From: an uncultured Bacteroides sp.
Lineage (GTDB): Bacteria > Bacteroidota > Bacteroidia > Bacteroidales > SM23-62
NCBI GenBank assembly: GCA_965603745.1
Contig: CBFDEE010000001.1
Coordinates: forward strand, 1 to 28,751
Length of the DNA stretch: 28,751 bases
Direction of reading: 5' to 3'
Within the stretch, counting starts at the first letter, position 1. Every line of letters starts with the position of its first letter. Position numbers and translations under genes: made by a program. Below the pieces are notes generated by a model that had not been told where the DNA came from, searched no databases, and saw only the letters and a list, made by a program, of their open reading frames with translations. This document shows, piece by piece, positions 1-28,751 of the stretch.

Positions 1-50
1 TTCATGCGAGCCCCGTTCATGCGAGCCCCGTTCATGCGAGCCCCGTTCAT
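1..50. repeat. 15-bp tandem repeat TTCATGCGAGCCCCG x3 plus a partial unit, truncated by the window edge
   Basis: Read directly: units at 1-15, 16-30 and 31-45, then TTCAT at 46-50. Confidence 0.95.
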
Positions 51-139
51 TTCAGACAAGTCCAGGCGAGTTCATCCAGGATACCCTGCCCATGCAGCCA
101 GTCCTTGACATTCGATTCGTTCGTTCCTTTATCGGGATG

Positions 140-526
140 TTACCGGTTTTTAGGCAGGAAACTCCTTCTTTTTTTCCGGTGGGGAACTGCTCCGTGCACG
201 CTGGCACCGGTCCAGTTAAGTCCGGTATTTCTCTCCCTGTACTGTGCTTTGACACCGGCCCTCCCGGTTTTGTCACCCTTTTCTATAGCCTCATTCTTCA
301 GTTTTTCCTGGACATCCTTGTCCCGCTTCTGTGATTCAATGAATTCCCGGAATTTCCTCTGTTCAGCACGGTTCTTCAGAATACCGGCTGCCAGGAACAC
401 AAGGATGCCTGCGATGGAAAGCGGAAGAGCGGCCCTGAATGAAGGCAGATCCATAAGGTATCCAATGGCTGCCCAGAAGATCAGTCCCACAGCAATAATC
501 CCTGTTATGCCAAAAAGCCTCTTCAT
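140..526 (-). CDS. Small membrane protein with two N-terminal TM helices, a coiled/charged middle and a basic Gly-rich tail; function unknown
   Basis: 128-aa ORF with two hydrophobic segments. It starts 1 nt after the stop of the upstream TPR gene. Confidence 0.75.
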   Translation of the reverse strand: MKRLFGITGIIAVGLIFWAAIGYLMDLPSFRAALPLSIAGILVFLAAGILKNRAEQRKFREFIESQKRDKDVQEKLKNEAIEKGDKTGRAGVKAQYRERNTGLNWTGASVHGAVPHRKKRRSFLPKNR

Positions 527-527
527 C

Positions 528-1328
528 CTACTTGTCCTTATATGTTTTCCATATTTCCGAGCATCTTGCTGACTCAGCCTCCTTCAGGATCGTAAAGCCC
601 AGTTCGATTGCCCTGTGAAAATCCTCACATGCCTTCTCCTTCTCTCCGAGTTCATAGAGGGCGAGTCCCCTAAGAAAATAAGCGTTCTTTGCTTTGTTAT
701 CCAGTTCGATTGCCCTGCTGCAATCTTCAACGGCTCCTTTCATGTCAGCAGGAAACCTGGAGCCCGCCCGGTTAATCAGGGCCCTGGCATTGTCAGGGTC
801 GTATTCAAGGTACTTATCAAAATCCTTTCCTGCCTCGTAAGATTTACCAATGGCAAGATACAACCTTCCCCTGGAAAGATATGCCTCCGAAGAGGAGGGA
901 TCGGCGTTGATATGTTCGCTCAGCCGGGCAATGAGTTCTTCATGCCCGGGTCTCACCCAGAATCCCATGGTTGCTTTTATCCTGCCCCCGCAATTATCCT
1001 CAATCAGGTCGAAGGAGACGTAGTAATCATTGATATAAATCCTGTATATGCCAGGTTCCGGGCATGTAACGCCTTCTTTATCAACAAATTCAATCCTGTC
1101 CTTCTCCAGGGTATAGGCTGATACGATTTCGATGGTATTGTCATTGCCCAGATCCCCTTCCACTGTACCGTCGGAATTAAAGTTCAGGCTTACCGGTCCC
1201 GCAGGACCAAATCTTATCCATTGTCCTTCGATCCCGTCCCGGGTACCGGGACTGTTATTTTCCTGACAATGCAGGGAAGTTAGGGATAGGCATTGAAGGG
1301 ACAGCAGAATGATCAATACGGTTTTCAT
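528..1328 (-). CDS. Exported protein with an N-terminal beta-rich domain (two Cys) and C-terminal TPR repeats
   Basis: Signal-peptide-like N-terminus. TPR-like patterns AYLSRGRLYLAIG, ALINRAGSR and AYFLRGLALYELGEKEKACEDF. Confidence 0.85.
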   Translation of the reverse strand: MKTVLIILLSLQCLSLTSLHCQENNSPGTRDGIEGQWIRFGPAGPVSLNFNSDGTVEGDLGNDNTIEIVSAYTLEKDRIEFVDKEGVTCPEPGIYRIYINDYYVSFDLIEDNCGGRIKATMGFWVRPGHEELIARLSEHINADPSSSEAYLSRGRLYLAIGKSYEAGKDFDKYLEYDPDNARALINRAGSRFPADMKGAVEDCSRAIELDNKAKNAYFLRGLALYELGEKEKACEDFHRAIELGFTILKEAESARCSEIWKTYKDK

Positions 1329-1339
1329 AATCGTTGGTT

Positions 1340-2524
1340 TTAATTATCTGTAAGATAATGAAGTTGATATACTGTTTTATTCGGTACCCTGAGCTGAATG
1401 GAATCAATACCCGGGGTCTTACTGAAGTATTCCCTGGCATCGCATGAGTCGGGTTCTATCCCGTAATACAGGTAACCTTTGTATGCATAGGATGGCATGG
1501 TGATCTCATACAGGTCTTTCCCGGTTTTTTTCAGGGGAAGGGTAATGGGTTTATCCGGGAACCGGTCGTAAAACATTGAAATATACAGTTTCCCCGGCAC
1601 CAGTTGCTCACCTGGGGAAAGCTGCAGCGTGATTTCATACAGCTTCGGTTTTCCTCCGGGCAGTTTGCTACGGAAAGGGGAATGAATAAAGACGATCATC
1701 AGGCATCCGATCATCAGGCTGAGGATCAGGGTATTTTTCATGGCCCGGGTTACCAGCAGGAAAATCAGGGCCAGCACACTGAAACCAAGGATAAACGCAA
1801 TCAGGAAAAACAGGTAGGCCTGAACCTGACGGTAAAGAGGGAAAGAGGCGACACTAAGGCCCGCCAGGAATAGATTGAACAGACTGAGCGTAAAAAAAGA
1901 CCTGTTATTTCTGAGTTCTTTTTTATCAACAGCAGACCTGTATTCCCGTACATAGTAAATCAGGCATACAATCGAGAAAAAGAACCAGGCGAAAACTGTA
2001 AGGTCTACCCCGTGTCCTCTTGTGCTGATGCCATAATTGCGGTTCAGAAAGATTAACAGTATCCCTGTAATGGTTCCGGCAAAGCTCAGGAAACTTAAAA
2101 GGGACAACAACATGTTGATCTTGCGAACAAACCTTTTACGCAGAAAATCTATGGAGATTCTAAGGTATACGAGTCCGAGGATAAAAAATGAAACCAGCCC
2201 GATCCAGGCACCCGCTCCCTGCAGGTTTACAGTCCAGCCTGCCGCGAAGACCAGAACGGCCAGGATCAGGAGCTTTTTAATACCGACATACCTGTGGTTC
2301 AGGAATTGCTGCACCTCCCGGTGTGCTTCTTTTATCTCTGAACCTCCGGATCCCCCTGCAATACGGCGGTATGATTCTTCAAACGGCAAGCCTTTATTCA
2401 TAAGGGATTCGACATCACAGCATACATGATCGACCCATTCTTCGAAAAGAAAAGACCGCGATTCTTTACGGTTTCTCAGGTCGTTCCGGATCTGGTCAAT
2501 CTGATCTTTGTTCAGGCAGGCCAT
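1340..2524 (-). CDS. PadR-associated polytopic membrane protein: N-terminal helical domain (DHVCC), about 7-8 TM segments, C-terminal soluble beta domain
   Basis: 394-aa ORF 5 nt downstream of padR, with many hydrophobic segments. The N-terminal EEWVDHVCCDVE..M..G..FEE motif resembles helical domains found in PadR-linked membrane proteins. Confidence 0.8.
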   Translation of the reverse strand: MACLNKDQIDQIRNDLRNRKESRSFLFEEWVDHVCCDVESLMNKGLPFEESYRRIAGGSGGSEIKEAHREVQQFLNHRYVGIKKLLILAVLVFAAGWTVNLQGAGAWIGLVSFFILGLVYLRISIDFLRKRFVRKINMLLSLLSFLSFAGTITGILLIFLNRNYGISTRGHGVDLTVFAWFFFSIVCLIYYVREYRSAVDKKELRNNRSFFTLSLFNLFLAGLSVASFPLYRQVQAYLFFLIAFILGFSVLALIFLLVTRAMKNTLILSLMIGCLMIVFIHSPFRSKLPGGKPKLYEITLQLSPGEQLVPGKLYISMFYDRFPDKPITLPLKKTGKDLYEITMPSYAYKGYLYYGIEPDSCDAREYFSKTPGIDSIQLRVPNKTVYQLHYLTDN

Positions 2525-2529
2525 GCTTT

Positions 2530-2853
2530 CTATTTCTTAATAAGCGTTTGCATCAGGTCAAGGTATTCACCGAACTCCCCCCTCAACGATTCTGCTTCCT
2601 TCCTCCCTGCATCTGTAAGCCGGTAATACTTGCGGATCCGGTTTTTTACGTTTTCCGTTTCGGTTATCAGCATTCCTTCCGCTTCCAGTTTATGCAGTGC
2701 CGGGTACAGAGCGGCAAAGGTAAGCCGTATCCTGCCGAGGGACTTTTCCTCAAGCACGCGTGTGATCTCATAGCCGTACATCCTGGGTTCCTTCCGAAGC
2801 AGGTTCATTACCAGGTATTTTAATGTACCTTTTATGAGTTCACGGCTGATCAT
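2530..2853 (-). CDS. PadR-family transcriptional regulator
   Basis: MYGYEI, LYPALHKLE.EG and RKYYRLT..G winged-helix motifs typical of PadR; 107 aa. Confidence 0.93.
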   Translation of the reverse strand: MISRELIKGTLKYLVMNLLRKEPRMYGYEITRVLEEKSLGRIRLTFAALYPALHKLEAEGMLITETENVKNRIRKYYRLTDAGRKEAESLRGEFGEYLDLMQTLIKK

Positions 2854-2860
2854 GGTACAA

Positions 2861-2908
2861 GTATATATAAATTATTTGAATATACAAAGAAATTATATAT
2901 ATAAATTA
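2861..2908. promoter_or_regulatory. Candidate PadR operator/promoter region
   Basis: 13-bp direct repeat TATATATAAATTA at 2862-2874 and 2896-2908. Inverted repeat GTATAT (2861-2866) / ATATAC (2880-2885) just upstream of the padR start. Confidence 0.35.
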
Positions 2909-2984
2909 ATTAGGCTTGCAGCCTGGACGCCGGAATCCCTTTTTCCGGCAACTGTACTTCCAGAAATCACATACAGAAAATGTA

Positions 2985-3677
2985 TTATTCTTCCAGGGCA
3001 TATTTAAGGGCCGCACGTGCAAGTATCCTTGTGGAGTCGAGCACAGGCAGGGGAGATTCTTCCGGAAGTATGATAAGGGGCAGTTCTGTACATCCCAGGA
3101 CAACGGAATCGCAGCCCTTATCTGCAAGTATCCTGATCTGGGTATGCAGGTATTTTTTTGATTCCTCACGGATTTCTCCATAAACCAGTTCATAGAAAAT
3201 AATGCTGTCGATCTTTTCCCTGATTGCCCTGGTGGGAATGCTGTGCTTAAGCTTCGCAGATTTGAATGCTTCTGCATATACCGGCCCCGTCATAAGGTAT
3301 TTTGTCCCCAGTACGGCAGGTTTTCTGAATCCACGGTCCACTGCCTCACCGGCCACTTCACGGGCAATATGAAGCCATGGGAGGGAAGATTCCTTCTCAA
3401 CCTCAGCGAATGCCTGGTGGATGGTATTGTCAGGACAGATAAGGAAATCCGCACCGGCTGATTCCAGCTTCCCTGCAGAGGAGCGCATCAGCCTGGCAAC
3501 ACCTTCCCAGCGGCCCTTGTATATGTATTCCATATACCTGCTGAGAGGATGGGTATGCATGCTGACTTCCGGGTGGGCATGTTCACCCAGGAATTCCGCT
3601 CCCTCTTTGCAAATGGTCTGGTAACAAAGTGCGGCTCCTTCGGCACTGCATCCTACAATTCCGATATGCTTCGCCAT
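2985..3677 (-). CDS. Aspartate/glutamate racemase family protein (PDNT variant)
   Basis: KHIGIVG N-terminus, ICPDNTIH, VLGTKYLM and VLGCTELP motifs of the Asp/Glu racemase fold. Confidence 0.9.
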   Translation of the reverse strand: MAKHIGIVGCSAEGAALCYQTICKEGAEFLGEHAHPEVSMHTHPLSRYMEYIYKGRWEGVARLMRSSAGKLESAGADFLICPDNTIHQAFAEVEKESSLPWLHIAREVAGEAVDRGFRKPAVLGTKYLMTGPVYAEAFKSAKLKHSIPTRAIREKIDSIIFYELVYGEIREESKKYLHTQIRILADKGCDSVVLGCTELPLIILPEESPLPVLDSTRILARAALKYALEE

Positions 3678-3730
3678 AAAGTAAAGTTATGTAAAATAAT
3701 CCCAGTTGTCTCAGAAAGTCCGGTATAAGT

Positions 3731-3765
3731 AAAAAGAAAAGGCTGCCTCCCCGGGAGACAGCCTT
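3731..3765 (-). terminator. Rho-independent terminator after the His-rich protein gene
   Basis: AAGGCTG-CCTCC-CCG-GGAG-A-CAGCCTT stem with an A-run at 3731-3740 (U-tract on the minus strand). Confidence 0.75.
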
Positions 3766-3788
3766 ATACACTATTATAATGAAAAGAT

Positions 3789-4601
3789 TTACTTCTTTTT
3801 CTTCTTTTTTGTCTCCGTTGCTTCTGCTTTCTCCCCTGCTTCCTTTTCCTCCTCAACTTCAATCCTTACCTTCTTCTTAATTACTTTAACGTCCTCATCA
3901 CCTTTCTTGATGATATAAACCTCCACATTTTCATCTTCTCCCTCGTTGGTCCATTCGAAATCTTCATCGCCTTCCACGATTACCTTGATCTTTTGCTCCT
4001 TCGCCTTGCAATCACCGTCATCGCTGTGAATAATGACCTTGTGCTCAGTAGTCTCATCGCCTTTTGATTTCATGATATGCACAACTTCGCCATCTTCTTC
4101 GGATTCGATAAAAACCATTTCATGATGTTCTCCATGAAGATCATCATCCATGTGCAGTTCATGTTCATTCTCAAGCTCTTTTACCGTGATTTTTCCGTTC
4201 TTTTTCTTGATCACGAGGATTTTGGCATCTCCATGCGCTTCCCTGATGGAATCGATATTAATGTCAGACATCATGTGCTTGCTGTGCAGGCATTCATCAT
4301 CATCGCCTCCGATCCATACCATCTTCTTGTCACCGCTGTGGCTGACATATACATCATGGCTCATATGCTTTGCATGCATATCGCCTCCTGCCAGATGTTC
4401 GATCATTTTTTTTATCATCTCGGGATCCTGTCCCCCATCGAGTTCAAAAGTAGTGTCGGTACTCACCTCCCCGCCCTCGGTTATGGTGATGTGCACCTTT
4501 GAGGATTTTTCCTCCTGTGCCGAGGTATGCTGAATACCCGGAAGCAGGGCCAGGAAAAGTGCAGGGAACAGATAAAGTAAGGTCTTTTTCATAATAGTCA
4601 T
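3789..4601 (-). CDS. Exported low-complexity His/Met/Asp/Glu/Lys-rich protein (start may be 4592)
   Basis: 270-aa ORF with a signal peptide ending TSA-QE, 18 His by manual count, and its own promoter and terminator. Confidence 0.85.
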   Translation of the reverse strand: MTIMKKTLLYLFPALFLALLPGIQHTSAQEEKSSKVHITITEGGEVSTDTTFELDGGQDPEMIKKMIEHLAGGDMHAKHMSHDVYVSHSGDKKMVWIGGDDDECLHSKHMMSDINIDSIREAHGDAKILVIKKKNGKITVKELENEHELHMDDDLHGEHHEMVFIESEEDGEVVHIMKSKGDETTEHKVIIHSDDGDCKAKEQKIKVIVEGDEDFEWTNEGEDENVEVYIIKKGDEDVKVIKKKVRIEVEEEKEAGEKAEATETKKKKKK

Positions 4602-4623
4602 TTTAAGTTATACTGGACATGCA

Positions 4624-4631
4624 CAAATCTA
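4624..4631 (-). promoter_or_regulatory. Bacteroidota -7 promoter element TAGATTTG for the His-rich protein gene
   Basis: Exact TAnnTTTG match about 23 nt upstream of the start codon. Confidence 0.55.
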
Positions 4632-4653
4632 AGATCAATTTGATATAAAGAGA

Positions 4654-4680
4654 CTTAATGAATGTTAAAGATTGTTAAAA
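4654..4680. promoter_or_regulatory. Triple direct repeat with 10-bp period (cTTAA/gTTAA/gTTAA); candidate OmpR-type regulator binding site
   Basis: TTAA at 4655, 4665 and 4675; TGTTAAA at 4663 and 4673. It lies between the two divergent -7 elements. Confidence 0.5.
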
Positions 4681-4706
4681 GACAGGCCCGGAGTCCCCCG
4701 CAGAAT

Positions 4707-4714
4707 TATCTTTG
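4707..4714 (+). promoter_or_regulatory. Bacteroidota -7 element TATCTTTG for rprXY
   Basis: Exact TAnnTTTG match 7 nt upstream of the ATG at 4722. Confidence 0.55.
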
Positions 4715-4721
4715 TATGCAA

Positions 4722-6329
4722 ATGAGCCGCAGGATCCTCTGGATAATATCAATTTTCATGGCGGTTGCCATGGTATTCCTGATCATCGTACAGACGTACT
4801 GGATCAATAATGCCTACAGGCTGAAGGAAAAACAGTTCAGTCAGGTGGTGAACCAGACTCTGTACCAAACCGTTCAGGAAATCCAGGAGCGGGAAGCCAT
4901 GTGGCATATCATGGATGAGGCAGAGATACTCGACTCTACCTGGGAGGAAGCCTACTTTGACCTGGACAACGGCGGCATGGCTTATTATGAGGAGTACAAT
5001 CTGGATATCAATGCACATATCCAGTCTGATGGAAACCTGGACCAGTCCGTCTACATTTATCAGAGGTCCATCCCTGGAAGCCAGAAGCATGAACTTACCA
5101 TCATTGCCGATGATTCTATTATCCATATGGACAACCACGACGGACATGCCTATTTTGATTCAAGCAACCTGGGCAAGGTCAGCATTGTTCACCCCCGGCA
5201 GCTCAAATCCAGTATTGAGAAGAAGATGGCTGAAAACCGGGTTTTTATTGATCGCATGATGGACAGGATGGTATCGATCAATGCTCCGATCGAAAAGAGA
5301 GTCCGTCCGGAAGTGCTCGATCATGTCCTGCGCAGCCATCTGGTCCATAGCGGGATAGATCTTGATTTTGAATATGCCGTGCTGAGAGAGAATATGAGCG
5401 TGGCATTTACCAGTGAGAATTACAAGAATGATGAGGAAAGTGAGTACTACCATACCAGCCTGTTTCCCCAGGACCTTTTTTCACGTCCGGGCTATCTTTC
5501 GGTTTACTTTCCGCATCGCACCAGTTTTCTGCTGAGATCTCTTGGTTTTATGGGAATTTCCTCGATGATCCTGACCATCGTAGTGATCCTGGGATTTTCT
5601 CTTACCATATTTATTATTTTCAGGCAGAAAAGATTGTCCGAGATCAAAAATGATTTTGTAAGCAACATGACCCATGAATTGAAGACCCCGATCTCAACAA
5701 TCTCTCTCGCTTCCCAGATGCTGAACGATGATAGTATACCGGAAGATTCAAAAAACCTGAATAACATATCAAGGATCATCGGCGACGAGAGCAAACGGCT
5801 CGGTTACCAGGTTGAGAAGGTACTTCAGATGGCCGTATTTGACCGTGGAAGGATCCGGCTGAAAAGGAAAAAAACCGATATCAACGACCTTGTCCGGAAT
5901 GTTATTACGAACTTTGACCTGCAGGTGAAGAAAAGGGAAGGTTCGATAACCGGGGAATTGGATGCTGAAGAAATCCTTCTAAATGTTGACCCGGTACATT
6001 TCACCAATGTTGTCTCGAACCTGGTGGATAATGCGATTAAGTATTCGAAGGATGCACCCGAGATCCGGATACAGACCCTGAACCGGAGCGGAAACCTTCT
6101 AATAAAGATTTCTGACCGGGGAATAGGAATTAAAAAAGAAGACCAGCGGAGGATTTTCGAGAAGTTCTACCGGGTGCCGACAGGCAATGTTCACAATGTG
6201 AAAGGATTTGGCCTGGGACTCAGTTACGTGAAAAAGATCGTTGAGGAGCACCGGGGCAGCGTAAGTCTGAAAAGCGAAATAAACAAAGGAACCGAATTTG
6301 AGATATCCATTCCCTTAAACCACAAATAA
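4722..6329 (+). CDS. rprX: Sensor histidine kinase (RprX-like)
   Basis: Two TM helices flank a periplasmic domain. H-box THELKTPI, N-box NLVDNAIKYS, DRGIGI and GFGLGL. Start moved from 4662 to MSRR at 4722 because of the promoter position. Confidence 0.9.
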   Translation: MSRRILWIISIFMAVAMVFLIIVQTYWINNAYRLKEKQFSQVVNQTLYQTVQEIQEREAMWHIMDEAEILDSTWEEAYFDLDNGGMAYYEEYNLDINAHIQSDGNLDQSVYIYQRSIPGSQKHELTIIADDSIIHMDNHDGHAYFDSSNLGKVSIVHPRQLKSSIEKKMAENRVFIDRMMDRMVSINAPIEKRVRPEVLDHVLRSHLVHSGIDLDFEYAVLRENMSVAFTSENYKNDEESEYYHTSLFPQDLFSRPGYLSVYFPHRTSFLLRSLGFMGISSMILTIVVILGFSLTIFIIFRQKRLSEIKNDFVSNMTHELKTPISTISLASQMLNDDSIPEDSKNLNNISRIIGDESKRLGYQVEKVLQMAVFDRGRIRLKRKKTDINDLVRNVITNFDLQVKKREGSITGELDAEEILLNVDPVHFTNVVSNLVDNAIKYSKDAPEIRIQTLNRSGNLLIKISDRGIGIKKEDQRRIFEKFYRVPTGNVHNVKGFGLGLSYVKKIVEEHRGSVSLKSEINKGTEFEISIPLNHK

Positions 6330-6338
6330 AACCCGTTC

Positions 6339-7031
6339 ATGAGCGAAGAAAAGACCAGAATAATGCTGGCGGAGGATGATGAAAACCTGGGCTCCCTGCT
6401 CAGGGAATATCTCCAGGCAAAATCCTACGATACTCACTGGCTTACTGACGGGGAGAAAGCCTATAACAGTTTTAAGAAGAACAAGTATGATATCTGCATT
6501 CTTGATATCATGATGCCTGTAAAGGACGGATTCACCCTGGCCAGGGAGATCAGGATAATCGATCCCGAAGTCCCGGTTATATTTCTGACAGCAAAATCGA
6601 TGAAAGACGATGTGCTGGAGGGATTCTCCATAGGCGCCGACGACTATATCACCAAGCCGTTCAGCATGGAAGAGCTGTTATTTCGGATCGAGGCAATATT
6701 ACGCCGGACCCGGGGAAAAGGAATCCAGAGTAAGCAGGCGGTATTCGAGATAGGCCAATTTCATTTCGATGCCAACAAGCAGGTCCTTACTCTTGGCGAT
6801 GAAACACAGAAGCTCACTACAAAGGAGAGCGAACTTTTAAAATTACTGTGCAACAATGCCAACAACGTCCTTGAGAGGAATTTTGCACTGAAAACGATAT
6901 GGGTGGATGACAATTATTTCAACGCCCGCAGTATGGATGTTTACATCACCAAGCTGAGGAAATACCTTAAGGGGGATCCTTCAGTCGAGATCATGAACAT
7001 TCACGGTAAGGGATATAAGCTGATTATGTAA
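6339..7031 (+). CDS. rprY: OmpR/PhoB-family response regulator (RprY-like)
   Basis: EDDENLG, DIMMP, FLTAK, GADDYITKPF and WVDDNYFNARSMDVYITKLRK, very close to the remembered Bacteroides RprY sequence. Confidence 0.92.
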   Translation: MSEEKTRIMLAEDDENLGSLLREYLQAKSYDTHWLTDGEKAYNSFKKNKYDICILDIMMPVKDGFTLAREIRIIDPEVPVIFLTAKSMKDDVLEGFSIGADDYITKPFSMEELLFRIEAILRRTRGKGIQSKQAVFEIGQFHFDANKQVLTLGDETQKLTTKESELLKLLCNNANNVLERNFALKTIWVDDNYFNARSMDVYITKLRKYLKGDPSVEIMNIHGKGYKLIM

Positions 7032-7039
7032 AGACAGGC

Positions 7040-7465
7040 TCACAGCATGAGCTTTTTTCTTGATTTCAGGGAATCAGGTTCGATTCGGACTGCCAGCGCA
7101 ATACCCTCCAGGGCTCTCAGTTTTCTGACCATCTTTTCAAGGTAATCCTTTTCCAGTTCACCGCTGATCTGCAGAATGTAATCAAGATTGGTCATTTCTT
7201 CGAGCAGGTAACCGTTCTCGCATTTGTTCGATATCAGGCGGAAAAACAGCAGTGTATCCTCATCAGAATACTGAAACTGATGAAAGGCCTGAAGATCATC
7301 CAGTTTCTTATGGTATATCTCCAGATCCTCTTTTCTTGTAAGCCGGAATTTAAAGGCATTATTCAACATCCAGCTCATACGGTAATCATTCTCGGGTGAG
7401 GAAATACCGATAAGTCTGAAATCACAGGTTTCTTTTTCTTTCAGTGTATGGATCCTTTTTGGCAT
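7040..7465 (-). CDS. IPExxxVDY-family protein
   Basis: DYRMSWMLN and LLEEMTNLDYILQI motifs, in the typical position after rnc. Start taken at MPKRIH (7465) to avoid overlapping rnc. Confidence 0.75.
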   Translation of the reverse strand: MPKRIHTLKEKETCDFRLIGISSPENDYRMSWMLNNAFKFRLTRKEDLEIYHKKLDDLQAFHQFQYSDEDTLLFFRLISNKCENGYLLEEMTNLDYILQISGELEKDYLEKMVRKLRALEGIALAVRIEPDSLKSRKKLML

Positions 7466-7490
7466 ATCGGGTACGGTTCGTCGTCGGATC

Positions 7491-8219
7491 TTACTCAGCC
7501 AGGTGTACGAGGGCTTCTTCTGCAGCTTTTTGTTCTGCATCCTTCTTGGAATGCCCCGTACCTGTCCCCAGTTCCTGGTCCACAAGCATAACCTGTGTTG
7601 AGAAAAAGGTCTCGTGTGAATCAGGCTTTGTTTCTTCCTGGCTGATGAAACTTATCTCCTGTTTGTTCTTCTGTGCCCATTCAATGATCCGGCTTTTAAA
7701 GTCCGATTCCTTCCGGGCCAGCCTGTCAACATCCAGGTGCCTTTCCATGATCCTTCCGCACACAAATCTTTTCGTGCGCCGGTACCCTTTATCAAGGTAA
7801 ATAGCGCCGATAAGTGCTTCGAAAGCATTACCCAGAAGGTTTATCCGGGTCTGCTGGGAATTGGTGTTGGATACCAGGAAGGAGGCGATGCCCAGATTAT
7901 AGGCCAGCTTGTTCAGTTGTTTGCGTTTTACGATTTTAGAGCGGAGTTGTGTAAGAAATCCCTCATCCTGCTGGGGGAAATGTGCATACAGGTAATCGGC
8001 GATGATTGCGTCGAGGATCGCATCTCCCAGGTATTCAAGACGCTCATTGTTGATGAGATGCCCGTCTTTGCATATAGTGGAAGCCGATCTGTGGATGAAT
8101 GCAATCTCATAAAGCTTCCTGTTTCCCGGCAGGAACCCAAGTATTTTAGCCAGGGAGAAATAGAAGCTTCTGCTTTTTGAGAAAAGTACTTTAACTAACT
8201 GGTATAGTGAACTGATCAC
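7491..8219 (-). CDS. rnc: Ribonuclease III
   Basis: NERLEYLGDAILD signature, GNAFEALIGAIYLD and a C-terminal dsRBD. Confidence 0.97.
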   Translation of the reverse strand: MISSLYQLVKVLFSKSRSFYFSLAKILGFLPGNRKLYEIAFIHRSASTICKDGHLINNERLEYLGDAILDAIIADYLYAHFPQQDEGFLTQLRSKIVKRKQLNKLAYNLGIASFLVSNTNSQQTRINLLGNAFEALIGAIYLDKGYRRTKRFVCGRIMERHLDVDRLARKESDFKSRIIEWAQKNKQEISFISQEETKPDSHETFFSTQVMLVDQELGTGTGHSKKDAEQKAAEEALVHLAE

Positions 8220-8224
8220 GAAAA

Positions 8225-9475
8225 TCAGGAAATTTCCTTAAAAATAACAGATGTGTTATGTCCCCCGAAACCAAATGTGTTGCTCAGTGCAACATTGATC
8301 TCTCTCTCCTGTGCCTTGTTCAGGGTGAAATTCAGATTATTGTCAAGCTCCGGGTCAGGCGTGGAGTGATTAATGGTCGGGGGTGCTGTATTATTCCGGA
8401 TTGCCAGGATGGCAGCAATGGATTCAATTGCTCCCGCGGCTCCCAGGAGGTGTCCCGTCATGGATTTGGTGGAGCTGATGTTCATCTCGTATGCATGGTC
8501 ACCGAATACATCCTTGATGGCTTTTGCTTCAGAGATGTCACCCAGGGGGGTTGCTGTACCGTGGACATTGATGTAATCAACTTCCCCGGGATCCATTTTC
8601 GCATCCTTCAGGGCATTTCTCATCACCAGCGATGCACCTATTCCATCGGGATGCGGAGCCGTCAGGTGGTATGCATCTGCTGACATGCCACAGCCGACAA
8701 GTTCTGCATAGATCCGGGCACCCCGCTTAACAGCATGCTCATATTCCTCCAGGACAAGCGTGCCGGCTCCTTCTCCCATGACGAATCCGTCCCTGGTCTT
8801 ATCGAAGGGCCTGGAAGCCGTTTTATATTCGTCGTTATTGGTGGACATGGCCTGCATGGAGTTGAAACCGGCAAAACCGCTTTCAATGATGGTAGCCTCT
8901 GACCCGCCGGCTATGAACATATCGGCGTAACCGATACGTATATAAGTAAATGCATCAATAATTGCGTTGGTCGATGAAGCACATGCTGATACTGTTGCGA
9001 AATTCGGACCGCGAAAACCGTATTTCATGGAAACATGGCCGGCGGTTATGTCCGCAATCAATTTTGGGATGAAGAAAGGACTGAATCGCGGCGTTCCGTC
9101 GCCCCTGAAATAGTCCAACAATTCGTTCTGGTAAGTGGTCATACCCCCGATCCCGGATGTATAAATGACTCCCACCCTGTCTTTGTCAACGCTGTCAAGA
9201 TCAACGGATGAATCCTTGATAGCTTCTTCGACGGTTATCAGGGCGTACTGTGCGAAAGGATCCAGCTTTCTCAGCTCTTTCCTGTCAAAATGTACTGTGG
9301 GATCGAAGTTTTTTAATTCGCAGGCAAATTTGGTCTTGTGCTTTTCAGCATCAAAATGGGTAATCCAGTCGGAACTACTCACCCCGTTTTTCAGCCCGTC
9401 CCAAAACTCCTGCTGGTTGTTGCCAATAGGAGTCAGGGCACCAAGTCCGGTTACAACTACCCTTCTCAGCTCCAT
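8225..9475 (-). CDS. fabF: 3-oxoacyl-ACP synthase II
   Basis: RRVVVTGLG, SACAS (Cys), NVHGTAT and KSMTGHLLGAAG (Cys-His-His triad). Confidence 0.97.
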   Translation of the reverse strand: MELRRVVVTGLGALTPIGNNQQEFWDGLKNGVSSSDWITHFDAEKHKTKFACELKNFDPTVHFDRKELRKLDPFAQYALITVEEAIKDSSVDLDSVDKDRVGVIYTSGIGGMTTYQNELLDYFRGDGTPRFSPFFIPKLIADITAGHVSMKYGFRGPNFATVSACASSTNAIIDAFTYIRIGYADMFIAGGSEATIIESGFAGFNSMQAMSTNNDEYKTASRPFDKTRDGFVMGEGAGTLVLEEYEHAVKRGARIYAELVGCGMSADAYHLTAPHPDGIGASLVMRNALKDAKMDPGEVDYINVHGTATPLGDISEAKAIKDVFGDHAYEMNISSTKSMTGHLLGAAGAIESIAAILAIRNNTAPPTINHSTPDPELDNNLNFTLNKAQEREINVALSNTFGFGGHNTSVIFKEIS

Positions 9476-9497
9476 ACCTGCGAAAAATTGGTATTAT

Positions 9498-9734
9498 TTA
9501 TTTAGCGTTTTCTTCTATGTATTTGGTGGCCTCACCTACGGTGGCAATGGTCTCGGCCTGGTCATCGGGGATTCCGATATTGAATTCTTTTTCAAATTCC
9601 ATGATCAGCTCAACCGTGTCAAGGGAATCAGCTCCCAGATCATTTGTGAAGCTAGCTTCGGGAGTAACCTCATTTTCATCAACGCCTAACTTATCAACGA
9701 TGATTGCTTTAACTCTGGATGCAATGTCGGACAT
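9498..9734 (-). CDS. acpP: Acyl carrier protein
   Basis: [12 protein letters not shown] phosphopantetheine attachment motif. Confidence 0.98.
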
Positions 9735-9932
9735 AGTTCTAAGTTTTAATTAATACTTAAGTTTAGTTTTAAAAATGATGGAGCAAAGAAATGTATTTCT
9801 GCCTTAAAAACAAATTAAAAAAACCTTTTAACGAAGTGAAAATATAATAAATTCGCCATAATAAATCATAAAAATTTGTGAAAAGATTCTATTTTGATTT
9901 TATCCTGAATTATTACATATTACTGAAAACCA

Positions 9933-10511
9933 ATGAGAAAGAAACGGATAGCGATTTTTGCTTCGGGTTCCGGCACTAATGCTGCCAGGATCATGTCCCA
10001 CTTCAAGGACAAAAATACGGCCGAAGTGGCCATTATTCTCAGCAACAAACCCGATGCAAAAGTGCTTGAAAGGGCTGCCGCTTTCGGAGTCAGGACCAGG
10101 ATTTTCGACCGGGACACATTTTATGAAAGCACTGAAATTCAGGATATTCTTACGGAACTCAGGATCGACCTTATTGTGCTGGCCGGATTTCTCTGGCTGG
10201 TTCCTGCAGATCTGATCCGTGCATTTCCCAACCGGATGATAAATATCCATCCTGCCCTGCTGCCGAAGTACGGAGGCAAGGGTATGTATGGACGGCATGT
10301 ACATGAGGCTGTGATCGCGAACGGGGACAGGGAATCAGGGATCAGTATTCATTTTGTTAATGAGGTATACGATGATGGCAGGATCATTCTTCAGGCAAAA
10401 TGCCCCGTAAAACCGGAAGATACGCCGGAATCACTGGCAGCACGGATCCATGAACTTGAATACGAGCATTATCCTCTCGTGGTTGAAGACATTCTCGGGC
10501 AGATGGACTGA
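9933..10511 (+). CDS. purN: Phosphoribosylglycinamide formyltransferase
   Basis: IAIFASGSGTN, VLAGFL, INIHPALLPKYGG and EVYDDG. Confidence 0.96.
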   Translation: MRKKRIAIFASGSGTNAARIMSHFKDKNTAEVAIILSNKPDAKVLERAAAFGVRTRIFDRDTFYESTEIQDILTELRIDLIVLAGFLWLVPADLIRAFPNRMINIHPALLPKYGGKGMYGRHVHEAVIANGDRESGISIHFVNEVYDDGRIILQAKCPVKPEDTPESLAARIHELEYEHYPLVVEDILGQMD

Positions 10512-10513
10512 TT

Positions 10514-10545
10514 GGAATCCCTCCCTGGATGGAGGGTAGAATTCC
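10514..10545. terminator. Hairpin between the convergent purN and M23 peptidase genes
   Basis: GGAAT-CCCTCC-CTGGAT-GGAGGG-TAGA-ATTCC; no clear U-tract. Confidence 0.45.
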
Positions 10546-10587
10546 TCCTCCTTTAACTGCAGGCTGATGGCAGTATTTCCTTCTGTT

Positions 10588-11895
10588 TCAGCGGGTGGCT
10601 TCTGCGAAAGATGATTCCGGCGGATTCTCAAATCCTGACGAATCAGGCATGGGGATCGCATCCAGCGTTTTTCTGGCAAGAAGCAGGAGGGAATCATAGG
10701 CCGGGCGGTTCTCTTCTTTTACCGGCTTGACCGGTGGTGCTTTAACCTTCAGGGGATCTATCGGGTAGCCGTTTTTATAAAACCTGAAATCCAGGTGCGG
10801 ACCGGTTGATAATCCGGTACTTCCCACATACCCGATAATATCTCCCTGTTTAACGTAACTCCCGTTCTTGACACCCTTCCCGTACCGGCTAAGGTGAAGG
10901 TATGCAGTGGCATACACAGAATTGTGCTGTATTTTTAACCAGTTACCGTTGCCTTTGGAATACCCTGTTTTTATGATCTTCCCGTCCCCGACCGCATGAA
11001 CGGGAGTACCTATGGGTGCGGCATAATCAACGCCAAGATGTGGCCTGCGGTATTTCAGGATAGGGTGCATGCGGCTGTGCGAGTACCGGGAACTGATCCT
11101 TGAGAATCGGAGAGGAGCTTTCAGGAAGGCTTTCCTGAGACTGTTCCCTTCCTGGTCATAGAAAGATTCGACACTGTCCTGCACGAACGGCACTGCATAA
11201 AATTCTTCATTGGCATGATAGAAAACCGCCCCGAGTATTTTCCCGAGGCCGATATAATTAGTGTCAACGAATTGTTCCTCGTAAGATACCTTAAAACCAT
11301 CCCCTTCCTTGAGTCCGAAAAAATCAATGCTCCAGGCATAGATTTCTGATAATTCGAAGGCAAGCATGGGATCCAGGCCGTTATCCACCATCGTATTCCA
11401 TAGCGATGAGGTAATTATACCGGATGTCTCCCTGGTCTGAAGGCGGACCTCTTTTTCCTGCCTGCTTACAACAATGCTGTCTACAAGACTGAACATAATA
11501 TAATCGACCTGAGTATGTTCATATACAAAGTGGACTACCCGGTGCATCGTATCCTTTGAGCAGAATACCTTGTAAGGATTTCCCATCCGTATTTTTCTGA
11601 GGTCAAAGATCCCGGATGAAGCCAGCATAAGCCTGTAGACCGAATCATGTGAGACACCGTAGCTGTTCAGAATTGTTCCGAGCGTCTGGTCCCTCTTTAC
11701 CTTACCGTTAATTATATAAAAGGAGTCTACAGCAAGCCCGTATTCCCTGATAACAACCTGCTGGCTATCGAGGCTGTCATTGTATCCAACCACAATTGCT
11801 TCTGCTGATTTATGAGGCCTGGCAAAAAATATTACGGCACTGGTGATTACACCCCCAACAATAAACAACAGGATCAGTCTTGATATTGCACGCAC
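10588..11895 (-). CDS. M23-family peptidoglycan DD-metalloendopeptidase (MepM/Csd3-like)
   Basis: N-terminal TM anchor, RPHLGVDYAAP (HxxxD), YLHLS and GPHLDF. Confidence 0.92.
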   Translation of the reverse strand: MRAISRLILLFIVGGVITSAVIFFARPHKSAEAIVVGYNDSLDSQQVVIREYGLAVDSFYIINGKVKRDQTLGTILNSYGVSHDSVYRLMLASSGIFDLRKIRMGNPYKVFCSKDTMHRVVHFVYEHTQVDYIMFSLVDSIVVSRQEKEVRLQTRETSGIITSSLWNTMVDNGLDPMLAFELSEIYAWSIDFFGLKEGDGFKVSYEEQFVDTNYIGLGKILGAVFYHANEEFYAVPFVQDSVESFYDQEGNSLRKAFLKAPLRFSRISSRYSHSRMHPILKYRRPHLGVDYAAPIGTPVHAVGDGKIIKTGYSKGNGNWLKIQHNSVYATAYLHLSRYGKGVKNGSYVKQGDIIGYVGSTGLSTGPHLDFRFYKNGYPIDPLKVKAPPVKPVKEENRPAYDSLLLLARKTLDAIPMPDSSGFENPPESSFAEATR

Positions 11896-11910
11896 TTTAA
11901 TCTGTATTTG

Positions 11911-14565
11911 TCAAACAACAACGTTAATGATCTTTCCCTTCACAACGATGATCTTTTTGGGTTTTCCGCCGTTCAGCCATTTTTGTGCGGTTTCATGTTC
12001 GATCACCCGCTGTTCAATCTCTTCTGCAGGCATGGTGAGCGGAAGTTCAAGTTTGAACCTCAGTTTTCCGTTGAAGGAGACCGGGTACTCGAATACATCT
12101 TCTTTCAGGAGTTCCTCATCATAATCAGGAAAGGGCTGTACGGCAATTGAAGGAGTATTGCCCAGGACTTCCCAGATCTCTTCTGCCAGGTGAGGTGCAA
12201 ACGGCGCCAGAACCTTTGCAAACTGGCCTGCAGTTTCATTGTTAACCTTCCCTTTCTTAATGCAGAGATTGGTAAAGATCATCATCTGGGAAATGGCGGT
12301 ATTGAACCTCAATCCTTCGATGTCCTGTCCGACCTTCCTGATAGTCTGGTGCAGTACCTTGCTTATCTCCTGGTCTTCAGCACCTTCCAGGATATTATTC
12401 TTGTCGGCAAAGAACCTGTATGCCCTGCCGAGAAACCCGAATACTCCCTTTACTCCCTGTTCGGACCAGGGTTTGGTGGCTTCCAGCGGTCCCATGAACA
12501 TTTCGTACAGGCGCAGGGAGTCGGCCCCGTAACTGGCCACAACATCATCCGGGTTAATGACGTTTTTGAGGGATTTGGACATTTTTGCCACGATCTGCCC
12601 GAGCTCCTCCCCGGTCTGCTTATGAAAATACTTATCGCCCCTCTCCTCGACCAGGTTGCTGCTTACTTTGGCCCCGGCCGCTGTTTCATAGGCAAAGGCA
12701 AGGATCATTCCCTGGTTAAACAGTTTCATGTAAGGTTCATTTGTCGATACAATTCCCAGGTCAAAAAGTGCCTTATGCCAGAACCGGCTGTACAACAGGT
12801 GCAAAACTGCGTGTTCGGCCCCGCCTATGTATAGGTCGACAGGCATCCAATAGGCTTCCTTTTCCGCGGAGAAGGGCGCCTCATCGTTACCGGCATCAAG
12901 ATACCTGAGGTAATACCAGCATGAACCGGCCCACTGAGGCATTGTGTTGGTTTCCCGCCGGCCCTTCCTGCCATTGCTGTCCGTGACATTTAGCCATTCC
13001 GCTGCATTGGAGAGGGCGGATTCGCCGTTTTCGCCGGGTTCATAATTCTCCATTTCAGGCAGTCTGAGGGGCAGGTCTTCGTTCTGCATCATCTCAATTT
13101 CCCCGTCTTCCCAGTGGATGACAGGAAAGGGTTCTCCCCAGTAGCGCTGCCGGCTGAACAGCCAGTCCCGCATCTTGTAATTCACCTTCTCTTCACCCAG
13201 TCTCTTTTCCTCGAGCCATCCAATGGTTTTGCGGATCCCTTCCTCCTTGCGCAATCCGTTGATGTCCAGTCCACTGACAGCATGTGAGGAATTAATAAAA
13301 ACACCATCTTCCTCCCAGCATTCTTCAGCCCTGAGAACCCTGGCACGGGTTTCCGGGTCCGCATCCTCGGGATCGAGTATCGGTACGATTGGCAGGCCGA
13401 AAGTATTGGCAAATTCAAAGTCACGCATATCGTTTGACGGGACTGACATGATCGCCCCTGTACCATAACCGGTCAGAACGTAATCGGCGATCCAGATTGG
13501 TATTTTCTCAAGGTTGACCGGGTTGACGGCATACGAGCCGGTGAAAACCCCGGTTTTCTCCTTTGCAAGGTCGGTACGGTCCAGGTCGGATTTAAGGACT
13601 GACTTTCTCACATAATCATCCACCTCCTTTTTCCTGCCTGCCTCCGTAATCTCTCCGACCATCTCATGTTCGGGAGCAAGGACCATATAGGTGGCGCCGA
13701 ACAGGGTATCGGGCCGTGTGGTAAAAACCCTCAATTTGCGTCTGCTTCCTTCGATCTCAAAATCAACTTCGGCTCCGGTGGACTTGCCAATCCAGTTTTT
13801 CTGCATATCCTTGATCCCAACCGGCCAGTCCAGGTCCTCAAGTCCCCCGAGCAGCCGTTCCGCATACAGCGGTATCCTCAGCATCCACTGTTTCAGATTC
13901 CGCTTGCTGACCAGATTCCCGCATTTCTCATGGCTGCCGTCCGTAAGGACTTCCTCGTTGGCACAGACGATCTGGCAATCTTCGCAGTACCAGACCTGTG
14001 CATCATCATAATATGCCAGCCTGTGCGATGCAGTATATTCCCTGACCGCAGTTTTTCCCTGTGCAGTGATCTCATCAGGGATGGGAAGTTCTTCGATCGG
14101 CCTGCCCTTTTGCTGTTCCTGGTCGAACCAGGTATTGTAAAGCCTGATGAAAATCCACTGGGTCCATTTGAAATACCCGGGATCCGTAGTGTTTACTTCC
14201 CTGTCCCAGTCATAGCCCAGTCCAAGGGACTTGATCTGCCTCCTGAACGTATCGCAGTTCTTATTCGTAATTACAGCCGGGTGCGTCCCCGTTTCGATGG
14301 CATACTGTTCCGCCGGGAGCCCGAAGGCATCCCATCCCATGGGGTGCAGGACATTAAATCCCTTCATCTTTTTATATCGTGCTACGATGTCGGTGGCCGT
14401 ATAACCTTCGGGATGACCGACATGCAAACCGCTTCCGGAAGGGTAGGGGAACATATCCAGTATATAATACTTGGGACGGGAAGGATCCATCTTCACACTG
14501 AAGGTCCTGTCCTCTTCCCAGAACTTCTGCCACTTCTTTTCTATCTCTGAAAAATTGTAATCCAT
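11911..14565 (-). CDS. leuS: Leucine--tRNA ligase
   Basis: MFPYPSG.GLHVGH (HIGH), KMSKS, CP1 editing motifs FTTRPDT and GTGAIMSVP, and DLYIGGAEHA. Confidence 0.98.
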   Translation of the reverse strand: MDYNFSEIEKKWQKFWEEDRTFSVKMDPSRPKYYILDMFPYPSGSGLHVGHPEGYTATDIVARYKKMKGFNVLHPMGWDAFGLPAEQYAIETGTHPAVITNKNCDTFRRQIKSLGLGYDWDREVNTTDPGYFKWTQWIFIRLYNTWFDQEQQKGRPIEELPIPDEITAQGKTAVREYTASHRLAYYDDAQVWYCEDCQIVCANEEVLTDGSHEKCGNLVSKRNLKQWMLRIPLYAERLLGGLEDLDWPVGIKDMQKNWIGKSTGAEVDFEIEGSRRKLRVFTTRPDTLFGATYMVLAPEHEMVGEITEAGRKKEVDDYVRKSVLKSDLDRTDLAKEKTGVFTGSYAVNPVNLEKIPIWIADYVLTGYGTGAIMSVPSNDMRDFEFANTFGLPIVPILDPEDADPETRARVLRAEECWEEDGVFINSSHAVSGLDINGLRKEEGIRKTIGWLEEKRLGEEKVNYKMRDWLFSRQRYWGEPFPVIHWEDGEIEMMQNEDLPLRLPEMENYEPGENGESALSNAAEWLNVTDSNGRKGRRETNTMPQWAGSCWYYLRYLDAGNDEAPFSAEKEAYWMPVDLYIGGAEHAVLHLLYSRFWHKALFDLGIVSTNEPYMKLFNQGMILAFAYETAAGAKVSSNLVEERGDKYFHKQTGEELGQIVAKMSKSLKNVINPDDVVASYGADSLRLYEMFMGPLEATKPWSEQGVKGVFGFLGRAYRFFADKNNILEGAEDQEISKVLHQTIRKVGQDIEGLRFNTAISQMMIFTNLCIKKGKVNNETAGQFAKVLAPFAPHLAEEIWEVLGNTPSIAVQPFPDYDEELLKEDVFEYPVSFNGKLRFKLELPLTMPAEEIEQRVIEHETAQKWLNGGKPKKIIVVKGKIINVVV

Positions 14566-14621
14566 AACCGGCTATGATTCTGTAGTTTAAATATTCTGCC
14601 CGACGCCCGGCAAAAGATTTA

Positions 14622-14629
14622 CAAAAGTA
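14622..14629 (-). promoter_or_regulatory. -7 element TACTTTTG for leuS
   Basis: Exact TAnnTTTG match about 57 nt upstream of leuS. Confidence 0.5.
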
Positions 14630-14675
14630 AAAAACTTATGCATAGTAACATACTGCGCCAAATGCTAATTTTTCC

Positions 14676-14683
14676 TAAATTTG
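14676..14683 (+). promoter_or_regulatory. -7 element TAAATTTG for tRNA-Arg
   Basis: Exact TAnnTTTG match about 95 nt upstream of the tRNA. Confidence 0.55.
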
Positions 14684-14778
14684 CACCGCGTTGCAGGAGC
14701 AGCCGTGCGGGCATACCAGCCAACGTCCACACTCTTGCCCGCCACACCCACACTTCACACCCAAACCCATGCTTTCAT

Positions 14779-14852
14779 GGTCCCGTAGTTCAATTGGATA
14801 GAATGCCAGATTCCGGTTCTGGTGGTTGTGGGTTCGAGTCCCGCCGGGATCA
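14779..14852 (+). tRNA. tRNA-Arg (anticodon CCG), CCA not encoded
   Basis: Acceptor GGTCCCG/CGGGATC, D arm GTTC..GAAT, anticodon arm CCAGA-TTCCGGT-TCTGG, T arm GTGGG-TTCGAGT-CCCGC. Confidence 0.97.
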
Positions 14853-14856
14853 CTAC

Positions 14857-14890
14857 AAATCCCTGTAAATATCTTATTTGCAGGGGTTTT
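14857..14890 (+). terminator. Hairpin/terminator after tRNA-Arg, also the left-end motif of the islet
   Basis: AAATCCCTGTAAAT-ATCTT-ATTTGCAGGGGTTT(T), a 14-bp stem with two G-U pairs. Confidence 0.7.
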
Positions 14891-15203
14891 GGCTTTGTTG
14901 TTGTCACCCTTGTTGTCATCAATAATGCCTATATGCAAATTCCCGAAACCATTAAAGTTAGTTTGTTATTTACTTCAATTAATTAATTATTGGCTGGTTT
15001 AATGTCACCTATAAACAAGTTATGCTGAATTTCAATGAAGATATTAAGATTAAAAATGAAAAAAAGTAGCAGGATTAGAATCAGTTAGTGGAAATACACT
15101 TATATTTTCTTCAATTAAATCTGCCAGTTTTTGAAAGCAATGGTTCAACAGATCAATAAGCAAATGCTGTCAAATCCTCGGAACATTAGCGATAACGATA
15201 GTT

Positions 15204-16275
15204 ATGAATATTAATGAAGTGGATTCACGTCGTGACTTGAGGGACTTTATTGAATTCCCGTATTAATTATATAGAAAAGATCCTGTTTGGATACCTCCTT
15301 TGAGGAGAGAGCAAAAAGCCCAATTTAACCCAAAAAATAATCCATTTCTGGAGCATTGTGAATGGCAGCTCTTTCTGTTAAAAGACGAAGGAAAAGTAAT
15401 AGGACGAATTGCAGCATTTATAGACAATCTGGCCATTGATTTCTGGAAGGAGCGAATTGGTTTATTCGGTTACTTTGAATGTATACAGGATGAATCTGCA
15501 TCCAGAATGCTATTGAATGCTGCAAAAAATTGGCTGCAGAAATTACAATGTTCCTGTATGAGAGGTCCATGGAGTTACGTTTCCCAGGAATGGGGTATGG
15601 TTTTGGAAGGATTCAAACCTTCACCTGTAATTATGGCACCATACAATCCTCCTTTTTATAATAAACATTTGACTGATTATGGCCTGAAAAAGGTTATCGG
15701 ATCCCTGAACGTATCCTGACATTGACCGATGCAGTTGCTGAACGCTACGGCACCAAAATTCGTCAAATGAATATGAAGAAATACAATCAGGAAATTCTAA
15801 ACCTCATTGATTTATCAATAATTGTCTCACTGAAAACTGGGGATACTCGACTGCAACTGAAGCCGAAGGGATGGCAATGGCGCAGGATATGAAACGAATC
15901 ATACAGCCTAAGGGTGTTCTTTTTGCGGAAGATAAAAGCGGACGTCAGATAGGATTTGCAATTGTTCTGCCGGATATAAATTTTCTTCTAAAAGGGATGA
16001 ACGGACGTATATTTCCATTTGGTTTTATAAAACTATTATGGGGAATTCCAGGATTGAGGCGGTATCGAATGTTTGCATTAGGTGTTATCCCTGAATACCA
16101 AAGCAAGGCTGTGGATAGTCTCATTTATCGTGCATTAAATAAATCGCTCTATTCAAAGGATCTATGGATGGAAATCAACTATGTTCTGGAAGATAACATG
16201 ATAATGGTTAACGCTATGAAAAAACTGGAAGCAAAGTCTTCAAGACGTTATCGGGTCTATGAGATGGAAATCTGA
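15204..16275 (+). pseudogene. Degraded YghO/bacterial ceramide synthase (bCerS)-like GNAT acyltransferase
   Basis: FIEFPY*LYRKDPVWIPPL (TAA at 15264-15266), then KNNPFLEH, GRIAAFID, GLFGYFEC, RGP and YNPPFY. Frameshift/deletion near 15692 (middle frame GYRIPERI..VAERYG) and frameshift near 15817 (ENWGY..); ends RRYRVYEMEI. Confidence 0.85.
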
Positions 16276-16310
16276 TAATATAAGGGTGTTCAATGTCTCT
16301 CTGTGATTTG

Positions 16311-17447
16311 TTATTTCGTCAATATTTGGTCAATTAAAATTATTGTTTTCGTCAGAGATCTATGATTGTTGCTAATACGAACATAATATGATCCCCTGTT
16401 CAGAGAGGTCATATTTAGTGTAAGTGAGTTTTTATGCTTTGGAATGTTAACTTCAAATATCTTAGTCCCCTGAGGTGAGAATATTTCAGCTTTCATAGCA
16501 TCATGCTCCAGTTCATTAAGTTGAATTGAAATTTTATCTGAACAGGGATTCGGATACATGTTAAAATCGATTGCGAAATTATTAATATAGCTCATCGGTT
16601 GAACAGGGCTTTCAGCCAAGGTATCCAGTTCACTTAATGGAACAAACTCATAATTAAGAATGTGTTCTTGAGGAAAATGAGTGAATACCACTGCAAAATT
16701 GTTTGTGTCAGGAAATGTCCCTACCATGCCCGAGGCAATAAACTGAATACTGTCTTCAATAGAATATTCGATATTAATATCCGTACGATCACCAGCAATG
16801 CAATAAACTGGAATTCCTTTGTTTTTAACTTTTTGTAGTTCCGGATACACCTCATCGAAAAAATTGGAGGAGCTTAAATTTCTTGAACTTGATGCTACAG
16901 AATCTTTCAGATGTGCCAGATCCGGATTGTTGGCCATCCAGAGTATTCTGTGATGCATGAGCACTAAATAATCTGAGTTTTTTATTGTATCTGCTACGGC
17001 TTTGATTAAATCGAGTTGTGAACCGGAAATATCAGGTGTGCTTAATTCTGTATCCAATACAATAAAAGTGAGATTATTTCTGCTAAAAAAATAGTACCTG
17101 TCTTTTTTCGTATATGAAAGAAGACTGGCTAAATCATCAATATCATGGTTTCCTATCGCCAGGTGGGTATTTGTATCACCGAGATTAAAAATAGTATCAC
17201 AATATTCTAATGTGCTGATCAGTTCCGATGTATTCCAGGTTAAATCTCCTCCCAGCAATAGTAATTCAAACTTTGAATAATCTAATTTTTCTACTGTTTT
17301 AAGTACATACTCATGGTCTCTGTCATCGTATCTTGGATGGCCCATAAACAAATACTGAATAGTATCGGTTTGCGCTTTTAAGGCAATAGAACAAAATGTT
17401 GCCAAAACAAAAAGTGAATAAAGAAATATTCTTTTTGGGACTTTCAT
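16311..17447 (-). CDS. Calcineurin-like metallophosphoesterase with a T9SS type-A C-terminal sorting domain
   Basis: Signal peptide, GGDL, IGNHDI, VLDT and MHHRI motifs. C-terminal MYPNPC...G.YYVRI...TKTII. Confidence 0.85.
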   Translation of the reverse strand: MKVPKRIFLYSLFVLATFCSIALKAQTDTIQYLFMGHPRYDDRDHEYVLKTVEKLDYSKFELLLLGGDLTWNTSELISTLEYCDTIFNLGDTNTHLAIGNHDIDDLASLLSYTKKDRYYFFSRNNLTFIVLDTELSTPDISGSQLDLIKAVADTIKNSDYLVLMHHRILWMANNPDLAHLKDSVASSSRNLSSSNFFDEVYPELQKVKNKGIPVYCIAGDRTDINIEYSIEDSIQFIASGMVGTFPDTNNFAVVFTHFPQEHILNYEFVPLSELDTLAESPVQPMSYINNFAIDFNMYPNPCSDKISIQLNELEHDAMKAEIFSPQGTKIFEVNIPKHKNSLTLNMTSLNRGSYYVRISNNHRSLTKTIILIDQILTK

Positions 17448-17626
17448 AATTCAAACTATTGTAAAGCGTCGTTTTATTTATGCTGGTAAAAATCCAATGC
17501 AATTATAAAGTTAGTAATGATTTTCAATTCAAGCACCTGCCCGGATCGTTTCATATACACTTTGATATAAAAAACACAACATCTGTAAAGTATTAATCTA
17601 GAGGGGTTTCTGAAAAAGAGGAAGTG

Positions 17627-17642
17627 GTCCAGCCGGGATCAC
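17627..17642 (+). repeat. attR-like partial duplicate of the tRNA-Arg 3' end
   Basis: 15/16 match to 14838-14853, including a perfect 11-mer GCCGGGATCAC. Confidence 0.7.
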
Positions 17643-17667
17643 AAAATTGCCTTAAAACAAAAAAGAA

Positions 17668-17688
17668 GCTCAATAAGTTTCATTGAGC
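17668..17688. terminator. Hairpin just outside the islet right junction
   Basis: GCTCAAT-AAGTTTC-ATTGAGC, preceded by an A-rich run. Confidence 0.4.
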
Positions 17689-17985
17689 CTCTAAATATCT
17701 ATCACTACCGGTCACCGATCTGCAGTATACCTGAAAAATAAGGCAGGCAGTATTAGAAACAGTTCTGTAATATCCGAAAAGACCACCAGGGCGCCTGCCT
17801 TTCGTAGTTTCAATCATTAGGAATGGCCCGTTAGAAAACCAAACTGAAGTGAAAGAAGGGAATACGAAATTCAATAAATACTTTGAACTGATGAAAGTGT
17901 CGCTTAACTTTATTCACCCCTTTCCTTTGTCCTAAGATTACATAAACTGTCATTCATTTCGGAGACCACTTATAAAACTATAACC

Positions 17986-18117
17986 ATGACATTATTAAGC
18001 AAGTTTTTAGAAGTTAAGTTCAGGATAATATTTCTTGTAATTTGCTTGTGTTTGATATCAATAAATAGTGCCGCGAAAGGGGAATGGATAAATCAAACCA
18101 TGGTAAAATCTGAATAA
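17986..18117 (+). CDS. Possible 43-aa small membrane protein or truncated secreted protein
   Basis: MTLLSKFLEVKFRIIFLVICLCLISINSAAKGEWINQTMVKSE*; signal-peptide-like, with an A-rich leader. Confidence 0.25.
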   Translation: MTLLSKFLEVKFRIIFLVICLCLISINSAAKGEWINQTMVKSE

Positions 18118-18165
18118 CAGTATACTAATACAAGGATCTTATACTATTAACAAATATATTCTATC

Positions 18166-18936
18166 ATGAAACCATCACTGAAATTTGTTTTTATTGCCTT
18201 TGCAGCAGCAATCCTTTTAACCGGCTGCGGAACTTATCCCCCCACTTCACTTTCAATGGAAGTTAAAGAAGTCCGGCCGGGCATCCTGGAAGGGTATCTT
18301 TCTGCGAATGAACTTCCCAACAGCCTTACACTCGTATCTCCCCCTCCCGAGGAAGGATCCATTGCTTTTCAGCTGGACCAGGAAATTGCAGCGAAATATG
18401 TTGCACTTGAGGATGAGGCAAGAAAGGAGCAGGCAGCACATGATGCCGTGCTGGCGTTCCCTGACGCAGTGGAAGCTTTCAATATAGTACTGGAAACCAG
18501 GATATCGGAAGATACCACCCCCCATTTATATATGATCCTCCGCAGAACGCTTGCCGATGCAGGACTGTCAACCTATATGGCGAAATATCATTATCAGCGT
18601 CCCCGTCCCTTTATGATGAATGAGGCCCCTACCTGCTCTCCGGAGGAAGAGGACCATTTACGGGAAGACGGCTCTTATCCTTCGGGACATACAGCCATAG
18701 GATGGGCATGGGCGCTGATACTGGCCGAGGTATTCCCCGGGCAGGCTGATGTGATTCTGAAAAGAGGTAAAGAATTCGGCATCAGCCGGAATGTCTGCAA
18801 TGTGCACTGGCACAGCGATGTGGTTGCCGGACGGATGATGGGTGCCGCAGCCGTGGCGAAACTGCATGCAAACGAACAGTTCCTGATTGACATGCAGGCA
18901 GCCAAAAAGGAAATTAATAAACTTAATATGGAATAA
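18166..18936 (+). CDS. PAP2-family class A non-specific acid phosphatase, predicted lipoprotein
   Basis: Lipobox LLTGC, KYHYQRPRP (Kx6RP), SYPSGH and SRNVCNVHWHSD (SRx5Hx3D). Confidence 0.92.
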   Translation: MKPSLKFVFIAFAAAILLTGCGTYPPTSLSMEVKEVRPGILEGYLSANELPNSLTLVSPPPEEGSIAFQLDQEIAAKYVALEDEARKEQAAHDAVLAFPDAVEAFNIVLETRISEDTTPHLYMILRRTLADAGLSTYMAKYHYQRPRPFMMNEAPTCSPEEEDHLREDGSYPSGHTAIGWAWALILAEVFPGQADVILKRGKEFGISRNVCNVHWHSDVVAGRMMGAAAVAKLHANEQFLIDMQAAKKEINKLNME

Positions 18937-18938
18937 TC

Positions 18939-19186
18939 ATGGGCAAAACACTTTCGCTGATTTTTGCATGACTGCTTATAGCAGGGGTGAAATCTTATGC
19001 CCAGGAATCAACGGATGACCTTGCAAGGCAGACAGCCAACCCGATCGCCGAACTGATGAGTTTTCCGTTCCAGAATTCTCGAACGAGACAGGAGTATATT
19101 CATCCGGGCTGAGTGATATAATATTTACTGCCTTCTATGTGCCGGCGGACCAGAAAGTAATGTGGGGTGTCGGGCCCGTATGGTAA
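18939..19186 (+). pseudogene. Remnant of an outer-membrane 'transporter'-type protein (family often misnamed neuromedin U)
   Basis: MGKTLSLIFA*LLIAG..AQESTDDLARQTANPIAELMSFPFQN, then after a frameshift SGLSDIIFTAFYVP...MWGVGPV*. In-frame TGA at 18969. Confidence 0.6.
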
Positions 19187-19255
19187 TGGAGGTTCCATGT
19201 CCAGATACTCCTGCCGAAAACCATTTTCTTAAAAAATAGTCAGCAGGATCCCAGA

Positions 19256-19315
19256 GCAGTATTCAGCTTTTACTTATCCGTGATCGATCCGATGGGAACC
19301 ATACCTGTATATATG
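19256..19315 (+). pseudogene. Possible remnant of a MarC-family gene N-terminus
   Basis: Translates to AVFSFYLSVIDPMGTIPVYM, resembling the MarC AVIDPxGxxPVF motif. No in-frame start; it runs into the end of the convergent YkuD gene. Confidence 0.4.
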
Positions 19316-19320
19316 CGGGC

Positions 19321-19887
19321 TCACTTTTGTATGATTACCAGGGTACCGGTTTGAACATACGGATAAAAATCATTAATGTCCCCGTTCTTCAGTGAGATGC
19401 AGCCAAGGGTCCAGTTCATTCCTATATCAATCATCTCATCTGCACCCGCAGGAACGCCATGGATCCCGATCTCCCCGCCGATGGATGCCGATTCTTCGAT
19501 AATGCCGTCCTGCTTTGCCTTTCTGTGCTTCCGCCATGAATCCTCCGTCGGATAATCTATCCATATGAATTTATCCCAGGAACAGTGGGGATATTTTGTG
19601 CGGACCCTGAACCGGCCCTCGGGTGTACATTGGTCACCTTGGCGCAGCTTGTCATCCACCGGATTTCCTCCGAATACCACGGGGTACTGCTTAAGAACAA
19701 GGGTGTCTGCCATAACAGACAGAACATAATCACTTTTATCTATCAGGATGCGGATTTCCTTCCCGCTAATGGACATGGAGTCAATCAGAACCTGGAGCTG
19801 AAATGAATGGTTCTTTAAGTTGGACTGCGAATGCCCGCAGCAGGTGAACATCGCCAGGACGCAGAATGCAGAAAAGATTGACCTCAT
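19321..19887 (-). CDS. YkuD-family L,D-transpeptidase-fold protein (YafK/DpaA-like)
   Basis: K.RQGD.CTPEG, IDYP, GGEIGIHG and WTLGCISL (His/Cys catalytic pair). Confidence 0.88.
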   Translation of the reverse strand: MRSIFSAFCVLAMFTCCGHSQSNLKNHSFQLQVLIDSMSISGKEIRILIDKSDYVLSVMADTLVLKQYPVVFGGNPVDDKLRQGDQCTPEGRFRVRTKYPHCSWDKFIWIDYPTEDSWRKHRKAKQDGIIEESASIGGEIGIHGVPAGADEMIDIGMNWTLGCISLKNGDINDFYPYVQTGTLVIIQK

Positions 19888-20039
19888 ATTAAAATAACGA
19901 AGATTTTATACGGTTAATATACGAGATCGGAAAAGAGGTTAATTTCGAAATAGTATATAAATATTTGTCATACCCCCCTAAAAGGACACCTTGATATGAA
20001 AATATATATAAATAAAATTGCATGAATCTAATAAAAACA

Positions 20040-20047
20040 TACCTTTG
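20040..20047 (+). promoter_or_regulatory. -7 element TACCTTTG for amt-glnK
   Basis: Exact TAnnTTTG match; ATTG at 20017-20020 sits at a 19-nt spacing as a candidate -33. Confidence 0.55.
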
Positions 20048-20091
20048 ATGAAAATAAATATACTGTTTTAATAATTATAATAAAACGAGCT

Positions 20092-21426
20092 ATGAAAAAT
20101 CCTTCTGTAAAGATTCTGGTCTTTGGCCTTGCATTCAGCTTCCTGGGTGCAGGGAGTCTTTTTGCTTCAGATGGCAACGGGGTGGATACTGGTACAACCG
20201 CCTGGATGCTGACCTCTACAGCGCTGGTTCTTTTAATGGTACCGGGACTTGCGATGTTTTACGGTGGACTGGTACGGACCAAGAATGTCCTCGGAACAAT
20301 GATGCACAGCTTTGCCGCCATGGGTGTTATGGCTGTTTTATGGGTGGCTTTCGGTTATGCCATGAGTTTCGGTTCAAATGTGCTCGGAGGCTGGTTCGGC
20401 TGGAGCAGTGATTACTTTTTTCTGAAAGGGATCGATGAAACGATTATGGATGCCGGTGTCCCGGAATATGTTTTTTCCATGTTCCAGGGGAAATTTGCGA
20501 TCATTACACCGGCCCTGCTCGCAGGGGCCTTCGCGGAACGGGTGAGCTTCAAGGGTTACGTGGCATTCATTGCCCTCTGGGGGATCCTGGTTTATAATCC
20601 TCTCTGTCACTGGGTATGGGCCGAAGACGGTTTCCTCTTCAATATGGGAGCAAATGGAGCCATTGACTTTGCAGGCGGTACCGTGGTCCATATTTCTTCA
20701 GGGTTCTCGGGATTGGTTGCTGCCATTTACCTGGGAACAAGGAAAGGATATCCAAGAACGGCTATGCCGCCCAGTAACATGGCAATGACCATGATGGGAG
20801 CGGGACTTCTCTGGGTAGGATGGTTCGGGTTCAATGCAGGAAGCAGCGTTTCGAGCGGCCTCAGCACTGCCCAGGCACTGACCGCTACACAGGCTGCAGC
20901 TGCATCGGGTGCGATCATGTGGATCATACTGGAAGGTTTCCTCCGGGGAAAAGCAACGGCTCTTGGATTTGCCAGTGGAATTCTGGCCGGACTTGTGGCT
21001 GTAACTCCGGCTGCAGGAGTAGTTCAACCATATGGTGCGCTTATCCTGGGAGCATTTGCTTCCATAATGTGTTATGTGGCCATTACAATGAAAAACAGGC
21101 TTGGATACGATGACAGCCTGGATGCTTTCGGGATTCACGGGATTGGCGGGGTCGTCGGAGCTATCTTCCTGACCTTTTTTATCCGCCAGAGCTGGATGGA
21201 TGCAGCTGCTATCGCTGCAGGGGGAACATGGACTGTGATGCAGCAGCTCGGTGTACAGGTTACCGCAGTCCTGGTAGCCATTACATATGCATCCGTGCTG
21301 ACCCTGGTGATCCTGTTTGTTGTTCAGAAGGTCATTGGCCTGAGAATGAAGAATGCCGATGAGATGCAGGGCATGGATTTCTCGATACACGGTGAGCATG
21401 GATATGGAATGGTGAATGCCGGTTGA
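20092..21426 (+). CDS. amt: Ammonium transporter
   Basis: PGLAMFYGG, FQGKF, HWVW, DFAGGTVVH, WFGFNAGS and DAFGIHG (twin His present). Confidence 0.97.
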   Translation: MKNPSVKILVFGLAFSFLGAGSLFASDGNGVDTGTTAWMLTSTALVLLMVPGLAMFYGGLVRTKNVLGTMMHSFAAMGVMAVLWVAFGYAMSFGSNVLGGWFGWSSDYFFLKGIDETIMDAGVPEYVFSMFQGKFAIITPALLAGAFAERVSFKGYVAFIALWGILVYNPLCHWVWAEDGFLFNMGANGAIDFAGGTVVHISSGFSGLVAAIYLGTRKGYPRTAMPPSNMAMTMMGAGLLWVGWFGFNAGSSVSSGLSTAQALTATQAAAASGAIMWIILEGFLRGKATALGFASGILAGLVAVTPAAGVVQPYGALILGAFASIMCYVAITMKNRLGYDDSLDAFGIHGIGGVVGAIFLTFFIRQSWMDAAAIAAGGTWTVMQQLGVQVTAVLVAITYASVLTLVILFVVQKVIGLRMKNADEMQGMDFSIHGEHGYGMVNAG

Positions 21427-21465
21427 TATTCAAATAGGAGAGTATAAATACTAAATCTGAATAAA

Positions 21466-21810
21466 ATGAAACTGATAACAGCTATCATAAGAGAAAACAA
21501 AATTGACCTTGTCCGTGAGGCGTTGATCGATGCTGAGATCACCCGTATTACCGTAAGCAGGGTATCCGGACACGGGCAGCAGGTCAGGGAGCAAATCTAT
21601 CGCGGACAGTCGATTATTCCCAACCTGATCCCCAAGATCCGCCTTGAGATTGCGGTAAACGATGAGTTTGTTGATATCACCGTTGACACGATAATTAATA
21701 GTGCCAGGACCAATGAAAAAGGTGAACTGGGAGACGGCAAGATTTTCATCACACCCCTTGAGGAATGCATAAGGATTCGTACAGGGGAAAAAGGCGGTGC
21801 TGCGATATAA
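21466..21810 (+). CDS. glnK: P-II nitrogen regulatory protein (GlnK-type by position after amt)
   Basis: MKLITAIIR, YRG, PKIRLEIAV and GDGKIFI..EECIRIRTGEKG. Confidence 0.93.
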   Translation: MKLITAIIRENKIDLVREALIDAEITRITVSRVSGHGQQVREQIYRGQSIIPNLIPKIRLEIAVNDEFVDITVDTIINSARTNEKGELGDGKIFITPLEECIRIRTGEKGGAAI

Positions 21811-21845
21811 ACGATTTGCCGGGACAATTACGGAGTATAAAAAAC

Positions 21846-21881
21846 AAAACCTGGCAGGAACCCTTAACCTGCCAGGTTTTT
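21846..21881 (+). terminator. Rho-independent terminator of amt-glnK
   Basis: AAAACCTGGCAGG-AACCCTTAA-CCTGCCAGGTTTT(T), a perfect 13-bp inverted repeat. Confidence 0.85.
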
Positions 21882-22109
21882 AATGGAAATGAAAACCACT
21901 TTGTCAAAACCACTACCATTAAAAAACTCCTGCCAGAGAACCTGGCGAGATGTTTAATAACTGATTCAAAAATACCTAACTTTCCGAATGGTTCAGAAGC
22001 CAGAGCGGTGATGTAGATCATCATTTGAATTGATTTAAATTATTTCACCCCTGTACTAAACCTTTTTCTGCCCCAGGCAAACAGCATTGACATACCGGGC
22101 ATACCTCAC

Positions 22110-22142
22110 AAAAAAAAGGGAGCACCAAGTGATGCTCCCTTT
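22110..22142 (-). terminator. Rho-independent terminator of the exbB-exbD operon
   Basis: AAAGGGAGCA-CCAAGTGA-TGCTCCCTTT with an 8-A run on the left (U-tract on the minus strand). Confidence 0.85.
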
Positions 22143-22163
22143 AAATACAGATCATAATAAAGT

Positions 22164-22646
22164 TTATCGTAACAGTGCTTCATCCACTTTTTTACGGGAT
22201 GAATAGCTAATTTTCAAGGCACTGGCCTTTCTCAGCTCCTGTTTAACATCGGTAACGATACCCATTTTTGTATCCTTGTCAATCTTCAGTGAAACCGTCA
22301 TCTGCTTCTGGTCGTTTTCGTCCATCTGTTCCCTTTCACTTGTGACAAAGTCACGGATATCTTCCGGTGTTGCAAAGGCATCGTTCAACTGGATACGGGG
22401 TTCTGATCCAAATGTTTTCTGAAGTGCTCTGTGAGGTTTGCCGATATATATATAACTGACCAGTGATTTTTTCTCCAGCTTCTTGATCTCGGTAGCTTCC
22501 GGGACAATGACACCAACCTTGAGATTGGTTTCCCTCATAACGGTGGTTACCATGAAGAAAAACAGCAGCATAAATACAATATCGGGCAGCGATGCCGTGT
22601 TAATGGACTTGAGCTGCTTACCACCTGCTTTTTTGAATCTGGACAT
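22164..22646 (-). CDS. exbD: ExbD/TolR-family biopolymer transport protein
   Basis: INTASLPDIVFMLLFFFMV TM with the conserved Asp; KIDKDT.MG.V.DVK.ELR. Confidence 0.9.
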   Translation of the reverse strand: MSRFKKAGGKQLKSINTASLPDIVFMLLFFFMVTTVMRETNLKVGVIVPEATEIKKLEKKSLVSYIYIGKPHRALQKTFGSEPRIQLNDAFATPEDIRDFVTSEREQMDENDQKQMTVSLKIDKDTKMGIVTDVKQELRKASALKISYSSRKKVDEALLR

Positions 22647-22656
22647 AACTGAATAT

Positions 22657-23250
22657 TTATTTTGTTGTAACCCTTGGTTCGGCTTCTGAAATGGCCATCG
22701 GGTAAACCTTCTTTACCGCTGCTATCAGATCCTTTTCCGCTTCGTTAAGCGCGTCCAGGTCATCGTATTTCTTTCCGAATCTCTGCATGCAGAGCTCGTT
22801 CCTCAGTTCGTTTACTGCGGCGGCAAGTTCATTCTGAACGGCAATGTATTTTCCATAGGAGGTCCCGATGTCATTACGAAGCGATATTACCCCTTTAGAG
22901 ACTTCCATTTCACCGAAGAAATCAATTGTTAATGGTCTTTTCTCGGAGAGATCCGCATCATCGTTCGGATTAACAAAGAACTTCTTGGTCATCTCCTTCA
23001 ACTCGCTGATATCGACGATCTCCCTTTCCACAAAAAGCTGGTCGTCCTTATTGATCAGGACAACGAATACATTCCTTTCGCGGATTTCCGAGTCATCCTC
23101 CATCTCTTCATCTTCCGGCATTGGTGGAAGGAGACGGGATATGCCTGTATCAATATCCATTGTTGTGGCGACAAGGAAAAAAATCAACAGAAGGAAAGCA
23201 ATATCTGCCATGGATCCGGCATTGATCTCCTGTATTTCTCTTCTAGCCAT
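22657..23250 (-). CDS. exbD: ExbD/TolR-family biopolymer transport protein
   Basis: EINAGSMADIAFLLLIFFLV TM with the conserved Asp. Confidence 0.9.
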   Translation of the reverse strand: MARREIQEINAGSMADIAFLLLIFFLVATTMDIDTGISRLLPPMPEDEEMEDDSEIRERNVFVVLINKDDQLFVEREIVDISELKEMTKKFFVNPNDDADLSEKRPLTIDFFGEMEVSKGVISLRNDIGTSYGKYIAVQNELAAAVNELRNELCMQRFGKKYDDLDALNEAEKDLIAAVKKVYPMAISEAEPRVTTK

Positions 23251-23317
23251 GAATATTATTTTATATTTCTATTTATAAAACGAGTACCGGGACCTGATAA
23301 TTATCCCGGCCCCCATG

Positions 23318-23770
23318 CTACTTGAATAAATTTGCGATCGCTGAATAAAGGATCGCAACGATGGCCAGCACGCCAAGAATGTATGTAAAGATAAGGCTTG
23401 TACCAACTGTCTTCAGGGTTCCCGGAACATTATCGGGACCGGTATACTGAATCAGGTTCAGTACGGTATCGTCTGCTATAAAGTAGGATATAAGTATCAA
23501 TACAGCAGCTATTCCCAGTACGATGCCCGTGCTTTTAAGAGCTTTGGTATTACTGACCATGAACGCCAGCTGAAACACGACTGCAATGGCGAGTGTTATG
23601 ATCAGCAGTATATATGCCCATCGCAGGATGACCTCCGTAATAATCGGTTCCGCGGTAGATGTTCCCTCGGTTCCTTCTACGAAGCCTCCAAAAAAGAATA
23701 TACCTACAAGGACTAATGAAATGGCCATTAATCCCCAGAGGATATATTGGGATATCTTAAAAATCGCCAT
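23318..23770 (-). CDS. Four-TM membrane protein of the Bacteroidota exbB-exbD operon; function unknown
   Basis: 150 aa with four hydrophobic segments, co-oriented between exbB and exbD. Confidence 0.85.
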   Translation of the reverse strand: MAIFKISQYILWGLMAISLVLVGIFFFGGFVEGTEGTSTAEPIITEVILRWAYILLIITLAIAVVFQLAFMVSNTKALKSTGIVLGIAAVLILISYFIADDTVLNLIQYTGPDNVPGTLKTVGTSLIFTYILGVLAIVAILYSAIANLFK

Positions 23771-23775
23771 GATGC

Positions 23776-24627
23776 TTATTTTTTAAGGTTATGGTGCACC
23801 AGCAGGTCGATCAGTGTGATGGATGCATCTTCCATTTTATTGACGATGCTGTCGATCCTGGAAACAATGTAATTATAGAAAATCTGCAGGATGATGGCAA
23901 CGATCAGCCCGGATACGGTGGTAATCAAGGCTACCTTGATACCGCTGGCCACAAGCTGCGGAGAAACATCTCCTGCAATCTGGATGGAATCAAAGGCGGC
24001 GATCATACCGATAACCGTACCCATGAATCCTAACATAGGTGCAATCGAGATAAAAAGCTGGATCCAGGAAAGGTTCTTTTCGAGAAGACCCATCTGAACA
24101 CTACCATATGCAATTACAGATTTCTCTGCAACATCAATTCCTTCATGCGCACGGTCAAGTCCCTGGTAGAAAATACTTGCAATAGGTCCCCGTGTATCCC
24201 GGCAAACTTCCTTGGCCGCATCCACGCCGCCTGACGCCAGTGCTTCTTCTATTTTTTCCAATAGCTTGTCAGTATTGGTCGTTGACAGGTTTAGATAAAT
24301 GATCCTTTCAATGGCAAGTGCAAGGCCAAATATCAGGGTCAGTAATACAAAACCCATAAATGTGGCACCACCTTCAATAAAGAGTCTCTTGACCTGTTTG
24401 TGAAGGGACGTTTCTGGTTCAGCTTCACCGGTATCTTCTTCAGCAATGGCTGCAGTCTCTTCCATGGCAACCTCGGCATCAACAACCTCGGCATCAACAA
24501 CCGCAGTTGAATCCACCTGCTCCGCAGCAGGTTCTTCTGCTGCTTCAGGCTCCTGAGCAAAAGAAACGCTGGATGCCAGCATTGACAACATCCCGGTTAC
24601 AACTATAAGTGCAAATAACTTTTTCAT
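23776..24627 (-). CDS. exbB: MotA/TolQ/ExbB proton channel protein
   Basis: Signal peptide, acidic linker, ALAIERI, APMLGFMGTVIGMI and GIKVALITT. Confidence 0.93.
   Translation of the reverse strand: MKKLFALIVVTGMLSMLASSVSFAQEPEAAEEPAAEQVDSTAVVDAEVVDAEVAMEETAAIAEEDTGEAEPETSLHKQVKRLFIEGGATFMGFVLLTLIFGLALAIERIIYLNLSTTNTDKLLEKIEEALASGGVDAAKEVCRDTRGPIASIFYQGLDRAHEGIDVAEKSVIAYGSVQMGLLEKNLSWIQLFISIAPMLGFMGTVIGMIAAFDSIQIAGDVSPQLVASGIKVALITTVSGLIVAIILQIFYNYIVSRIDSIVNKMEDASITLIDLLVHHNLKK
24468..24502. repeat. 15-bp tandem repeat in the ExbB linker, encoding VVDAE-VVDAE-V
   Basis: CAACCTCGGCATCAA x2 plus CAACC. Confidence 0.85.
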
Positions 24628-24748
24628 GATCTGTTTTTTGATTAGTTATAAGATTAACGAAAATAATGATTCTTATTATATAATAGACGTTTAAAAACAA
24701 AAACTTTGCGTGCAGACTCAAACCCACACTCCATCACATGCTTTCATG

Positions 24749-24838
24749 CGGAGAGAGAGGGATTCGAACCCTCGATACCATTTCACATGGTATACACGCT
24801 TTCCAGGCGTGCGCCTTCGACCACTCGGCCACCTCTCC
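24749..24838 (-). tRNA. tRNA-Ser (anticodon GGA) with a long variable arm
   Basis: Minus strand: GGAGAGG..GGCCGAGTGGTCGAAGGC, CACGC-CTGGAAA-GCGTG, variable arm ATACCAT..ATGGTAT, GAGGG-TTCGAAT-CCCTC, TCTCTCC-G. Confidence 0.97.
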
Positions 24839-24889
24839 CGGAGTTAAAATTGAGGGCGCAAAATACAAAAAAAATAGATATGAACAAGC

Positions 24890-25918
24890 CTAGGAAATAG
24901 TTATTTCACCGTTAATCGACTTATTTAAAAGTAGTTTAATTTCGGGTACCGGAAGTTGCTGTCCAAGCAGGAACATCAGTTTGGTAATGGCCGCTTCCGG
25001 TGTGCTATCATATCCGCTTACGACACCTGCCTTGATCAGGTGTTCACTGGTCTCGTAACGCCCCATTTCGACACTGCCCTGGGAACACTGTGTGATATTA
25101 AGAAAAACAATCCCCGCATCATTCGCAGCCCTGATCTTTTCATAAAACCATGTATCTGTAGGCGCATTGCCGGCGCCGAAAGTTTCCAGAATGACCGCTT
25201 TAAGTCCGGGAGTCCCGAGTATGGCATCAAGGGTATTCCCGGAAATGCCCGGGAAGATCTTCAGGACAGCGATGTTGTTATCAAGCCTTGTATGGATCTT
25301 CAGTTTTGAGCCGGATTCTTTTTTGTATGTCCGTTCAGGATGATATTTAATGTGTACTCCGGACTCGGCCAGGGGAGGATAGTTTGGCGAACGGAAAGCG
25401 TTAAAATCCTCGGCATTGTGTTTTGTAGTCCGGTTGCCACGGAAAAGCTTAAATTCAAAGTAGATGCATACTTCAGGAATCAGCGGGTTACCGTCCTTTT
25501 CTGCCGCAGCGATCTCGATAGAGGAGATGAAGTTCTCCCGGGCATCGGTACGCAATATGCTGACAGGTAACTGAGATCCTGTGAAAATGACAGGTTTACC
25601 CAGGCCTTCAAGCATGAAGCTCAGGGCAGAAGCTGAAAAAGACATGGTATCTGTACCATGCAGTACGATAAATCCATCGTATTGATCGTAATTATCCTCA
25701 ATCAGCTTGGCTATTTTAATCCATGTTTCAGGCTTGATATTCGAAGAGTCTACAAGGGGATGGATGGTTACTGCTGTAAGGTGGTGGCCGAATTTTTCAA
25801 TTTCCGGGACATTCCTTCGGATCTCTTCAAAATCAAATGGGGACAGAGAGTTCTTTTCGGATTTGGTAACCATTCCGATGGTACCGCCGGTATAAATTAT
25901 AAGTATTGACTTCTGCAT
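24890..25918 (-). CDS. ansA: Type I (cytoplasmic) L-asparaginase
   Basis: [22 protein letters not shown] and RGNRTTK; no signal peptide. Confidence 0.95.
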
Positions 25919-25922
25919 GGGA

Positions 25923-26696
25923 TCAGATCTTTAAATCAAACAATGAAGCAGCATTTTTTGTAGTAAGTTCCGCTATGGTTTCAACCGGGACCCCGTGGAT
26001 CTCCGAAAGTTTCTCTGCAATATGGATAAGGTAGGCAGGTTCATTTCGCTTTCCTCTTACAGGAACCGGTGCAAGGTATGGAGCATCTGTTTCCAGGACT
26101 ATATGCTGCAGGTCAATCTCCCTGACCACGGCATCCAGTCCCGCATTTTTGAATGTCACAATACCTCCGATCCCCAGCTTGAAGCCATATTCAATGATTC
26201 GCTGTGCCTGGCCTGCATCTCCCGTAAAAGCATGGAAAATTCCACTGAGGGTATCGTCGTTTTCCTGTTCCATGATCCTGAACAGTTCATCGAATGAATT
26301 TCTTGCATGGATTATCAGCGGCAGACCGGATTCTTTGGCAAGCTTAATATGTTCCCTGAACGATTCCTCCTGTTGTGCCGAGTGAGTTTTATCCCAGTAA
26401 AGATCTATCCCGGTCTCCCCGATGCCCCAGTACTTCCGTGTACCGGTAAGTTCCCGGATCCGTTCGATTTCCTGTTCGTATTCATCGTTTACGGAAGTAG
26501 GATGCAGCCCGATCATGGGAAGGCAATTCTCCGGGTACTTATCCGCAAGGCGGTGCATAGCATTGACGGTTCTTCCATCGACATTGGGAAGAAGCATTTT
26601 TTCAATGCCCCTTTCCAGTGCGGAATTTACTACCCTGTCGCGATCCTCCCTGAATTCGCGAAGGTATAAATGGGTATGTGTGTCAATAAAAATCAC
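25923..26696 (-). CDS. tatD: TatD-family nuclease
   Basis: IDTHTHL, GIGETGID, IIHAR, IFHAF and LETDAPY. Start set at GTG 26696. Confidence 0.93.
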   Translation of the reverse strand: MIFIDTHTHLYLREFREDRDRVVNSALERGIEKMLLPNVDGRTVNAMHRLADKYPENCLPMIGLHPTSVNDEYEQEIERIRELTGTRKYWGIGETGIDLYWDKTHSAQQEESFREHIKLAKESGLPLIIHARNSFDELFRIMEQENDDTLSGIFHAFTGDAGQAQRIIEYGFKLGIGGIVTFKNAGLDAVVREIDLQHIVLETDAPYLAPVPVRGKRNEPAYLIHIAEKLSEIHGVPVETIAELTTKNAASLFDLKI

Positions 26697-26711
26697 CGGA
26701 TCCTGGCCGTA

Positions 26712-26719
26712 CAAATCTA
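26712..26719 (-). promoter_or_regulatory. -7 element TAGATTTG for tatD-ansA (a second candidate, TACTTTTG, is at 26763-26770)
   Basis: Exact TAnnTTTG matches upstream of the tatD GTG. Confidence 0.45.
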
Positions 26720-26770
26720 ACAAAAAATAGAGAGACCATGATTCGTATCTCCCCATGCATTCCAAAAGTA

Positions 26771-26967
26771 AAGACATGTTAAATCCAGTTTCATTTACGT
26801 ACTTCCGGCAAAGTTAAACCGGCGCTGCAAATTATGGGTGCAGCACCTGACATCGCAAAGCTATGTAGTGTCGTTTTAACAATCCGAAGGTGCCCATAAT
26901 TTGAAGGCGCCTTGTTCAACAGTGCCTTCAGTACGGTGAAAGAATGAAACGGGATTTTACATGCCTT
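26771..26967. ncRNA. Candidate structured RNA or palindromic element: 197-nt imperfect rod hairpin
   Basis: Ten nested stems paired by hand (about 58 bp), including GTTTCATT/AATGAAAC, CGTACT/AGTACG and CAAATTATGGG/CCCATAATTTG. Family not identified. Confidence 0.55.
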
Positions 26968-28306
26968 ATACTGCTCCCTGGGCGAGCATGGCATCGGCTA
27001 CTTTTACAAACCCACCGATGTTGGCTCCCTTAACATAATTAACATAGTCGCCTTTTTCAGTCCCGAATTTAACACAGGTTTCATGAATGCTCTTCATGAT
27101 CTGCTGCAGGCGGGCGTCAACTTCTTCCCTGGTCCAGGGTAATCTCATGGAATTCTGTGTCATTTCCAGACCGGACACTGCAACGCCTCCGGCATTGGCG
27201 GCTTTACCGGGACCATACAGGATCTTGTGCTCCAGGTATACTTCGATAGCCTCGGGTGTTGATGGCATATTGGCTCCTTCGGAGACAACCTTGCATCCGT
27301 TGCCGATGAGTTTTTCAGCATCCTCTTTATTGATCTCATTTTCCGTAGCACTCGGAAAGGCGGCATCTCCCTTGATGGTCCACGGCCGTTTTCCTTCATG
27401 GTATTCACATCCGAATTTTTCCGCGTATTCCTTGATCCGGCCCCTGCGGATGTTTTTGAGATCCATAACCCAGGCCAGTTTTTCATTATCGATTCCGGCA
27501 GGATCATAGATAAAACCGGCCGAGTCGGAAAGTGTAACCACCTTGCCGCCGAGTTCATTGATCTTTTCTGTTGTGAACTGGGCCACGTTCCCGGAACCGG
27601 AAACCACGCAGGTTTTGCCTTTAAGGGAATCCCCTTTGGTTATCAGCATTTCTTCGGCAAAATAAACCGCTCCGTACCCGGTAGCTTCCGGCCTGATAAG
27701 GCTCCCGCCCCATTCGATTGCCTTTCCCGTAAGTACGCCGGTAAACTCATTACGGATCCTTTTATACTGACCGAACAGGAAACCGATCTCACGGCCGCCC
27801 ACGCCAATGTCGCCGGCTGGGACATCTGTATTGGGACCAATATGGCGGCAGAGCTCCGTCATAAAACTCTGGCAGAAGCGCATGACTTCGTTATCCGATT
27901 TTCCTTTGGGATCAAAGTCCGAACCACCTTTCCCGCCACCCATCGGCAGGGTGGTCAGGCTGTTTTTGAATACCTGTTCAAATGCCAGGAACTTCAATAT
28001 TCCGAGATTTACCGTGGGATGGAACCGTAGTCCCCCTTTATAGGGACCAATGGCAGAATTCATCTCAATGCGGAATCCCCTGTTGATCTGAATTTCACCC
28101 TTGTCATTCAGCCAGGGGACACGAAACATGAGAACTCTTTCAGGTTCGGCGATTCTCTCCAGAATCCGGGCATGTTTGTACCTGGGATTTTCTTCAATAA
28201 ACGGGATGATGGATTCGGCCACTTCATGAACGGCCTGGTGAAACTCAGGTTCTGCAGGATTTTTCGCCTGCACTTTTGACATAAACTCCTGTACTCTAGG
28301 ATCCAT
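26966..28306 (-). CDS. gdhA: NADP-specific glutamate dehydrogenase
   Basis: YKGGLRFH, MGGGKGGSDF, DVPAGDIGVG, RPEATGYG, VSGSGNVAQ and KAANAGGV. Confidence 0.97.
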   Translation of the reverse strand: MDPRVQEFMSKVQAKNPAEPEFHQAVHEVAESIIPFIEENPRYKHARILERIAEPERVLMFRVPWLNDKGEIQINRGFRIEMNSAIGPYKGGLRFHPTVNLGILKFLAFEQVFKNSLTTLPMGGGKGGSDFDPKGKSDNEVMRFCQSFMTELCRHIGPNTDVPAGDIGVGGREIGFLFGQYKRIRNEFTGVLTGKAIEWGGSLIRPEATGYGAVYFAEEMLITKGDSLKGKTCVVSGSGNVAQFTTEKINELGGKVVTLSDSAGFIYDPAGIDNEKLAWVMDLKNIRRGRIKEYAEKFGCEYHEGKRPWTIKGDAAFPSATENEINKEDAEKLIGNGCKVVSEGANMPSTPEAIEVYLEHKILYGPGKAANAGGVAVSGLEMTQNSMRLPWTREEVDARLQQIMKSIHETCVKFGTEKGDYVNYVKGANIGGFVKVADAMLAQGAV

Positions 28307-28498
28307 GATAAAAAGGTTTTAGTTAGATATTATAAATTATTGATTGTTGTTAGAATCAAAGCATCGCCTGCCCTTAAATCCAGAAAAATAGTCAGATCAG
28401 GAAGTATAATCCATGATCTTTATCAGTGAGTGAACATGTTGTTAAACAGAGGGTATCATTGGAAATGATATTACGGCCCTGCGGTCATTAAGAGGTAT

Positions 28499-28751
28499 AT
28501 GGATAAGCTTTTCAAGATTGCCCTGGGAATGGTTCCCGGTATCGGGAATATCATAGCAAAACGGATCCTGGCCCATACAGGCAATGCCGAAGCCGTGTTT
28601 CAACTGGATCGCAGTTCTCTTCTCAGGCTGCCCGGGATTGGCTCCCTGCTGGCAGACAGGATCCTCGATAAATCGGTGATTGAAAGAGCCAGAAAGGAAC
28701 TCGACTACATCCGGAAGAACCGGGTTGATTGTTACTTCTACGATGAGGACG
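28499..28751 (+). CDS. dprA: DNA-processing protein DprA, N-terminal part (truncated by the window end)
   Basis: Manual translation MDKLFKIALGMVPGIGNIIAKRILAHTGNAEAVF...LPGIGSLLA...KELDYIRKNRV..Y.DE matches the remembered Bacteroidota DprA N-terminus. The SMF domain lies outside the window. Confidence 0.7.
   Translation, partial: MDKLFKIALGMVPGIGNIIAKRILAHTGNAEAVFQLDRSSLLRLPGIGSLLADRILDKSVIERARKELDYIRKNRVDCYFYDED

Follow-up and report, generated by a model that had tools for sequence, protein, structure and literature searches.

The gap between gdhA and tatD is filled by a rod-shaped hairpin of 197 nt, which raises the question of whether a structured RNA or a palindromic repeat has come to lie between the two genes. 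A first-pass annotation of the window, by which we mean the whole 28,751-nt stretch of DNA, had considered both. Minimum free energy folding turns positions 26771-26967 into a single rod on either strand. The plus-strand fold reaches -74.1 kcal/mol against a mean of -46.0 +/- 3.7 for dinucleotide shuffles (z -7.57), the minus-strand fold reaches -81.4 kcal/mol (z -8.49), and on neither strand was any of 200 shuffles as good. The hairpin is therefore real, and the stems that had been paired by hand are essentially those of the minimum free energy fold. The explanation that we consider probable as a whole is that the window hairpin belongs, with an internal deletion, to a family of quasi-palindromic DNA repeats of 150-250 bp that are interspersed throughout this genus of marine-sediment Bacteroidales, and that the upkeep of the family depends on template switching.

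The minus strand is the sense strand of both gdhA and tatD, and the names proposed earlier for the genes of this region hold. The upstream gene, gdhA (26966-28306, minus strand, from the ORF list), encodes a glutamate dehydrogenase (Pfam ELFV_dehydrog, 8e-91), the downstream gene (25923-26756, minus strand) a TatD-family hydrolase (Pfam TatD_DNase, 4e-76), and profile annotation places an asparaginase gene next after tatD. The hairpin begins within the gdhA stop codon (26966-26968, minus strand), where the first-pass annotation had put its start. The longest tatD open reading frame starts with an ATG at 26777, inside the outer arm of the hairpin, and the alignment with tatD homologues begins only at residue 9 of this longer frame; because of this late start of the alignment, the true tatD start is most likely the ATG at 26754-26756. 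Automatic annotation would probably make tatD too long by 7 codons. Seven nucleotides upstream of the probable ATG lies TACTTTTG (26763-26770, minus strand), which follows the Bacteroidetes -7 box pattern TAnnTTTG. The box reported at this end of the hairpin is thus present, but its pattern occurs 16 times in the window against 19.5 expected and is not enriched over chance, so the box carries little weight alone and TACTTTTG can be named only as a candidate tatD promoter. A scan of 26600-27100 for terminator-like sites, limited to stems with loops of 3-8 nt, returned none; no terminator-like tail follows the hairpin, and the short GC-rich stem with a T run that marks an intrinsic terminator is not found there.

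A read-through transcript of gdhA and tatD would carry the rod of -81 kcal/mol. It is plausible that such a rod could act as a candidate processing site, as a stabiliser of the gdhA 3' end or as a partial barrier, with tatD then served by TACTTTTG, and it is possible that it might provide a candidate RNase III site or otherwise uncouple tatD from gdhA on a shared transcript. Logan contigs from a sediment run contain both halves of the hairpin in their gene context (26689-26896 and 26900-27500) with a break at the apex, which shows that both halves exist in context and nothing more; the window may stem from the sample of this run. The window is found in metagenomic runs from marine or other sediment and from soil. 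One contig (26870-27142) extends without mismatch from the gdhA 3' end through the first arm to the apex; it comes from a run labelled metatranscriptomic and flagged as probably DNA, as are both runs with that label, and contigs cannot reveal transcript ends. At the far end of the window, the start of the contig (positions 1-60) holds three tandem copies of the 15-nt unit TTCATGCGAGCCCCG.

The hairpin has many relatives. The genome to which it belongs (G000) is a 2.6-Mb bin of 412 contigs that is 83% complete, and iterated nhmmer and covariance-model searches found about 25 related loci in it, 13 of them full-length and about 12 partial, all intergenic, with three copies at contig ends. Such a number of dispersed copies speaks against a single-locus non-coding RNA, and together with the empty sites in congeners described below it bears out the option of a palindromic repeat. 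The gene contexts of the copies are convergent (five), tandem (eight, in both orientations relative to transcription) or divergent (two), and at least one gene 3' end adjoins the element in 13 of 15 contexts. When 12 copies are aligned, identity is highest at the apex (CCTGAC-stem-loop-stem-GTAG), declines toward the base and is nil outside a core of about 156 nt. Every one of the 14 congeners searched has matches to the covariance model: 22-45 in five of them, counted over both strands, and few in the rest, with an approximately 20-fold spread of copy number within the genus. Two or three sister genera have the apical module only, five genomes of another genus have none by the same model, and the exact apical pattern occurs in three Bacteroidales bins only among the species-representative genomes. 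Furthermore, the ten longest strong-fold rods in a genome-wide, fold-based census of palindromes are all family members; a k-mer version of the census gave mostly chance matches, and a BLAST version was too strict. All of the genomes are metagenome bins and palindromes tangle assemblies, and the family is also found inside megabase contigs of other species. One copy of G000 (G000:C181:56-237, L009) has its apical module inverted relative to its own surrounding stems. We read the family as a REP/ERIC-like DNA palindrome with an unusual, partly demonstrated mode of growth. What sets the family apart is a conserved centre within outer arms that are mirror-image copies of neighbouring DNA.

Seen against its relatives, the window copy has a simple anatomy. 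Its outer arm on the tatD side, AAGACATGTTAAATCCAGTTTCATT (26771-26795), pairs with the arm on the gdhA side, AATGAAACGGGATTTTACATGCCTT (26943-26967), which takes in the final two bases of the gdhA stop codon. The AAGACATGTTAAATCCAGTTTCATT arm is locus-specific, has no second copy in the genome and is missing from the empty orthologous sites. Between the arms lies the conserved repeat core (26802-26933, plus strand), which measures 132 nt here and about 156 nt in intact copies; it is recognised by covariance model R1 with 100.3 bits (E 3e-26) and aligns with 11 other copies of the genome. Within the core, the apical module CACCTGAC-stem-loop-stem-GTAGTGTCG (26844-26873, plus strand) is the best-conserved part of the family, where invariant columns cluster, and it is also found alone inside other stems, for instance at C86, C60, C24 and C84. 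The difference in core length is due to an internal deletion of 24 nt, whose junction lies at 26845-26846 between two CACCTGA direct repeats. In alignment A2 the window copy alone has a gap at columns 46-69, where the other 11 copies have CCTGAGGATTTGTTAAACAAGNCA, and from its position between direct repeats the gap reads as the signature of a slippage deletion. The deletion removed the 5' partner of TTTTAACAATCCGAAGGTG (26874-26892, plus strand), so that this orphan 3' arm, paired in intact copies, is unpaired in the minimum free energy fold and forms what had been described as an asymmetric bubble. The GCACC/GGTGC switch that had been proposed beside it is no more than the normal pairing of the next stem. 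Bubble and switch are remnants of the deletion and not designed features, and the window hairpin is an old, decayed family member in a formerly tight gdhA-tatD junction.

That the junction was formerly tight can be seen in other species. In G009 the gdhA stop is directly followed by the tatD ATG without any element, in G007 about ten bases separate the two genes, and the gaps are also short in sister-genus genomes (L041, L042 and L045). The element is an insertion, because gdhA and tatD abut in some congeners. The gap of G008 contains a related element in the opposite orientation, and in other species the gap is occupied by shorter hairpins made of the same middle stem, or by a palindrome of unrelated sequence. 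This second, unrelated family (TACTGAAATTGATTACACAAG...GTGTAATCAATTTCAGTGTA) occupies gaps L032, L033, L040, L037, L034 and L028, which are the gdhA-tatD gaps of G010, G014, G005, G001, G004 and G003, respectively, and three of these six also hold a short relative of the window family that consists of the middle stem only. The gdhA-tatD gap is a hotspot for hairpin elements. Filled and empty sites are not confined to this gap: a copy behind an HD-domain gene is found in the six genomes that are most closely related and is missing from eight, a copy at C147 is common to at least five species and one at C68 to four. Species that share orthologous copies have a coding identity of 74-88%, and the insertion between gdhA and tatD is old.

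Two other accounts of these sites were given up. Insertion into pre-existing hairpins was dropped, as the empty sites are abutting genes without a hairpin. Contigs C290 (the end of L027) and C316 (L208) of G012 were taken up as an inverted gdhA end or a close empty site and discarded as tangled paths. In both, an element arm leads into the gdhA 3' end in reverse complement; the palindrome has made the assembly path fold back and collapse, which is a warning for repeat calls in bins. A scan of metagenome contigs found no strain-level empty site, the best TatD match being 62% identical.

The family can be shaped by selection on an RNA or by processes that act on DNA, and the pattern of pairing changes is informative about both. 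Across 40 copies from seven genomes, 95.5% of the alignment cells are paired and 36 of 42 pairs have changed on both sides. None of 500 shuffles reaches these values, and slid registers give 32-48%. Covarying pairs are therefore found, but they do not imply an RNA origin, as a DNA palindrome gives the same signal. Swaps of GC for CG and of AU for UA are common, while one-sided changes that pass through a wobble G-U pair are few, and in tandem contexts the sense strand folds better than its complement in four of ten cases and worse in six. Both observations weigh against the earlier view of G-U pairs as a mark of RNA-level selection. At the C68 locus the asymmetric core has the orientation CCTGAC in G011 and G012 but GTCAGG in G000 and G002, and despite this flip the flanks and outer arms are homologous in the four species, with arms that are complementary in each. 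No conserved promoter box is found in the core, and canonical terminators adjoin some copies (C68 and C111). We favour a DNA-level reading because copies occur in both orientations, the fold has no bias toward the sense strand, wobble changes are rare, the core has flipped at C68 and the apex is inverted at C181. There is no sign of RNA-level selection.

Additional evidence comes from the outer arms, which consist of 14-40 complementary bp, are unique in the genome and, at one and the same locus, are homologous between species and complementary in each. At three other loci they derive from flanking DNA. The outer arm at C129 is formed by the last eight codons of the HD-domain gene (KEIGPEIGL*), which are conserved in all 14 orthologues, including those at the eight empty sites, where the convergent genes lie 1-10 nt apart with no element between them. 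On the far side, from the microhomology AGGAAA onward, the sequence recurs in inverted form (15 of 16 nt, then weaker) and provides the convergent gene with a new stop, RK* instead of RKNL*. At G008:C74 (L077, 1435-1467 and 1713-1737) one arm encodes the end of a T9SS sorting domain whose match to the Pfam profile reaches the last residue, and the inverted copy forms the last ~10 codons of the phosphofructokinase (PFK) gene, well past the PFK domain, which suggests that this protein tail was created by growth of the palindrome. At G008:C27 the arm corresponds to the last 12 codons of an M19 dipeptidase. Since they hold true gene ends with an inverted copy opposite, the arms at C129, C74 and C27 are inverted duplications of one flank, neither carried by the element nor left from prior hairpins. 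In all three key cases the repeats are imperfect and lie within contigs that run into different genes on each side. For the window copy the source of the outer arm is untraceable, and nothing homologous to it occurs at the empty sites of congeners.

The cores behave differently from the arms. In a model-based alignment, each G000 core is nearest to a G000 paralogue (79-83% identity) and not to the orthologue at the same locus (56-72%), a sign of concerted evolution. Cores therefore swap sequence between loci of one genome, or are replaced where they stand, while outer arms stay local. Such an exchange also explains the gradient of conservation from apex to base. Template switching is known to correct imperfect inverted repeats to perfect ones (PMC5941160) and to homogenise arms and invert spacers (PMC8604942), and inverted duplications centred on palindromes arise in E. 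coli without SbcCD and RecA (PMC3315005). We propose that an ancestor of G000 acquired the element between the originally abutting gdhA and tatD, and that strand or template switching inside the hairpin, as a process on DNA, has since maintained the palindrome and lengthened it. Whatever changed in one arm would be copied into the other, by which pairing would be kept without wobble intermediates, and the asymmetric centre could flip in the same way. Synthesis that continues past the base of the hairpin would copy one flank, inverted, onto the other side and could thus generate the locus-specific outer arms. Template switching accounts for the upkeep and growth of the palindromes and not for how the core first reached some 25 loci. 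Ectopic template switching could carry it to new loci without an enzyme of its own, the alternative being an unrecognised recombinase or transposase.

The genomic background may be permissive for such events. Among the G000-G014 genomes searched, no SbcD (TIGR00619 over cut-off), SbcD_C domain (PF12320) or SbcC (TIGR00618) was found, a result of profile searches in partly incomplete genomes, while B. thetaiotaomicron, run as a control, did yield SbcD_C. G009 has stop-ridden SbcC-like fragments only. An apparent lack of SbcCD would remove the main nuclease that acts on long hairpins; this apparent lack is genus-wide and bears no relation to copy number, and because it does not track with copy number it would be a permissive condition only. 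A more far-reaching possibility, which we put forward tentatively and regard as doubtful on present evidence, is that the family persists free of any transposase, its hairpin core seeding snap-back or template-switch synthesis that might turn neighbouring DNA into longer palindromes, rewrite protein tails and stops, flip the core and spread it ectopically, all of which the lack of SbcCD may allow.

Among the explanations that compete with a DNA repeat kept up by template switching, a multi-copy structured RNA has very strong covariation in its favour. A cis-acting 3'-UTR or intergenic element, or a family of small RNAs, would be selected as RNA, for instance for a part in processing, stabilisation or termination, with the DNA palindrome as mere template, which also suits the persistence of copies at orthologous intergenic sites across species that differ by about 20-25% in coding sequence, the gene 3' ends that adjoin most copies and the better fold of the sense strand in the window copy. 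This explanation is nevertheless improbable, as copies lie in both orientations relative to transcription, with a flip even at one orthologous site, the sense strand is the better one in only four of the ten tandem cases, and two to three copies sit between divergent genes. Further points against it are the scarcity of wobble intermediates, the core devoid of a conserved promoter box and the canonical terminators beside the copies at C68 and C111, which contrast with the window hairpin and its missing tail. Moreover, a search of Rfam at E<=10 found nothing for the window copy, which leaves the suggested likeness to 6S RNA without a counterpart there, and a search at E<=1 found nothing for five full-length copies. 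Orientation independence would agree with a site that the host selects as DNA, for example a REP/BIME-like binding or topological element for gyrase or IHF in which the asymmetric apex is the protein target. Long persistence at orthologous sites could indeed reflect host-level selection for a function, and the apex is conserved in sequence (CCTGAC...GTAG) as well as in pairing. We regard such a host site as unlikely, though, since copy number varies about 20-fold in the genus, the window copy does without 24 nt of the core, other copies are degenerate and no protein partner is known.

The family is dispersed and intergenic, its presence varies between species, and its members are palindromic and of MITE-like size, so that a classical MITE deserves consideration: an element derived by deletion from an insertion sequence, bounded by terminal inverted repeats and a target-site duplication and mobilised in trans by the transposase of its parent. 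Sites filled in some genomes and empty in others are indeed found at gdhA-tatD, at the HD locus (six filled, eight empty) and at C68. The details that a MITE should have are of another kind here: the ~25-bp terminal repeats envisaged by the first-pass annotation are unique to the locus, the ends are the least conserved part of the element and differ at every locus, and it is the apex that is best conserved. The copies examined have no direct repeat at their flanks, and comparisons of filled with empty sites show no recognisable target-site duplication in species that are too diverged for base-exact junctions. A non-exhaustive search of G000 for a parent insertion sequence found neither a split nor a long version, and no longer element with the same ends was found. 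In the near-complete genome of G009, copies 2-3 kb apart enclose only MeaB, a thioredoxin-like protein, DapF and an alkylation-repair enzyme; an autonomous element was rejected, as only housekeeping genes lie between these nearby copies. Profile searches found no match to the Y1 transposase of RAYT and IS200 (PF01797) in G000, G011, G012, G002 and G009, which have 22-45 model matches each and are five of the six genomes with most copies. The same profile is present in seven of the 10 other genomes searched, including G008 (25 matches) and several with low copy number. The DUF559 nuclease is absent as well, no dedicated transposase is evident, and we consider a classical MITE quite improbable. 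Finally, an artefact of the assembly would have to be suspected in any metagenome bin, since palindromes tangle assemblies, as the G012 contigs illustrate, three G000 copies lie at contig ends, and perfect outer stems could partly be artefacts. As an explanation of the window copy it is scarcely credible: this copy is imperfect and is flanked by two different genes within a contig of 28.7 kb, both of its halves recur in context in Logan contigs, and the family recurs inside megabase contigs of other species.

For annotation, these results mean that the hairpin should be masked as a repeat and not listed as an RNA gene, and that the tatD start belongs at 26756. More generally, the outer arms offer cases from nature in which a palindrome has carried a copy of a gene end to its other side and has thereby given rise to new stops and new protein tails, such as the PFK tail from the end of a T9SS sorting domain and the RK* stop that replaces RKNL*, while the cores flip and homogenise over evolutionary time. 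If the proposed mechanism is true, it would link template-switch mutagenesis, as known from the laboratory, to how an entire family of repeats arose and is kept up, and the genus would become a test case for the tolerance of long palindromes in bacteria without recognisable SbcCD.

Comparison with known systems places the family near several of them. REP and REPIN sequences with their RAYT transposases (PMC3116915, PMC3733652) are likewise non-coding, extragenic and hairpin-forming, occur in tens of copies mostly behind genes, and show compensated stem changes; the GTAG beside the apical stem of the present family is a resemblance only. The REP unit itself is a 20-40-bp hairpin tagged with GTAG or CGTC, single or in an inverted doublet, and conserved at its ends (PMC3116915, PMC3733652), whereas the present element is one rod of 150-250 bp that is conserved at the centre and lost at the base. 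In addition, the five high-copy genomes lack Y1/RAYT, and the outer arms come from local flanks. The ERIC/IRU elements of Enterobacteria and the Correia/NEMIS elements of Neisseria are imperfect palindromes, 100-160 bp long, that lie between genes in transcribed DNA, have variants with internal deletions and can alter mRNA processing or stability. Their termini are conserved, and Correia elements are accompanied by a TA duplication. Compared by description, the present family shares the intergenic imperfect palindromes and the internal-deletion variants with them and differs in its locus-specific termini, at which no duplication is seen. Template-switch mutation and palindrome-centred inverted duplication (PMC5941160, PMC8604942, PMC3315005) have been described for single loci or laboratory constructs and not as the life-style of a dispersed family, but it is with these processes that the family shares the homogenisation of arms without wobble intermediates, the inversion of the spacer, and inverted copies of the flank that are centred on the palindrome and have microhomology at the junction.
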